A DNA stretch of 64,000 nt from Halobacteriales archaeon (GTDB taxonomy: Archaea; Halobacteriota; Halobacteria; Halobacteriales; SKSH01). The DNA is taken from the NCBI GenBank assembly GCA_007118145.1, contig SKSD01000015.1, forward strand, positions 11,268 to 75,267. The letters are read 5' to 3'. Within the stretch, counting starts at the first letter, position 1; each line of letters starts with the position of its first letter. Shown one piece after another: positions 1-64,000 of the stretch. Position numbers and translations under genes: made by a program. The notes below the pieces were generated by a model, which ran no database searches, was not told the origin of the DNA, and saw nothing but the letters and a program-made list of their open reading frames with translations.

Positions 1-388
1 TATCAACGTGCCCGCACCTGACGAACAGGCTCGACGTGCCATCTTCGAGGTACACACCAGGGACAAGCCACTCGCGGAGGATGTCGATATCGATGAACTC
101 GCCGAACAGACCGAGGGTTATGTCGGTGCTGATATCGAGGCTGTCTGTCGTGAGGCAGCGATGGCAGCCAGTCGTGAGTTGATCAACACGGTCGACAAGG
201 GTGACATCCCCGAGAGTGTGAAAAATGCACGGATCAGTATGCAACACTTCGAGGATGCCCTCGATGCGGTCAGCCCGACCTATACCGAGGAGTTAAAGCG
301 TGCCTACGAACGGATCGAGGAACGTTTCACGACGTTACCCGAGGAGACCGACGAGCGGGCAGAGGGTATCCAGCGTACCTTCCACTGA
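1..388 (+). CDS. cdc48: CDC48/VCP-type AAA+ ATPase, C-terminal fragment (5' part outside window)
   Basis: The frame is open to the window edge. The segment ..VPAPDEQARRAIFEVHTRDKPLAEDVDIDELAEQTEGYVGADIEAVCREAAM.. is the typical D2 helical-lid region of archaeal CDC48, followed by an acidic tail. Confidence 0.85.
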   Translation, partial: INVPAPDEQARRAIFEVHTRDKPLAEDVDIDELAEQTEGYVGADIEAVCREAAMAASRELINTVDKGDIPESVKNARISMQHFEDALDAVSPTYTEELKRAYERIEERFTTLPEETDERAEGIQRTFH

Positions 389-418
389 TAGGTACGGTCT
401 GACTGTACACGGTTGGCT

Positions 419-1063
419 TCATCCCTCGAGCCCCTCGGCGGCCTCACGCTCGATCAATGCCTGGGCGTTCTCCTTCGGAAGTGAGACCACGTCACCACGT
501 TGCAGTTCATACTCACGCTCATCGATGCCGAAGATCGTCCCGACCTCAGCCGTGATACGCACGGTCAGGCGTTCGATCTCCTCCGATGTCTCGGATGTCT
601 CTGCTTCTGGCTGTGGAGAAGGTGATGAGTCCTCTGCTGTATCAGGCGTCTCGTCGAGAACCTCCTCAACGGAGACATCCTGTCCATCCCCGTGCAACGC
701 AGCCGCCTCGGTCTGACGGATCGCCTCGACGAGCGTCTCATAGAGCACCTCCTCCTCGGTGGTCAGGTCTGGACGTTCAGCGTCACCACTCAACGCGGCG
801 GTGGCAGCGTGTGTCAGCAGCTTCCCCACACGATTCTCGTAGATAGCCTGCAACACGCCGGTCGCTGACTCCAACCGATCGGAGAGCCGTGCCACCTCGG
901 GATCGGAAAACGGTGACTCACTCTCCTCTGCGAGTGCGTCACGTTCACTGCGCAGTCGCTCGATGAAGGTGCGTGCCTCTGCATAGAACGATGGACGTAA
1001 CGGCTGGATCGAACCGGTCTCGCGTTCGTCATCCCGAACGGATCTGAGTTCATCGAGGTTCAT
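419..1063 (-). CDS. ginS: GINS (Gins51-type) replication complex subunit
   Basis: 214-aa acidic protein with a helical N-terminal part and a beta-rich C-terminal tail (LTVRITAEVGTIFG..GDVVSLP). Its ATG overlaps the priS stop by 4 nt, matching the known archaeal priS-gins51 linkage. Confidence 0.65.
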   Translation of the reverse strand: MNLDELRSVRDDERETGSIQPLRPSFYAEARTFIERLRSERDALAEESESPFSDPEVARLSDRLESATGVLQAIYENRVGKLLTHAATAALSGDAERPDLTTEEEVLYETLVEAIRQTEAAALHGDGQDVSVEEVLDETPDTAEDSSPSPQPEAETSETSEEIERLTVRITAEVGTIFGIDEREYELQRGDVVSLPKENAQALIEREAAEGLEG

Positions 1064-2277
1064 TCTCTCACCTTCTCCGCTCGACCGCGAGCCATGAGAT
1101 AGATGCCCACGAACTCCGGGACGACCACCTCACCACGGGGGAGATCGAACGCGTCACCACCGAGTGTCACCGCTGTCGGTTCCCGTACGTCGATCGTGAT
1201 CTCGGCGGTGGTGAACGTCGGGGCCAGTGCATCGTCAAGCGGGTCGAACGTTTCGAGCTCATCACGCTCGACGGGCTGTACGACAAGACCCGAGGCACCA
1301 TGCAGGCTACCTGGGAGTCGTATGAGTCGGTGGATATCGGTCGTCACCGGTTCGTCGATTGCCGGACCAGACCCTGCCACCTTATGCTCAGCAAAGATAC
1401 GGACGAAACGGACGAAGTCAGGGTGGAGATCGATCTCGCCTGCCTCGACCGCGTCCCATCGGTTCTCCACCACCCGTGCGACCGATGCCGCCCGTGTGGC
1501 TCCGATACCGTCGAACGAACCGAGTCGCTCGATGACCTCATCGCTTGGCTTGTCCCTGAGGGGGGTGAGGTATTCAAGCAACTCCTGATGGACTCGTTGC
1601 CCCCAGCCACCAGCGGTATGGAGACGACGTCGCTCGGCCAAGCCCCCACGCCCGTGGATCGTCTCGGTCGAGACAAACGCGTCGAACACGAGGCCCTCGC
1701 CACGGATATACTCGACAAGTTCGCGTCGTGCTTCACGGGTGAGTGCGTCCACACCGCTATCGCGTATGTGTACGTGATACCCACGGTTTCCTGAGAAGAC
1801 AATCGAGATGTCCTCGAAGGCGAACTCGTGTTCGAGCATCCCGAGAAGGTCGAGTGTCTCTTGCTTACATGCGGTGAGCATCGCTGCATAGCTGTCCACA
1901 TCGGGATCGACACCAGGGAGGTGATCGGCATCGAGATCGAAGACAAGGTCCGCACCGCGCCACCCCTTTGCACCCATCACATCTGCACCTGGTTCGTCGT
2001 AATATGCCGTCGAATGATAGACATGTCGTGGCTGTTCTCTCGTGAGGAACTCGCCCAGACTATCACCCTCGACGAGCGTCTGGTGGCGAATCATCACCGA
2101 CCGTGAGCCCGAGGTGAAGGGGATGTATGCCCACTCGCGAGAGGTCGCCTGTGGTGGGAGGATAGGGGCATCTGGTGCGACCGTCTCGCGGGGTTGGCAC
2201 CGACGGTAGTAATCTCGAAAGCGTCCCCTGAGGTAGGACCTCGTCCGACTGTTCACGGCATGTAACCGAACGACCAA
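1060..2277 (-). CDS. priS: DNA primase small (catalytic) subunit PriS
   Basis: Motifs DLVFDLDADHLPG, VFSGNRGYHVHI and IRLPGSLHG are present. The start is ambiguous: TTG at 2277, or an in-frame GTG at 2256 just before RTRSYLRGRF. Confidence 0.9.
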   Translation of the reverse strand: MVVRLHAVNSRTRSYLRGRFRDYYRRCQPRETVAPDAPILPPQATSREWAYIPFTSGSRSVMIRHQTLVEGDSLGEFLTREQPRHVYHSTAYYDEPGADVMGAKGWRGADLVFDLDADHLPGVDPDVDSYAAMLTACKQETLDLLGMLEHEFAFEDISIVFSGNRGYHVHIRDSGVDALTREARRELVEYIRGEGLVFDAFVSTETIHGRGGLAERRRLHTAGGWGQRVHQELLEYLTPLRDKPSDEVIERLGSFDGIGATRAASVARVVENRWDAVEAGEIDLHPDFVRFVRIFAEHKVAGSGPAIDEPVTTDIHRLIRLPGSLHGASGLVVQPVERDELETFDPLDDALAPTFTTAEITIDVREPTAVTLGGDAFDLPRGEVVVPEFVGIYLMARGRAEKVRE

Positions 2278-2306
2278 GGCTCATAAAGGTCTGCCGGAGA
2301 AGTGGC

Positions 2307-2786
2307 TCACGATCCGACGTATTTTCGCAACCGGTCTGAAAGACTCGGTGGGTCACCTAGCCTGAGGTAGTATGCATCCCCACCGTCCTCGTAGTAGTTG
2401 TTGATGCGCTTGGTCACCTCGAAACCTATTCCTGTGTAAAACGCCAGAGCTTGCTCATTTGATCGACGGGCATGACAGGTGATCGAATCGTACTCCTCAG
2501 CGACAGCCGCGACCAATCGTCTCCCAAATCCCAGACCGCGATATTCCGGATCAACCGCCAGAAAGAGTAGATAACCGTCCGGTCGGGTGGCTGCGAATCC
2601 GATCAATGACTCATCCTCACCGAGGAGCAGATGTACCCGAGCACGACGGTAGGCTCGGGTGAAAAATCCTCGCCGTTGTTTCAACACACCCTCTTTCATA
2701 CGGATGCGCTCTTTGAGACGCCACGCTTGTGATAGAAAGGCGTCATCACCGCGATCGATCACCCTGAGCTCGACCGGTACGCTCAC
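2307..2786 (-). CDS. GNAT family N-acetyltransferase
   Basis: Acetyl-CoA binding motif YRGLGFGRRLV. 159 aa with a GTG start, lying 30 nt upstream of priS on the same strand. Confidence 0.8.
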   Translation of the reverse strand: MSVPVELRVIDRGDDAFLSQAWRLKERIRMKEGVLKQRRGFFTRAYRRARVHLLLGEDESLIGFAATRPDGYLLFLAVDPEYRGLGFGRRLVAAVAEEYDSITCHARRSNEQALAFYTGIGFEVTKRINNYYEDGGDAYYLRLGDPPSLSDRLRKYVGS

Positions 2787-2874
2787 TGGCGAGATATAAG
2801 GGAGATATCCTTAATAAGTTACCCTCCCATCTCCGGTCAGTATTTGTTGTCTGTCTGCGCAGTACCTACGCACG

Positions 2875-3288
2875 ATGGCGTTCGAGTTACGCGAGCATAC
2901 GGCCGACGTGGCAGTTGAGGCATGGGGTGACACCATCGGTGATGTCTTCGCGTCGGTGGCTGACGGGATGGCTGCCTGTATGTACGAAAACCCGCCAGCA
3001 GACATCGGTGAACGTTTCGATCTCGAGGTGACAGCAGAGTCACAAGAGGCGCTCTTGTTCGACTATCTCGATCGGCTCATCTTCGAACGCGACGTACGTG
3101 ATGTGCTGCCCGTCGATAACGAAGCAGAGGTGGCCGGCGAAGCAGAGGTGTGGACGGTCAACGCATCGGCACGAGGTATCCCGCTCTCTGAGATCTCAGC
3201 TCGCGAGGTGAAGGCTGTCACCTACGCTGAGATGGCCCTCGAGCAGACTGATGATGGATGGCGGGCATACGTCGTCTTCGATGTGTGA
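2875..3288 (+). CDS. archease
   Basis: N-terminus MAFELREHTADVAVEAWG and VKAVTYAEM near the C-terminus, 137 aa. This is the typical archease pattern. Confidence 0.85.
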   Translation: MAFELREHTADVAVEAWGDTIGDVFASVADGMAACMYENPPADIGERFDLEVTAESQEALLFDYLDRLIFERDVRDVLPVDNEAEVAGEAEVWTVNASARGIPLSEISAREVKAVTYAEMALEQTDDGWRAYVVFDV

Positions 3289-3311
3289 GCTGACAGGGAT
3301 GATTCGGCCGA

Positions 3312-3842
3312 TCAGAGCGGGATGCCAACGCCGAAAAGCACGATTACGGCGATAATCGCGCTCGGGATGAACACGATGAGGAACACACCACGGTGCCACG
3401 CCCAGACGGTTCGACCATCGAGTGGGCCGAGGGGTAACATATTGAACGCAGCCAAGAGTGCGTTGATCCAGACACCGAAGAGACCGATCGTCTGCACTGC
3501 TCCGATCGGGGCGAAAAGTAACATCCCAAACACACCGAGTAATCCGAGGTTGGTCACCGGACCGGCAAGAGCGACCAACCCGTGGATCCGCTTGTCCGGT
3601 GGACCACGGTGATGGACCGCACCTGGTGCGGCGAAGAGAAAACCAATGATACCACTCATCACGGTCAGGAAGAGAAGGCTGTAATCAGCACGAAACACAG
3701 CGGGTCGACCATACCTGAGGGCGACGTACTTATGTGCGAGTTCATGGAGGAGGAATCCCACACCCGCTGTCAGCATGCATATCGCAAAGAGCACAATCGC
3801 GTTGACTGGTCGCTCAAGGATGGCGGGTCTGCCGATGAACAT
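3312..3842 (-). CDS. site-2-protease-like (M50) membrane metalloprotease
   Basis: HELAHKY (HExxH) sits in a TM helix, with FNMLPLGPLDG (NxxPxxxLDG) also present. The protein is polytopic and hydrophobic. Confidence 0.8.
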   Translation of the reverse strand: MFIGRPAILERPVNAIVLFAICMLTAGVGFLLHELAHKYVALRYGRPAVFRADYSLLFLTVMSGIIGFLFAAPGAVHHRGPPDKRIHGLVALAGPVTNLGLLGVFGMLLFAPIGAVQTIGLFGVWINALLAAFNMLPLGPLDGRTVWAWHRGVFLIVFIPSAIIAVIVLFGVGIPL

Positions 3843-3910
3843 CGTGAAGGCGAAGCCGAGGGCGATCCATGCGATGGCAAGATCGCGAAGCTCGGTCCGG
3901 TCGAACGAGA

Positions 3911-5206
3911 TCAGGTGAGTACCCCCCTGACCATCTCGAGACTATTCCTGGCTCCTTCGATCAGCATCGAGCCGAGCCCGCTGATCCCGCCCACCTCGGG
4001 TGCGAGCCACGGGAGCACGACGAAGGGAAAGAGGAAGGTGGCGATCATGCTGCCGATATTGGTCATGGCCACCACGGCGATCAACCGGAACAGTGGCACC
4101 TGGTTGAGCTCATGAAGGAGCTCTCTCGGCCCTTTGGTCTCATCAGCGAGCAACTCGTTCAACGTCTTGATATCCGCCACGTTCACGGGTCGTGTTCGTA
4201 ACTCGACATAGCCGGCGAACCACCCAGGTGCTAGCAATGGGTTGATACTCGTCAGCCATGCGACGCCACCACCGACACCAGCACTCGTCCATTTTGCACC
4301 TGCGAGCTTGGCGAGAGTGAACGCGAAGATACCGTTGAAGAGGAACCACGCGATGAAGAGTCGCAACAAGAAGGTGTCATCTGCACCGGCCATGACGAGC
4401 AGGAAGAAGAAACCGATGACCGCGATCGAGACGAGGTACGCCCCGATGCGGACGATCGAGAATCGACGGCGAGGTACGGTGACGAGACTTTCGACCGATG
4501 GCAGGGTCGCAGGTGACTCGAGATACGACCTGATACCACGCTCGTGCCCCTTGCCGACGACGGCCACGACGTCCTTCCCCTGTGACTGGAGTGTGAGCAG
4601 GTGATGTGCAATATAGGCATCCCGCTCGTCAATCAACGCCTGCGCGCCGCCAGGGCTGAAGCGTCTGAACTCTTCGAGTAAGGCAGTCACCACGTCGATA
4701 TCGGTGAGTCGACCATCCTCCTCGAGGAACTCCAATTCATCCACAGAAGCACCGCCCCTGGTGAAGCCGACTATCCCGAGCAGGAGTCCACCGACGAACC
4801 GTAACTTCTCGAAAAATCGCATCTTGTGCCAGAACCGCTGGATGGTGACCTGGATGTCGCGGTCGACCAGCGCGACTGGGAGGGTGCGTGCCTCGGCTTC
4901 CTCGATGGCAGCCTTCATATCCGCACCTGGGGTGATATCGAAGCGCTCCCCGAGTCGTGCCTGGATGTACGAGAGCATCCAGTAGGTGAGTAATTGGGCC
5001 ACCGTGCCACCCTTGAGGAGATCGCGTGGGTCGAGGTCGTCGGGTGTGTCGCCTCTGAGTTGTCGGTAGCGACCCTCGTCGAGTTCTACGGCCACGATAT
5101 CGGGATCGACCTCATCGATGGTCGTCCTCACCTCCTCGACGCTGTGTGCCGAGACGTGTGCAGTCCCGACGATCGTAATCGAGCCACGCTCCTCCCTGCC
5201 AGACAT
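3911..5206 (-). CDS. TraB/PrgY family protein with C-terminal membrane domain
   Basis: ITIVGTAHVSAHSVEEV is a TraB-type N-terminus, GKGHERG follows, and the C-terminal third is hydrophobic. 431 aa. Confidence 0.8.
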   Translation of the reverse strand: MSGREERGSITIVGTAHVSAHSVEEVRTTIDEVDPDIVAVELDEGRYRQLRGDTPDDLDPRDLLKGGTVAQLLTYWMLSYIQARLGERFDITPGADMKAAIEEAEARTLPVALVDRDIQVTIQRFWHKMRFFEKLRFVGGLLLGIVGFTRGGASVDELEFLEEDGRLTDIDVVTALLEEFRRFSPGGAQALIDERDAYIAHHLLTLQSQGKDVVAVVGKGHERGIRSYLESPATLPSVESLVTVPRRRFSIVRIGAYLVSIAVIGFFFLLVMAGADDTFLLRLFIAWFLFNGIFAFTLAKLAGAKWTSAGVGGGVAWLTSINPLLAPGWFAGYVELRTRPVNVADIKTLNELLADETKGPRELLHELNQVPLFRLIAVVAMTNIGSMIATFLFPFVVLPWLAPEVGGISGLGSMLIEGARNSLEMVRGVLT

Positions 5207-5291
5207 CGTCAGCGATGACTCGGCGGTCGCCGCATTTAAGTCGGGCGATGCGACCGACCGTTTCTTGGCGCGTCAAAGCGCAGAGGTGTCC

Positions 5292-5777
5292 ATGGTGGAA
5301 TCCACCCGACTCCGAGACTCGTACACCGAGATGACGGAGGTGTTACTCCCCAACGACACGAACAACTTCGGGCGGGCGCTGGGGGGAGCCGTCTTGCACT
5401 GGATGGACATCTGCGGTGCGATCGCAGCCATGCGTTTCGCCAACAGGCAGTGTGTGACCGCGGCGATGGATCACGTCGAGTTCATCACACCCATCGAACA
5501 AGGTGAGATCGTCGTCCTCGAGGGATACGTCTATGAGACGGGGCGTACGAGCCTCGAGGTCGTCGTCGACGTGCATGCGGAGGCACCTGAGGTCGGTGAC
5601 GATAGACGAGAGACGACCAGTTCATTCTTCACCTTCGTCGCGATCGATGGCGAGGGTCGTCCCACACCCGTACCCGACGTTTCCTGTGAGAGTGATGAGG
5701 AGCACGAACTGCGAGATGATGCCATCGAGCGGAGACAATCCCGGCGTGAAGCACTCCTGTCAGAGACCGGCGACTGA
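5292..5777 (+). CDS. acyl-CoA thioesterase (hotdog fold)
   Basis: LPNDTNNFGRALGGAVLHWMDICGAIAA is the YciA/Acot-like signature. I chose the ATG at 5292 because the upstream in-frame extension overlaps the TraB start. Confidence 0.8.
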   Translation: MVESTRLRDSYTEMTEVLLPNDTNNFGRALGGAVLHWMDICGAIAAMRFANRQCVTAAMDHVEFITPIEQGEIVVLEGYVYETGRTSLEVVVDVHAEAPEVGDDRRETTSSFFTFVAIDGEGRPTPVPDVSCESDEEHELRDDAIERRQSRREALLSETGD

Positions 5778-5833
5778 CCTGACCGGTCGGCGGTATCGTA
5801 GCATTCACCTCAGGTCCACCCGTTGGTCGTGAC

Positions 5834-6277
5834 ATGACACTCGAGGTCGAGCCACCCTCACCACCGCGGATTGTCGACACTGAACCGACCTCGAACGATG
5901 ATGACCAGTATCTCAGGGGTCAGATTCAACTCAGTCTCGAGGATGGAGCCTGGGAAGAGGCGTTCAGCGAGTGGGCAGCCGACACAGAGATGGACGCACA
6001 GGAGTTCGCTATCGCCACCGACCTCGGTCTCTTCGAGCAGTTCGACTTCTTCTGGGATGATTTCGCCACACGTGTGGGATACAACGCGCCAGGCATACCT
6101 GAAGATTGGAAGGAACGCGAGTATCACCGCGAACTATCCACCTGGAAGCAGGTCTCATCGATCAATGCCGGACTCGCCGAGCTCGGTCAGGTGGTCTGTG
6201 ATGTGCTCAAAGAGCGATATCTCGATGTCGAGGTATCAGACTTCGGTGAGGGCCTCGACCTTCCCGACTTCGAGTGA
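5834..6277 (+). CDS. hypothetical acidic cytoplasmic protein
   Basis: 147 aa, very acidic, with coding-like codon usage and an ATG start. I recognise no family. Confidence 0.55.
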   Translation: MTLEVEPPSPPRIVDTEPTSNDDDQYLRGQIQLSLEDGAWEEAFSEWAADTEMDAQEFAIATDLGLFEQFDFFWDDFATRVGYNAPGIPEDWKEREYHRELSTWKQVSSINAGLAELGQVVCDVLKERYLDVEVSDFGEGLDLPDFE

Positions 6278-6306
6278 CCGCACAGGTGTGAGGATGACCA
6301 CGAGAT

Positions 6307-6867
6307 TCAGGCGACACGTGCTATCACGACGAACGTCTCCGGTCGTGTAGCCGTCTCGACAATGTGATAACCAGCCGTCTGTAGCTGGTCGACCGCCATT
6401 TTGACATTGTACCGCTCATCGAGTGCAGGTCCCGATTCGCCACTCCCGTCGCGTGTCCAATCGATGGCCACCAAGAGACCATCAGGTTGTAATACCCGCT
6501 TTACTTCAGCGTGAGCAGCCGGTGTAGCATATTCGTGGAACGTCATCGTGGAGAACGCCACCGATACAGACCCACTCGCGATGGGGAGGTGATCGATTGA
6601 TGAGGCGACCGGATGCACGTTTGAGGGTGGTGAGTTTTTCAGTAATAGCTCGAGCATCTCCGGTTGGATATCGACGGCGATGATCCGGTCAACGAACCTG
6701 GCGATATCGTTGGTGAAAAATCCCGTCCCACACCCAAGATCGAGGACGGTCCCTTTAGGACCCTCGAGGATGGCATCTGCGAGCTCCTCGCGAGAGCAGT
6801 ACCGATAGCGCCCGGGGTCGTCAAGCGCAGCCGCACGTTCGAGCGGGTAGGTGTGAAATCCCATCAT
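6307..6867 (-). CDS. class I SAM-dependent methyltransferase
   Basis: Motif I VLDLGCGTGFFT. The start is taken at MMGFH (6867) because the longer ORF overlaps the upstream gene. Confidence 0.8.
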   Translation of the reverse strand: MMGFHTYPLERAAALDDPGRYRYCSREELADAILEGPKGTVLDLGCGTGFFTNDIARFVDRIIAVDIQPEMLELLLKNSPPSNVHPVASSIDHLPIASGSVSVAFSTMTFHEYATPAAHAEVKRVLQPDGLLVAIDWTRDGSGESGPALDERYNVKMAVDQLQTAGYHIVETATRPETFVVIARVA

Positions 6868-6920
6868 CCGTTCCTCAGAAGGTGATGCGATAAACCCGGC
6901 GAAGAACGACTGAAACCACC

Positions 6921-7901
6921 TCAGGCAAGAAGTGGGAGTACCTCGTCGCCGAGGCGGTGGATACACCTACGCATCCGCTCCGTCCCGATACCCGGGTAAT
7001 AGGTACGGAGGATGACATGCACGTCTGCACCGAGCCTCGCCTCGATCCGTTCGAGATCGTCCGCGACCGTCTCAGCGTTGCCGATGATGGCACGTTCCCT
7101 CAACTCAGCACGTCGATCGGGGGCTAGCTCGTCGATCGGCTCACCGGCGTACCAGCTCGCATATGTGCGCTGGAGGTAGAGGTACCCATCACGCATCGCC
7201 GCCCACGCTGTGTCAGCATCGTCATCGATGAAACCGTGGCGGAGCACGTACACCTGGAAGGGCCGCTCGATTCCCTCGGTCTCCCTGACACGGTGTATGT
7301 CCTCGACACGGACAGTGATGGCATCGAGATCGAGCGACGATGGTGCGATCCAGCCGTCTGCATGCCTTGCTGCACGTCGAACCGCTGGCTTGGCTGAGCC
7401 ACCTAACAAGATCGGTGGGCCACGACCGGCTGGTGGCGGGGTGATCGGATACTCGAGTGATTCGTTCGACTCAGACCATGCCGATCGAGCCAGTTCGATC
7501 ACGTCCATCGTTCGCTCGACACGGGTGGATTTGTCCAGCCCGAATCCATCGAACTCCTCATCGCGGTACCCGATCGAGAGCCCGAGGTGCATCCGGCCAT
7601 CGGAGATGAGATCGACCGTCGCCGCGTCCTCAACGATACGGATCGGGTCGTACAGTGGTGCAAGCGCGATACAGGTGCCAATAGAGACAGACGACGTGAC
7701 CGCGGCTAGCGCACCCAGAGACGGCATCGTCCCAGAGAGATAGCCATCTTCTGCGAAGTGGTGCTCCGAGACCCATGCGCTGTCCAGCCCAGCCTCTTCG
7801 ATGCTCCCCCCGAGTGCGAGCATCTCGTCGTAGATCTCACTGAACGACCGCTCGTCGTCTGGTCTGCGTTGACAGGTGAACAACCCGGTCCCGACCTCCA
7901 T
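6921..7901 (-). CDS. LLM-class (luciferase-like) flavin/F420-dependent oxidoreductase
   Basis: SAWVSEHHF and GRMHLGLSIGYR are patterns typical of luciferase-like monooxygenases. 326 aa. Confidence 0.75.
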   Translation of the reverse strand: MEVGTGLFTCQRRPDDERSFSEIYDEMLALGGSIEEAGLDSAWVSEHHFAEDGYLSGTMPSLGALAAVTSSVSIGTCIALAPLYDPIRIVEDAATVDLISDGRMHLGLSIGYRDEEFDGFGLDKSTRVERTMDVIELARSAWSESNESLEYPITPPPAGRGPPILLGGSAKPAVRRAARHADGWIAPSSLDLDAITVRVEDIHRVRETEGIERPFQVYVLRHGFIDDDADTAWAAMRDGYLYLQRTYASWYAGEPIDELAPDRRAELRERAIIGNAETVADDLERIEARLGADVHVILRTYYPGIGTERMRRCIHRLGDEVLPLLA

Positions 7902-7948
7902 ACTAGTTCAGACGCGCCTCGCGGTAGGAAAAGCCGTTACGGTTGGCT

Positions 7949-9073
7949 TCAGGCCCGGTCGATGATGACGTGACCGTCGGTGACCTCAGCGACGACGCCG
8001 TCGATCGATGCGTGGTGATAGTTGCTGATACCCTCTGCGGGCTCGGCCACGACATCGCCAACGGACACCTCGTCACCCGCCGAGACGGTCGGTTCCGATG
8101 GTGTGACGATCCCCTCGAAATCCGGGTTGGTGATCAACGGGATGAATACCTGCTCTGGCTCGAGTCGCTCGGTCGGTTCTCGCTCGTCATCGGGTGAGGT
8201 CCACTCCCGAGCCTCGAGTACGTTGATCCGTCCATCGCCGAAGGTGTTGTCATCTGCGACATCTCGGTCAAGGACAAGCAAAGCATTGGTACGCTTCGTG
8301 ATGCCGAAGTCCTCCGGCTCGAGGTCGCACTCGAAACACCAGCCAGGGCCACCATCGGCGAGGATGGCATCGTCTGGAATCTCACCACCCTCGAGGCCTG
8401 CAGCCTCGAGCACGTCGACCGCCGGCGTGCCCACAGGCACCTCGAGGAACCGATGGTTCGGTACGTCACCGCCAGCATGCACCCATTTTGTCGTCACAGG
8501 TTGACCGTTCTCCAGTGCCTGTTGGATGTTGTACAACGTCTCGGTGTTTTGGACGATGAACTCGTGATCCATGGGTAGGTCGCGACCGATGATCGTGTCG
8601 GCGACCATGTTCAGCAAGACACTCTCCATGCCGAGTTGGTAGGTGTCGGCGGTGTAGGCATACACAACACCATCCTCATCATCAGCATCGATGGGGAGAT
8701 CATCAGGATGGTAGATGACCCCAGGCGCAAGCTCCTCGAGTGGCCCCATCCACTCCTCGCGATTTTTCTCCTTGGCACCGATGACGACCGTCTGTATGAG
8801 CTCACCGAGAAGTGCGTCGAACAGGTCGGCAAATGTGTCAGGGTACTCCTTAGCCAGCCACTTGTCGATGTAGTAGTTCGGCTCGCTCTCCTGGTGATTG
8901 ACCATGAGATGGTCGACCTCATCGATGCGTTGCCACTTCGCATAACTTGGAAAGCCAGCACCACCGGCTCCCGAGATACCAGCCTGCTGGATAACGTCGG
9001 CGATATTCGAGAGGTCGGCGGTCGCTGTCGAAGCTTCGTCGTCGCTCATAGGTTCACCGGAAGGTTCGCTCAC
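7949..9073 (-). CDS. RnfC/NuoF-like protein (51K-type nucleotide-binding plus SLBB domains, no Fe-S cysteines)
   Basis: GISGAGGAGFPSYAKW is a 51K/RnfC-type glycine motif. LEVPVGTPAVDVLEAAGLEGG is SLBB-like. The C-terminal VSVGDVVAEP..HASIDGVVAEV resembles a barrel-sandwich hybrid. GTG start, with an alternative ATG at 9049. Confidence 0.6.
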   Translation of the reverse strand: MSEPSGEPMSDDEASTATADLSNIADVIQQAGISGAGGAGFPSYAKWQRIDEVDHLMVNHQESEPNYYIDKWLAKEYPDTFADLFDALLGELIQTVVIGAKEKNREEWMGPLEELAPGVIYHPDDLPIDADDEDGVVYAYTADTYQLGMESVLLNMVADTIIGRDLPMDHEFIVQNTETLYNIQQALENGQPVTTKWVHAGGDVPNHRFLEVPVGTPAVDVLEAAGLEGGEIPDDAILADGGPGWCFECDLEPEDFGITKRTNALLVLDRDVADDNTFGDGRINVLEAREWTSPDDEREPTERLEPEQVFIPLITNPDFEGIVTPSEPTVSAGDEVSVGDVVAEPAEGISNYHHASIDGVVAEVTDGHVIIDRA

Positions 9074-9155
9074 GCCGTCAATAACTGTACCGAAAGTATC
9101 GAGTTACCGGTGCCACAGGCCTTATGGATGTTGGGCCACATACCCAACTCCAGAC

Positions 9156-9542
9156 ATGGACAGCGAGTCGACCGAACAGTGGAAAGAGATCCTCACGGAA
9201 GAGGAGTACCACATCCTACGCGAGCGTGGTACCGAACCAAAGTTCAGTGGTGAGTACCTCGATGTCTGGGACGATGGGACGTATCGGTGTGCGGGGTGCG
9301 GTGCTGAGTTGTTCCCATCAGAGACGAAATTCGAGGCTGACCACGGATGGCCGAGCTTCTTCGATGCCATCGAAGAGAACATCGAGTATCGACGTGACAG
9401 TCGCCATGGAATGGACCGAATCGAGGTGGTCTGTGCCAAGTGCGATGGACATCTCGGTCACGTCTTCGATGACGGGCCGGAACCAACCGGTAAGCGATTT
9501 TGTATCAACTCAGTCGCGCTCGATTTCGAGCGTGAAGAATGA
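9156..9542 (+). CDS. msrB: peptide-methionine (R)-S-oxide reductase
   Basis: Two CxxC pairs (CAGCGAELF, CAKCDGHLGHVF) and the GWPSF and RFCINS motifs. Confidence 0.9.
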   Translation: MDSESTEQWKEILTEEEYHILRERGTEPKFSGEYLDVWDDGTYRCAGCGAELFPSETKFEADHGWPSFFDAIEENIEYRRDSRHGMDRIEVVCAKCDGHLGHVFDDGPEPTGKRFCINSVALDFEREE

Positions 9543-9743
9543 GGGACGGCTCGGTCTGACGGACACGACGGTCGTATCCGCCTGGATTCTATCGTCACAA
9601 GGGGCTCGGTGGGGGTAACTCTCGTCATCGCCGCCCCCTCACACTGAGTTATGGCAGGCGTGAAAAAGGCAGTTTCGCCATGATAACGCCTATCGGTGGC
9701 CGATGTCAGCATGTATTAATCGGACTGTCACCTCTATTCGACT

Positions 9744-9977
9744 ATGGGCCGACTTGACTGGTTCCGACTTGAGGGAGATACGCCCAAAGAGCGTATCAAG
9801 CAAAACCCTCTTCAGTTACTCGTGTTGGTCCTTATCGTCTGGTTCTTCGCCATCGGCATCTACGTCTCGATGGTGGGATGGCTCGGTGAATTCTGGACGG
9901 CCGTGCTCATGATCCTCACCGCTCTCGCAGCGGGGCTTCACATCCGTCGTTTCATGGTCTCACCGCCCAAGCAGTGA
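9744..9977 (+). CDS. small two-TM membrane protein, hypothetical
   Basis: 77 aa with two clear hydrophobic helices and an ATG start. Confidence 0.5.
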   Translation: MGRLDWFRLEGDTPKERIKQNPLQLLVLVLIVWFFAIGIYVSMVGWLGEFWTAVLMILTALAAGLHIRRFMVSPPKQ

Positions 9978-10013
9978 CCACATCGTCGTGGACTTCGTCG
10001 ATATCGACAACCC

Positions 10014-11237
10014 TCAGGATGAGGACACGAGTGCACGGTGTGTCTCGGCGATACGTCGCACCTCACCGATACCGAGTACACCTCGCTCCGTGCAATATCC
10101 GCTAATCAGGTGTGCAGGTGTCCGGTCGAACCTCGGGGTGAACACCTCGATGGACTCGCGTCCGTCGTAGATCGAACCCGGGTGGACGCGTTCGACTGGG
10201 CCGGGCGTATCGTCACAGAGTTTCGCCGTGGCCGTGACGACATAGACAGGAATGGACATGGCGTTGGCCACAGTCGCCAGTGTGAACGACCCAAGCTTGT
10301 TCGTCACACGGCCTTTTGCATCGACGCCATCGGCACCGAGCAGGACGACCTCGGCCTCAGAGAGTAACTCGGCGAATGCGGCATCTGGTCCAAGGATCAC
10401 ATCGAATCGATCGGCGAGCTCGGTCGCAACCTCGATACCCTCCTCACCGGGATGTGCGACCGTCGTGATGATGCGGTCAGGGTCGATCGTACTGAGAGCG
10501 TGCATGACCGTCTCCGATCTCGAGAACACGAAGACGTTCGCTACCTGACCCACCTCGTTCGCAACTGTGCGAGCGGCGTGTCGGTCAGCATGTTCAGCCT
10601 CGTCGGCGAGTGACATCGACCGCTCGAGGACGGTCTCAGCAGCAGTGCCCTCCCTCGTCGCTAACGCGGTGCGCACCTTCAGGGCGACCATATCCGGTCG
10701 GGCTGAGCGAAGCTCCTTTGCGAGACTTGCTAACTCATCATCACCAGTTTCCCCGTGTGAGGTCAATCCAGCCGCCCTGTCGCGAAGCACCTCGAGTGCA
10801 CGGAGTGAGAGGTAGGTCGAACCGTGTGTGGTGTCCGCACTGATCGATCGGACGGTTGGTGCGACTGACTCGTACAGTCGCCACAATGAAGGCGTGGTCT
10901 CTCGAGACAGTATCGCAGGTGGCTGAACCCACTCGACCGTTCCAAATGCCGCCACGTCGAGATCAGTCGATACCACCTCGACGAGGATCGGTGTGCGTAC
11001 AAGTGAGGTATGTCTGTGGGTGACTTCGATCGGTTGACCTGAACGGATGAACGTACCCGGCTCACCTCCGATCGATTCCAGCCAGTCGAGCACATGCTCG
11101 GAGATGGTCGTCTCATCGTCAATATCGACCAATGGTACACCCCACCGATGCCCAGTTGCGCTTGATTCGCCAGGTGAGGAGACGAGCATAATCCGCACAC
11201 CATGGCGAATGAAGACCGCTGCCTGTGCCTCGGTCAT
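10014..11237 (-). CDS. eIF-2B alpha/beta/delta family protein (ribose-1,5-bisphosphate isomerase-like) with extra N-terminal domain
   Basis: The C-terminal ~280 aa carry the eIF2B/MtnA-family pattern (THGSTYLSLRALE, VFVFSRSETV, LLGADGV, VTNKLGS). The N-terminal ~125 aa look like a degenerate NUDIX fold. Confidence 0.75.
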   Translation of the reverse strand: MTEAQAAVFIRHGVRIMLVSSPGESSATGHRWGVPLVDIDDETTISEHVLDWLESIGGEPGTFIRSGQPIEVTHRHTSLVRTPILVEVVSTDLDVAAFGTVEWVQPPAILSRETTPSLWRLYESVAPTVRSISADTTHGSTYLSLRALEVLRDRAAGLTSHGETGDDELASLAKELRSARPDMVALKVRTALATREGTAAETVLERSMSLADEAEHADRHAARTVANEVGQVANVFVFSRSETVMHALSTIDPDRIITTVAHPGEEGIEVATELADRFDVILGPDAAFAELLSEAEVVLLGADGVDAKGRVTNKLGSFTLATVANAMSIPVYVVTATAKLCDDTPGPVERVHPGSIYDGRESIEVFTPRFDRTPAHLISGYCTERGVLGIGEVRRIAETHRALVSSS

Positions 11238-11309
11238 ATCCGAACAAACGCACCGGCTCGCCTACCTGTTTCGACTTTGCGACACGGCGAATGAACTATA
11301 CACGGTGCG

Positions 11310-11813
11310 ATGGTCACCCAACTCATGCAGACGATCGCAATCCTCTCAGATACCCATATCCCATCCCGGGCTGCCAAGTTGCCAGACTGGGTCGAGACAG
11401 AGATCAGCGATGCGGACATCGTCCTTCATGCTGGTGATTTCGATTCAATCGATGCGTGCGAACGTGTCCGAGCACTCTCAACAGAGTTGATCGCCGTAGA
11501 GGGGAACGCCGACCCAGACCTCGGCCTCCCCGAGATGGTGGAGGTAACGGTGGAGGAGTGCAGCTTTGTCCTCACCCACGGAAGTGGATCACTCAATGAC
11601 TATCCCGGGCGCATCCGATCACTCCTCGAGGGATATACTGAACCTGTCGTCCTGATCGCCGGGCATAGTCACGAGCTGACCGATGAGCGCATCGGACCAC
11701 ATCGCTTCATCAACCCAGGTAGTGCAACGGGTATCTCACCAGCAGAACGTGCCTCGATGGTCATTGCATCGGTCGACGCTGGCCGCCTCGATACCGACGT
11801 AAAAACCAACTGA
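11310..11813 (+). CDS. YfcE/MJ0936-type metallophosphoesterase
   Basis: Motifs IAILSDTHIP, HAGDF, EGNAD, THGS and AGHSH. Confidence 0.8.
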   Translation: MVTQLMQTIAILSDTHIPSRAAKLPDWVETEISDADIVLHAGDFDSIDACERVRALSTELIAVEGNADPDLGLPEMVEVTVEECSFVLTHGSGSLNDYPGRIRSLLEGYTEPVVLIAGHSHELTDERIGPHRFINPGSATGISPAERASMVIASVDAGRLDTDVKTN

Positions 11814-11857
11814 CGAACCCGAGGAGCTTTTCGTCACAATCGACCAATCCCAATCGT

Positions 11858-12619
11858 ATGCGTATCCGGACTGTCGAGGGGATTCCCGAGATTCAAGCTG
11901 GCGATGACATCGCTAGTATCCTTGACTCGTTGGATTCCCCTGGTGCTGACGACGTGGTTGTCATCGCGAGTACAATCGTCTCCAAGGCCGAGGGTCGGTC
12001 TCGCCGACTCGAGGAGTTCACACCGAGCGAACGTGCCAACGACATCGCCAGACGCCTTTGCGAGCGAAGTGGCGAGGAGAAAGATCCTCGTTTCGCACAG
12101 GCAGTGCTCGAGGAGTCAACCGAACTCCTGATCGAAGACCCGTTCCTGTTGACCGTGACGCACTTCGGGCATATCGGCGTCAACGCCGGTATCGACCGGA
12201 CGAATGTTGGCGATGGGTCAGATATCTTATTGCTCCCAGAAGATCCGATCGAGAGTGCGAGACGGATCAGCACACACCTCAATAACCGACCGCCAGTAAT
12301 CATCTCAGACACATCTGGTCGACCGTTTCGCTATGGCCAGCGTGGGGTGGCCATCGGATGGGCTAACATCCCAGCAACGAGAGATTGGCGAGGGGCCACC
12401 GACCGTCAGGGACGGACCCTCCACGTGACGGTTGAGGCTATCGTTGATGAACTGGCGGCGGCGGCGAATCTGGTGACGGGTGAATCAGACGAGGGACGAC
12501 CCGTCGCGTATGTCGAGGATTGGTTGCCTGCTGATCTCGATGGTGGTGATCGGCTATTCAGGGCTGTTGAGAGCGACTTCGTTCGTCAGGCACTGCGTGG
12601 GTGGCGATATGATTCGTAG
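11858..12619 (+). CDS. cofE: coenzyme F420-0:L-glutamate ligase
   Basis: N-terminus VEGIPEIQAGDDIA plus VVIASTIVSKAEGR and NAGID motifs. 253 aa. Confidence 0.8.
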   Translation: MRIRTVEGIPEIQAGDDIASILDSLDSPGADDVVVIASTIVSKAEGRSRRLEEFTPSERANDIARRLCERSGEEKDPRFAQAVLEESTELLIEDPFLLTVTHFGHIGVNAGIDRTNVGDGSDILLLPEDPIESARRISTHLNNRPPVIISDTSGRPFRYGQRGVAIGWANIPATRDWRGATDRQGRTLHVTVEAIVDELAAAANLVTGESDEGRPVAYVEDWLPADLDGGDRLFRAVESDFVRQALRGWRYDS

Positions 12620-12620
12620 C

Positions 12621-12797
12621 TCACCTGGGGACAATGGCGGCGATGATGCCACCGACCGTCAACCAACCGAAGATGACGACAGCCACACCGACAAGTATCG
12701 CACCCATCAAGATGAGTAGGGCAGATAACGGGTCGACGCTTGCCGCCGTCGTGAAGTGGTCGATGAGGTCGACGAATACCTCAATCGGAGAGACCAT
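12621..12797 (-). CDS. 58-aa single-TM membrane protein (below ORF-track cutoff)
   Basis: My hand translation of the minus strand gives MVSPIEVFVDLIDHFTTAASVDPLSALLILMGAILVGVAVVIFGWLTVGGIIAAIVPR. It has an ATG start and a TGA stop, G/C-ending codons, an acidic N-terminus and one hydrophobic helix. The overlapping plus-strand ORF 12634..12849 is Thr/Ala/Pro-rich and non-acidic. Confidence 0.45.
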   Translation of the reverse strand: MVSPIEVFVDLIDHFTTAASVDPLSALLILMGAILVGVAVVIFGWLTVGGIIAAIVPR

Positions 12798-12871
12798 GAC
12801 TGATGCTCACCAGCGGGGAACCTTGACCGTACCGGTCGAGTCGCCGTAAAGGCTTTTTGCCAAGACGGTCG

Positions 12872-13072
12872 ATGGTGTCAAACGTGAGTCGGAACGCGAC
12901 ACTCGACGAGTTCGGTGGTGCCTCTGGTGGCGATGACGGGCCGAGGCCGATCGAGACCGTGCTGACCTGGGATGCTACCCCAGCAGATTGTCCCAGGTGT
13001 GGAATGAGAATCTGCGAGCGATGGAATGATGGTGCGATACGCGGCGTCTGCTCAGATTGTAAAGACTGGTAG
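12872..13072 (+). CDS. small CPxCG-type zinc-finger protein
   Basis: Carries CPRCG and CSDC. The N-terminal ..ATLDEFGG.. is typical of small haloarchaeal zinc-ribbon proteins. ATG at 12872; the track start at 12857 is TTG. Confidence 0.6.
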   Translation: MVSNVSRNATLDEFGGASGGDDGPRPIETVLTWDATPADCPRCGMRICERWNDGAIRGVCSDCKDW

Positions 13073-13202
13073 CCGAGCTTTCTCGCCCGACCTGGACAGT
13101 GGTCACGCACCATCCGGTACTCCCTCGTCAAGAGGTGTCACCCTGAGAAACGGCAGTGTTACAAGCACTGGGGTTATTGACATATATATGTGAGTCACTG
13201 CC

Positions 13203-14243
13203 ATGGCCGTCCCCGTCGTTGGCAGTTCACAAACATCCCCCCACCGACCCATGAACGAGTCAGATAACACCACCCAGCGAGGTACCGTCGACCAACCTGA
13301 CGATGAACCCCTGACTCACGATATCACGGCCGTCGCCACGACTGCCGAGGAGGTCATCGATAACGTCGGCGGCATCCTCGTCGGCCACAGAGATACCGTC
13401 GAGCATGTCCTCATCGCCGTCCTTGCTCGTGGGCATGTGATGCTCGAGGATGTCCCCGGTGTCGGCAAGACCATGCTGTCGAAGGCATTGGCAGGATCGA
13501 TCGATTGTTCGTTCCGACGTATCCAGTTCACCCCAGACCTACTGCCTTCAGATATCACCGGCGTCAATGTGTTCAACCAGAAGACACAGTCGTTCGAGTT
13601 CCAGCCCGGTCCGATCTTCGCCAACATCGTCCTCGGTGACGAGATCAACCGGGCACCACCGAAGACACAAAGCGCGATGCTGGAGGCGATGGAGGAACAG
13701 CAGGTCACAATCGATGGCATCACCCACCAGTTGCCACACCCGTTCACCGTCATGGCTACCCGAAATATCGTCGAGCCACACCGCACCTATGAACTACCGA
13801 TCGCCGAACTCGACCGGTTCATGAAGACCGTCAAGATGGGCTACCCCAGCGAACGACAGGAGATTGAGTTGCTCGAGCGTGTCGTCGGCGATCACCCGAT
13901 CGAGGAACTCGAGCCGGTGATCGATACCGAAGGGGTACGCGACGCACAGATCGCCGTGTCGAACGTCACGATTGAGGAACCGATCAGACTCTATGCCACC
14001 AAACTTGCCACACGGACGCGCAAGCGTGCTGATCTCGGTGCGAGCCCACGCGGGACCATCGCCTTACTGAGAGCCTCACAGGCACGGGCGGCGATCAACG
14101 GGCGCGACTATGTCATCCCCGACGATGTCAAGGATGAGGCTGTGCATGTCCTCGCCCACCGCGTACGACCCACACTCGAAGACAGTGAGCTCGATGGCAC
14201 ACAGTTGGTCAAGGAGGCGCTTGACGACGTACCCATCCCATAA
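13203..14243 (+). CDS. MoxR-family AAA+ ATPase
   Basis: Walker A EDVPGVGKT, Walker B LGDEINRA and the TPDLLPSDITG motif. An alternative start lies at MNESD (13251). Confidence 0.9.
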   Translation: MAVPVVGSSQTSPHRPMNESDNTTQRGTVDQPDDEPLTHDITAVATTAEEVIDNVGGILVGHRDTVEHVLIAVLARGHVMLEDVPGVGKTMLSKALAGSIDCSFRRIQFTPDLLPSDITGVNVFNQKTQSFEFQPGPIFANIVLGDEINRAPPKTQSAMLEAMEEQQVTIDGITHQLPHPFTVMATRNIVEPHRTYELPIAELDRFMKTVKMGYPSERQEIELLERVVGDHPIEELEPVIDTEGVRDAQIAVSNVTIEEPIRLYATKLATRTRKRADLGASPRGTIALLRASQARAAINGRDYVIPDDVKDEAVHVLAHRVRPTLEDSELDGTQLVKEALDDVPIP

Positions 14244-14254
14244 GGACCGTAGCG

Positions 14255-15307
14255 ATGGTAACCAATACTAACGTCCCCCTGACCCGACGAGGATGGTTCG
14301 TGGTGGGTACCATCCTCGTGGTATTCATCCTCGGACTGCTGTTCGGTCCGAGGTCGCTCAATGCCGTCTTCGCCCCTGCATTCATCGCCCTCGTTGTCGC
14401 ACTGTGGCAGGTGCGGCGTGTCGACCGGCCAGGGATGCAACGGCATATTCCCGAGGACGGTACGGTCGGTGAACAGGTCACCGTCGAGATCGAAAGTACC
14501 TCGGAGACAGACCATCTCGGTCGAATCGCTGATCAGGTATCCGACGGCCTCATGGCAAAAGGGAACGAGGCAGCGATCGATATCGATCGCGGACACATAT
14601 ATGAGCTGACACTCCGTCAACGTGGTCGACATCACGTCGGGCCGATGTCGGTATCGGTAACCGATATCTTCGGCCTGGCAGAACGTACCTTCGAGTATCG
14701 CGCGATCGACGAACTGCTCGTCTACCCACGTACCTACGATATCGGTTCAGAGGGGCTCGAACGACTTGCCAGATTGGCAGGTATCAGATTACACCGAGAG
14801 CGCCACGAGTTCGATCGACTTCGCGAGTACCGACCAGAGGACTCACTCCGTGATATCCACTGGAAAACGAGTGCGAAACGACCTGATGTCGACTTCATCG
14901 TCAAAGAGTTCGTCCGTGAGACCGACCGAGGGACGTTGTTACTGTCGGGTGAGTCATCGGATGAGGGTGATGATGCGCTCGCTGATATCCTTGCGAGTCT
15001 CAGCACAGCCCTACTCAGACGTGGTATCAATGTCTCACTCGAGACAGCCGATGGTAGCATCGAACCGACAGCCGGCGTCGATGATCTCACCCGGATTCTG
15101 ATCGCTCTCGCCACCCTCGGACCCGGTAAGCCGAGTCGACATGGTGACGTCCACGTGATCGCTAATGGCCCAGACGTGCGTGCGGCCACCATCGAGATCG
15201 GAGACGAACAGCTCAGCTTCGCTTCCCTCATGGGTGGCGATCGATCCACGGCAGCTGAGGAAGAGGCCGCACTTGCACAGGTTCCTGCTCAGGGGGTGGC
15301 TGACTGA
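14255..15307 (+). CDS. DUF58 domain protein (vWA-like, MoxR partner)
   Basis: N-terminal two-TM hairpin plus the DFRDYRPGD-like REYRPEDSLRDIHWKTSAK signature. Located 11 nt after the moxR stop. Confidence 0.85.
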   Translation: MVTNTNVPLTRRGWFVVGTILVVFILGLLFGPRSLNAVFAPAFIALVVALWQVRRVDRPGMQRHIPEDGTVGEQVTVEIESTSETDHLGRIADQVSDGLMAKGNEAAIDIDRGHIYELTLRQRGRHHVGPMSVSVTDIFGLAERTFEYRAIDELLVYPRTYDIGSEGLERLARLAGIRLHRERHEFDRLREYRPEDSLRDIHWKTSAKRPDVDFIVKEFVRETDRGTLLLSGESSDEGDDALADILASLSTALLRRGINVSLETADGSIEPTAGVDDLTRILIALATLGPGKPSRHGDVHVIANGPDVRAATIEIGDEQLSFASLMGGDRSTAAEEEAALAQVPAQGVAD

Positions 15308-17616
15308 TGGGAGTCGCTAACACCGTCGACCGATTCGAGTGGTTCACCCTCGAGGACGAGGTCGATTACTACCGTGTCGGCGCTCTGGTCGGACTCGCGA
15401 TGGTGAGTGCGGCATCGGTCAGGATGCTGTATGAGATCACGGTGATCCTCGGGGGTTCGACGAGGCTGTTGATCGGTGTGACTGCGGCTATCATCGCCGC
15501 GTGGCTGGTCGCCAAGCGATTCCCGCTACGTACCGCGCTGTACATCTTCAGCGGGTTGGTGTTTATCAGTTATCTGTGGTATTTCTTCGCTGTCGGTGGT
15601 GATCTCAGGATGATCGTGACCACACCGTACCTGATCATCGCGCACACGTTGGATGATACCATCACCATCCTGACCGGGATGTCGGTACTCACCATCGGTG
15701 AGACCGATGTCTGGGCACGTTCGTTCGCACCTGCCCCGATCTTCCTGGCATGGTATCTGGGCTTTCGCCGGCGATACGCGCTTGCCAGCATGGTTGCAGG
15801 TGGGATGATGCTCGTGTTCGTCTTCTCTGGCGACCTCGGCTGGTGGTGGACACTCTTTGGGAGTACGGGAATCGTTCTGACCCTCGGCTTTGGCGCCTTC
15901 GAAGCACGACGTGCGTCGGTGAAACACGTCGAGTGGCTCGTGATCATCATCGCAGTCATGGCCACCACGGCTCTGTTGGTGCCGTTCATCCCGGGTGGTG
16001 GGGCGATGGGGCCGCTCTCGTTCATCGATGACGATACCGAGGGTAATCACTCCACGATCGAATCGAACGTGGTCGGTTCCGGGAGTGAACTACGGATTGT
16101 AGGTGAGGTCGACCTCTCCCCAACGGTACGGTACACCATCGAAAGCAGCGATGATGTCTACTGGCGCACCGGTATCTACGACAGATACACCGGATCGGGA
16201 TGGGTGCGCACCGGCGATCTTGAGCCCTATACTGGACCGCAAGACGGACCTGAGAGTGGCCAGACAGTGATTCAGGACGTCCGTATCGAGTCACCGATCG
16301 ACCGTCTGCCAGCGGCGAGTCGGCCGACATCTATCTCCGGCATGGGTGACATATCCGTGAGCGAGCATGGTTCCTTCGTGGCCGATGAGCAACTCGAACC
16401 TGGGACGACCTATCGGGTTGCCAGTGTCCTTCCTGACCCTGCAGATATCGACGAAGACGGTGACTATCCGACCGCACTTTACGAGCATTACACGCAACTC
16501 CCAGAGGACATGCCATCACGAGTCCACGACGTGACCGCCGAGCTCACCGAAGGGGCTGACGGACCGGTAGAGAAGGCGCAGATCATCGAGGCATGGTTGC
16601 AACACGAGAAGGACTATTCGTGGAACGTGTCCCGCCCATCGGGTGATGTCGCGGATGCGTTTATCTTCGAGATGGATGCCGGATACTGTACATATTTCGC
16701 CACCGCGATGGTCGCCATGTTGCGCTCGGCTGATGTACCCGCCCGGATGGCGGTGGGATACGCGAACGGCCAGCAGGTCGACGATGACCGGTACGTTGTC
16801 AGAGGGATGAACTCACACGCATGGGTTGAGGTATACGTCCCTGATGCGGGATGGATGACGTTCGACCCGACACCACCTGCTGAGTGGTCAGGTGAGCGAA
16901 CAGATATTCTCGAGCAGGCACGTGAGGATGGCGTCGAGAACGTGGATACCGATGAATCAGCCGATCTCCCGTTCGATTATGAACCTGACCTGAACGGAGA
17001 TGGCGATGAGAACGATACCATCAATGATACCGATCAGAACGGTCTCGATGATGACGACCAACTCATCGGTGGCCCGGATGACCCGATCCCCGAGCCAGGG
17101 GCCGTGCACGACTTCGGGATAGATCTCGATGAGTTCCGTGCACAAGACACGGGCGGCCAGCTACCAGGAGATGACGATGAGGGCGTCTGGGGCCTCCCTG
17201 ATCGTGACGTGCTGGGGTTACTCGCGATTGTCCTGTCAGGCTTGATCGCCGGGGCACACCGGGTCAACGCACATGACCGCATGCGACGCCAACTCCGCCT
17301 GCGGTGGCATCGTCGAGCCTCGGGTTCGATCGATGACTTCAATCGCTCACTCGAGCGAGTGGAGTGGGTGTTGGCATCGAAATACCGACCGAGAAGACCA
17401 CACGAGACACAACGCAAGTATCACCGTCTCTATTCGATGTCTCATGACGATGCCCGGGTCGACCGGGTGTTCGAGCTCTGTGAGCAAGCGAGGTTCGCCG
17501 GCGAGATCGACAGCCAACGCGCCGAGGAGGTCGTCAAGCTCACCAACGAGATCGTCGCCGATACGGTAGTATTCGGCGGCCGATTGCTCCCATCGAGGTC
17601 AAACACCGCCTCGTAG
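15307..17616 (+). CDS. transglutaminase-domain membrane protein with acidic linker and DUF4129-like C-terminus
   Basis: Polytopic N-terminus and a Cys-His-Asp core ([23 protein letters not shown]). The C-terminal part has RPHETQRKY and ARFAG. Its ATG overlaps the DUF58 stop (TGATG). Confidence 0.85.
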
Positions 17617-17662
17617 GTTGGCGACAGGATTTAGTAGCCACTGGACTTACCGTAATGTTGTA

Positions 17663-17956
17663 ATGCCGGAAGTCTGCTCGACGTGTGGATTACCCGAGGA
17701 GCTGTGCGTCTGTGAAGACGTCGCTCGGGAGTCACAACAGATCAACATCCGCATCGACGAGCGCCGATATGGTAAGGAGGTAACGATCCTTGAGGGGTTC
17801 GACCCACAGGATGTCGATGTAGACAGTCTCTCATCCGAACTCAAGTCAAAGTTCGCCTGTGGAGGTACTGTTGAGGAGGGTATCATCGAACTCCAGGGGA
17901 ATCACACCGATCGCATCGAGGACTTTCTCAAGGATAAGGGATTTAACGTCTCCTGA
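17663..17956 (+). CDS. translation initiation factor aSUI1 (eIF1)
   Basis: [13 protein letters not shown] zinc knuckle, [13 protein letters not shown] and FACGGTV. The ATG at 17663 is chosen over the upstream track start. Confidence 0.9.
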
Positions 17957-18021
17957 GCCAGCTACGTACACGACGGTCGGAGATTCTCATAAGCACCGAT
18001 CATCACAGCGAACGCTCTGGG

Positions 18022-18552
18022 TCAGAGATACCCATCGGCAGCCGCGAGTAACAGACCTGAAATGCTCGCATCATTCGCAGGTTCTGTCCGGGCGATATCG
18101 ATCGCCTCAGCCCGAGGGACTCGTGTGACGGTGAGAAACTCGTTCTGATCGCGATCGCTCACTCCGGGTGTGAGCTCACTCGCAACGACAATGCCCCGCT
18201 CATGTCGCAACACCCCCGTCGCGACATGATACGTCTGGATAAGGCTGAGCGAGTCAGCCTCGAAACCTGTCTCCTCCTGGAGTTCACGTCGTCCAGCCTC
18301 GACGTAGTCTTCGCCATCCTCGACGATACCAGCAGGGAGTTCGAGATGGTGCTGTCGTACCGTGGGCCGGTATTGCTCGACAAACAACACGTCATCACCG
18401 TCAATGGCGACAATCACCACAGCTGCTGGCAGAGATGCCCAGTAGTACCGTTTGATCGTATCGTCGGGCTGTTCAACCAGATCATACCCACCCCGATACC
18501 ACCCGGTCTCGTACTCGGTGACCGCTTCGATGACCGGCCATTGCTCATCCAT
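18022..18552 (-). CDS. NUDIX hydrolase (ADP-ribose pyrophosphatase-like)
   Basis: Intact NUDIX box: AGIVEDGEDYVEAGRRELQEETGF. Confidence 0.85.
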   Translation of the reverse strand: MDEQWPVIEAVTEYETGWYRGGYDLVEQPDDTIKRYYWASLPAAVVIVAIDGDDVLFVEQYRPTVRQHHLELPAGIVEDGEDYVEAGRRELQEETGFEADSLSLIQTYHVATGVLRHERGIVVASELTPGVSDRDQNEFLTVTRVPRAEAIDIARTEPANDASISGLLLAAADGYL

Positions 18553-18600
18553 GCCTGAATCGCACGTGGCATCGACAATAACGCCCCCGGTTGGCCGTGT

Positions 18601-19116
18601 TCACCCGGTCTGATGACCAGCGATGGCTGCATCGATGGGCCGGGACATCACGAGGGCTGCCTCACCATCCTCATAATACTGTGGGATGCGCTTAATCACG
18701 CGAAATCCCCAGTGACGATAGAGTGCTATCGCACTCGAGTTACTCGGTCGAACCTCAAGACGCACACTCGAGAACTTCCCGTCTGGATACCGATTCACCG
18801 AGGCACGTATCAACCGACTCGCGACACCTTGGCGCCGGTATCGTGTATCGACCGCCAGGTTACGAATATGCAGAGCAGCGGAGTCATGCATGCCGGCTGG
18901 GGTGGTGACGATATAACCAGCAAGGTGACCATCGAGTGGTTGACCGGGCGTGTTCGTCATGCCCTCAACAGGGTCAATCGCCACCAGGAACCCTTCAGCA
19001 TCGCTGAATTCAGCGAACGCGTTGGCAGGCCATGGCTCACTGAAGCACTGTCGCTCAAGTGCAGCTATCGCCTTGAGGTCTGCCCGGTCGACCGGTCTGA
19101 TGTATGGGGATGGCAC
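18601..19116 (-). CDS. GNAT N-acetyltransferase, RimI/Ard1-like
   Basis: Has ERQCFSEPW, RRQGVASRLI (acetyl-CoA motif) and YRHWGF. GTG start. Confidence 0.8.
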   Translation of the reverse strand: MPSPYIRPVDRADLKAIAALERQCFSEPWPANAFAEFSDAEGFLVAIDPVEGMTNTPGQPLDGHLAGYIVTTPAGMHDSAALHIRNLAVDTRYRRQGVASRLIRASVNRYPDGKFSSVRLEVRPSNSSAIALYRHWGFRVIKRIPQYYEDGEAALVMSRPIDAAIAGHQTG

Positions 19117-19197
19117 CGAGGTACCAATACGTAGCCAGGGTATTTGATTGGCACTCTCACACGGACGGGCCTATCAAAGAATCGATGCGCCGGTTGC

Positions 19198-21171
19198 CTA
19201 GTCGCCAGCAGCCGCTGATCCACCTGCTGCCTGGAGGTTGCGGGCGTGTTGCAACTTACCACCAGCCGCGAGGAGTTCTCGCTCTCGATGGGTGGCGTCG
19301 AGTGTCGCGGACGCCTCCAGCTCGTCATTGATGGCGATATCGAACGTATCGGCACCGGCCAGCACCGCACCACTGATATCTGACTCCACGATCGAGACGG
19401 TATCACCCTGGTCGATCTGTGCGTAGGTGTCAGCATCGATGACGAGGGGAAGGATACCGAAATTGATCAGGTTAGCACGGTGAATCCGCGCGAAACTCTG
19501 AGCGAGGACTGCCTCGATGCCGAGGTACATCGGGCACATCGCCGCGTGCTCACGGGATGACCCTTGACCGTAGTTCTCTGCGGCGAGGAGGATGCCACCG
19601 TCTGCCTCCAAGGCTCGACTCGCGAAGCTTTCATCGACTCGTGAGAGTGTGTACTCAGAGAGCTTTGGGATGTTCGAGCGATACATGAGCACATCGCCCT
19701 TCGCCGGGATAATGTGATCTGTGGTGATGTTATCGCCCATCTTCAACAGTACTGGGCCCTCGATGTGCGCTGAAAGTCCGTCCTTGAGTGGGACGTCGCC
19801 GATGTTCGGACCCTTGATGAGTCGGTCATCGACGGCATTCTCAGGGGTGATGAGATCGGTGGTCGACCCATCAAAGGTCTCGGGGATCTCCATCCCAGGT
19901 GGTGACATATCGCCGAGTGTTTCCGCCAGATCACGAGGATCGATGAGTTCGCCAGCAAGCGCAGCAGCTGTCGCCACCTCGGGGCTTGACAGATAGACAG
20001 CATCATCCTCGAGCCCGGAGCGGCCCTCGAAGTTTCTGTTGAACGTGCGCACCGAGACTGAATCACTGCCGGGGACGTGACCGACGCCGATACACGCTCC
20101 ACATGTCGCCTCAGAGAAGTTGACCCCGGCTGCCATCATCTCCGCAGTCCATCCCTCTCTGGCGAGCATCTCAGATGCCTGTTTCGAACCTGGGGCGACG
20201 ATCATCTCGGTCCTCGGGTCGACCTGGCGACCCTCGAGCATCTTTGCGCTAGCGAGGATATCCTCGTACGCACCGTTCGTACACGAACCGATGATCACCT
20301 GCTCGACCGCCTCACCAGCGACCTCGCGGACGGGTACGACATTGTCCGGCATCGATGGGGCTGCGACGAGCGGCTCAATCGATGACAGATCCACCTCGAT
20401 CGTCTCGTCGTACTCTGCATCAGGGTCTGCTGTGACCTCTACGTAATCGTCAACCCGACCCAGTCGCTCGAGGTAGTCCCTCGTCAGCTCATCGGTCGGG
20501 AAGATCGACGAGGTCGCCCCGAGTTCGGTCCCCATGTTGGTGATGGTGGTCCGTTCGGGAACGGTCAGTGTCGATACACCCGGGCCGGTGAACTCGAAGA
20601 TACGGCCGACACCGCCCTTGACGGTCAGTCGGCGCAGCAGTTCGAGGATGACATCCTTCGCCGTTGCCCACGGGCTGAGCTCACCGGTCAGGTGGACGTT
20701 GACGATCTCGGGCATCTCGAAGAAATAGGGAGCGCCACCCATCGCGACCGCGACATCGATACCACCACTGCCGATGGCAAGCTGGCCAAGCCCACCTGGT
20801 GTGGGTGTGTGCGAGTCGCTGCCGAGCAGCGTCGCCCCCGGCTTGGCAAAGCGTTCTTTGTGCACCTGATGGCAGATACCGTTGCCCGGTCGGGAGAAGT
20901 AGGCACCATAGGTACCTGCGGCACTCCGGAGGAACCGATGGTCGTCCGTATTTTTAAAGTCGAACTGGTATGTCTGGTGGTCGCAGTACTGTGCCGCAAG
21001 GTCCGTCTTGACCTCATCGAGGTCCATGGCCTCAAACTGGAGCCAGACCATGGTGCCAGTCGTGTCCTGTGTGAGCACCTGATCGATCGTGATCCCGATC
21101 TCCTCACCCGGCACGAGTTCGCCGTCGACGAGGTGGTCATCAAGTATCTTCTCTGTGACTGTGAGTCCCAT
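19198..21171 (-). CDS. acn: aconitate hydratase
   Basis: 657 aa. Aconitase-family motifs: DQVLTQDTTGT, GSDSHTPT, IGSCTNG and a swivel domain with ENYGQGSSREHAA. Confidence 0.9.
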   Translation of the reverse strand: MGLTVTEKILDDHLVDGELVPGEEIGITIDQVLTQDTTGTMVWLQFEAMDLDEVKTDLAAQYCDHQTYQFDFKNTDDHRFLRSAAGTYGAYFSRPGNGICHQVHKERFAKPGATLLGSDSHTPTPGGLGQLAIGSGGIDVAVAMGGAPYFFEMPEIVNVHLTGELSPWATAKDVILELLRRLTVKGGVGRIFEFTGPGVSTLTVPERTTITNMGTELGATSSIFPTDELTRDYLERLGRVDDYVEVTADPDAEYDETIEVDLSSIEPLVAAPSMPDNVVPVREVAGEAVEQVIIGSCTNGAYEDILASAKMLEGRQVDPRTEMIVAPGSKQASEMLAREGWTAEMMAAGVNFSEATCGACIGVGHVPGSDSVSVRTFNRNFEGRSGLEDDAVYLSSPEVATAAALAGELIDPRDLAETLGDMSPPGMEIPETFDGSTTDLITPENAVDDRLIKGPNIGDVPLKDGLSAHIEGPVLLKMGDNITTDHIIPAKGDVLMYRSNIPKLSEYTLSRVDESFASRALEADGGILLAAENYGQGSSREHAAMCPMYLGIEAVLAQSFARIHRANLINFGILPLVIDADTYAQIDQGDTVSIVESDISGAVLAGADTFDIAINDELEASATLDATHRERELLAAGGKLQHARNLQAAGGSAAAGD

Positions 21172-21192
21172 ACGTCTAGGTGGTCATGTGAG

Positions 21193-21201
21193 TAATTTAA
21201 A
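21193..21201 (-). promoter_or_regulatory. TATA-box-like element (TTTAAATTA on the minus strand) upstream of the aconitase gene
   Basis: An AT-rich 9-mer centred about 27 nt upstream of the aconitase ATG (21171). The spacing fits a leaderless haloarchaeal transcript. Confidence 0.4.
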
Positions 21202-21262
21202 CCCGGCGAGATTGGCATTCGTACCGAAGGGTTTACTCAGGTGCCAGTCAGGGTGATGCGAT

Positions 21263-21727
21263 ATGTACCGTTCAGGTGGGTTCGTCAGCGACTATGTCGA
21301 CCCTGTGACCCAAGAGCAGGTGCAGCCAAACGGTGTCGATATCCGTGTCGATAGCATCGAACGACCGGTTGGACACGGCCGGATAGGGCGCTCGGACAAG
21401 ACCATCGGGGATCGCGAGTCGGTCGACGCGACCAGTGGTACATTCGAGCTCGACCCTGGTACCTACGTCGTCGGTTACCTCGAGCGACTTCGCATTCCAG
21501 AGGACCATATCGGGTTCATCCTCCCTCGCTCATCGTTGCTGCGCAACGGTTCGACGATCTATACGGCGGTGTGGGATACCGGCTATGAGGGGCGTGGTGA
21601 GGGGATGATGACCGTCGGTGCGCCGATCAGCATCGAATCAGAGGCACGAATCGCCCAGTTCGTCCTGGCGAGTGCGGATCACCTTGGTGCGTACGATGGT
21701 AGCTACCAAGGCGAACGACTCGACTGA
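21263..21727 (+). CDS. dut: dCTP deaminase/dUTPase-superfamily protein (archaeal dUTP diphosphatase-like)
   Basis: VQPNGVDIRVD, ILPRSSLLRNG and the WDTGYEGRG pattern. 154 aa. Confidence 0.75.
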   Translation: MYRSGGFVSDYVDPVTQEQVQPNGVDIRVDSIERPVGHGRIGRSDKTIGDRESVDATSGTFELDPGTYVVGYLERLRIPEDHIGFILPRSSLLRNGSTIYTAVWDTGYEGRGEGMMTVGAPISIESEARIAQFVLASADHLGAYDGSYQGERLD

Positions 21728-22034
21728 CTTGATAGGTATGTGTGGATGGATACGTTGGGATTGACGGTCACCACCACAAACAGAGAAAATCAGGTGGAAA
21801 GGCGGTGAGCGAGGCTTTCGAGAGGGAACGTTTAACGCTGCCACTGCGTTGATATCGTGCGATCGTGCCAATATTCGACAGGTACATCACGGCCTCAGAT
21901 TAGCACATCACGTTCACTTTCACCATGGCTGGCCGAGGTATATCCCCTCGACAACCTTCGATGTGTATGCCGCTCACCGGCACCCTACCAAACCCACGGT
22001 AACACGCTCGATTCCAACCCCAACCGTTCAAACC

Positions 22035-22187
22035 ATGGCTAGCACCACTCCTCCAATCGGAGAATGCCCTCGATGTGAGACACCGCTCACCCCAGCGACC
22101 GTCCTCATCGAGTACGAACGAAAGGATGGTCAACCAAGTCAGTACGCTGCCTGTCCGGAGTGTGCTGACGTAGTACGACCCCGATAG
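22035..22187 (+). CDS. small zinc-ribbon protein (50 aa)
   Basis: MASTTPPIGECPRCETPL...YAACPECADVVRPR has two CPxC pairs. This is the only acidic, coding-looking part of the longer track ORF 21849..22187. Confidence 0.5.
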   Translation: MASTTPPIGECPRCETPLTPATVLIEYERKDGQPSQYAACPECADVVRPR

Positions 22188-22267
22188 CCGGCGAGACGGC
22201 CGACCCTTTTCTGACGAACCACAAGCTAGACGACCTCGTGTCTCGAGTGACAACCTGTGAGTATCCG

Positions 22268-23206
22268 ATGGTGAGTACACTCGAAGCCATCACAGACTAT
22301 GAGCGCGCACTCGTCATCGGTATCGGCGGTGGTGGGGATATCGTCGGGACCATCCCCACGGGTCGATTATTGCAAACCCTCGGGGTCGAAGTGTACCTCG
22401 GAGGTATCGCCTGGCAACCGGTCCCGAGAGATGTCAAGCCTGGTCCGACGCCGCTGGCCGAGTTACTCGATGTGACCCCACTCGCTGCACACGTTGCAAG
22501 AGTACATCCACACGCGCGCACTATCGACGGCACCCAGCTCCCCGAGGGGATCGTCGCAGAGGCGGTCGATGAACCGGTGTTCATCCTCGATGTGGTCGAT
22601 GGCCCGTTCGCGTTGGCCGATTCACTCGCAGGCGTGCTCGATGAGCATCACATCGATCTCGTTGTTGGGATTGACGCCGGTGGTGATGTCCTCGCCATCG
22701 GAACTGAATCAGGCATTCGCAGTCCCATCAGTGATGCGTTTGGCTTGCTGCTCTTGCGTGAACTTGATGTCACGACACTCGTCGGTGTCATCGGATACGG
22801 AAGTGACGGTGAATTGACGCTAGACGAACTGAACGAGGCGGTCAGCGAGTTGGCCAGGCGAGATGGACTACTCGGTGCTTGGGGCATCACACCACGTGTC
22901 CGTGACGAACTAGAGGGATTGCTCGAATCGGTTGAGACCGAGGCAAGTCGACTCCCAGTCGAGGCAGCAGGTGGGTCATTCGGGAGGTTCAATATCCGAG
23001 ATGGCCGCCGGGTCGCCACCATCACCCCCTCGAGTATGATGACCTATTACTTCGATACCCAACGGGTGATCGACCGCTCGACGACCGTTCGACTCATCGA
23101 ATCAGCCACCGGTGTCGGTGAGGCAGCCGAACGACTCAGAGAGGCAGGTATCCATACCGAACTCGATACTGAACGCTCCCTGTTGCGAGACGATACAACG
23201 TCTTGA
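22268..23206 (+). CDS. DUF1152 domain protein
   Basis: ALVIGIGGGGDIVG and GIDAGGDVL glycine-rich motifs. The ATG at 22268 is preferred over the GTG at 22238. Confidence 0.7.
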   Translation: MVSTLEAITDYERALVIGIGGGGDIVGTIPTGRLLQTLGVEVYLGGIAWQPVPRDVKPGPTPLAELLDVTPLAAHVARVHPHARTIDGTQLPEGIVAEAVDEPVFILDVVDGPFALADSLAGVLDEHHIDLVVGIDAGGDVLAIGTESGIRSPISDAFGLLLLRELDVTTLVGVIGYGSDGELTLDELNEAVSELARRDGLLGAWGITPRVRDELEGLLESVETEASRLPVEAAGGSFGRFNIRDGRRVATITPSSMMTYYFDTQRVIDRSTTVRLIESATGVGEAAERLREAGIHTELDTERSLLRDDTTS

Positions 23207-23254
23207 ACTTATCCAATGGCTGAGCAGCAACCTTGGGCCAGTCTCGGTATCATC

Positions 23255-24472
23255 CTATCCGGGGGAGAGCTTCGCATACGGGCTGAGGTTGGTGGGCTCG
23301 AGTACCTCCGCCCGTTCAACGACCATCTCCGTCAGCTGATCGAAATCATCCGGTTCGAGCTGATCGATATCGGCAACACTCGCCTTCGTCATCACTCGAT
23401 CAGGGGCGATCGTGGGACATCCTGTAGGGACAGTTGACGACCGGAAGGTGCCGATATCTCTGGCGATATCCGTGATCTCGACCTTGTCCATCGTCAGCAG
23501 TGGCCGGTGAATCGGTAGCTCGGTCGCCATACCTGTCACCTCGAAGTTGGTCGCTGTCTGACTCGATTTCTGCCCCAGTGCCTCCCCGGTGACGATACCG
23601 ACTGCGCCCACGTCACGGGCGATATGCTCGGCGATCATGAACATGAAACGACGGAGGAGGAGCATCCGCCCGGCATCGACCTCGGCGACGAATCGCTCGA
23701 TGATATCACCAGCAGGGACGATATACGCCGGTTCGCGCTGGTCACCCGCATAACTGTGCAGTCTGGCGATCGCTTCGAGGGCGCGTGCTTGGTGATCTGC
23801 GCCACCGTACGTCCCAAGATCGACATAGACAGGAATGATCGGACTGCCTCTGCGCATGATACGATACGCGGCGACCGGTGAGTCGATACCCCCGCTGATC
23901 AACGCCACCATCGGTGCCTGCGTCCCCACGGGCAGCCCTCCGACGCCGGCAACGATATCCGTGAACACATAGGCGTGTTCTCGGCGAACCTCGATATGGA
24001 ACGTGATGTCCGGGTCATCGAGGTCGACCTCGGGGTCGAACTGTCCCTGAACGGCCTCGAAGACGGCCGAACCCGCCTCACGCTCGAGGTCGCCACTGGT
24101 GTAGGGAAGCCGCTTGTCTGCCCGTCGTGCCCGAACCGCGAAGGTGCCTCGTTCATACGTCTCTGAGGCCACCTCGGCGACCGTCGAGACGATCTCATCA
24201 CGGTCGCGAGAGATGCACAATGAGGGGCTCGCTGAGACAACACCGAACGTCTCCGACGCCACCTCCGTCGCTCTCGCAATCTGACCCTCATCGACGGCGA
24301 TGAACGGTCTGGACCACTGGAGGTCGATGTTCGCATCGATACCTGCACGGTCGAGTCCTGCACGGATATTGCTGACGAGCCGGTCCTCCATCATCCGCCG
24401 AACGCTCGGGCTCTTCGTCGAGATATCCCCGTATCTGACGAGTACGACATCGGCACCTCGGGGGATGATCAT
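23255..24472 (-). CDS. thiI: tRNA 4-thiouridine(8) synthase ThiI (THUMP plus PP-loop, no rhodanese domain)
   Basis: VLVRYGDISTKS marks a THUMP-type N-terminus and LISGGIDSPVAAY is the PP-loop. 405 aa. Confidence 0.85.
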   Translation of the reverse strand: MIIPRGADVVLVRYGDISTKSPSVRRMMEDRLVSNIRAGLDRAGIDANIDLQWSRPFIAVDEGQIARATEVASETFGVVSASPSLCISRDRDEIVSTVAEVASETYERGTFAVRARRADKRLPYTSGDLEREAGSAVFEAVQGQFDPEVDLDDPDITFHIEVRREHAYVFTDIVAGVGGLPVGTQAPMVALISGGIDSPVAAYRIMRRGSPIIPVYVDLGTYGGADHQARALEAIARLHSYAGDQREPAYIVPAGDIIERFVAEVDAGRMLLLRRFMFMIAEHIARDVGAVGIVTGEALGQKSSQTATNFEVTGMATELPIHRPLLTMDKVEITDIARDIGTFRSSTVPTGCPTIAPDRVMTKASVADIDQLEPDDFDQLTEMVVERAEVLEPTNLSPYAKLSPG

Positions 24473-24585
24473 CGACCCTGCTTAGCTGCCGTGTGGTATT
24501 ACCCGCTTCGCCTCGAACGTACGAATGTGAGGATGACCAGCCCGGAAAACAGCGATATCACGCCTATTTCGTGCGTGTGGCCTCC

Positions 24586-25302
24586 ATGACACCTAGCGAC
24601 GAGAAGGATCAAATCCGTAAGGAGGTGTGGGACACGCTCGAGACAGAGGGTCTTGCCAGATTCCCCTTCCCTCCACACGGTCGTATACCCAATTTCGAGG
24701 GGGCAGCAGAGGCTGCTTCGGCTGTATCAGAGCTCGAGTGGTGGGATGATGCCAGGGTGGTCAAGTGCAATCCTGATGCCCCCCAGCGATACGTCCGAGA
24801 GCGTGCCCTGCGCGCTGGGAAGGAGGTGGTCATGGCGGTCCCACGGCTAGGTACCGAACGGCCATTCCTTCGTATCGACCCGCGGCATCTCGACCACCCC
24901 GGTGATGCAGCCACCATCAGCGGTGCGCAAGAGTTCGGTGAACCCCATGCCGTGAACGAACTACCTGCGGTCGATGCCATCGTCGCTGGCAGTGTTGCGG
25001 TCGACGAGACCGGCCGTCGGATAGGTAAGGGAGAGGGATACAGTGACCTTGAGTTTGCCATGTTGCTCGAGTACGACCGAATAGATCGCGAACTCCCCAT
25101 CGTGACGACGGTTCATGAGGTGCAGGTCATTCCATCGCCCTTACCGACCGATGCTCACGATGTCCCACTCGATTGGATTGTCACCCCAGCACGAACAATT
25201 CGCACACGAGAGCGACCGTCAAGGCCAGCTGGTATCGACTGGAATCAGCTCGGCGACGAGCGTCTCGAGGAGATACCGGCTCTGGCTTCCTTGGCTGATT
25301 AA
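24586..25302 (+). CDS. 5-formyltetrahydrofolate cyclo-ligase family protein
   Basis: KDQIRKEVW, GRIPNFEGA, and GKGEGYSDLEF near the C-terminus. The start is taken at MTPSDEK. Confidence 0.7.
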   Translation: MTPSDEKDQIRKEVWDTLETEGLARFPFPPHGRIPNFEGAAEAASAVSELEWWDDARVVKCNPDAPQRYVRERALRAGKEVVMAVPRLGTERPFLRIDPRHLDHPGDAATISGAQEFGEPHAVNELPAVDAIVAGSVAVDETGRRIGKGEGYSDLEFAMLLEYDRIDRELPIVTTVHEVQVIPSPLPTDAHDVPLDWIVTPARTIRTRERPSRPAGIDWNQLGDERLEEIPALASLAD

Positions 25303-25440
25303 GGTGGTACATGTGTAGGGTATCCTTGATTGGCACCCACAGCAGTGAAAAATTCCGGCGTACAGTGAGCCAATCGTGGTACATACGCAGGGAGCCGTCT
25401 CGTAATGAATAAGTAGATACGGCAGGGAGCTTCCTCTGAC

Positions 25441-26205
25441 GTGACTCCAATGAGATGGGCGTCAGATCGACTCGCTCAGGTCGGGGAATTTGTCGTCCCG
25501 CTTTCCCATGCTCCCGGAGACGAGTGGCGGACGCAGGCGTCCGTGTTCGAGGAAATCTATTTCATCTTCCTTGCTCTCGGAACCGCCGTCGGTATCGTCG
25601 TCATCGGGTACATGTTGTACAACGGGTGGAAGTATAGCGCGAGCAAGGGCACGACCGAGCTCGATGATCCACCCGTTCTCGGTGAGTTACCTCGAGGCGA
25701 GGGCGGGGGGAAGAAACTGTTTCTCTCATTCGGGATCAGCGCGGTCATCGTGATCACGCTGATCGTCTGGTCATATAGCGCGCTCATCTACGCCGAACAA
25801 GGCCCAGAGGAGTTTGAGGACAACATGGTCGTCGAGGTCGAGGGTTATACGTTCGGCTGGGACTTCATCTACGAAAACGGTGAGACATCGACTAACACGC
25901 TTGTGGTCCCAGAGGACCACGTGGTCACATTAGAGGTGACGTCTCGGGACGTCTGGCATACCTTCGGGGTTACAGAGTTACGCATCAAAGCCGACTCTAT
26001 CCCCGGCCAGACGGCCACCACGTGGTTCATCGCAGATGAACAGGGAATCTACCTGGCTGAGTGCTTCGAACTGTGTGGTGCGGGACACTCGTTCATGGAG
26101 GCTGACGTAATCGTCGTCTCCGAGGAGACCTTCGAAGAGATGTATGACGAGTTCACCGAGACGGGATCCTTCCCGGACCCGCCTGACGATCTGGAGGAAC
26201 GCTAG
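25441..26205 (+). CDS. coxB: cytochrome c oxidase subunit II
   Basis: Two N-terminal TM helices and a cupredoxin domain with CuA ligands (DVWHTF, CFELCGAGHSFM). GTG at 25441 or ATG at 25450. Confidence 0.9.
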   Translation: MTPMRWASDRLAQVGEFVVPLSHAPGDEWRTQASVFEEIYFIFLALGTAVGIVVIGYMLYNGWKYSASKGTTELDDPPVLGELPRGEGGGKKLFLSFGISAVIVITLIVWSYSALIYAEQGPEEFEDNMVVEVEGYTFGWDFIYENGETSTNTLVVPEDHVVTLEVTSRDVWHTFGVTELRIKADSIPGQTATTWFIADEQGIYLAECFELCGAGHSFMEADVIVVSEETFEEMYDEFTETGSFPDPPDDLEER

Positions 26206-28647
26206 ATGAGCGAACACGGCCTTCCCCCGAAATCATCCATCAAGCGGTGGCTCGTCACGACGAATCACAAGGATATCGGTATCCTTTACATACTCACCTC
26301 GCTGTTCTTCCTGATCTTCGGTGGGACGCTCGCGCTATTGATCCGTTTACAACTTTGGACATCCGGAGAGTTCATCCTGTCCGGATCGGCATTCGGACAG
26401 GCTGTCACCGCACACGGACTGGTGATGGTGTTCTTCTTCCTCTCACCGTTCGCGTTCGGATTCGCCAACTACATCGTCCCCTTGCAGATAGGAGCCGATG
26501 ACCTTGCATTCCCGCGGCTGAACGCCCTGAGTTACTGGCTATACCTGTTCGCTGGGCTGTTGTTCTTGATATCGTTCTTCCAGGGCGGCTCACTCGAGGC
26601 GGGATGGACGATGTACGCACCGTTGAACCTGCCGACGTACATGCCGAACCCGGGAGCATCGACGGTGGTGGGTGCACTCTTGATGTTCGTCGCCTCGGTG
26701 ACCGTCTCGACGATCAACTTCGTCGTGACGATTCATCAGATGAAGGCAGACGGCCTCTCGCTATGGAACCTCCCGATGTTCACGTGGTCGATCCTACTCA
26801 CCGTGTGGATGATGCTCATCGCGTTCGCCGCGCTCGGTGCGGCACTCTTGATTCTCGGTGCTGACCACGTGCTGGATACGGTCTACTTCACCGAGGTCGA
26901 GGGTGGCTCGTTGCTATGGGCGCACCTGTTCTGGTTCTTCGGGCACCCCGAGGTGTACATCGTCTTCTTCCCGGCACTGGGCGTCATGCTCGAGACCTTC
27001 CAGACGTTCACTGGCCGCCGGTTGATCGGGCGTAAGTGGGTCATTCTCGCGATGATCCTCGTGACGCTGCAGAGTTTCCTCGTCTGGATGCACCACATGT
27101 TCCTGACGACGATCAACCTCGAGATCAAGACACTCATGATGGCGATGACGATCGGTATCTCACTCCCGTTCGACCTGATCGTCTTCGCCATGATCTACAC
27201 GCTGATCAAGGGCCGTATCCGGTGGACGACGCCCTTCCTGTTCAACTTCGGTGCGCTCGTCCTGTTCATCATCGGTGGGATCACCGGTGTCTTCCTCGGT
27301 GCGATCGTCCTCGACTACGAGTTCCGTGGGACGTACTGGGTCGTCGCTCACTTCCACTACGTGATGGTCGCGGGCGGTACGGCACTCTTCGGCGGGCTGT
27401 ACTACTGGTGGCCAAAGATCACCGGGAAGATGTACGACGAGTACCTCGGGAAGATGCACTTTGGTGCCTACTTCGTCGGGTTCAACCTGCTGTACTTCGC
27501 GATGTTCATGAGCTGGGAGATGCCGCGCCGGGTGTTCACCTATCATACTGGCTTTGAGGCATACAATCAGATGGCGACCATCGGTGGGTTCATCCTCGGT
27601 GCGTCGTTCCTCATCATGTTCTATAACTTCTACCAGAGCTGGTACCGCGGGCCGGTCGCAGATGGGAACCCATGGGAGTACTCCCGGACGGCCGAGTGGG
27701 CGACCGACTCACCACCACCGCTAGAGAACTGGGAGGGTATCCCGAATTACGAGAAGGGCTTCCTCGAGTTCGTCGACCGACCGGAGGGTCTGACCGATGG
27801 AGGCCACGGTGAAGATCATCACGACAGACACCCAGATCACGCGAGTATCTGGCCGTTGACCATCAGCCTGACAACCTTTATCGGACTCGCCGGCCTGATG
27901 TTGTGGGGTGAGCATATCGTCTACAACACGCTGTTCATCGTCGGCCTGTTCGCCACCCTCGTGGCGGCAGTTGGCTTCGCCCGAGAGGACTTTTATGCAC
28001 CTATGCCCGACTGGGGTGCACGCTGGCCATTCGAGGGGATCCATAAGAACAAGTTCGGCATGTGGATCTTCCTCGCATCGGACATCGTCATCTTCGGTGC
28101 GTTCATCGGTGCATACATCTTCATCCGATGGGGCTACGGATGGGAGGCGTGGCAGACGATTCCGCCCGAGGCATTACCAGGTCTGGTCAACACGTTCGTC
28201 CTGTTGACCAGCAGTTTCACGGTGATACTCGCCCTGGTCTACGCACAGCGGGGCAATCAAAAGGGTCTGGTGGCGAGTCTTATCGCCACCTTCGGGCTTG
28301 CGACCCTCTTCCTCGTCATCAAGTCGTGGGAGTGGAATTACCTCCTGCCCGAGGCTGAGACGCTCCCTGAGGCGACCATCGCGCTGTTCACCTTCGACTG
28401 GGACCCCCTCATCGGTACAGAGGGACCGGCACTCGATGCAAGCATCCAGCACTCCACGTACTACGTGACGACCGGCCTGCACGCCATCCACATCCTGATT
28501 GGGATGATCGCCCTCGGGTATCTCGCCATCAGAGCGTACCATGGCGCGTATCTCGATGACGAACAGCCTGTCGAGAACGTCGGCCTGTACTGGCACTTTG
28601 TCGACATCGCGTGGGTGTTCCTCTTCCCACTGTTCTACATCCTATGA
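26206..28647 (+). CDS. coxA: cytochrome c oxidase subunit I fused to subunit III
   Basis: Subunit I motifs: NHKDIG, WFFGHPEVYIV, HHMF and HFHYVM. They are followed in one frame by a 7-TM subunit III-like part (FGMWIFLASDIVIFG, YYVTTGLHAIHILIG, YWHFVDIAWVFLFPLFY). The ATG directly abuts the coxB stop. Confidence 0.9.
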   Translation: MSEHGLPPKSSIKRWLVTTNHKDIGILYILTSLFFLIFGGTLALLIRLQLWTSGEFILSGSAFGQAVTAHGLVMVFFFLSPFAFGFANYIVPLQIGADDLAFPRLNALSYWLYLFAGLLFLISFFQGGSLEAGWTMYAPLNLPTYMPNPGASTVVGALLMFVASVTVSTINFVVTIHQMKADGLSLWNLPMFTWSILLTVWMMLIAFAALGAALLILGADHVLDTVYFTEVEGGSLLWAHLFWFFGHPEVYIVFFPALGVMLETFQTFTGRRLIGRKWVILAMILVTLQSFLVWMHHMFLTTINLEIKTLMMAMTIGISLPFDLIVFAMIYTLIKGRIRWTTPFLFNFGALVLFIIGGITGVFLGAIVLDYEFRGTYWVVAHFHYVMVAGGTALFGGLYYWWPKITGKMYDEYLGKMHFGAYFVGFNLLYFAMFMSWEMPRRVFTYHTGFEAYNQMATIGGFILGASFLIMFYNFYQSWYRGPVADGNPWEYSRTAEWATDSPPPLENWEGIPNYEKGFLEFVDRPEGLTDGGHGEDHHDRHPDHASIWPLTISLTTFIGLAGLMLWGEHIVYNTLFIVGLFATLVAAVGFAREDFYAPMPDWGARWPFEGIHKNKFGMWIFLASDIVIFGAFIGAYIFIRWGYGWEAWQTIPPEALPGLVNTFVLLTSSFTVILALVYAQRGNQKGLVASLIATFGLATLFLVIKSWEWNYLLPEAETLPEATIALFTFDWDPLIGTEGPALDASIQHSTYYVTTGLHAIHILIGMIALGYLAIRAYHGAYLDDEQPVENVGLYWHFVDIAWVFLFPLFYIL

Positions 28648-28735
28648 CACGAGCAACCAACAGCAACACGAAGCGATCAATGACCCACCAATACCATCAC
28701 GTCACGGACATGACCCGGAGGTGGCTGCGCTAACC

Positions 28736-28993
28736 ATGGCATCGATCAAGTTCTACTTCGCCATCTACGTCGCGTTGCTTCTGCTCGCCGTCTCGAAGGT
28801 GGTATTCATGGAGCTACTCGACTACTGGGCAGCCGTCGGCGGCATCATGCTCTCGGCGGCGGTGAAGACGGGATTGATCGCCGGTTTCTACCAGCACCTC
28901 GTCGATGAACCACGCGCAGTGACATGGGTCGTCCTCATGGCAGTGGCAGCGGTCTTGCTCCTGGCATCAGCAGCTACCTTCTCGATCACCTGA
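28736..28993 (+). CDS. small oxidase subunit IV-like membrane protein
   Basis: 85 aa, three hydrophobic helices, with a K..L..GFYQHL motif resembling the prokaryotic COX4 family. Positioned at the end of the operon. Confidence 0.55.
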   Translation: MASIKFYFAIYVALLLLAVSKVVFMELLDYWAAVGGIMLSAAVKTGLIAGFYQHLVDEPRAVTWVVLMAVAAVLLLASAATFSIT

Positions 28994-29040
28994 GCAGGTG
29001 ATCATCCATACGAATACTCAGTTTCGCAACGAGCAGCGGA

Positions 29041-29910
29041 TCAGTCCACGTCGAGTGACTCGAGTATCTCATCGAGTGCAGTCTTAGCTGCGGCATCGGG
29101 TGGTAGATGGGGAGATCGTACGTGCCCAGCCGGTGCACCACGGGCTCCCATGGCGTATTTCAACCCGGGGACACCGAACTGAGCTGTGATCGCGGTGTTC
29201 AGCGGTACGTACTCGCTGTTCAGACGGCGTGCGCGCTCTGGATGTACCTCATGTCGACGATAGATCTTCGAACATACCTCAGGGACGACGTTAGCGAGTG
29301 CGAGAATGCCCCCGTCAGCTCCAAGTTCGAGTGCCTGTGAGAGCACGTTCGCTGAACCGATAAACATCCGAAATGCGGGATCATCTACCGCCTGCTGTGT
29401 CCGGATGAACTCACCGATATCGGCGTGTGAATCCTTCATCCCCACGATGTTTGGGTGGGTGGACAGGCTGCCGACTGTCTCCGGTAGGAGTCGTACACCG
29501 GTGAAGGCAGGGACGGAATAGAGGTACACCGGAAGCGGTGACTCGTCCGCCACAGTCGTGAAGTACTGTTCAAGGGCAGATTGTTCGTGGTGGTAATAAA
29601 AAGGGGTGACGACCAAGACACCGTCTGCCCCAGCATCAGCAGCATTATCGACCGACTCGAGTGTCTCCTGTAACCCTGGATGGCCGGTACCTGCGAGTAC
29701 GGGCACCTCGGCTGTATCAGCAACGATCTCGATCACGCTCGAGCGCTCATCAGTCGTCATCAACTCAGCTTCGCTGTTCGATCCACACGGTACGATGAAA
29801 TCAACACCTCGAGATTCAACCCAGTCGACCAACTCGCGAAGCTTCGCCTCATCAATCGCTCCCGATGCATCGAAGGGTGTGGCGAGTGGCGGTCCGATAC
29901 CTTGCATCAC
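29041..29910 (-). CDS. DapA-family aldolase (dihydrodipicolinate synthase / KDG-aldolase-like)
   Basis: VPCGSNSEAELMT, AGTG, and the YSVPAFTG and GMKDS (Schiff-base Lys) patterns. Confidence 0.8.
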   Translation of the reverse strand: MMQGIGPPLATPFDASGAIDEAKLRELVDWVESRGVDFIVPCGSNSEAELMTTDERSSVIEIVADTAEVPVLAGTGHPGLQETLESVDNAADAGADGVLVVTPFYYHHEQSALEQYFTTVADESPLPVYLYSVPAFTGVRLLPETVGSLSTHPNIVGMKDSHADIGEFIRTQQAVDDPAFRMFIGSANVLSQALELGADGGILALANVVPEVCSKIYRRHEVHPERARRLNSEYVPLNTAITAQFGVPGLKYAMGARGAPAGHVRSPHLPPDAAAKTALDEILESLDVD

Positions 29911-30145
29911 CGGTCGATTGGTGAGGACGCATCAAAGGCGTACCGTGTTGGTGGCTACCGGTTGCTCAGACCGATCAGGCATGGGGTGAATCAATACGTG
30001 CAAATCACGCCAACTCATACTGTCGCGAACGACGATGCGAACCCAGTCAGGCGATCTGCGGGTATCATTGGCCACGGTCGCTGTGTATCGTAACCATCTC
30101 GGTAGTCAACTGCGAACCACCATGCAATAGAGACACAGACAGGTA

Positions 30146-30973
30146 ATGACAATCGAACTCATCGGCATCGACATCGTGTTGTTCTTCCTGATCGGCCTCC
30201 TCGGTGGGGCACACTGTATAGGGATGTGTGGGCCGATGGTCACGGTCTACGCGAGTAGGATCGACCCTGCCAAGACCGACGGTGGAACCTCCGTATCACA
30301 TAGAGGGGCCAGACACGACCACCTCACCGTATACGAGGTACGACAACACGCTCTCTTCAACATCGGTCGGACCGTGAGTTACACGCTGATCGGTGTCGTG
30401 ATGGGGACGTTCGGTGGGATCCTCATCCTCACCGTCGATCAGGTCACCTTCGGTGCCGATATGATCCGTGGCGTGCTTGGTGGTGGGATTGGGTTGCTTA
30501 TCGTTATCATCGGGTTGCGCTATCTCAGCGGGCGCTTCGATGTCGGCATGCATCTCCCAGGATCCCATCTGATCGCTCAGCGGTTGATGGGGATGGTCGA
30601 TCGACTCGCCAACAGTCCCGGTATCGCTGTGCTTGGTGCTGTTCACGGTTTGCTCCCCTGCCCAATCCTGTATCCGGCGTACCTATACGCATTCACCACG
30701 GGCTCTCCCATCGCCGGTGGGATTGCCTTATTCACCCTCGGGATAGGCACCATCCCAGCGGTGTTCGGCTACGGAACGGTAGTCGAACGTGTGAATGTCC
30801 ACCACCGAAAACGGCTGCACCAGCTGCTGGGGATAGTCTTCCTCATCCTTGGATACATCCTGTTTGCGCATGGTCTGATGAGCCTCGGTATCCACGTTCC
30901 CCACCCTGAGTTACCGTTCTGGGACGGCATCGAGCTTCCACACGATGTGGCAAACGGTCACGAAGGCCACTGA
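30146..30973 (+). CDS. DsbD_2/COG2836-type membrane protein (metal-handling partner of the ATPase)
   Basis: GGAHCIGMCGP motif in TM1, about six TM helices and a His-rich tail (HVPHPE..HDVANGHEGH). Its stop lies 2 nt before the ATPase ATG. Confidence 0.65.
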   Translation: MTIELIGIDIVLFFLIGLLGGAHCIGMCGPMVTVYASRIDPAKTDGGTSVSHRGARHDHLTVYEVRQHALFNIGRTVSYTLIGVVMGTFGGILILTVDQVTFGADMIRGVLGGGIGLLIVIIGLRYLSGRFDVGMHLPGSHLIAQRLMGMVDRLANSPGIAVLGAVHGLLPCPILYPAYLYAFTTGSPIAGGIALFTLGIGTIPAVFGYGTVVERVNVHHRKRLHQLLGIVFLILGYILFAHGLMSLGIHVPHPELPFWDGIELPHDVANGHEGH

Positions 30974-30975
30974 GC

Positions 30976-33432
30976 ATGTCGCGCAGCGATGACCAGACGG
31001 GCTGTGCACTTTGTGACCTGCCGACTGACGGTGTCGAGATCACCGATGACGAGGGTCGGCGGTTTTGCTGTCACGGCTGTCGGTCGGTGTTAGACGCACT
31101 CGACGACATCGAGGATGTACACATTGCGGACATTCGACAACAGACCGACCGAGCCAGTGACGTGACGGCCGTCCCGGACTCACACGAGGTCAGCTATCTC
31201 TGCGTTGACGGGATGTACTGCACAAGCTGTGAGGCGTTCATCGAGGCGGTCGCCAAGGCAAACGAGGGTGTCAGCGAGGCACAGGCCAGTTACGTGACAG
31301 AAACCGCACGTGTCTTCTATGACCCTGCGGTGACCTCAGTGGACACCATCAAGGAGGCAGTCTCTGGTCATGGATACGTCGCGTATCCCCGTGACGATGC
31401 GTTTCGCAAGCTCGAGGCGGATAATTGGGCATTCGGTCGACTGGCAGCCGGTATCCTGCTCGGGATGGCTATCATGATGCAATATATCGTCATCATCTAT
31501 CCAACCTATTTCGACGGTCTCTTTTACGATGAGCGAACGGCGACGTTCCTCGAGTCAGCACTTGCCACCGGTGGGGGGCGCTACTTCTTCATCGTCATCG
31601 GTGTGTTGACCACGATCCTCCTCGTGTTCACTGGAAAACCCATCCTCCGTGGTGCCTACATCGGTATCCGCACACGCACACCGAACATGGATCTGTTGGT
31701 CGCCATCGCTGCCGTCTCCGCCTACCTCTACAGCACACTCGCCATCGCACTCGGTCGGACGGATATCTACTATGATGTCACAGTAGCCGTCATCATGGTC
31801 GTGACTATCGGGGGCTATTATGAACGTTCACTGAAGGAACGGTCGATGGAGCTGCTCACTGATCTCACCAGCGTACAGGTGGATGTGGCCCATCGCATCG
31901 CTGGTGACGACCTCGAAGAGGTCCCGATCTCCGAGCTCGAGGGTGGTGAGCATATCATGATCAGAGCTGGTGAACGGATACCTGTGGATGCGGTTGTCCT
32001 TGACGGGAGCGCGACCGTTGACGAGGCGGTGATGACAGGTGAGTCTCGACCTGTCGAAAAGGGTGAAGACGATCTGCTCGTCGGTGGCTCGCTCGTCATC
32101 GAGGGGAGCATCACCGCTCGGGTCGAGGAGGGTGCAGTGAGCAGCCTCGACCGCGTCACCGAACTGGTGTGGAACCTACAGAGCACGACCTCAGGTATTC
32201 AGGGGTTGGCCAACACGTTGGCCACCATCTTCGTCCCACTGGTGCTCGTGGCTGCGATCCTCGTGACGGTCGTATACCTCGGCCTCGGCGTCGGTCTTGC
32301 AGGTGCGTTGTTGGTCGGGTTGACCCTCCTCATCGTCTCGTGTCCATGCGCCCTCGGGCTTGCAACACCGATGGCTCGTGCTGCAGGGCTTCGCGATGCT
32401 TTGCTGCATGATATCGTCGTCTTCGACCCCACCGTGTTCGAGCGTATCCGAGATGCTGAGACGGTCGTGTTCGACAAGACAGGGACATTGACCGAGGGGA
32501 CGATGACAGTCATCGAATCGACCATTTCAGCTGAGCTGTTACGAGATGTCGCGTTACTTGAACGCCGTGTCTCACATCCCATCGCAGAGGCCATCGTCTC
32601 GGCGGCATCAGATATGACGGGTGAGGTAATACACGAGCGAACCGATGGTGGTGCTGAGATGGCGATCGACGAGCCGTTCGGAGCCGACACGTTCGATGAT
32701 GGGGTCACACGCTTTGAACGGCATGACCGAGGGGTCGAGGGTACGGTCGGTGATCGAGACCTCTTGGTCGGTCACCCCAGTTTGTTCGCCAGACGTGAGT
32801 GGTCCGTCGAAGCGGCAATCATCGATGCATATCGAGATGCTCGTGACACCGGTCAACTCCCCGTGGTGGTGGGTCAAGATGGCCATGCCGAGGGGCTGAT
32901 CACCCTGGGTGACAGGCAGCGTGCTGGCTGGGAGGAGACCTTCGAGGCGCTTTACGCACGAGGTATCGACATCGTCGTACTGACCGGTGATGACACGGCC
33001 GCATCGGCGATGTATGAGGAGCACTCGACGGTGGCCGAGGTGTTCACCGGTGTCCCGCCTGAGGGCAAGGCAGCGACTGTTGAGCGATTGACACGGCAGG
33101 GTATCACGGTGATGGTTGGTGATGGTACCAATGACGCACCGGCGCTCGCAGCAGCTGACCTCGGCATCGCACTGGGCAGTGGCACCGCACTCGCGGCTGA
33201 TGCTGCCGATGTGGCAATCGTCAACGATGACCTCCGTACGATCGAAGCGGTGTTCGAACTCTCGAGTGGGACCGGGCGACGTATCAAGCAGAACATCGGG
33301 TGGGCGTTTTTCTATAATGCGGTCGCCATCCCGGTCGCCATCGCTGGGTTGCTCAATCCACTCATCGCTGCTGTGGCGATGGCGACCAGCAGTATCCTCG
33401 TGGTCACCAACTCATCACGGCGGGTCTTTTGA
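30976..33432 (+). CDS. P1B-type heavy-metal (copper) translocating ATPase, FixI/CcoI-like
   Basis: N-terminal Cys cluster CALCDLP..CCHGCRSV, an HMA-like MYCTSC, CPC in the TM region (VSCPCALGLATP), then DKTGTLT and GDGTNDAP. Confidence 0.9.
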   Translation: MSRSDDQTGCALCDLPTDGVEITDDEGRRFCCHGCRSVLDALDDIEDVHIADIRQQTDRASDVTAVPDSHEVSYLCVDGMYCTSCEAFIEAVAKANEGVSEAQASYVTETARVFYDPAVTSVDTIKEAVSGHGYVAYPRDDAFRKLEADNWAFGRLAAGILLGMAIMMQYIVIIYPTYFDGLFYDERTATFLESALATGGGRYFFIVIGVLTTILLVFTGKPILRGAYIGIRTRTPNMDLLVAIAAVSAYLYSTLAIALGRTDIYYDVTVAVIMVVTIGGYYERSLKERSMELLTDLTSVQVDVAHRIAGDDLEEVPISELEGGEHIMIRAGERIPVDAVVLDGSATVDEAVMTGESRPVEKGEDDLLVGGSLVIEGSITARVEEGAVSSLDRVTELVWNLQSTTSGIQGLANTLATIFVPLVLVAAILVTVVYLGLGVGLAGALLVGLTLLIVSCPCALGLATPMARAAGLRDALLHDIVVFDPTVFERIRDAETVVFDKTGTLTEGTMTVIESTISAELLRDVALLERRVSHPIAEAIVSAASDMTGEVIHERTDGGAEMAIDEPFGADTFDDGVTRFERHDRGVEGTVGDRDLLVGHPSLFARREWSVEAAIIDAYRDARDTGQLPVVVGQDGHAEGLITLGDRQRAGWEETFEALYARGIDIVVLTGDDTAASAMYEEHSTVAEVFTGVPPEGKAATVERLTRQGITVMVGDGTNDAPALAAADLGIALGSGTALAADAADVAIVNDDLRTIEAVFELSSGTGRRIKQNIGWAFFYNAVAIPVAIAGLLNPLIAAVAMATSSILVVTNSSRRVF

Positions 33433-33971
33433 CGACGTGTTCGAAATGCGTGGGGTGATCGAGTGGCACCCCCTCCCGGATCCCGACATCAGTCAATGAA
33501 CCAGATACGCCAAGGATGTGTGACGAATCACATGGTACTTATTACAGATAATATCGAGTATCTGAGCCATTCAGGCGCCGGCTGTTGCAGCGTCCTGACG
33601 GCTACTGCTTCTCTTTGTGGAATTTCTGAGACTCACTTCAGTGCGTTGCTGGCTCCTCCACAGGGTTGTATCGGTCGAGGCACGCAGATACAGACTCCAC
33701 GTCGTATTCTCACCCGAGTTGTGGCTCATCCGGTCCATTCCGGAGCGATCGTGACACCACCTTGAACGAACCCTCCATGCACCATTTAGTGATGAATCGG
33801 CACATGTGTTACCGCTGCGCAGTGGGATAACCGAGTGCTGTCGTGGAGTTACGCGATTCGCACGAATTCCGAGCCGTACGGAGACAATCGCCTACAGGAA
33901 AAATGTATCCGATTTTTTACTCGTGGGGAACGTCGATTACCATTAAGTGTTATCAACGAGGTTTGGCAGCC

Positions 33972-34340
33972 ATGGACGTGCCCTTTTCCCTCACAGAGGT
34001 GTCTGGCGAGGATACGGACTCCTCAAGGTCGGGCCACCCCATCGACGACGTCGGGTCAGAAGACATCCTTGAGTCCCTGAGTGACAAATACACACGGAGG
34101 ATTTTGCGTGTGATTGATGATGATCCACACACCGCATCAGAGATCGCCAAGGCAACCGACATCCCGCTGTCGACCACGTACCGGAAAATCAACAGGCTGG
34201 TCGAGCTCGGTGTCCTCACCGAGCACGTCAGACTCTCCAATTCCGGCCACCACTCACATGAGTATCAACGTCCCGTCGAGGCGGTCTGCGTATCGTTCGA
34301 CGGCGAGATAGAGGTCAACCTGAAGCATCATCAAGAGTGA
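33972..34340 (+). CDS. winged-helix (ArsR/TrmB-like) transcriptional regulator
   Basis: ILESLSDKYTRRILRVI..PHTASEIAKATDIPLSTTYRKINRLVELGVL is a wHTH pattern. The start is taken at MDVPF, because the upstream part of the track ORF is non-acidic and AT-rich. Confidence 0.7.
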   Translation: MDVPFSLTEVSGEDTDSSRSGHPIDDVGSEDILESLSDKYTRRILRVIDDDPHTASEIAKATDIPLSTTYRKINRLVELGVLTEHVRLSNSGHHSHEYQRPVEAVCVSFDGEIEVNLKHHQE

Positions 34341-34624
34341 TAGGTATCCAGATTTGTGGGAAGATCACGCAATCTGTCACGTTCATTCGAACACTCGTAT
34401 GTCGAGACTGCTGAGTTCTCCATCGTGTGTGATGATTCTTGAGTGCCGAGACCACGGTATCTGGTTATCTTCGACTGAAACGTCAGCGACACGGTCATCG
34501 TCGTATCTTCCCGTGACGTGAAACTTCATCAGGAAATGCCATCAACACCAACACCAATCAGTTCGGGCACCCGACAACGATTAAAAGGTTATCCGTTGAG
34601 AGGACGGCTGATACGTACTCGACC

Positions 34625-35128
34625 ATGAACGATGCCGACGAGTTAATCGGGGAAATAGCCGCCATCTTCGACAGCCATATCGAGTCATTGGCAGCGTTTG
34701 AGAGGAGCCTCGAGCTACTCTGTGAGGAGGCAGACTGGTCGTACGCGGAGATCTGGATCCCAGATGAGACGAATCAGCTATCGTGCCTGACGTGTCACTG
34801 GATGGACGAGAAATTCGAGGAGTTCGTCGCCATCACCCGGGTGGTGAGGTTCGGGCCAGGGGAGGGATTGCCCGGTCGGGTCTGGGCAAGTGGTGAATCA
34901 GAGAGCATCGAGAACCTTAACGTCACCTCGAGCTTCGAGTTCCCCCGTGCATCCAATGCGTCATTCGTTGGTTTGCGCCATGCGTACGCAGTCCCAATCG
35001 AATATGGTGACCGATTCATCGGTGTGCTTGCGGCCGCAGCTACTGTCGAGTTGTCATCGGAGAAACCTCACCGAATCACTGAGCGATTCGCCCATGAGAT
35101 CGGGGAGTATATCGACCAGCTGACCTGA
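34625..35128 (+). CDS. stand-alone GAF domain protein
   Basis: WSYAEIWIPD and GEGLPGRVWASGESE..I are typical GAF ligand-pocket strands. 167 aa, no output domain. Confidence 0.75.
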   Translation: MNDADELIGEIAAIFDSHIESLAAFERSLELLCEEADWSYAEIWIPDETNQLSCLTCHWMDEKFEEFVAITRVVRFGPGEGLPGRVWASGESESIENLNVTSSFEFPRASNASFVGLRHAYAVPIEYGDRFIGVLAAAATVELSSEKPHRITERFAHEIGEYIDQLT

Positions 35129-35496
35129 TTTCCACCCCATCGTTCTGTACCTCGTTCAACAACCATCATCGCTCGTCTATCGACGAATGATTTGGGGGGC
35201 TTGGCATCCTCCACCAGTCTGAGGGTGTTACCTCCTCCTACCTCCTTGCCACTCCCCTCGATTGCTTCGAAGACCCTCAAATCCCTTGCCGACAGCGTAT
35301 CGCCTACTGTCGTCGCTTGTGATTGCCTTGAGCGCAAGCCGAGGTCTCACGCCTTGGCCGGGCGAGTATACCATCGGGTTCGTCGAGCTCTCGCAGACTC
35401 GAATGGCGACCTCACAGGTCAATGCGGATGGGTTTATCATTTGGGTTCACACCGAGATACCCCCCTCGATGTAACGGATTTGAAATGTAGCTAACT

Positions 35497-35570
35497 AGCC
35501 AGGGGTGGGATTCGAACCCACGGACCCTCGATTACAAATCGAGCGCTTGAACCACCCAAGCTCCCCTGGC
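35497..35570 (-). tRNA. tRNA-Thr (anticodon UGU), non-canonical G8/G14/C21
   Basis: Hand-folded cloverleaf. Acceptor stem GCCAGGG/CCCTGGC, D stem GCTT/AAGC, anticodon stem CTCGA/TCGAG with loop TTTGTAA, T arm GTGGG-TTCGAAT-CCCAC, discriminator T. No CCA is encoded. Confidence 0.75.
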
Positions 35571-35695
35571 ACATCTACATCTTGGTGGTCACGGTTTGTG
35601 TGGATATCGTTTTTCATCCGTACCGGAACACGGTGATCTGATGCGATTGAACACAAGAGTGAAGACCCGATTGACCCGTCGCTCACCGCCTCCAG

Positions 35696-36154
35696 TCACT
35701 TCTCGACACCCTTTCGCATCCGATATCTGCTCACCGAATAACCACGATCGTCATAGAAGCTCACAGCCACATCGTTCGATTCGAACACGTCGAGTTCGAG
35801 GATATCAGCACCCTGTTCGAACAACCGTTCTTCACCGAGTGTAAGCAGTTCCCCGCCAATTCCTTCACCGCGAAAGTCGGGGTCGACATAGAGGTACTCG
35901 ATGAACCCGATGTTGGCGTTTCGGCGACCACGGAAGTCTGCGCACCTGACACAGACGAACCCCAAAAGTGTCCCATGTTCCTCGACGATGATCACCGATT
36001 CATCCACGATTCGGCGCCCCAGGAGATCATGCATGGACGCCTCACTGGCCTCGGGATCGATGAAGCTACCATGCTCGTGTTGCTCTCGTGAGAGTGCCTT
36101 CCAAGCATCGACGACGTGGTCGAGGTCGCTCAGGGTGGCTGTTCGATAGTGCAT
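35696..36154 (-). CDS. GNAT family N-acetyltransferase
   Basis: FRGEGIGGELL acetyl-CoA motif and the YDDRGY tail. 152 aa. Confidence 0.8.
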   Translation of the reverse strand: MHYRTATLSDLDHVVDAWKALSREQHEHGSFIDPEASEASMHDLLGRRIVDESVIIVEEHGTLLGFVCVRCADFRGRRNANIGFIEYLYVDPDFRGEGIGGELLTLGEERLFEQGADILELDVFESNDVAVSFYDDRGYSVSRYRMRKGVEK

Positions 36155-37350
36155 GCCTCTAACGCATTGATACCAGGGAGTACCTCACCGCTCAACATCG
36201 CAAGCGCTGCACCACCACCGGTCGAGACGTGATCGAACCCGTCGAGGCCGAAGTACCGTGTGGCTGCCGCGGTATCACCCCCTCCGGCGATCGACATCTC
36301 AGCATAACCGACCTTTGAGAACAGTCGGTGGGTCCCCTCCCCGAAGCGTTCATCCTCGAACCGTCCGACCGGCCCGTTGACGAAAATCGTCCCAGTATCA
36401 TCGATGATCGAGCCCCACGATTCGATCGTCCGATGCCCGACATCTCGAGGCACCTCACCGGCGTTGAGCGGGAACTGGCCAGTTGACACCTCGACGCGGC
36501 GCCCATCTCGCTCGACGGCCACGTCGACAGGTAGCTCGATCCGGTCATCGAATCGGGTCAACAACTCTCGTGCCTGTTCGAGGTGGTCGGTGTAACCTCG
36601 CTCATCGACATCAGCGACGGTGTCCGGGCCTGGGTGTGATGTACCAGCGACGAACATGGTGTTCGCCACCAACCCACCGACCAGTACATGATCGACGATG
36701 TCGCGACTGAGCAATGAGTCGATGATGCGCAACGAATCACTCACTTTTGCCCCAGCGAGCATGGCAACTCGAGGTGTGGGTGTCTGCTCGATATTACCGA
36801 GAATCTCCATCTCTCGTTCCATGACACGGCCGGCGAAGCTGGGCAGTAACTGCGGGAAGCCAACGATGGTTGCCTGTGAGCGATGTGAACACGCGAACGC
36901 ATCATTGACGTAGACGTCGAGTACCTCACTGAGACGATCGACGAGATGCGTCCGTGCAGCGATGCTCGGGTCCAACTCCATGTACTCCTCGCTATAGAAC
37001 CGGGTATTCTCAAGACAGAGTACACCACCATCGTCGAGTTGCTCGATGGCATCACGTGCAGACGAGGAGAAGGTGGAATCGACATACGTCACCTCGTGGT
37101 CAAGGAGTGCACCTAGGTGTGTGGCGTGTTCCTCGAGGGTCGTAAACCCTTGTCCTGCCGGGCGGCCCTGGTGGGCGAGGATGACGACACGACCACCACC
37201 ATCGATGAGCTCATGTAACGTCTCGGTATGCGCAGCGAACCGTGCGTCATCCGCGATCGAACCGGATGCATCCATCGGGCTGTTGATATCGATGCGTACA
37301 CCGATTGTTGTTCCCTCAATCACCAACGAATCGATCGTCCTCACACCCAT
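36130..37350 (-). CDS. pgk: phosphoglycerate kinase
   Basis: VRIDINSP, AHQGRP, NTRF, NDAFACSHR and STGGGA motifs. The ATG at 37350 is preferred over the TTG at 37377. Confidence 0.9.
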   Translation of the reverse strand: MGVRTIDSLVIEGTTIGVRIDINSPMDASGSIADDARFAAHTETLHELIDGGGRVVILAHQGRPAGQGFTTLEEHATHLGALLDHEVTYVDSTFSSSARDAIEQLDDGGVLCLENTRFYSEEYMELDPSIAARTHLVDRLSEVLDVYVNDAFACSHRSQATIVGFPQLLPSFAGRVMEREMEILGNIEQTPTPRVAMLAGAKVSDSLRIIDSLLSRDIVDHVLVGGLVANTMFVAGTSHPGPDTVADVDERGYTDHLEQARELLTRFDDRIELPVDVAVERDGRRVEVSTGQFPLNAGEVPRDVGHRTIESWGSIIDDTGTIFVNGPVGRFEDERFGEGTHRLFSKVGYAEMSIAGGGDTAAATRYFGLDGFDHVSTGGGAALAMLSGEVLPGINALEACTIEQPP

Positions 37351-37456
37351 CGCTCGACTGTCCACCCGATGAATCAAAAGTCCTATCGGATTACTATGGA
37401 CACCCTAGTCAGTCGAAACCGTGTCTGGCCAGGTGACCAACACGGCAGCAACCGCC

Positions 37457-37990
37457 TCACAGCTCGAGACAAGCCTCACAGACAAGCGTGCCATTCATCT
37501 CGGTGAGTGTATCAGCCAGACGGCCACATGACTCGCAGACACCCTGTTCGCTCATACTCGGGATAGAACGGTTCGAACTCGTCATGGCGGTATCCTCCAG
37601 ATGGTCTTCAAGCAACGTATCGGTCGCACTCAACACGTCTCGTGGGCCGACCACACCAAGGGCGCGCCCATCGAGATCGACCACGATGAGTCGGTCTACC
37701 TCGGTCGTCAACAAGCGGTCGGCAGCATGTCCGATGGTCGAATCTGGGCCGATCGTCACGATCGATTCGTGGATGTATGGATCGATCGGTGTACCTGTGT
37801 CGGTATCTCCAATCGCCGCGAGGAGGTCACGGGCGAGGACGACACCAACGGGAGAGCCACCACGGATGACGACCGCGGTATCCTCGTTATGATCGAGCAA
37901 CAACCCGACCACGTCCTCCACAGGTTCACCCTCAGTCACCCCGACGAAGTCAGTCGACATCACCTCCCTGACGGATACCGCTTGTGCCAT
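37457..37990 (-). CDS. CBS-pair domain protein with C-terminal zinc ribbon
   Basis: Two CBS repeats (VMSTDFVGV, IVTIGPDSTI), then CESCG....LVCEAC. Confidence 0.75.
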   Translation of the reverse strand: MAQAVSVREVMSTDFVGVTEGEPVEDVVGLLLDHNEDTAVVIRGGSPVGVVLARDLLAAIGDTDTGTPIDPYIHESIVTIGPDSTIGHAADRLLTTEVDRLIVVDLDGRALGVVGPRDVLSATDTLLEDHLEDTAMTSSNRSIPSMSEQGVCESCGRLADTLTEMNGTLVCEACLEL

Positions 37991-38036
37991 ACCTGACCCT
38001 ACTCAGGCGAGGGGCTAAAAAGTACGCCACCATCGA

Positions 38037-38342
38037 CTACGCTGGCGTGTAGCGTTCGCGCTCGAACGTCCACATATCTTGTTCGCGCATGGCATTACCG
38101 AGGGCTGTGAGGAAATCTTCTCTGGTCTCGTATTCTTCATCGGGAAGCTCGTCTAGGACATCCGATGCGGCGATGACACGCTCGTGATCGAGTCGGATCG
38201 GGTGATCGCCGAATTCTTCGATACAGTCCTGAGGTGTGACGGGGAACATCTCGTCATCGACCTTCTTCGCAAAGATAGCCAGGTCGTACTTGCGCCCACC
38301 CTCGCTTCCCTCATCAGCGTCTGGGTCGTGGGGCCAGTCCAT
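38037..38342 (-). CDS. hypothetical acidic protein
   Basis: 101 aa, strongly acidic, with coding-like codon usage and an ATG start. Confidence 0.55.
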   Translation of the reverse strand: MDWPHDPDADEGSEGGRKYDLAIFAKKVDDEMFPVTPQDCIEEFGDHPIRLDHERVIAASDVLDELPDEEYETREDFLTALGNAMREQDMWTFERERYTPA

Positions 38343-38386
38343 ACCCGACGGGTACTACGACGGCTCCCTTAAGCCATCCGTAAGGC

Positions 38387-38551
38387 TCACAGCAATATCG
38401 AGATAATGGCGAGGACGATGAAGATGATGACGAACCACTTTGCCACCGTCATCGTGACACCGGCGACCCCGCGCGCGCCGACTGCAGCGGCGAGGATCGC
38501 GAGCAGGAAGAAGACGACAGCGAGATAGAGGAAATCCCCTGTCATCTGCAT
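38387..38551 (-). CDS. DUF1328/UPF0391-like small membrane protein
   Basis: [54 protein letters not shown] has two TM helices. The longer track ORF adds a non-typical leader. Confidence 0.55.
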
Positions 38552-38722
38552 GGTCACCGTATCGATGAACTGCAGTAACTCAGCCGTGACTGGCTGTGCG
38601 TGTGCGAGCATGCCAGAACCGATGGGTGGATGGGTGATTATTATACGCTCAATAAGTACATCCACGAGGGGAACGTCTCGGAGGCGTGAGTCTCATCGTA
38701 GGAGATAGGGTACGGATATCAA

Positions 38723-38806
38723 CGGTGGGGATGGGATTTGAACCCATGAGGCCTCTCGGCCACCTGCTCTCAAGGCAGGCGCATTGGGCCGCTCTGCCAC
38801 CCCACC
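38723..38806 (-). tRNA. tRNA-Ser (anticodon UGA), class II with long variable arm
   Basis: Acceptor stem GGTGGGG/CCCCACC, anticodon stem CCTGC/GCAGG with loop CTTGAGA, variable arm GGCC-GAGA-GGCC, T arm ATGGG-TTCAAAT-CCCAT, discriminator G. Confidence 0.85.
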
Positions 38807-38888
38807 ACGTATCGACCTTTGGCCGGGGCTAAAAAACGGTTATCGGTCGACAGTCGGTTTTACGGTTGGGGGGCTCGGAGGTGCGGAT

Positions 38889-39089
38889 ATGCTTTGGAGT
38901 CGTGTACTCGGACTTCTCGGGGCTTTACTCATCGCGATCATCATGCTTGGGTCGGTGAGTCAACTCGGTATCAGTCTCCTCGAGCACGGTGGCGTGTTGC
39001 CCTCGCTGTTCATCGTTGCAGCGTTCGTGCTTATCGTGGGTCGTGTCGGGATGCGAAATCGTGAGTGGCTCGCGAACACCTACTGGTGA
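38889..39089 (+). CDS. small two-TM membrane protein, hypothetical
   Basis: 66 aa, starting at the ATG at 38889. The track ORF starts inside tRNA-Ser. Two hydrophobic helices. Confidence 0.4.
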   Translation: MLWSRVLGLLGALLIAIIMLGSVSQLGISLLEHGGVLPSLFIVAAFVLIVGRVGMRNREWLANTYW

Positions 39090-39712
39090 GGGCTCGGGAG
39101 CGCACCTCGGAGCTTGCCATGGCCAGTTGCATCGAGGTGTGAATAGAGGGCATGTAACAATGGATCGATACGGCCTTCCTTTGCGGTGACTGGTGCGATA
39201 TGATCTCGCCACTGTTGCCACGGTGGTGGGTAACCGAACCGGTCGGCGATCGAGTCGAGTGTCTCGTCACGGTCGTCGACCTTGTCCATCTTGTTCACCG
39301 CGATGACGGGTTCGATATCCAAATCGACCAGTAATTCAAACAGCTCGAGTACGTATGGCGGATCACCGCTATTCAGATGTCGGTCGATAATTTCGACCGC
39401 CGCCGAACCATCGAGGACCAACACACCGACGAGAATCGCATCTGCATAGGTCTCAAGGTATCGGACGATTGCTGTCTTGATGCGCTCGCGGGTCTCTCCA
39501 GGTACGCCAGCCATGAACCCGAAGCCAGGGAGGTCAGTGAGCATGAAATCGATCTCTGCCCAGTCGTGGTAGGTCGGACTTGTCGTCACGCCTGGTCGAC
39601 GACCGGTCGGGACAGACCGCCCGGTAAGTTGACGCATGAGCGTCGACTTGCCAACGTTCGAACGCCCGAGTAACACCACCTCCGCCGAACGCCGTGGTCG
39701 GTCTTCGAACAC
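39080..39712 (-). CDS. engB: GTP-binding protein EngB
   Basis: G1 GRSNVGKST, G3 DLPGFG and G4 NKMDK. GTG start. Confidence 0.85.
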   Translation of the reverse strand: MFEDRPRRSAEVVLLGRSNVGKSTLMRQLTGRSVPTGRRPGVTTSPTYHDWAEIDFMLTDLPGFGFMAGVPGETRERIKTAIVRYLETYADAILVGVLVLDGSAAVEIIDRHLNSGDPPYVLELFELLVDLDIEPVIAVNKMDKVDDRDETLDSIADRFGYPPPWQQWRDHIAPVTAKEGRIDPLLHALYSHLDATGHGKLRGALPSPHQ

Positions 39713-39787
39713 GACGGCTGGTTATCCTGCAACGGGTATAATCCCAACGGGGGAGGATTTTAGCCACTCGCATCTGATGGTTGAGGT

Positions 39788-41080
39788 GTGCGACTCGTTC
39801 AAATCGCTGTGCCCACTGGTTACCTCGAGGCGATCAAGAAGGTGCTCAGTGACAACGATATCCAGTATGTCCTCTCTGAGGAGACGAGTGGCCGCGATAT
39901 CGCCGCCGTCGTCTCCTTCCCGCTCCCCGCAGGAACGGTCGAACCGATCCTCAACGAACTCAAGGAGGCTGGGATAGACCAGGAGGATTACACCGTTGTT
40001 CTGGAGGCGTCTACGGTCATCTCACGGCCATTCGAGGTACTCAAAGAGCAGTGGGAGGAGGCTGAGGCAGACTCGCGCATCAGTCGGGCTGAACTGAAAA
40101 CACGTGCGAACGACCTGTTACCGACCCGGCTCACCTTCTTTACCATGACAGCGGTGAGCGCGATCGTGGCGACTGCAGGCGTGCTCATGGATTCCGCCGC
40201 AGTCGTGGTGGGTTCCATGGTGATCGCACCGTTGGTCGGGCCAGCACTCTCAGCGAGTGTTGGTACGGTGATTGATGATCACGACCTCAGACGCACCGGT
40301 ATTCGCTGGCAGCTACTCGGTGTGATACTCGCCGTGGTGAGTGCGACTGTGTTCGCTCTCATCCTACGGTATGCGAACCTCGTCCCACCAGGTATCGCCA
40401 TCACGGATATCAGTCAGGTTGATGAGCGCTTGACACCCGATTTCCTCGCCCTCGCGATTGCCATCGGTGCTGGGGTCGCTGGTGCGTTGAGCCTCTCGAC
40501 GGGTGTGTCTGCCGCACTCGTGGGGGTCATGATCGCGGTGGCACTCATTCCACCCGCAGCGGTCATCGGCATCGGTATCGCCTGGGGGATGCCGATGGTC
40601 GTCCTCGGTTCGTCAATCTTGTTGATCCTCAACATGCTGGCGATCAATCTAGCTGCCCTCGGTGTCTTTTGGAACCTCGGATACCGTCCGAGTAGTTGGT
40701 TCCGGGTCGACGTGGTTAAATCGCAACTGATCAAACGCGTTGCGTTCCTGGTGATAGTCATCCTCGGAATCTCGGTCTTCCTCGGTGTGGTTACCTTCGC
40801 GTCATACCAGGCATCAGTCCAGGAGGATGCCATCGAGGGTGCAGTGCACGCCGCCCTGGATGACCCAGCCTATGAGGAGATGAGCGTGATCGATATCGCG
40901 ATCATCAGGACGGATCAACCGATACTGGCACAGCCCGCCCGTGTGATCGTGACGATTGGCTATCCGAGGGGAACCGAATCTGTCGGTGTGGCAGATGAGA
41001 TAGCGACAGCCATCGAGGAACAGCTTGATCGCTCGATCGAGGTCGATGTCAGACACGTCGAGCGAGAGCGAAGCGGTTAG
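39788..41080 (+). CDS. DUF389 (TIGR00341) family membrane protein
   Basis: A soluble N-terminal ~90 aa, then a repeated polytopic region with GVMIAVALIPP-type helices. 430 aa, GTG start. Confidence 0.7.
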   Translation: MRLVQIAVPTGYLEAIKKVLSDNDIQYVLSEETSGRDIAAVVSFPLPAGTVEPILNELKEAGIDQEDYTVVLEASTVISRPFEVLKEQWEEAEADSRISRAELKTRANDLLPTRLTFFTMTAVSAIVATAGVLMDSAAVVVGSMVIAPLVGPALSASVGTVIDDHDLRRTGIRWQLLGVILAVVSATVFALILRYANLVPPGIAITDISQVDERLTPDFLALAIAIGAGVAGALSLSTGVSAALVGVMIAVALIPPAAVIGIGIAWGMPMVVLGSSILLILNMLAINLAALGVFWNLGYRPSSWFRVDVVKSQLIKRVAFLVIVILGISVFLGVVTFASYQASVQEDAIEGAVHAALDDPAYEEMSVIDIAIIRTDQPILAQPARVIVTIGYPRGTESVGVADEIATAIEEQLDRSIEVDVRHVERERSG

Positions 41081-42045
41081 TCCCGTTCGAACGGGAGTGT
41101 CGTCTCGACACCGATAGCATCGATTGCAGATGAGAGGACTGCCTCGATGCCGTCGTCTTCGGTGACACTCAGATAGAAGTCTGCATCGATGTCAGTCGAG
41201 ATATCACTTTTTGAGCAGACGGATATCACGGGGATGCCACGTCGGCTGAATGTATCCTGCAGGCCGTCGCGGAGCGCAAGTTGATCCTCAATGGGATAGC
41301 CACAGGTCTCACTCGCGTCGATGAACACCAGCACCACATCAGCGAGGTGCTCGAGCGCTGCGATAGCCTGGCGTTCGATATCGTTTCGCTCGTCGAGTGG
41401 TCTGTCGAGCAAGCCAGGGGTATCGATTAGTTGATATGTGATATGCCGCTCGGTCACGTGGCCGATGTCGATCTGCGTCGTGGTGAACGGGTAGGAGGCG
41501 GTCTTGACACTCGCACGTGTGACCGCGTTCAAGAAGGTCGATTTTCCGACGTTGGGGAAACCGGCGATGACGATGGTCGGCTGCTCAGGGTCGATACCTG
41601 GCAACCGACCCAACGACCGTCGTGCAGTCTCGATGCGGGTCAGGGAGTCGGCCACCTCATCGAGCACATCAGCCATCCGTGCGAAGGCCTGTTTTCGCTG
41701 GCGTTTGGCCAGCTCCGCATCCCCTCGGATGCGCTGGCGATGTTCACGCCCGATCGATCTGACCTGTGATGCGGCCCAATTGACCGAGGAGAGGTCTTTC
41801 CGTAACGTCCCGACATCAACGACCGCCTCGGCGAGATGGCGATGGAATGGATGGATCGCATCCAAATCTGGCCATGAGCGAGAGACATGTTCGAGATTAT
41901 CCGCGAGGATGTTCGTCGCCGTGTTGAGCATCGACTGTTGGGCATCGATACCCGTCTTGGCTCCTCCAGCTCTTGCCGCCCTCGAAAACGCACGGTCGAC
42001 CAGCGCATCGGCCGCCGGTGTCGAGGGGATGTCCTCAAACGGCAT
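41077..42045 (-). CDS. NOG1-family GTPase
   Basis: IVIAGFPNVGKSTFLN (G1), DTPGLLDR (G3) and CSKSD (G4), with a helical NOG1-type N-terminal domain. Confidence 0.85.
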   Translation of the reverse strand: MPFEDIPSTPAADALVDRAFSRAARAGGAKTGIDAQQSMLNTATNILADNLEHVSRSWPDLDAIHPFHRHLAEAVVDVGTLRKDLSSVNWAASQVRSIGREHRQRIRGDAELAKRQRKQAFARMADVLDEVADSLTRIETARRSLGRLPGIDPEQPTIVIAGFPNVGKSTFLNAVTRASVKTASYPFTTTQIDIGHVTERHITYQLIDTPGLLDRPLDERNDIERQAIAALEHLADVVLVFIDASETCGYPIEDQLALRDGLQDTFSRRGIPVISVCSKSDISTDIDADFYLSVTEDDGIEAVLSSAIDAIGVETTLPFERD

Positions 42046-42090
42046 CGCTCGCGTGACAGGAGGTGATGCAGCCCTTTAGGCACGTCGACA

Positions 42091-42540
42091 TCACCGGTAC
42101 TCGACCGCATCACGCAGCCTGGTGAGTGAGGCGAATTCCTCACTATCACGCCTACCACGCTCGAACACCGTGTCGTCCACCTGGATCGGGGCGTTCGTCC
42201 GGGCGGCCAGTGCCAATGAATCACTCGGCCTGGCATCAATCGTCACCGATCCCCTCGGGGTATCGATCATAATATCGGCCAGATATGTGTCATCCTTGAT
42301 ACCGGAGATCGCGATTCCTGACACCCGACAGCCGAGTTCCTCGATGATATCTAACAATAGATCGTGGGTGAGTGGTCGGCCGATATCTGTCGCCTCGATA
42401 CCGCGAGAGATAGCGTCAGCCTCGGTGAACCCGATGAAGATAGGCAACACGTCTGGCTCCTCCTCTACGCCGATCACCACCACCGGAACTGCCCCCTCCG
42501 GTGTCTGCGCCAACCTGACAGCGTCAATGTGTGCCTTCAT
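42091..42540 (-). CDS. bifunctional nuclease (DUF151) family protein
   Basis: VPVVVIGVEEEPDVLPIFIG..EA..I and RPLTHDLL patterns. 149 aa. Confidence 0.75.
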   Translation of the reverse strand: MKAHIDAVRLAQTPEGAVPVVVIGVEEEPDVLPIFIGFTEADAISRGIEATDIGRPLTHDLLLDIIEELGCRVSGIAISGIKDDTYLADIMIDTPRGSVTIDARPSDSLALAARTNAPIQVDDTVFERGRRDSEEFASLTRLRDAVEYR

Positions 42541-42577
42541 AGCAATCCGTCGCCCTGAAGCGTGAAAAACCCATGTT

Positions 42578-43174
42578 CTAAGATCGGATCTCTAAAGTGT
42601 CGAATAACGCGAGTCGGTGGATGCGAGCATTCCCAGTGAGCTCGGGGTGGAAGGAGGTGGCGAGGATCGACCCATCGCGGACGGCGACCGGTCTCCCCTC
42701 GACCGTTGCCAGTACCTCAGTCTCACCTGGGTCATCGATGACCGGTGCTCGGATGAACACAGCCGGGAACGGTTCGTCGAGTCCGGACACCTCGATGGCA
42801 GCCTCGAAGCTCTCTCGCTGACGGCCGAAGGCATTGCGTTCGATGGTGACATCGAGCAGGTCAAGTGAGCGAACACGGTCGTCCTGGGGATCGTTCGCAA
42901 TGACGATCAACCCGGCACATGTCGCCAGCAGTGGCTTGCCCTGTGCAACGTGAGATCGCAACTCGGTGGCGAGACCATAATCGTGGATCAGCCTGCTGAT
43001 CGTGGTCGACTCCCCTCCTGGGAGGGCGACGATATCGCACGAGGGGAGGTGACCAGATTGCCGGACCGCAACGACATCGATATCGACGTTGACCGTATCA
43101 GCGGCACGTTCAATGGCGAGCACATGCTCTGCGACGTCGCCCTGCACCCCGATGACACCTGCGGTCAGACCCAT
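42578..43174 (-). CDS. pdxT: pyridoxal 5'-phosphate synthase glutaminase subunit
   Basis: GVIGVQGDV, LPGGESTT, ATCAGLI (catalytic Cys) and SFHPELT. Confidence 0.9.
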   Translation of the reverse strand: MGLTAGVIGVQGDVAEHVLAIERAADTVNVDIDVVAVRQSGHLPSCDIVALPGGESTTISRLIHDYGLATELRSHVAQGKPLLATCAGLIVIANDPQDDRVRSLDLLDVTIERNAFGRQRESFEAAIEVSGLDEPFPAVFIRAPVIDDPGETEVLATVEGRPVAVRDGSILATSFHPELTGNARIHRLALFDTLEIRS

Positions 43175-43222
43175 CGTACACTAGCGGGTGAGGGAGAAGG
43201 AAAAAGCGTCCGATTCAGTTGG

Positions 43223-43387
43223 CTACGTGACGATCGAGAGCAACTGGATAAAGACACCGAGGATGACACCGAACGCGACCACGGTTCTCGGGTCCATCTG
43301 TGGTGCCTTCGAATCCTCGGCATCGAAATACCGAACCAATCCCGCACTGGACATCAGCCCACCGGTGTTCTGACCTCGTGAACTCAT
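43223..43387 (-). CDS. secG: preprotein translocase Sec61-beta subunit
   Basis: MSSRGQNTGGLMSSAGLVRYFD..DP followed by a single TM helix. An alternative upstream ATG lies at 43405. Confidence 0.8.
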   Translation of the reverse strand: MSSRGQNTGGLMSSAGLVRYFDAEDSKAPQMDPRTVVAFGVILGVFIQLLSIVT

Positions 43388-43542
43388 TGCGCGTATCTCG
43401 GACATAGCGTGCTGTAAACCTTTCGGGGACGTACCAGCTCAGTGCCTGCGGTCTCGCTACCAGGAGGGGTTGTCTGGTCGACATCAGACTGGGTGGTTAT
43501 CACCACCTTCGTAATTCTTAACCCACTTGCGACGGAACTGAA

Positions 43543-43830
43543 ATGCGCCATATGAGCATCATCGTGAAGGACTTCTATGCCGACTGGTGTGGACCGTGCA
43601 AGACGCAAGATGCGATCCTGGAAGAGATCGAAGCTGACTGGGAGGGTGAGTTTGAGATCGAGAAGGTCGATGTCGACAGGCATACCGATCTGGCGAACGA
43701 GTATCAGGTTCGGTCTCTGCCCACACTGGTGGTCGAAAACGAGGATGGTATCGTCGACCGGTTTATCGGTGTCACCCAACGTGAGGCAATCGAGGATGCC
43801 CTCAGGGAAGCCGGTGCCGCTATCGCCTGA
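43543..43830 (+). CDS. trxA: thioredoxin
   Basis: FYADWCGPCK active site and VRSLPTLVV. 95 aa. Confidence 0.9.
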   Translation: MRHMSIIVKDFYADWCGPCKTQDAILEEIEADWEGEFEIEKVDVDRHTDLANEYQVRSLPTLVVENEDGIVDRFIGVTQREAIEDALREAGAAIA

Positions 43831-43832
43831 GC

Positions 43833-44528
43833 TCAGGAATCGTAGGCGGGGCGATCTGGGGAGACGACCCTGATACCCGCCTCATGAAGCGACTCATTAT
43901 ACCGACCGAGGTTGATCAATAGAGCCGTGAGCGATTCGACCTCGGGTGCGTTTGCAATGGGGCCGCCATTGAGTGCTGTGAGGCCTTCGATCTCGTTGGC
44001 TAACCCGAGGATGGTCGTGCGCGCGTCGGTGTCGTCGCCAATGACGATCGTATCCATATCGAGAGGGTCATCAAGATCGGCGAGTCGCTGAGCCGGAACC
44101 GAGTGAAACGCACCGACGACAGACACCGATTCAGAAGCCGCATCAGCTGCTAGGCGCGTCACGCTCCCGACCGATGGTCTGTGATAATGTACACCGTCAT
44201 CATCCCGTTTGATCCCAACCGCAGGAGTGACGATGATGGCATCCTCGGGGATGGACTCGCCAAGTTGTTCGATCGCGTCGGCGACGCTGTACGGCGGGAC
44301 GGATGCCACGACCACATCCGCACCGCGAACGGCTGCCTCGTTCCCATCACCCGTAATGGTAGGATCGTACCCTCGTGCCTGTAACTGTCCCGCGTAGCGT
44401 GTCGCAGCCGTCACGGCACGATCTGCCTCCCTCGATCCAATGACGATCTCGTGATCCGTATCCCGACCCCATCGAAGAGCTAACCCTTCACCGATATCGC
44501 CAGTCCCTCCAAGGATGCTGATTCGCAT
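43833..44528 (-). CDS. npdG: NADPH-dependent F420 reductase
   Basis: MRISILGGTGDIGEGLALRW Rossmann N-terminus and IVIGSR. 231 aa. Confidence 0.75.
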   Translation of the reverse strand: MRISILGGTGDIGEGLALRWGRDTDHEIVIGSREADRAVTAATRYAGQLQARGYDPTITGDGNEAAVRGADVVVASVPPYSVADAIEQLGESIPEDAIIVTPAVGIKRDDDGVHYHRPSVGSVTRLAADAASESVSVVGAFHSVPAQRLADLDDPLDMDTIVIGDDTDARTTILGLANEIEGLTALNGGPIANAPEVESLTALLINLGRYNESLHEAGIRVVSPDRPAYDS

Positions 44529-44552
44529 AGGACATGGGGCGTCTGCTATCCA

Positions 44553-44960
44553 CTAAATCCTGTTTGATTCACCGCGCACGACCGAATACACGGTCGTAGC
44601 ACCAGCGCTGGCGATATCGACGTTGATGGCTGGAAATTCCCCGCCGAGTGTCGTGAAGTGTAAATCGGCATCAAGCGCTTGAGCCAACTGTGCAGTGACT
44701 CGGTGTAACTCAGGTGGTAGCCTGCGAGCATACACCGCATCTGCTGGTTCGAGACGTGTGTGAGCGACGCTCGATACATCTGCAGTGAAAAAACGGACCG
44801 AAGGCGGCACCGCACACTCGACGACATCGATAGCCGAAACGTCCTTGCCAGCGCGAGCCAGTCGCTCGGCTAGCCCCGTTCGTTGTCCAATCCCTACCTC
44901 GACGAGGTGGTCGTATTCGAGAAGTATGTCTTCGAAAGGGGTTCGATCAGACGAGTGCAC
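44553..44960 (-). CDS. UPF0146-like protein (small Rossmann/MTase-like fold)
   Basis: LVEVGIGQRTGLAERLARAGKDVSAIDV is a glycine-loop pattern. 135 aa, GTG start. Confidence 0.55.
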   Translation of the reverse strand: MHSSDRTPFEDILLEYDHLVEVGIGQRTGLAERLARAGKDVSAIDVVECAVPPSVRFFTADVSSVAHTRLEPADAVYARRLPPELHRVTAQLAQALDADLHFTTLGGEFPAINVDIASAGATTVYSVVRGESNRI

Positions 44961-44999
44961 GTCGGGATGTTTATGAGCCGACCTTGCTTACGCCTTCTC

Positions 45000-45521
45000 A
45001 TGCACGTCGACATCGTGCCGGTTGGTGACGTACCGGCACGGGTCAAACGCGAGGCTTCGAGCGGGCTGCGCACGGTTTTCGACTGTGAGGTGACCATCTC
45101 TGACCAGCAGCCACTCCCAGAGACTGCGTACGACCCTGGACGAGATCAGTATCGCGCCGAGGCGTTCATCGAGCTGGCAAGCCGGGAGGGAACTGGAGAT
45201 AAGAATCTCGCCGTGACGACGAAGGATCTGTATTACCGTCGCCGAAATTACGTCTTCGGACTGGCATACCTTGATGGAGCTGGCAGTGTGGTGTCGACAG
45301 CGAGATTGCAGACCTCAAGCGACGGTGGTTTTTCTGAACTCGACCCCCAGGAGGTCTTCGCAGACCGTGTCAGGAAGGAGATCGTCCACGAGGTGGGGCA
45401 TACCCTCGGCCTCGAACATTGCGATAACAGCCGATGCGTTATGAGCTTCTCCCCGACCGTACACGATGTCGATCGGAAGGAGATGACGCTGTGTGGCACC
45501 TGTCAGCGAACTCTTGGTTGA
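45000..45521 (+). CDS. amzA: archaemetzincin
   Basis: HEVGHTLGLEHC zinc site, then CVMSF and CGTC. The start is taken at MHVDIVPVG. Confidence 0.85.
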   Translation: MHVDIVPVGDVPARVKREASSGLRTVFDCEVTISDQQPLPETAYDPGRDQYRAEAFIELASREGTGDKNLAVTTKDLYYRRRNYVFGLAYLDGAGSVVSTARLQTSSDGGFSELDPQEVFADRVRKEIVHEVGHTLGLEHCDNSRCVMSFSPTVHDVDRKEMTLCGTCQRTLG

Positions 45522-45542
45522 TACGTTCATCGCCAGACTCTC

Positions 45543-45725
45543 ATGCCGACTCAGGACACACGATGGAGTTATGACCCTGTTATCGCCGGATTCGTCCTCA
45601 TCGCACTGACGGCAAGTGCGACCTTCATCATCGCTACGATCATCGAATCTATTACGCTCATGGCCGTGATGACACTGGTCGTTGCGACCGCTATCTTTCT
45701 TGGATGGGCGTTCATGGCCAGCTGA
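45543..45725 (+). CDS. small two-TM membrane protein, hypothetical
   Basis: 60 aa, two hydrophobic helices, 21 nt after amzA. Confidence 0.4.
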   Translation: MPTQDTRWSYDPVIAGFVLIALTASATFIIATIIESITLMAVMTLVVATAIFLGWAFMAS

Positions 45726-45794
45726 GGAATGACGATGATCCGACACCGGGGTGTGCCACAGTTGCTAAGATTGTGAGCGTTCGTTCGGTCGGTG

Positions 45795-47633
45795 TCAATC
45801 CTCGATCACGTAGTAATACTCACCGAGACGCTTTTGCTCACGATCGAGCTGACTCCCCGGCTTGTTAATCCTGGGTCTGCCTGTACGCTCGTCACGTCGG
45901 AAGGTGACCTCGAGTTCGGCCAGGAATGCGTTCATCCCATCACGCATCGAGCGCGGTGCATCGACGTGACCGTCGACGGCAGGCTCGCCCTCGAACACCA
46001 ACAGTCGGTCGGCCAATAGATCGATCATATAGATATCGTGGTCGATGACCATCACAGTTGTCTCGACACGGTCGGCGAATCGCCGGATTGCCGTGGTGGC
46101 ACCGACACGCTGCTCGACGTCGAGATGGGCGCTGGGTTCGTCAAGGAGATACAGGTCAGCAGACTCGCTCAGACACGCCGCGATAGCCACCCGCTGGCGC
46201 TCACCACCTGAGAGATCGGTGAGGAGGCGTTCATAGAGGCGCGGGAGTTGCAATGGTCGGGCGAGCTCGGTCTCCCAGTGTGAGGCGCCAAACTCGTCTG
46301 TGACCATCGACAGGTATGTCTCCACCGTGAGTGGCTGTTCTGTCTCAACGTACTGTGGCTTGTACGAGACGGTAAGGTCGAGGTCAACCTCACCGCCGGT
46401 CGGTTCGAGCTCGCCTGCCAAGATGCGAGCGAAGGTCGTCTTCCCGATACCGTTAGGGCCGACGATTCCGAGTACCTCGTTACGATAGATATCACCCGCT
46501 TCGATCTTGAGTTCGAACCCATCGTCACCGAAGCGATGCTTCGCTTCGGGATATGAGACCAGTGGTTCGTCGAGGATTGCATCCCGAGGAGCGTGTGTGT
46601 CGAATGTGATCGATGACTCGCGGATTCGGACGTTCTCGTTCTCGAGGTATCCGCTGAGATACTCGTTGATGCCCGCTTTGGTCGACCGCGGAACCGTGAT
46701 CACGCCGAACGCACCCGGTTCACCGTAGCCGAGATGGGTGACGTCCGTGAGAAGGTCAAGGATGGCGAGGTCGTGCTCGACGACGAGCATCGACCGTCCC
46801 TCCTCTGCGGTGAGTTCGCGGATGACACGGGCGACGGTCATCCGCTGGCCGATATCGAGGTAGGGCGTGATCTCGTCCAGGAAGTAGACATCAGCGTCAC
46901 GAGCGAGACATGCCGCGATGGCAACACGCTGTAATTCACCACCAGAAATGGAGTCGATAGGGTTGTCGATGATCTGTCCGATGCCGAGGCGGTCGATGAG
47001 TTCATCGAGGCGTCCGCGTTCATCGGTCGTCTCGAGCAACTCGGCCGTGACACCGTCGAACTGGTCGGGGATCGCATCGATATACTGTGGCTTTCGTGCC
47101 ACGGTGACGTCACCGTCGATGACCGACTCGAGGTAATCCTGGAGTTCGCTGCCGCGGTATGTCTCGAGCACACGTTCCCAGCTGGGTTCCTCATCGAACG
47201 CACCGCGATTCGGTACCAGTTCACCTGCCAGGACATGTACAGCTGTGGTCTTGCCGATACCGTTCGGACCGAGCAGGCCGGTGACTCGACCGTCCCTAGG
47301 GATCGGCAGTCCGTACAGTGCGAAGGTGTTCTCACCGTAGCGATGCACGGGAGCCTCATCCAACTCCTGTGGGAGGTTGATGATCTGGATGGCGTCGAAC
47401 GGGCAGACCTCCACGCAGATACCACAGGTCTCTCCGAGGCAGATATCCTCTGAGATGGAGACCTGTTCAGGCCGTCCATCGTATGAGTCATCATCGTCTC
47501 CATGGCGGTCCTCTCTGGTGACGATGCACTCCTTGCCCGTCCGGTTAGGTGGGCAGTAGTTGATACACTCGTAGTTGCATCGATCGGGTTGACACCGTTC
47601 CAGGTCGACCACCGCTATACTATCGTCAGCCAT
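45795..47633 (-). CDS. abcE1: ABCE1 / RNase L inhibitor ribosome-recycling ATPase
   Basis: N-terminal 4Fe-4S cysteines (CQPDRCNYECINYCP, CLGETCGICVEVCP) plus two ABC cassettes (GPNGIGKT twice, LSGGE/ISGGELQR). Confidence 0.95.
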   Translation of the reverse strand: MADDSIAVVDLERCQPDRCNYECINYCPPNRTGKECIVTREDRHGDDDDSYDGRPEQVSISEDICLGETCGICVEVCPFDAIQIINLPQELDEAPVHRYGENTFALYGLPIPRDGRVTGLLGPNGIGKTTAVHVLAGELVPNRGAFDEEPSWERVLETYRGSELQDYLESVIDGDVTVARKPQYIDAIPDQFDGVTAELLETTDERGRLDELIDRLGIGQIIDNPIDSISGGELQRVAIAACLARDADVYFLDEITPYLDIGQRMTVARVIRELTAEEGRSMLVVEHDLAILDLLTDVTHLGYGEPGAFGVITVPRSTKAGINEYLSGYLENENVRIRESSITFDTHAPRDAILDEPLVSYPEAKHRFGDDGFELKIEAGDIYRNEVLGIVGPNGIGKTTFARILAGELEPTGGEVDLDLTVSYKPQYVETEQPLTVETYLSMVTDEFGASHWETELARPLQLPRLYERLLTDLSGGERQRVAIAACLSESADLYLLDEPSAHLDVEQRVGATTAIRRFADRVETTVMVIDHDIYMIDLLADRLLVFEGEPAVDGHVDAPRSMRDGMNAFLAELEVTFRRDERTGRPRINKPGSQLDREQKRLGEYYYVIED

Positions 47634-47639
47634 GGGAAT

Positions 47640-47966
47640 TCACAGGAACTCGATACCGGTGGTGAGGATGATTCCGTACGTGACGAACCAGAAGGCGAAC
47701 GTCATGAACCCGATGAAGAGGATGTCCTTACCCCCGCCGAAGTCCTCGTACCCGACCACGCGGTAGAGTGGGATCTGCACGAGGATGGCGAGCAATAATA
47801 GCGCCAGTGCGGACATATCTCTCGCCGCCTCACCTGCAGACAGTCCAGCATCAGCGGTGACTACCGATGCCATCACCGCGGCGAGAATCCCTGCCATCGA
47901 TGCCGTCGCCGTGATGGAGATCGAACGGATATGCGAGGCGCGGGCATCTGACTCGTCGCTCGACAT
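47640..47966 (-). CDS. small membrane protein co-transcribed with ABCE1
   Basis: 108 aa with 2-3 TM helices. Its stop lies 6 nt before the ABCE1 ATG. It may belong to the family annotated EMC6-like in some archaeal genomes; I cannot verify that here. Confidence 0.6.
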   Translation of the reverse strand: MSSDESDARASHIRSISITATASMAGILAAVMASVVTADAGLSAGEAARDMSALALLLLAILVQIPLYRVVGYEDFGGGKDILFIGFMTFAFWFVTYGIILTTGIEFL

Positions 47967-48056
47967 GGCTGTTAGTCACCCGTGGGTCATCAAAAGCGGT
48001 TCGTTCGACCCCCACGACCGTAGACTTATACCCTTGGAGTGTTTCGATTCGTAACA

Positions 48057-48332
48057 ATGTCAGTGCAGGAACCGCTGACCGATTTGCCACCAAGTGCGAA
48101 GCTGGTCTACAAGGTGCTCGAGTACGACGGACCGTTGACGCAGAAACAGATTGTCGAGGAATCGATGCTCTCACCCCGGACGGTCCGTTACGCGATCGAA
48201 CGACTCGACGATATCGGCGTCGTCTCAGAGCGTGTCTACTTCGCAGATGCTCGACAGAGCCTCTATGAGATCGATGAAGACGCGATGGCAGAGGCAACTG
48301 TGCAACCGGACACCTGTACCTGCGCTGAGTAA
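48057..48332 (+). CDS. MarR/TrmB-like winged-helix protein
   Basis: SAKLVYKVLEYDGPLTQKQIVEESMLSPRTVRYAIERLDDIGVV. ATG at 48057. Confidence 0.7.
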   Translation: MSVQEPLTDLPPSAKLVYKVLEYDGPLTQKQIVEESMLSPRTVRYAIERLDDIGVVSERVYFADARQSLYEIDEDAMAEATVQPDTCTCAE

Positions 48333-48416
48333 TCCCAGCCGTCTCATCTGATTCGCGGTGCGTACAATGCACGACATACCGTTAATCTCAGGTAATCACT
48401 GACCGAGTGGGCCGAT

Positions 48417-48851
48417 ATGAGCCCACCAGTCAGATATATCATGGGTACAGCAGGTCTCGTGGGGACGCTTGTCTTCGGTCTCATCTTTGTCCTGTTTCAT
48501 GACACCGAACCGTTCGGACTGGTACCTCCCGTGGTCGAGGCAGTCTTGCTGTCACTCGTGATCGTTCCGCTGTTGTACCTGTCTATCGCCATGCGCACTC
48601 GATTCGACCAGGAGGGTTACGTCCGAACGAGGGGTCGGGTTGGAATCCTGAGCGACATCTCGAGGATGCTCCTGGCATGTGCCATGCTCGGTATCGCAAT
48701 CGGGTTGCTCAGCGCCTTCCTCTTTGAGAGCACAAACCTAAGGATCGTCTTGATCGGTATCATCGAGTACTTCACCGCCTTCTGGGTCTTTTCACTCGCT
48801 AACGCAGCGCACTACGACGACCAACATATCAGGAAGGCGTTTGGCAGGTGA
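48417..48851 (+). CDS. four-TM membrane protein, hypothetical
   Basis: 144 aa, four hydrophobic segments. Confidence 0.5.
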   Translation: MSPPVRYIMGTAGLVGTLVFGLIFVLFHDTEPFGLVPPVVEAVLLSLVIVPLLYLSIAMRTRFDQEGYVRTRGRVGILSDISRMLLACAMLGIAIGLLSAFLFESTNLRIVLIGIIEYFTAFWVFSLANAAHYDDQHIRKAFGR

Positions 48852-48861
48852 CACCAGACGG

Positions 48862-50691
48862 TCAACTGCTAGTGATCCGTATCGCTTGACCCGCGTGGAT
48901 GGCGCGTTCTAATTCATCAGCGATCGCACTCCCACGCGTCACCTTGATCTCGCCATCTCGACCCACCGTCGCCGTGAAGATGTAATCCCCCTCAGCGTGC
49001 ACCTCGACGGTCTCGCCGACCCGGTCTGTTGCAGGGATGATGATCTGACGTCCGGTGATCTCCGGTGTCACCGATCTGCCATCACCACCAGGGGACGCTG
49101 GTGTGGCGCTGGTATCCTCGAGTTGCCTGATATCCAGATGGACACCGAGTGTGCGCTCGAGCTCTTGTACTCGAGCTCCACCTGATCCGATCACTGCGGC
49201 GATATCTGGTTCGGGTACGTACACGATCGCCTCGTTTTGACCCTTCAACTCGACCTCGACCGGGCCAGGGACGATACGTGATATTTCACGCTCGATCTCG
49301 TTCGCTGCGAGGCGGTCCATCCCACCTGGCTCTGCAGGTTTGACCTCGCTTACCGGTACGGTCACCACTTGTCGGTTGAAGGTATAGATCTCATATGCGG
49401 GGTTGCCCGTCTCGAAGTCCCGAATCATGATCACCGGGCGTGCGAGATCTTCCTCTGTGAGCCCTGCAGGCACCTTCACCTCGGTCGTGACATCGTAGAC
49501 AGTCTCTACCTCTCCTGCGTCGATGAACACGACCGTATCGACGATCTGCGGTATCATCCCAAGCTCGACACGTCCGATGAGCCGTTGGAGGGCGTCGATC
49601 GCACGGGTGGCATGTACGACACCGATCATGCCGACCCCCGCCAGGCGCATATCTGCGAACACGAGGAAATCGTCGGTCTTGCGTACCTCGTCGTAGATGG
49701 TGTAATCTGGTCTGACCATCAACAGTGAGTCAGCTGTCTTGGCCATCTCACCACCGAGTGCAGTATACTGTGTCACCTCGGGTCCGACCTGGAGATCTCG
49801 AGGGTTCTCCATCGTCTTGACGGCATAATCATGGTCGCTGAGAAACTCTGCGACGGCCTGTGCAAACGTCGACTTCCCTGCACCTGGAGCCCCTGCGATG
49901 AGCACCCCACGCTGGCGAACCAGGAGGCGCTCTTTGAGCTCCTCTGAGAACTGATAATCCTCGAGAGAGGTGACCACGATGGGTCGGACAGCGGTGATCT
50001 CGAGAGCCTCTGAGAAGGGTGGTCGGGCGATAGCTATCCTGAGGTCGCGGAACTGGACGATCGTCATCCCTGGCTCGTTCATCTCGATGAACCCTTCCTC
50101 GCTCTCCTTCGCAGCATCGTTAATCTCCTGGGCGAGTTCCTTGACGTATGCCTCGGTCAATACATCATCACCGATCGCCTGGTAATGCATCTCGCCGATC
50201 GACCCTCGCTTGGCCATCGGCTCGAGGCCGACCTTGAGGTGTACACTCATCGTCTGTTCGTCGAAATATTCCTCGATAGAGAGAGAATCGATATCGCGGG
50301 GGCGAGGTGAGATATACTCGACCTGGATGCCCTTCGCACGGGCCACCTCACTTTGCACCACATCGCTCGTGAAAAAGAGTGCGTCGTGCTCAGCTGCGAG
50401 ATTTCGTATCATCGCATCGATCTCACCCTCGCTTGCCTTGCGGTGGGCCGATGGACCGGGGCGCTCACCGATATAGGCTAGTTCGATCACACCATCATCT
50501 GCTAGATCGGCAAGACGTTGAAGCTCCTTGAGCCCCGACCACCCTGTCGGTAATCCATCGTTCGCCTGCGATTCGAGTTCTGCGACCACTGCCTCGGGGA
50601 CGAGCACCCTGATATCCTCGAAGTCCCCTTGCGTGATTTTTTCGGACACGCGTCCATCGACGATCACACTCGTGTCCGGTAAGACGTTCAT
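48862..50691 (-). CDS. PIN domain - PilT/PhoH-like ATPase - KH domain protein (COG1855-type)
   Basis: N-terminal PIN (VLPDTSVIVDG), Walker A AGAPGAGKST and a C-terminal KH (IGSGGARVQELE). The start is at MNVLPD (50691), because the upstream extension is antisense to the M20 gene. Confidence 0.8.
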   Translation of the reverse strand: MNVLPDTSVIVDGRVSEKITQGDFEDIRVLVPEAVVAELESQANDGLPTGWSGLKELQRLADLADDGVIELAYIGERPGPSAHRKASEGEIDAMIRNLAAEHDALFFTSDVVQSEVARAKGIQVEYISPRPRDIDSLSIEEYFDEQTMSVHLKVGLEPMAKRGSIGEMHYQAIGDDVLTEAYVKELAQEINDAAKESEEGFIEMNEPGMTIVQFRDLRIAIARPPFSEALEITAVRPIVVTSLEDYQFSEELKERLLVRQRGVLIAGAPGAGKSTFAQAVAEFLSDHDYAVKTMENPRDLQVGPEVTQYTALGGEMAKTADSLLMVRPDYTIYDEVRKTDDFLVFADMRLAGVGMIGVVHATRAIDALQRLIGRVELGMIPQIVDTVVFIDAGEVETVYDVTTEVKVPAGLTEEDLARPVIMIRDFETGNPAYEIYTFNRQVVTVPVSEVKPAEPGGMDRLAANEIEREISRIVPGPVEVELKGQNEAIVYVPEPDIAAVIGSGGARVQELERTLGVHLDIRQLEDTSATPASPGGDGRSVTPEITGRQIIIPATDRVGETVEVHAEGDYIFTATVGRDGEIKVTRGSAIADELERAIHAGQAIRITSS

Positions 50692-50799
50692 ACGATTGGT
50701 ACGTTCTGATGGTGCAAAAGGATGTTTAACGGCGATGGTGGGTGATACGGTCTCGCAAGGTTCGCAGCCCTTAGGAGCCATCCCAGCGAACCCGAGGGT

Positions 50800-51882
50800 A
50801 TGGAAGAGGTTGCCTCCCTGACTGAATCGCTCGTCGAGATACCGAGTCACGAGGACGAAACCGAGGCCGGGGATTTCATCGAGAAATGGCTCAAGAAGCA
50901 TACCGATGCAGCAGTTCGCCGTGACTATGTCGGCAATGTCATCGCTGTCCGGGGTGAGGGCGAGGAGACGCTTGCCCTGGTCGGCCATCATGACGTGGTA
51001 CCACCCAGTGATGACCAGGTGGCCGAAGACGACTCGATGGAGGTCTATCGTTCTAATGGCCGCATCTTCGGCCGTGGTGCTGCTGACATGAAGGGGGCTG
51101 TGGCGGCGATGATGCTCGCATTCCGTGACGCAGAGACGAGCGGACGTATCGCGTTCGCGAGCTTCGTTGGTGAGGAGGTCGGTGGGGTTGGTGCGAGACA
51201 TGCGGTCGAGCACGGGTTCGTGCCGACGTATGCGGTCATCGGCGAGGGGTCAGCAGGATATCGGACACCCGGGACTCTCGACGTCGTCACCCTCCATCGC
51301 GGAAGACGTGGCTCGACACTGTTTGCAAGGGGTATCTCTTGCCATGCCAGCGAGCCCGACGCCGGTGAGAACGCTATCTACCGAGCGGTCGATGCCATCC
51401 AACGGCTTCGCAACCTCGACCGCCCCTCGCTCGAGGTTCACAACGAGGAGGTGAGGGCGACGCTCGAGGTGACCAACATCGAGGCGGGTACGGCGATGAA
51501 CGTGATCCCCGAGGTGTGCACTGCGACCATCGATGAACGGACCCTGCCGGGTCAGTCTATGCCCATCCAACGCTGTATCGACTCGATCGAGGGGGTCACC
51601 TGGGAGGTCGATCACGATTGGCCATCGATGCGGTGTCACGATGAGACGTTTGCTACCGAGGTGCGACAGATCCTCTCTGAAGTGCAATCGCAACCTCCAT
51701 CCTTCGCTCCAAAGCCACATGCGACAGATGCCAGCTGGTTGGCGGCTAAGGGGACCGCGACCGTCGTGGTCGGGCCAGCTGAGAAGGGCGAGGCGCATAC
51801 CTCGACTGAGAGCGTGAGTATCGAACTTCTCGATGCAGCGAGACGTGGCTATCAGGCGATGCTGGCGTCGACACTTGTGTGA
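50800..51882 (+). CDS. M20-family metallopeptidase (ArgE/DapE/LysK-like deacylase)
   Basis: LVGHHDVVPP, GRGAADMKG and SFVGEEVGG motifs. Confidence 0.8.
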   Translation: MEEVASLTESLVEIPSHEDETEAGDFIEKWLKKHTDAAVRRDYVGNVIAVRGEGEETLALVGHHDVVPPSDDQVAEDDSMEVYRSNGRIFGRGAADMKGAVAAMMLAFRDAETSGRIAFASFVGEEVGGVGARHAVEHGFVPTYAVIGEGSAGYRTPGTLDVVTLHRGRRGSTLFARGISCHASEPDAGENAIYRAVDAIQRLRNLDRPSLEVHNEEVRATLEVTNIEAGTAMNVIPEVCTATIDERTLPGQSMPIQRCIDSIEGVTWEVDHDWPSMRCHDETFATEVRQILSEVQSQPPSFAPKPHATDASWLAAKGTATVVVGPAEKGEAHTSTESVSIELLDAARRGYQAMLASTLV

Positions 51883-51932
51883 TTCACGTCAGTGCCACGA
51901 AATGGTATGCCTGCCTCGATGTCCCCGACCGA

Positions 51933-52757
51933 TCATGCAGAGACGATCCGGTAGCGGTCATCGTATGCGATCTTATCGAGTGATTCGATACCCGTATCTG
52001 TTGCACACACCGGGCAGGTCGGGTCGTGCTCGATATCGATTGCGTCTATGTGTAACCCGAGGGTATCGATGAGGAGCAGACGGCCTAATGGGCTGTCACC
52101 GATACCACTGGCGTGTTTGATCGCCTCGCTCGCCTGGATGCTCCCCACAATGCCAGGTACGGGGCCGAGCACACCTGCAGTCGCACAATCTGGGACGGTC
52201 CCCGGTGGTGGTGCCTCGGGGAAGAGACAACGGTAACACGGCCCGGCTCTGGCCGGGTCGAACGTGATTACCTGTCCCTCGAAACGATAGACGGCACCGT
52301 GTACGAATGGAATCTCGGCCACGGTACACGCGTCATTGATGAGAAACCGTGACTCAAAACGGTCTGTCGCATCAACGACCAGGTCGTACCCAGGGATGAG
52401 CTCACCAACTGATGACAGATCGAGTGTTCGGTTGTAGGTGCGAATCTCGACATCTGGATTATGGGAGTTGATCCAATCTGACGCACTCGCAACCTTGGGT
52501 CGGCCGATATCATCCTCGCCGTGGAGCAGCTGACGATGGAGGTTCGAGCGTTCGACTCGGTCATCATCGATGATGCCGAGGGTGCCCACACCGGCACCTG
52601 CAAGATACATCAAGACTGGCGAGCCGAGTCCACCTGCCCCGACGACGAGTATCCTCGCTTCACGGAGCCCAGCTTGCCCCCCACTGCCGAACCCATCAAG
52701 GACGAGCTGTCGAGCATATCGCTCAAGCTGTGTCGCCGAGAGGTTCAACTCGCTCAT
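51933..52757 (-). CDS. ubaA: E1-like SAMP-activating / MoeB-ThiF family adenylyltransferase
   Basis: RYARQL, VVGAGGLGSP, SNLHRQ, and the CxxC pairs CYRC and CPVC. Confidence 0.85.
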   Translation of the reverse strand: MSELNLSATQLERYARQLVLDGFGSGGQAGLREARILVVGAGGLGSPVLMYLAGAGVGTLGIIDDDRVERSNLHRQLLHGEDDIGRPKVASASDWINSHNPDVEIRTYNRTLDLSSVGELIPGYDLVVDATDRFESRFLINDACTVAEIPFVHGAVYRFEGQVITFDPARAGPCYRCLFPEAPPPGTVPDCATAGVLGPVPGIVGSIQASEAIKHASGIGDSPLGRLLLIDTLGLHIDAIDIEHDPTCPVCATDTGIESLDKIAYDDRYRIVSA

Positions 52758-52880
52758 GGTGGGAGTAGGTGTGGGTCTGGAAAAAGCACGCGGATTGCTG
52801 CCTCGATGTCACAAAAACCGGTGAAATCAGCGGGTTTCTCAAGTTTTTTACAACTCCCTCTGAGAATACAATCACCGTAG

Positions 52881-54215
52881 ATGGCCCTCCACTCTCGCAG
52901 ACAGTTATTGACTGGGATCGGTGTCTTCGCAACGACGTTGGTGGCCGGTTGTACCGCAGATCGTGAGGTACAGACACCCGAGCCGACCCCGACACCTACT
53001 GACTCACCGACACCACCAGCGGCCACACCGTACACCCCAACTACACCAGCTACCGGGACACCGACTGACGACGAGGATGTAGTCGAGACCGAACCCACCG
53101 ACCTCGATGCGTCACCACTGCAACCTGCATGGGAGCAGATCCTGCCTGGACAGTACGAACTCTCGACACCGGGGCTGGGCGAACAGCATGTGTTTATTGG
53201 CTCTAGACGGGAGATTTTCGCCGTCAACCGTGATACCGGTGTGATCGACTGGGCGACCGACCTCGGTGCGATGACGCGAGCCATCACTCCGGAGGTGACG
53301 GATGGGGCGGTATACGCAGCTGCCCGCAATCTCATGGGTAATCAGATACAGGAGGATAATATTGATGGTGTGTGGGTTGACGAACATGACTATGATGAGC
53401 CGACAGGTGGATCGACACTCAGTGCGCTTGAACCTACTAGTGGTGCTGTCCTCTGGGAGAACTCGTTACCTATCTCGGGTAGTCCCGTGCTCGATAATGA
53501 CCAGCTCTTCATCGGTCTAGCGACACTCGACGGACGCACCGGGGTTGCATCGGTTCATCCGGCTGACGGATCGGTCAACTGGAAGGTTGAGGTAGATACG
53601 CCCGAGGTGTTCTCGAATCCTTCGTTCAGTGACGATTGCATCCTCTTCACCACCGGTCCTGACGAAGCCGGTGACAGCTGGGTCGTATCCGTTTCACAGG
53701 CGGGCGAGCTTCGTTGGACCCGCAGACTCGAGGGGGAGGTTTGGAACGAACTCACGGTGGCCGATGGGGTCGCTTACGCCGGTACCGACGAGGGTGTGTT
53801 GTACGCCATCGAATCGGATAACACCGTCAACTGGTCACGTGTCGTGTCCGATGCACCGAGGAACGCCATCCACACGACACCGGCAGTCCACAACGGGGTG
53901 GTGTACGTCTCAGCCACGAATCGTCTCTTCGCCCTCGATGCAGAAGACGGTGAAGAGCTCTGGCGTGGAGGCTATACCGACGATGCGAGATCCGGTATCA
54001 GTATCTCAGGTGGAATGGTACACGTCGGCGGGTTAGAGATATCCTCGTTCGATCTCGATGGAAACGAGGCGAAGTGGCGTATCGACCTGCCAGGATCGGC
54101 TGGATCGTTCGGTGCGCCGCTTTACGATGAACACGATGAGGCCATCTATACCGGTGCGTGTGTGAAGATCGATAACTTCGACTGGTACGAACATACGCTC
54201 TATCGTCTCGAGTGA
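52881..54215 (+). CDS. secreted PQQ-like beta-propeller repeat lipoprotein
   Basis: Twin-arginine plus lipobox leader (SRRQLLTGIGVFATTLVAGC), a Pro/Thr-rich linker and repeated ..DG.(V/L)(N/L)W.. propeller blades. Confidence 0.75.
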   Translation: MALHSRRQLLTGIGVFATTLVAGCTADREVQTPEPTPTPTDSPTPPAATPYTPTTPATGTPTDDEDVVETEPTDLDASPLQPAWEQILPGQYELSTPGLGEQHVFIGSRREIFAVNRDTGVIDWATDLGAMTRAITPEVTDGAVYAAARNLMGNQIQEDNIDGVWVDEHDYDEPTGGSTLSALEPTSGAVLWENSLPISGSPVLDNDQLFIGLATLDGRTGVASVHPADGSVNWKVEVDTPEVFSNPSFSDDCILFTTGPDEAGDSWVVSVSQAGELRWTRRLEGEVWNELTVADGVAYAGTDEGVLYAIESDNTVNWSRVVSDAPRNAIHTTPAVHNGVVYVSATNRLFALDAEDGEELWRGGYTDDARSGISISGGMVHVGGLEISSFDLDGNEAKWRIDLPGSAGSFGAPLYDEHDEAIYTGACVKIDNFDWYEHTLYRLE

Positions 54216-54275
54216 GCGTTCCCAAGGTACCCGCCTTCGGAATCACTAAACCCCAATCAACCGTAGCCATCATCG

Positions 54276-55637
54276 ATGGATTGGACCGAGCGTTACCGTC
54301 CCCGTTCGCTCAGCGAGATACGTGGCAATGACAAGGCAGTCTCACAGTTACGAGACTGGGCAGGCTCGTGGGAGAACCATCGTGAGGCAGTCATCTTGCA
54401 CGGTCCACCCGGGGTGGGCAAAACCTCGAGCGCACACGCACTGGCCGAGGAGATGGGGTGGTCGGTGGTCGAACTCAACGCAAGTGACCAACGGACCAAG
54501 CGCATTATCGAGTCGATAGCTGGCGAGGCAGCCGCATCTGGGACGCTGACGGAGGGCGCCAGCGGTAGACGTCTCATCGTCCTTGACGAGGCGGATAACC
54601 TGCACGGAAATGTCGATCGGGGCGGAACGGGAGCGATCACACGACTGGTGTCGGCAGCCGACCAACCGTTCGTCCTCATCGCGAACGAGTATTACGATAT
54701 GTCCCACGGGCTGCGCAACCGCTGTCGGGGGATCGAGTTTCGCTCGATCACGTCGCGTTCGATCGTCCCGGTGCTCCGCGATATCTGCAGGCGTGAGGGA
54801 ATCCAATTCGAGGAGGCAGCCCTCGAGCACATCGCAGAGCAAACCAGCGGTGATCTGCGTTCGGCGATACAGGATCTGCAGGCGATCGCATCCGGGCGCG
54901 ATGCACTCGAGGTTGATGACGTCATCACCGCCGAACGCGACCGGACTGACAACATCTTCACCTTCCTCGATGGCGTCATCAAGGAACACAATCCACGGGA
55001 TGCGCAACGGGCTGCCTATCGGGTCGATGAGACCCCCGATGACCTACTAGCCTGGCTCGACGAGAACGTCCCAAAGGATTTCACGGGTGGCGAATTGGCT
55101 CGTGCCTACCGCCATCTCGCACTCGCCGACCGCTGGCTCGGGCGCGTGATGGCCACCCAGGAGTACCGCTACTGGCGGTACGCGACGAACCACCTCACCG
55201 CCGGTGTCGCGAGTTCGCGCGACGGGCCGAAAGGTGGATGGACCCGATACGGTCCCCCTGGCTATCGTCGCCGCCTCGGGCAATCACGAGGGAGTCGAAA
55301 CGTCCGTGATGCCATCGCCAGACGGATCGCTGAACATGGAGCGATGAGCGTTGCGACTGCCAGGCGAGAAGTGCTCCCGTACGTCGGAGCGATGACGCAC
55401 CACTGCAAGCCGCGTGCGTTCACCGAGTCAGTGGCCACGGCGTTCGAACTCGATGCCAAGGAGCTCAGTTACCTGACCGGCAGCGGTGCGGATACGAACA
55501 AGGTGACCTCGATCGTTGAGGCAGCCACCGATCGACGCGAACCGGCTGAGACGACCGTCAAAGAGGTCGATTACGAACCAGCCGAGGCCGAGGGTGACGA
55601 TGCCACCGGTCAGGCTGGACTCGGTGACTTCCTCTGA
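54276..55637 (+). CDS. rfcL: replication factor C large subunit
   Basis: WTERYRP, Walker A GPPGVGKTS and Walker B VLDEADN. The C-terminus has a PIP box, QAGLGDFL. Confidence 0.9.
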   Translation: MDWTERYRPRSLSEIRGNDKAVSQLRDWAGSWENHREAVILHGPPGVGKTSSAHALAEEMGWSVVELNASDQRTKRIIESIAGEAAASGTLTEGASGRRLIVLDEADNLHGNVDRGGTGAITRLVSAADQPFVLIANEYYDMSHGLRNRCRGIEFRSITSRSIVPVLRDICRREGIQFEEAALEHIAEQTSGDLRSAIQDLQAIASGRDALEVDDVITAERDRTDNIFTFLDGVIKEHNPRDAQRAAYRVDETPDDLLAWLDENVPKDFTGGELARAYRHLALADRWLGRVMATQEYRYWRYATNHLTAGVASSRDGPKGGWTRYGPPGYRRRLGQSRGSRNVRDAIARRIAEHGAMSVATARREVLPYVGAMTHHCKPRAFTESVATAFELDAKELSYLTGSGADTNKVTSIVEAATDRREPAETTVKEVDYEPAEAEGDDATGQAGLGDFL

Positions 55638-55711
55638 CGACCACCTTTACTTTCACCGACCACTCCTGGCGCGAGTTTAACCGGTCATCGGTGTAAGTCA
55701 AGCGTCCGAGA

Positions 55712-56386
55712 ATGACGTTATCCGAATCAATACCACCCGAGCTTGCCGAGCTCGAGCCCGGCTTGACCTATCTCGACACAGCCGACCCACGCACAGGTGC
55801 GCTTCACGGGATGGTCGAACTGTCACTCACCGCGGAACCCACCGGAGAGATCCTCTGGGTAGACGCACGAAACAGTGCGACGACATACGCGTTCGCCGAT
55901 GCGACCATCCAACATCGTGTACTGTCGGGGATACAGGTGGCCCGCGCGTTCACCGCCTATCAGCATCACTCGTTGATCCACCAGCTGGTCGAGCATATCG
56001 ATGAGCAGACCGCACTCGTGGTCACTCCATGTCTTGGCGCTCTCTACGCCGACGATGATGTCCCTGATGTCGAGGCAGCGATGCTCTTCGCAGATATCAT
56101 CGACACGCTCGACCGACTCGCCGAGGAGCACGCGATACCGATCCTCGTCACGGCGACAACGACACCGTTCGTCAACGAGGTGGTCACCCGTGTCGATCGC
56201 ACGATCACCATCACACAGACCGACCTCGGGCTGGCGTTCGAGACCGATACGTTCCAGACGACGGTCTACCACGGGCCAGGCTATTGGCAGACAACCATCC
56301 CCTACTGGGTCGATCTGTTCGGCCATATCGACCCGGCTGTCGAGGCGATGTGGGAACCCCAGCCATCGCTGGCAACCCTGGGGTGA
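55712..56386 (+). CDS. RadA/RadB-like (RecA-fold) protein lacking the Walker A and B catalytic residues
   Basis: By eye it follows the RadB strand order: ILWVDARNS (compare VVYIDTEG), ALVVTPCLGALYADDD (compare LVVVDSxxALY) and IPILVTATT (compare VVVTNQV). There is no GxxGxGKT/S. See findings. Confidence 0.55.
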   Translation: MTLSESIPPELAELEPGLTYLDTADPRTGALHGMVELSLTAEPTGEILWVDARNSATTYAFADATIQHRVLSGIQVARAFTAYQHHSLIHQLVEHIDEQTALVVTPCLGALYADDDVPDVEAAMLFADIIDTLDRLAEEHAIPILVTATTTPFVNEVVTRVDRTITITQTDLGLAFETDTFQTTVYHGPGYWQTTIPYWVDLFGHIDPAVEAMWEPQPSLATLG

Positions 56387-56392
56387 CTCGCT

Positions 56393-56632
56393 ATGGGACG
56401 GACCAACCCGACCTACCGCGACCTGCTCCGGCGGTACGAGGAGTCGCTACAACCCTACCGTCGCGGTCTTCGCAAGGCGGATCAGGCACACTTCGACCGG
56501 CTGTTCGACCGTGCGCGCCAGCATGCCGATGCGGCAACCTATCAGAACGCGACCGACCCGGAGACGATCGTATTGCTATCGATGCTCCTCGCCCACGAGC
56601 GCGAACTTCATGCGTCCCAGACCGAGGGGTGA
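56393..56632 (+). CDS. 79-aa helical protein, hypothetical
   Basis: MGRTNPTYRDLLRRYEESLQPYRR.. The protein is Arg-rich and helical. It has 6-nt gaps to both neighbours. Confidence 0.55.
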   Translation: MGRTNPTYRDLLRRYEESLQPYRRGLRKADQAHFDRLFDRARQHADAATYQNATDPETIVLLSMLLAHERELHASQTEG

Positions 56633-56638
56633 GGGGAG

Positions 56639-58759
56639 ATGGTCCTCACCATCGAATTCCCCGACACCGGTGGGGCTCACGTGTGGACACTGACCGATGA
56701 AGGAGCTCGGATGCACGTCGATGAGACGTACACCCCCACGGTCTACGTCGAGGGGCCACCTGCATGGTATGACCCATTCACAACGAGCCTGCGCAGCGAC
56801 CCGAAGGTGGTGTCGACGGGGATCGAGCGGTGGTACACCTCACTCCATGCGGCCGAACGGATACCCGTCGTCCGTGTCAATCTCGAGCGGATGGCCGACG
56901 TTCAGGACTTCGCCACCGAGGTCCGTCACCGACACGAACCGGGCGATACACCGACGGGGACCGTCAGGCTGTACAACGTCGACCTGACCCCGCAGTTTCG
57001 CTACTGTCTGGAGACCGGTACCGAACCGGTACCTGACCGTCCACTTCGATCGGTGACGCTGACACTGGGCCATCGAAGTGTTGCCGAGGGATGTCTCGAC
57101 GGACTCTCGATCGATGGTGAACCACTCGGTGGATCACCACGGGCAAGGCTCGAGACCCTCAGCGAACGAATCGAAGCGGTCGATCCTGATGTCCTCATCG
57201 TCAACACTGCCGACCTCATCCCGGTGGTGTTCGACCAGGCAAAAGCCTGCAACATCGCTGGGTTCACTCTCGGCCGTGATGCTGGCTGGTCACAACTGAC
57301 CGGAGGGACGACCTACGAGAGCTACGGGCAAATCGGCTACGCGGCACCCCGGTATCACATCCCGGGTCGGGTGCTGCTCGATACGTCGAACAGTTTCCTC
57401 TGGCACGAGACGAGTCTCGCCGGGATCACCGACCTCGTCGAACGATCGCATCGCCCACTCGAGGAGACCGGATGGGCGAGCATTGGTACGGTATTGACCG
57501 CGATACAGATCCGTCACGCTCTCGAACGTGATGTCCTCGTCCCGTGGAACAAGTGGGAACCGGAGACGTTCAAAGATGTCAGGACACTCCATGCCGCCGA
57601 CCGTGGTGGCTTCACCTTCGCACCTCAAGTCGGCCTCCACGAGGACGTCGTCGAGGTCGACTTCGCCTCATTGTACCCCCGGATCATCTGCGAGTACAAC
57701 GTCAGCCCGGATACCGTCCGCTGTCTGTGCCACCGCGACCGCGCGGACGTCCCCGAGATCGGGTATGCGATCTGTGACGAACGGGGCTTCCTCGCCGACG
57801 TACTCGAACCGTTGCTCGATGACCGTGCCGCCATCAAGGCTGCACTGGCCGAGACAGGCGACCCCGACGAGGCGGCCGAGTTGCGCTCACGGTCTGGCGC
57901 ACTCAAGTGGATCCTCGTCTCCTGTTTTGGCTACCAGGGGTATCGTAACAGCAAGTTCGGCCGTATCGAGTGTCACGAGGCCATCAACGCCTTCGCACGC
58001 GATATCCTGCTCGAGGCGAAGGAGACGTTCGAGGCTGGCGGCTGGGAGATCGTCCACGGTATCGTCGACAGCCTCTGGGTCCGACAGACCGATCCCGAGG
58101 CCACACCGATCGAGGCGATCACCGACGCGGTGACCGAGTCGGTCGGTATCTCTCTTGAGCGCGAGCACGCCTACGAGTGGGTCTGCTTCGTCCCGCGGCG
58201 GGGGCGTCGCGCCGGTGCGCTGACGAAGTACTTCGGCAAGCGTGCTGACGGCGATGGCTACAAGCTCCGCGGTATCGAGGCACGCCAGCGAAGCACACCA
58301 CCGTTCGTCGCCTCCGCACAACGTGAGTACATCGAGGCGCTCGATACACACCGCGAGCCGACCGCGGTCTGCGATCGCCTCATGCGCCATCTCACCACTC
58401 TCGAACGTCGACAGGTGCCACCGGAGCAGCTGCTCATCAGGAGTCGTCTCACCAAAGCACTCGGGGCATACACGCATCGGACGCTCCCCGCGGCGGCGAT
58501 GGCGCGTTCGCGAGACCTCGGCGTCGAACGACATCCAGGCCAGGACGTCCGCTATCTCGTCATCGACGGTGACCCCGACGCCCATGAGCGCGTGCGGTTG
58601 CACTTCGAGACGCTCGAGGCGACGTATGATACCGACTTCTACAAGACGGTGCTGATACGGGCGTGTGAGAGCATCGTCTCACCTCTTGGGTGGGACCGCG
58701 ACCGCATCGAGACGTACCTCAGAGGCGACCGTGCACTCACGCTCGAAACCTTCGGATGA
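56639..58759 (+). CDS. family B DNA polymerase-like protein with degenerate exonuclease and motif C (PolB2-like)
   Basis: Motif A DFASLYPRII and motif B KWILVSCFGYQGY are recognisable. Motif C reads HGIVDS instead of Y(G/x)DTDS. The Exo I position reads LTLGH and Exo II reads NTADLI. Confidence 0.85.
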   Translation: MVLTIEFPDTGGAHVWTLTDEGARMHVDETYTPTVYVEGPPAWYDPFTTSLRSDPKVVSTGIERWYTSLHAAERIPVVRVNLERMADVQDFATEVRHRHEPGDTPTGTVRLYNVDLTPQFRYCLETGTEPVPDRPLRSVTLTLGHRSVAEGCLDGLSIDGEPLGGSPRARLETLSERIEAVDPDVLIVNTADLIPVVFDQAKACNIAGFTLGRDAGWSQLTGGTTYESYGQIGYAAPRYHIPGRVLLDTSNSFLWHETSLAGITDLVERSHRPLEETGWASIGTVLTAIQIRHALERDVLVPWNKWEPETFKDVRTLHAADRGGFTFAPQVGLHEDVVEVDFASLYPRIICEYNVSPDTVRCLCHRDRADVPEIGYAICDERGFLADVLEPLLDDRAAIKAALAETGDPDEAAELRSRSGALKWILVSCFGYQGYRNSKFGRIECHEAINAFARDILLEAKETFEAGGWEIVHGIVDSLWVRQTDPEATPIEAITDAVTESVGISLEREHAYEWVCFVPRRGRRAGALTKYFGKRADGDGYKLRGIEARQRSTPPFVASAQREYIEALDTHREPTAVCDRLMRHLTTLERRQVPPEQLLIRSRLTKALGAYTHRTLPAAAMARSRDLGVERHPGQDVRYLVIDGDPDAHERVRLHFETLEATYDTDFYKTVLIRACESIVSPLGWDRDRIETYLRGDRALTLETFG

Positions 58760-58796
58760 GATGACACCGGTCACGGGCAGACTGCGTCTCACCACC

Positions 58797-59249
58797 TCAG
58801 CGGCGGTCGGCTTCGTAGATCCACAGTGTGGCGGCGAGCACAGCAGAGAAGATGACCAGCGCCGCACCGTGGTGTAGGGTCTGCACCTCAGGCGTGTAGC
58901 TCACGACCGTCTCGCGTCCCAGGAGTACCTGGATGGGTAACGCAACGATCGCGATGGTGACGGCCCACCTGATCCGACGTTGATCGTAATACCGCCACCC
59001 ACCGTAGGCGAGACCAAGCATCATGAAGCCGATGATCATCGCGACGAAGCGATGCAGCCACTCTATCAGACTCGGGAGTGACTGTGGGAAGAGCCCATCA
59101 TCACACAGTGGCCACTGGGCAGAGCATGCCAGGCCGGAGCCAGTCGCTCCGGTGTAGACCCCGAGGAGGATCAATGCGAAGGTACCGATGCTCGTCGCAG
59201 CAGCGAGATGGCGAAAGCGAAGTCGCTCGTAGAGGGATGTGACTGGCAT
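58797..59249 (-). CDS. ctaA: compact (4-TM) heme A synthase CtaA/COX15 family
   Basis: 150 aa with four TM helices, the conserved Cys pair GSGLACSAQWPLC, and histidines in WLHRF and LHHGAA. Confidence 0.65.
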   Translation of the reverse strand: MPVTSLYERLRFRHLAAATSIGTFALILLGVYTGATGSGLACSAQWPLCDDGLFPQSLPSLIEWLHRFVAMIIGFMMLGLAYGGWRYYDQRRIRWAVTIAIVALPIQVLLGRETVVSYTPEVQTLHHGAALVIFSAVLAATLWIYEADRR

Positions 59250-59335
59250 GAGGTCCGATATTCGACCCTATTGAAGGTGGACATTTATCGGTGTCGCTCC
59301 GGCAGTTTTGTCCGCTGGCGGCATCATGTACGGGC

Positions 59336-59345
59336 TTTTTATTAG
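59336..59345 (+). promoter_or_regulatory. TATA-box-like element (TTTTTATTAG) upstream of the malic enzyme gene
   Basis: AT-rich 10-mer centred about 28 nt upstream of the ATG at 59369. The spacing suits a leaderless transcript. Confidence 0.4.
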
Positions 59346-59368
59346 CACGATGGGTATAGTCAGGGTCT

Positions 59369-61648
59369 ATGGGATTAGATGAGGATGCGCTCGCATATCA
59401 TGCCTCGGACCCCCCAGGGAAGATCGAGATCGCTACGACAAAGTCGACGAGTACCCAGCGCGATCTGAGTCTCGCGTACTCACCCGGTGTCGCAGCGCCG
59501 TGTCGTGCCATCAGGGAGCACCCAGAGGACGCGTACCGATACACCGCCAAGGGGAACCTCGTCGCCGTCATCACCGATGGCTCAGCCGTCCTTGGCCTCG
59601 GCGATATCGGCCCACAGGCGGCCAAACCCGTCATGGAGGGAAAGGGTGTGTTGTTCAAGCGGTTCGCTGATATCGATGTCTTCGATATCGAACTCGATAC
59701 CGAAGACCCGGATGCGTTCGTCGACTGTGTGAGTGCCATGGCGCCGACCTTCGGCGGGATCAACCTCGAGGATATCGCGGCGCCGAAATGCTTCATCATC
59801 GAGGAGGAACTGCGCAGGCAACTCGATATCCCGGTCTTTCACGATGACCAGCACGGGACGGCCATCATCAGCGGTGCGGCGCTGTTGAATGCACTTGATC
59901 TGGCGGACAAACCGATCGAGGCTGTCGATGTGGTGATCTCCGGAGCAGGGGCAAGTGCCATAGCCACGGCCAGATTTTACGTCTCCCTTGGTGTCGACAG
60001 AGACCGTATCACGATGTGCGATTCGCGGGGGATCATCACCCGCGAACGCTCGATGGAGGGTGATATCAACGAGTACAAGCAGGAATTCGCCGTCAATCGC
60101 CCCGGGGGTGAACTCGCAGATGCGATGGTCGATGCAGATGTCTTCGTCGGACTTTCAATCGGAGGGATCGTCGATGAGTCGATGGTCCGTTCGATGGCGG
60201 ATGATCCCATCCTCTTCGCGATGGCCAACCCGGAGCCTGAAATCGGCTACGAGGAGGCGAAAGCAGCACGTGATGACACGGTCATCATGGCGACGGGACG
60301 GTCAGATTATCCCAATCAGGTGAACAACGTCCTCGGGTTCCCATTCATCTTCCGTGGCGCACTCGACGTGCGTGCGACCGAGATAAACGAACACATGAAG
60401 GTGGCCGCAGCAAGGGCACTCGCCCGACTGGCGAGACAGGACGTACCCGATGCGGTCATCAGCGCCTACGGGGATGATCCCATCCAGTATGGGCCGGAGT
60501 ACATCATCCCCAAACCACTCGACCCTCGCGTCCTGTTCGAACTTGCCCCGGCCGTCGCGAATGCAGCGATCGAAAGCGGTGCAACCCGTCGCGAGCTCGA
60601 TATAGACGCATATGTCGAACGGCTCGAGGCACGCCTCGGAAAGAGCCGTGAGATGATGCGCGTCATCTACAACAAGGCCCAGTCAGATCCCAAGCGAGTG
60701 GTGTTGGCCGATGGGATGAACGAGAAGATGATCCGAGCAGCCTACCAGCTCACCGAACAGGGTATCGCCGAACCAGTCCTCCTCGGTGATCCCGATATCA
60801 TCGACCGACGTGTCAAGGGCCTTGGCCTCTCATTCGAGCCAACCGTGGTTGATCCGCGTAATGACCGACGTGAGAGTTATGCCGAACACCTCTACGATCG
60901 ACGGCGACGCAAGGGTGTCACCCGACGTGAGGCGAACGAACTCATCGCCGATCACAACTATTACGCGAGCGTGATGGTCGACCTCGACGATGCAGATGCC
61001 ATGCTCACGGGGCTGACCCATCACTATCCGTCAGCTCTCAGACCACCACTACAGATCATAGGGACCGCACCAGACGCTGACTACGCAGCTGGTGTCTACC
61101 TACTGACCTTCAAGAACAAGATCGTCTTCTGTGCAGATGCAACTGTCAATCAAGATCCGGACGAGGACGTCCTCGCTGAGATCACCCGACATACCGCCGA
61201 GCTGGCTAGGCGGTTCAACGTCGAGCCACGTGCCGCATTGCTCTCATACTCGAACTTCGGCAGCGTCATGAACGAGGGGACAGCCAAACCACGCATCGCA
61301 GCTGGGCGACTGCGTGACGACCCTGAGATAGACTTCCCCGTCGATGGCGAGATGCAGGCAGACACGGCGGTGGTCGAGGAGTTTCTGACGGGTACGTACG
61401 AGTTCAGCGAGCTCGACAAGCCCGCGAACATCCTCATCTTCCCGAACCTCGAGGCAGGCAACATCAGTTACAAGCTGTTACAGCGCCTCGGTGGTGCGGA
61501 GGCGATCGGACCGATGCTCGTCGGAATGGATAAACCGGTTCACGTACTCCAGCGTGACGACGATGTCAAAGATATCGTCAATCTGACGGCCGTGGCAGTG
61601 GTCGACGCACAACACCGAGAAAATCAGTCACTCGATAGATTTACCTGA
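59369..61648 (+). CDS. maeB: NADP-dependent malic enzyme with C-terminal phosphotransacetylase-like domain
   Basis: [26 protein letters not shown] and GAGASA, followed by a PTA-like half. 759 aa. Confidence 0.9.
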
Positions 61649-61654
61649 AAGCTA

Positions 61655-62281
61655 TCAGTCCGAGGAGGTCTCCCTCGCCCGAGATGGTGGTGGGTACATC
61701 TCGTTTCGACGCTGGTAGCTCGCCGTCGGGAGCAGGCAACGAGCTGGTCGGTGTTCGAGATGTGTGTACGCCTCGGGATCGTTGGCGAGTGGGTGTGCAG
61801 GATTGAGACTCCCATCAACCCGGGCAGCTCGCACCTCACCGAGCGTCGCGAGTCGTGCCTGGATTCCACGCCAGTGTTGTCTCGCCCCCTCGGGGATGGC
61901 GATGCTCAACGGTGTATCATCGGGCGGGCCATGGCGTCGGAGTGTGTATGAGTTGATGTTCGTCGCAAGTTCGGCGTGATCGACGAGCACTCCGACACTC
62001 GCATCCGGTGGCATCCGTGTGGCAAGGACATCCAGGCCGAGGTGGAGTGCACGGTACTCGGCCACGTTATTATCTGGACTCTGGTCCGGTCGCGATAACC
62101 GGTCGGTCTGAAGACCGTCGCGTGTCTCAATCACCGCACCGAGACCGCCACCGTGTTCGCGGTAAGACCCATCGGTGGCGAGATAGTAATCGAGGTGATG
62201 CGTACGCGGTGGGTGACCGATCAACGGTGTCGGTGCATCGTCGAAGAGGTCGCGCAATGCCGGGCGACCGAGTCCGACCAT
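61655..62281 (-). CDS. rnhA: ribonuclease HI-like protein with N-terminal extension
   Basis: YLATDGS (Asp), NNVAEYRAL (Glu) and VLVDH (Asp) form the RNase H catalytic pattern. 208 aa. Confidence 0.7.
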   Translation of the reverse strand: MVGLGRPALRDLFDDAPTPLIGHPPRTHHLDYYLATDGSYREHGGGLGAVIETRDGLQTDRLSRPDQSPDNNVAEYRALHLGLDVLATRMPPDASVGVLVDHAELATNINSYTLRRHGPPDDTPLSIAIPEGARQHWRGIQARLATLGEVRAARVDGSLNPAHPLANDPEAYTHLEHRPARCLLPTASYQRRNEMYPPPSRARETSSD

Positions 62282-62337
62282 ATGTGTACAAAACTCTTGC
62301 TGGTCAATAAACCCACCGTCGGCGATGGTCTGGCGAG

Positions 62338-62628
62338 CTACGCTCGACGGTGATCCATCCCGAGGCGGATGGCGATGATGTTCGCTGTAACCAGTAGCGC
62401 AAACGCAATCACCTCTGCCTCGGTTGTGAGACCGGATAACAGGAGCGGGATGTGCAAGAACGGGAGAACAATCGCTGCCCAGAACCCGAGTGCACGAAGC
62501 AGGTGCAATACACGGTTACTCCAGTGTTCGACCCCTCCAACGTGAGTTGATACGTAATCAAAGCGATGGATGATACCAGTTCTGTGGAGGTTGGCTGATT
62601 CCGATTCGGAGCGTGATGGTGGCGACAT
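62338..62628 (-). CDS. small two-TM membrane protein, hypothetical
   Basis: 96 aa, polar N-terminus, two hydrophobic helices. Confidence 0.45.
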   Translation of the reverse strand: MSPPSRSESESANLHRTGIIHRFDYVSTHVGGVEHWSNRVLHLLRALGFWAAIVLPFLHIPLLLSGLTTEAEVIAFALLVTANIIAIRLGMDHRRA

Positions 62629-62779
62629 GGAGACCCTCTGGCGGCTATCATTGCTATGCTCGGAAGGGTCAAAAATGGGTGCGACCTTTTACCTGTTTTT
62701 TCCCGATTTCATGCCGATTTAGCAAGTGCTCTGCCCGTTTTACGATATTTCAGCAAATGCCAGAAACGACTGATCCCGG

Positions 62780-64000
62780 TTATTGATACCCTATACGGCT
62801 CGTCGAGCGGCCCATCGGGGCTTCGTGTGAACCACCGCGGAACTCTTCCTCCATGCGACGGTAGTACTCCATGAGGTTCTCGGTGATGGTTGGACGGACC
62901 GTCTCGAGTGCCGCGCGGAAGTGACGCATCTCGATCTCATCACTATCTGCATCCTCCCTGAGTGCCTCCATCGCCGCCTCCCTGGCAATATTCTCGAGGT
63001 CGCTGCCGACATAACCCTCCGTCACCTCGGCCAACTCGCGGAGGCTCACATCAGGCGCGAGTGGTGAGTCCTTGGTATGTATCTTGAGGATCTGCTCACG
63101 GCCGTCCAGGTTCGGTTCCCCGATTAAGACGAGGCGGTCGAAACGTCCAGAGCGGATCAGGGCTGGGTCGATCATATCCGGGCGGTTCGTCGCACCGATG
63201 ACGATGACATCTTCCATCTCCTCAAGGCCATCAAGCTCCGTCAGTAGCTGATTGACGACACGCTCGCTGACGTTCGACCCGACATCCTGTGTGCGCCCTG
63301 GTGCGAGGCTGTCGAGTTCATCGAAGAAGATGATCGTCGGTGAAACCTGGCGAGCCTTACGGAAGGTCTGTCGGATCGCTTTTTCGCTCTCACCGACCCA
63401 CTTTGAGAGGAGTTGCGGGCCTCTGACCGAGATGAAGTTAGCGTTCGATTCACTCGCGACGGCCTTCGCCATCAGCGTCTTTCCGGTGCCTGGTGGCCCG
63501 TAAAGGAGGATACCCTTCGGAGGGGTGATGCCGAGGCGTTCGAACCGCCCTGGATCGACCAGTGGCCACTCCACACTCTCCTTGACGAGGTGTTTCGCAT
63601 CATCGAGGCCACCAACGTCGTCCCAGGTGACCTTCGGAAGCTCAACGAGTACCTCACGCATGGCGGATGGTTCGATCTCGTTAAGCGCGCTGCGGAAGTC
63701 TGACCGCTTGACGATCATCCGATCGAGGAGGGATGGCGGGATGTCCTCCTCGTCGAGGTCGATCTCTGGAAGATATCGCCGCAGTGCCTTCATCGCCGCC
63801 TCCTTCGTCAGGCTCTCTATATCGGCACCGACGAATCCGTGCGTGTTCTCTGCCAACCCGTCGATATTGACATCATCGGCGAGTGGCATCCAACGAGTGT
63901 GGATACGTAAAATCTCACGACGGCCCTCCTCATCGGGTACGCCCAGTTCGATCTCGCGGTCGAACCGACCAGGCCGCCTGAGTGCTGGATCGACCGAGTC
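62780..64000 (-). CDS. cdc48: CDC48/VCP-type AAA+ ATPase, C-terminal two-thirds (5' part outside window)
   Basis: The frame is open to the window edge (..[41 protein letters not shown]..). The D2 domain has [14 protein letters not shown] and [10 protein letters not shown]. Confidence 0.9.

Follow-up and report, generated by a model that had tools for sequence, protein, structure and literature searches.

The three genes that follow rfcL in the window (the whole stretch of 64,000 nucleotides that was analysed) encode a damage-tolerance DNA polymerase and two helper proteins, a trio that is already known. The locus is, with good probability, a haloarchaeal copy of the iRadA-PPB2-PolB2 operon (the "PolB2 mutasome") of published gene-order group 1a. 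An operon of PolB2, an inactivated RadA and arCOG07300, haloarchaea included, was reported by Makarova & Koonin (2013/2014; PMC4104785). Timinskas et al. (2025; PMC11791011) modelled a PolB2:iRadA:PPB2x3 heteropentamer "mutasome" with its MGRT arm, D(K/R) and clamp motifs, and their dataset holds hundreds of Halobacteria operons with the same gene order. The first-pass annotation of this DNA had proposed a candidate novel module; the trio is not novel. The features of the locus are as follows.

54276..55637, + strand: rfcL, 453 aa, replication factor C large subunit; a neighbour, outside the conserved module
55643..55654, + strand: repeat element ACCTTTACTTTC, an exact ANTTTC hexamer at 55649-55654 (ACTTTC) with a degenerate copy directly 5' of it
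55676..55681, + strand: TATA-box-like TTTAAC, 36 nt before the iRadA ATG
55712..56386, + strand: ORF1, iRadA, 224 aa
56393..56632, + strand: ORF2, PPB2, 79 aa
56639..58759, + strand: ORF3, PolB2/Dpo2-type family B DNA polymerase, 706 aa
57569..57604, + strand: PolB2 D(K/R) loop, F311-K-D-V ... A320-D321-R322-G-G, from the alignment of 22 homologues
58733..58756, + strand: PolB2 C-terminal ALTLETFG, PIP-like and Gln-less, with L702 and F705 conserved

Gene organisation and synteny

The ORF listing of the window gives gaps of 74, 6 and 6 nt between rfcL, ORF1, ORF2 and ORF3, in agreement with the first-pass description of three tightly packed same-strand genes 74 nt past rfcL. Shine-Dalgarno-like strings (GGTGA/GGGGAG) precede both internal start codons and overlap the preceding stop codon, which fits a single polycistronic, translationally coupled unit.

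A PolB2 relative is present in 422 species genomes. In a census of 76 haloarchaeal loci with enough upstream DNA, PPB2 lies less than 100 nt upstream of PolB2 in 70/76, and the full tandem iRadA-PPB2-PolB2 is found in 62/76. This gene-neighbourhood census, which had been suggested as a check, shows the trio to be syntenic across Halobacteria. Each of the three ORFs has hundreds of homologues, at 40–85% identity; these homologues, together with the shared order in 62 of the 76 loci, identify the trio as genuine genes rather than chance ORFs. The source of the present operon copy is an uncultured soda-lake haloarchaeon.

iRadA is a RadA core without ATPase motifs

ORF1 encodes an inactivated RadA/Rad51-core protein in which both Walker motifs are lost. 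It has a Pfam Rad51 match (E = 7e-5), and its family profile matches RadA in the PDB with E = 2.8e-8. Foldseek with its AF2 model (pLDDT 79.9, pTM 0.76) returned RadA/Rad51/DMC1 cores for all of the top 50 matches (probability 1.00, E down to 8.6e-11, TM ~0.6). The protein has a RecA/RadA fold devoid of ATPase motifs, as had been read at first pass. GK[ST] is missing; the P-loop position is occupied by ADPRTGA (residues 24-30), between a strand (17-23) and a helix (29-41). In the family alignment T105 occupies the place of the Walker B Asp, where the family consensus is Ala, and P106 next to it is nearly invariant; the profile alignment places the family's 'vvap' on the 'IVDS' of RadA. The N-terminal helical (polymerisation/DNA-binding) domain of RadA is also absent: the protein has only 224 aa, its first core strand starts at residue 17, and both the profile and the Foldseek matches span RadA cores only.

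PPB2 is a small helical protein with an MGRT arm

ORF2 belongs to the PPB2 family (arCOG07300/DUF8156) and has three helices after an N-terminal arm, MGRTNPTYR (56393-56419). In its AF2 model (pLDDT 79) residues 1-7 are non-helical and helices span residues 8-24, 28-48 and 56-78, bearing out the earlier reading of a small helical protein. M1, G2, R3, T4, P6, T7, Y8 and R9 are invariant in 32 homologues. The MGRT motif, described in PMC11791011, is seen in most of 80 loci. A direct Pfam scan assigned no family, while precomputed PF26485 is recorded on a 100%-identical protein and on 120/120 homologues among the matches listed. [quoted passage not shown]

PolB2 retains polymerase motifs and lacks a proofreading site

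ORF3 is a PolB2-type family B polymerase, as annotated at first pass. NCBIfam NF004418 matches it over its full length (1-705; 867.6 bits against a cutoff of 692), Pfam DNA_pol_B also matches, and the family assignment agrees with the motifs, which were read from an alignment of 22 homologues and a profile alignment to Pyrococcus abyssi PolB. The PolA motif D341-FASLYP is kept and invariant in the 22 homologues. The PolB motif K423-WILVSCFGYQGY is conserved, but its Asn is replaced by Ser (KWILVSCFGY in the window vs. KILANSYYGY of P. abyssi PolB in the profile alignment). The PolC motif, H473-GIV-D477 (HxxxD), aligns to YIDTD of P. abyssi PolB and has lost the first Asp of DxD and kept the second; H473, G474, I475, D477 and S478 are invariant in the 22 homologues. 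HxxxD is the hallmark of PolB2 (PMC8764526), and the window's HGIVDSLWV is nearly identical to the PolC region HGIVDSIWV of Halobacteria group 1a operons in the PMC11791011 supplement. In the profile alignment, Exo I DIE falls on non-acidic residues (VTLTLGH in the window), Exo II NxxxFD falls on a segment without the FD dipeptide (DPDVLIVNTADLIP) and Exo III is unaligned; as aligned, PolB2 is without the Exo I and Exo II catalytic residues.

The polymerase had been called "crippled" at first pass. [quoted passage not shown] Given the replaced PolB-motif Asn, activity is extrapolated to the window PolB2.

"Inactivated" PolB2 was originally proposed to form a catalytically inert complex with a structural or regulatory role, such as at stalled forks or in origin/Orc-linked replication control. 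This reading would account for the loss of the first PolC Asp and of the exonuclease site, for the dead ATPase of iRadA, and for the orc1/cdc6 genes that flank the operon in many haloarchaea (our census; PMC4104785). We nevertheless regard it as unlikely, as Sulfolobus Dpo2 with its HxxxD motif matches the replicase in nucleotide incorporation (PMC8764526), the metal-coordinating D341 (PolA) and D477 (second PolC Asp) are invariant in haloarchaea, and Orc1-2, a Sulfolobus Orc paralogue, regulates damage-response transcription and is not an origin factor (PMC6061795).

A320, D321, R322, G323 and G324 of the D(K/R) loop are invariant in the 22 homologues; conservation of F311 and K312 is at least 90%. 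The FxxA-like segment F311-K-D-V before D(K/R) is a candidate iRadA-binding motif, a role suggested by the AlphaFold models in PMC11791011. The prediction there that PolB2 uses a RadA-oligomerisation-like motif, along with the RadA core surface kept in iRadA (Foldseek) and a canonical RadB/RadA-type gene ~9 kb downstream on the same contig, could also be taken to mean that the complex serves recombination-dependent synthesis (D-loop extension, fork restart), with iRadA docking on RadA filaments, instead of lesion bypass. This we judge very unlikely: the published models bind PolB2 to iRadA and not to active RadA (ranking score with RadA 0.28), Sulfolobus genetics indicate targeted mutagenesis and lesion tolerance, and iRadA misses the N-terminal polymerisation domain.

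Proposed working of the complex

For the preferred damage-tolerance reading, we infer complex formation, stoichiometry, polymerase activity, translesion role, damage induction and PCNA binding from the Sulfolobus Dpo2 literature and the published AlphaFold models. The trio would be transcribed from its own promoter in the 74-nt spacer past rfcL, with coupled translation. PolB2 would be the catalytic subunit, with its metal-binding Asp residues intact in PolA and the HxxxD PolC, and would work without a 3'-5' exonuclease. A PPB2 trimer would dock on PolB2, one MGRT arm being inserted between PolB2 and iRadA near the DNA, and ATPase-dead iRadA would bind the RadA-oligomerisation-like PolB2 loop (F311-K-D-V, directly ahead of D321-R322). 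Recruitment of the complex to PCNA would probably be through the conserved LxxF at the PolB2 C-terminus. So assembled, the complex may extend mismatched or lesion-opposed primer ends in damage tolerance, at the cost of mutations. Published work shows that damage induces Dpo2 and that targeted mutagenesis is due to this polymerase (PMC7390963). In Haloferax volcanii polB2 is deletable, a result cited as unpublished in PMC7776575.

C-terminal tails

The canonical PIP box is C-terminal and of the QxxLxxFF type, with Gln at position 1, an aliphatic residue at position 4 and two aromatics at positions 7-8. The end of ORF3 carries the PIP-like LTLETFG noted at first pass; L702 and F705 are invariant in 22 PolB2 sequences, and 68/75 haloarchaeal PolB2 proteins have L..[FYW] within their last 9 residues, vs. 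3.4% among 1958 control ORFs. In place of the Gln most sequences have D, T, E or N, and there is a single aromatic residue. We regard the LxxF tail as a candidate PCNA-binding tail. In part of the table of PMC11791011, the PCNA-motif columns of the haloarchaeal rows are empty, and the Gln-less LxxF tail appears to be unscored as a PCNA motif in those rows. The iRadA tail, QPSLATLG, has the Gln and the Leu but no aromatic residue, and is poorly conserved. RfcL ends, as described earlier, in the PIP box QAGLGDFL (55611-55634), and Q[AS]GL[GT]DF is conserved in RfcL of five clade relatives.

The promoter region and the rfcL neighbour

A T-rich tract and a TATA-like box in the spacer between rfcL and iRadA suggest that the trio is transcribed separately from rfcL. 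GTTTAA[CT] or GCTTAAC stands at the place of TTTAAC in clade relatives, and GCTTAT occurs in 17/66 upstream windows, vs. 0.2 expected. From its sequence and position, TTTAAC is likely the operon promoter, giving an mRNA with a short leader or none.

RfcL itself is a canonical large subunit (NCBIfam NF003228, 720 bits against a cutoff of 456, E = 1.6e-216). With the trio following rfcL on the same strand after 74 nt, PIP-type tails on both RfcL and PolB2, and the adjacency shared by three close relatives (L001, L061 and L074), rfcL and the trio could form one functional unit in which RFC loads PCNA specifically for PolB2. The census makes this highly improbable, the least probable of the alternatives weighed here. 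A true rfcL lies upstream in only 5/80 loci (L001, L002, L040, L061 and L074), which are the closest relatives and form one uncultured clade that includes the window (70-72% PolB2 identity). Two of the five have insertions between rfcL and iRadA, one secreted-protein gene in L002 and two opposite-strand transporter genes in L040, and still conserve the iRadA promoter region, which is thus maintained independently of rfcL. The T-rich tract and TATA-like box likewise point to separate transcription, and RFC is absent from the top-20 neighbour families in a published census of 1823 operons. The link to the clamp loader drawn at first pass is not conserved, and the rfcL adjacency is a local accident of one lineage. 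Outside the clade the upstream gene is usually orc1/cdc6.

Comparison with other mutasomes

The closest counterpart of the trio is the archaeal PolB2 operon (Sulfolobus/Saccharolobus islandicus Dpo2; group 1a; arCOG07763/arCOG07300/PolB2), which has the same families, order, orientation and tight spacing. It shares with the window the HxxxD PolC, the lost exonuclease motifs, the D(K/R) loop, the PPB2 MGRT arm and an ATPase-dead RadA core without the N-terminal domain. The window copy differs in that it follows rfcL, whereas the usual neighbour of the archaeal operon is orc1/cdc6.

ImuA-ImuB-DnaE2, the bacterial system to which the first-pass annotation had likened the trio, is a damage-inducible three-gene cassette of a RecA-like protein without normal recombinase function, an adaptor and a clamp-recruited error-prone polymerase. 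Its polymerase, DnaE2, is of the C-family, and ImuB is a Y-family polymerase that is inactive and carries a beta-clamp motif. The mutasome analogy is reasonable, but the parallel is a loose one: the window polymerase belongs to family B rather than C, PPB2 is a three-helix protein without Y-family similarity and is not ImuB-like, and among the components only the RecA fold is homologous.

Like the archaeal trio, the E. coli Pol V mutasome (UmuD'2C-RecA-ATP) combines a specialised polymerase with one RecA-family subunit held through a filament-type oligomerisation motif, has a small oligomeric subunit with an N-terminal arm that extends to the active site, uses the sliding clamp and is expressed damage-inducibly, the PolB2 side of these likenesses being by inference. 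It differs in that its catalytic subunit is of the Y-family, its RecA is the cell's active housekeeping recombinase instead of a dead paralogue dedicated to the complex, its UmuD' dimer is unrelated to PPB2 and it is regulated by LexA. A parallel between Pol zeta (Rev3-Rev7x2-Pol31-Pol32) and the PolB2 mutasome was drawn in PMC11791011. Pol zeta is likewise a multisubunit family B enzyme with an inactivated proofreading domain, acting mainly as an extender past lesions. Unlike the PolB2 complex, it has unrelated accessory subunits (a HORMA protein and Pol delta subunits) and no RecA-family subunit.

A tandem element upstream of the operon

The element ACCTTTACTTTC begins 69 nt upstream of the iRadA ATG, and 21 nt separate its end from the TATA-like box that follows. 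ACTTT[TC]ACTTTC is conserved in L001, L002, L061 and L074, with the variant CGTTCACTTTC in L040, and the element is kept in clade relatives even without an adjacent rfcL. In relatives it reads ACTTTCACTTTC, and its general form is a tandem A(C/G)TTT(C/T) that begins 59-76 nt (in rare cases up to 112 nt) ahead of the first start codon. Taken alone, the window's one match is not significant (2 matches vs. 0.86 expected). Across the loci, the exact tandem pattern is present in 19/67 iRadA upstream windows, at 2.1 per kb vs. 0.0096 elsewhere in the loci (~200-fold). Other haloarchaea have the same element at the same distance before the neighbouring orc1/cdc6 gene or, at loci without the upstream genes, before PPB2 or PolB2. 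The window contains no orc1/cdc6 gene within its 64 kb.

In Sulfolobales, 5'-ANTTTC-3' is a DNA-damage-responsive element that is needed for induction and bound by Orc1-2, and S. islandicus dpo2 depends on Orc1-2. The hexamer of the haloarchaeal operon is equal to the Sulfolobales ANTTTC, while the haloarchaeal copies come in tandem and further upstream, at -59 to -76 (up to -112), vs. -23 to -55 in Sulfolobus. We found no report of an ANTTTC-like element in haloarchaea in the searchable literature. The shared motif hints at an Orc1/Cdc6-type DNA-damage regulon common to Crenarchaeota and Halobacteria, with the PolB2 mutasome as a core target, an idea that we advance tentatively, as somewhat more doubtful than probable. 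With such a regulon, the window's lineage would have retained the cis-element though rfcL took the place of the orc neighbour. In many genera a second, mutually exclusive repeat type (CGGAAAC-like) replaces the ANTTTC-like element, and would then represent a lineage variant of the same Orc1/Cdc6 system. The CGGAAAC-like repeat is reminiscent of origin recognition boxes.

The locus is an iRadA-PPB2-PolB2 operon

Three same-strand genes follow rfcL, the gene for the large subunit of replication factor C, with gaps of 74, 6 and 6 nt, exactly as the first-pass annotation had reported from sequence alone. The C-termini it gave for RfcL (QAGLGDFL) and ORF3 (LTLETFG) are likewise those of the ORF table.

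Genes and upstream elements of the locus (gene coordinates from the ORF table)
54276-55637, + strand: rfcL, 453 aa, canonical large subunit of replication factor C (NCBIfam NF003228, 720 bits against a cutoff of 456)
55643-55654, + strand: upstream repeat ACCTTTACTTTC, in the 74-nt spacer between rfcL and iRadA
55676-55681, + strand: TTTAAC, TATA-like, 21 nt past the repeat and 36 nt before the iRadA ATG
55712-56386, + strand: ORF1 (iRadA), 224 aa
56393-56632, + strand: ORF2 (PPB2), 79 aa
56639-58759, + strand: ORF3 (PolB2), 706 aa

The 6-nt junctions read TGA-ctcgct-ATG (ORF1/ORF2) and TGA-ggggag-ATG (ORF2/ORF3). At both, a GGTGA/GGGGAG string overlaps the stop codon of the preceding gene, an arrangement that would be expected of distal cistrons on a single mRNA.

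The annotation had proposed a candidate novel module, a claim that fails because the trio is the known iRadA-PPB2-PolB2 operon. Makarova, Krupovic and Koonin predicted an operon in which PolB2 genes are joined by inactivated RadA-family genes (arCOG07763, arCOG04294 and arCOG08101) and by the small helical arCOG07300, explicitly covering haloarchaea and noting orc genes nearby (PMC4104785). Timinskas, Timinskas and Venclovas, from whom the names iRadA and PPB2 come, compiled 1823 operons, among which iRadA-PPB2-PolB2 forms group 1a, and modelled a PolB2:iRadA:PPB2x3 heteropentamer; their account also covers the MGRT arm, the D(K/R) motif, an iRadA-binding PolB2 loop resembling that of RadA oligomerisation, and clamp-binding motifs in iRadA or in PolB2 (PMC11791011). 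Their supplement includes Halobacteria group 1a operons with the PolC region HGIVDSIWV, nearly identical to HGIVDSLWV in the window (PMC11791011). The sole haloarchaeal experimental remark found in the literature is that polB2 of Haloferax volcanii is deletable and has a radA-like gene nearby (PMC7776575). The window locus is one more copy of this system, from an uncultured soda-lake haloarchaeon, and no new kind of system. The annotation's guess at the function was largely right: RecA-fold protein, adaptor and specialised polymerase, linked to the clamp.

Features of the three proteins

ORF1 is only a borderline match to Pfam Rad51 (22.6 bits, cutoff 22). A profile built from 34 members of its family retrieves solved RadA/Rad51 cores (E=2.8e-8), and its AlphaFold2 model (pLDDT 79.9, pTM 0.76) matches the ATPase cores of RadA, DMC1 and Rad51 (Foldseek, probability 1.00, E down to 8.6e-11); through these two matches the RecA fold proposed for this protein stands. 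Between the first strand and the first helix, where the P-loop would lie, the sequence is ADPRTGA, with no Gly-Lys-Thr/Ser. T105 (family consensus Ala) stands in the place of the Walker B aspartate and precedes a nearly invariant proline, and the RadA N-terminal domain is absent. As judged from sequence and predicted structure, ORF1 is an inactivated RadA.

ORF2 is PPB2. It begins MGRTNPTYRD, with M1, G2, R3, T4, P6, T7, Y8 and R9 invariant in 32 homologues, and is modelled as an unstructured arm followed by three helices. Precomputed PF26485/DUF8156 assignments are present on a protein identical to ORF2 and on all homologues among the matches listed; a local Pfam-A scan of ORF2 returned no family, and the library copy used may lack the PF26485 model. 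A fold search of PPB2 against the PDB gave no significant match, so the published sigma-factor likeness of PPB2 was not reproduced.

ORF3 matches Pfam DNA_pol_B (E=4e-25) and, over its full length, the NCBIfam subfamily model NF004418 (867.6 bits, cutoff 692). Membership of the trio in the bacterial ImuA-ImuB-DnaE2 system is rejected on these family B matches. Motifs were read from an alignment with 21 homologues and from the family profile aligned to Pyrococcus abyssi PolB. The PolA motif is kept and invariant in the former (D341-FASLYP), the PolB motif is K423-WILVSCFGYQGY, and the PolC motif, H473-G-I-V-D477, is of the HxxxD type, which all PolB2 enzymes have in place of YxDTD (PMC8764526). 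An invariant A320-D321-R322-G-G corresponds to the D(K/R) loop motif of PolB2. The profile alignment shows neither the DIE triad of Exo I nor the FD dipeptide of Exo II; VDLT (residues 114-117) was considered as Exo I and ruled out, as the alignment puts Exo I at VTLTLGH.

In Sulfolobus islandicus, Dpo2 is the sole damage-inducible polymerase, and targeted mutagenesis is due to it (PMC7390963). Purified Dpo2 polymerises robustly, lacks proofreading and extends termini that are mismatched or opposite a lesion, so the word "crippled", which the annotation had applied to ORF3, is outdated for the polymerase domain (PMC8764526). In the best-supported mechanism, the PolB2 mutasome would extend difficult primer termini in damage tolerance. 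For the trio in the window, the present analysis establishes family membership and synteny, and we infer complex formation, activity, induction and PCNA binding from published models and by analogy with the Sulfolobus experiments. Many archaea and some bacteria probably have the PolB2 module as their main inducible, mutagenic damage-tolerance polymerase; it is, to our knowledge, the only known multisubunit family B translesion polymerase of prokaryotes.

Candidate clamp-binding tails

L702 and F705 of ORF3 are invariant among 22 PolB2 sequences, and the pattern L..[FYW] occurs within the last nine residues of 68/75 haloarchaeal PolB2 proteins versus 3.4% of 1958 control ORFs. Where a canonical PIP box has Gln, the tail mostly has D, T, E or N, and with its single aromatic residue it is PIP-like and not canonical. 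PCNA recruitment through this tail is a reasonable inference. In the haloarchaeal rows examined of the published table, the PCNA-motif columns are empty (PMC11791011). The strongly conserved, Gln-less LxxF tail is a candidate for PCNA recruitment that profile searches seem to miss.

The iRadA tail, QPSLATLG (56360-56386), has a Gln and Leu but no aromatic residue, giving a QxxLxxL pattern, and the tail is poorly conserved beyond the clade. Because PCNA motifs are commoner in iRadA than in PolB2 in published work (PMC11791011), this tail may form a weak second clamp contact. Tails of close relatives end in ...LAALG or ...VALG, and those of distant relatives differ.

Conservation of gene order

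When one genome per species was scanned, 422 genomes had a PolB2 relative; the best 80 loci were taken, all haloarchaeal and with identities of 49-72%. The census drew on ORFs of all six frames and on HMMs made from the matches, and counted the 76 loci with at least 1300 nt upstream. PPB2 lies within 100 nt of PolB2 at 70/76 and the full iRadA-PPB2-PolB2 tandem is found at 62/76, in agreement with the literature and with the synteny expected of the proposed module. At a few further loci the trio has small gaps or iRadA is displaced, and both partners are missing at 3/76. At two loci (L012 and L019), iRadA is ~3.9 kb upstream of PPB2-PolB2 and not adjacent.

Second PolB2 copies on Haladaptatus plasmids or contigs (L062, L067, L070 and L073, at about 6550-6990) have an upstream PPB2-like gene without the MGRT arm and no iRadA nearby; these may be the published PPB2b-type paralogues or a reduced operon variant. 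On H. volcanii DS2 pHV4, a TnpB gene (IS200/IS605-type RNA-guided endonuclease; L083 9945-11231, record 59944-61230) stands between the PPB2-like gene and polB2, splitting the operon. Just upstream are genes for SRAP, an RNase-H-like protein, a metallophosphoesterase and Cdc6.

The adjacency to the clamp-loader gene that the annotation had pointed out does not extend beyond close relatives. True RfcL (E below 1e-200) is upstream of the operon only in L001, L002, L040, L061 and L074, all uncultured Halobacteriales whose PolB2 is 70-72% identical to that of the window; a secreted-protein gene separates rfcL from iRadA in L002, as do two opposite-strand transporter genes in L040. The weak upstream AAA+ match in other loci is Orc1/Cdc6 with a Cdc6_lid domain in 10/10 tested, in agreement with the literature. 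RFC is outside the 20 most frequent neighbour families of the published census (PMC11791011). Thus rfcL adjacency is lineage-specific and should not be over-read; rfcL is rejected as a module member.

Two other genes drew attention. A 236-aa RecA_N/Rad51-family gene on the same contig, ~9 kb downstream of polB2 and past the window's end (21032-21742 of L081, a record reaching beyond it), is probably canonical RadB. A 208-aa ORF (61655-62281, - strand) has an RNase-HI-like look (DGS...GGLGAV...NNVAEYRAL); it was set aside, as it has no Pfam match and does not resemble the RNase-H-like protein encoded next to the operon in H. volcanii.

A conserved repeat upstream of the operon

All five clade relatives conserve the spacer repeat and the TTTAAC box, even the two in which rfcL is not adjacent. 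In the region from -150 to -15 upstream of haloarchaeal iRadA, 25/66 windows contain ACTTTC versus 0.9 expected, and 17/66 contain GCTTAT versus 0.2 expected. The exact tandem A[CG]TTT[CT]A[CG]TT[TC]C is found in 19/67 such windows (2.1 per kb); its offsets from the ATG range from -59 to -112, with most at -59 to -76. Elsewhere in the loci there are 22 copies in 2.29 Mb (0.0096 per kb), and most of these are in non-random places: seven precede the ATG of the orc1/cdc6 gene before the operon by 59-71 nt, and other copies lie 63-90 nt upstream of PPB2 or PolB2 at loci without the upstream genes.

This ACTTTCACTTTC-like element (type A) comprises two copies of an ANTTTC hexamer. Culturable genera that have it include Halobacterium, Halorussus and Halosimplex. 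CGGAAAC-like direct repeats (type B) occupy the same place in 25/67 loci, never together with type A; in H. volcanii pHV4 they precede both the iRadA-like gene and the Cdc6 gene. The conserved promoter layout is tandem repeat, ~15-20 nt, TATA-like box, ~25-40 nt, ATG. A scan for sigma-70 promoters and intrinsic terminators was set aside as uninformative for an archaeon.

ANTTTC is the DNA-damage-responsive element of Sulfolobales, bound by Orc1-2 and needed for induction, and dpo2 is Orc1-2-dependent (PMC6061795). Our literature search found no report of an ANTTTC-type element in haloarchaea. Support for the window repeat comes from its position and cross-species conservation: within the window alone, 2 matches versus 0.86 expected is not significant, and the 64-kb window encodes no orc1/cdc6 gene, so a damage-regulatory role is put forward as a hypothesis resting on that conservation. 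With a repeat that matches the crenarchaeal Orc1-2 element and is shared by the operon, its orc1/cdc6 neighbour or both, haloarchaeal damage regulation becomes testable in Halobacterium or Haloferax.

The only other near-match in the window, ACGTTCACTTTCACC at 21910-21921 (+ strand), has GTATATCC 17 nt after it. Downstream of this near-match are a small CPxC...CPxC zinc-ribbon ORF (ATG at 22034) and a 322-aa ORF (22238-23206); the near-match could be another target of the same regulator or a chance occurrence.

Source populations

The window DNA was found only in soda-lake and alkali-sediment DNA metagenomes, with 99% of sampled words present. The stretch is contiguous in a 20.6-kb metagenome contig with three base differences, and identical PolB2 is encoded on contigs as long as 177 kb. 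The only metatranscriptome of the same sample yielded just one partial contig, with no signal that could be used for the stretch. Metagenome contig depth rises at 57883-58103 and 54789-55009 (188 versus 53 in X2), where many short contigs end or diverge. Since polB2 and rfcL are at their most conserved here, the high-depth segments are probably shared with related populations of the same samples.
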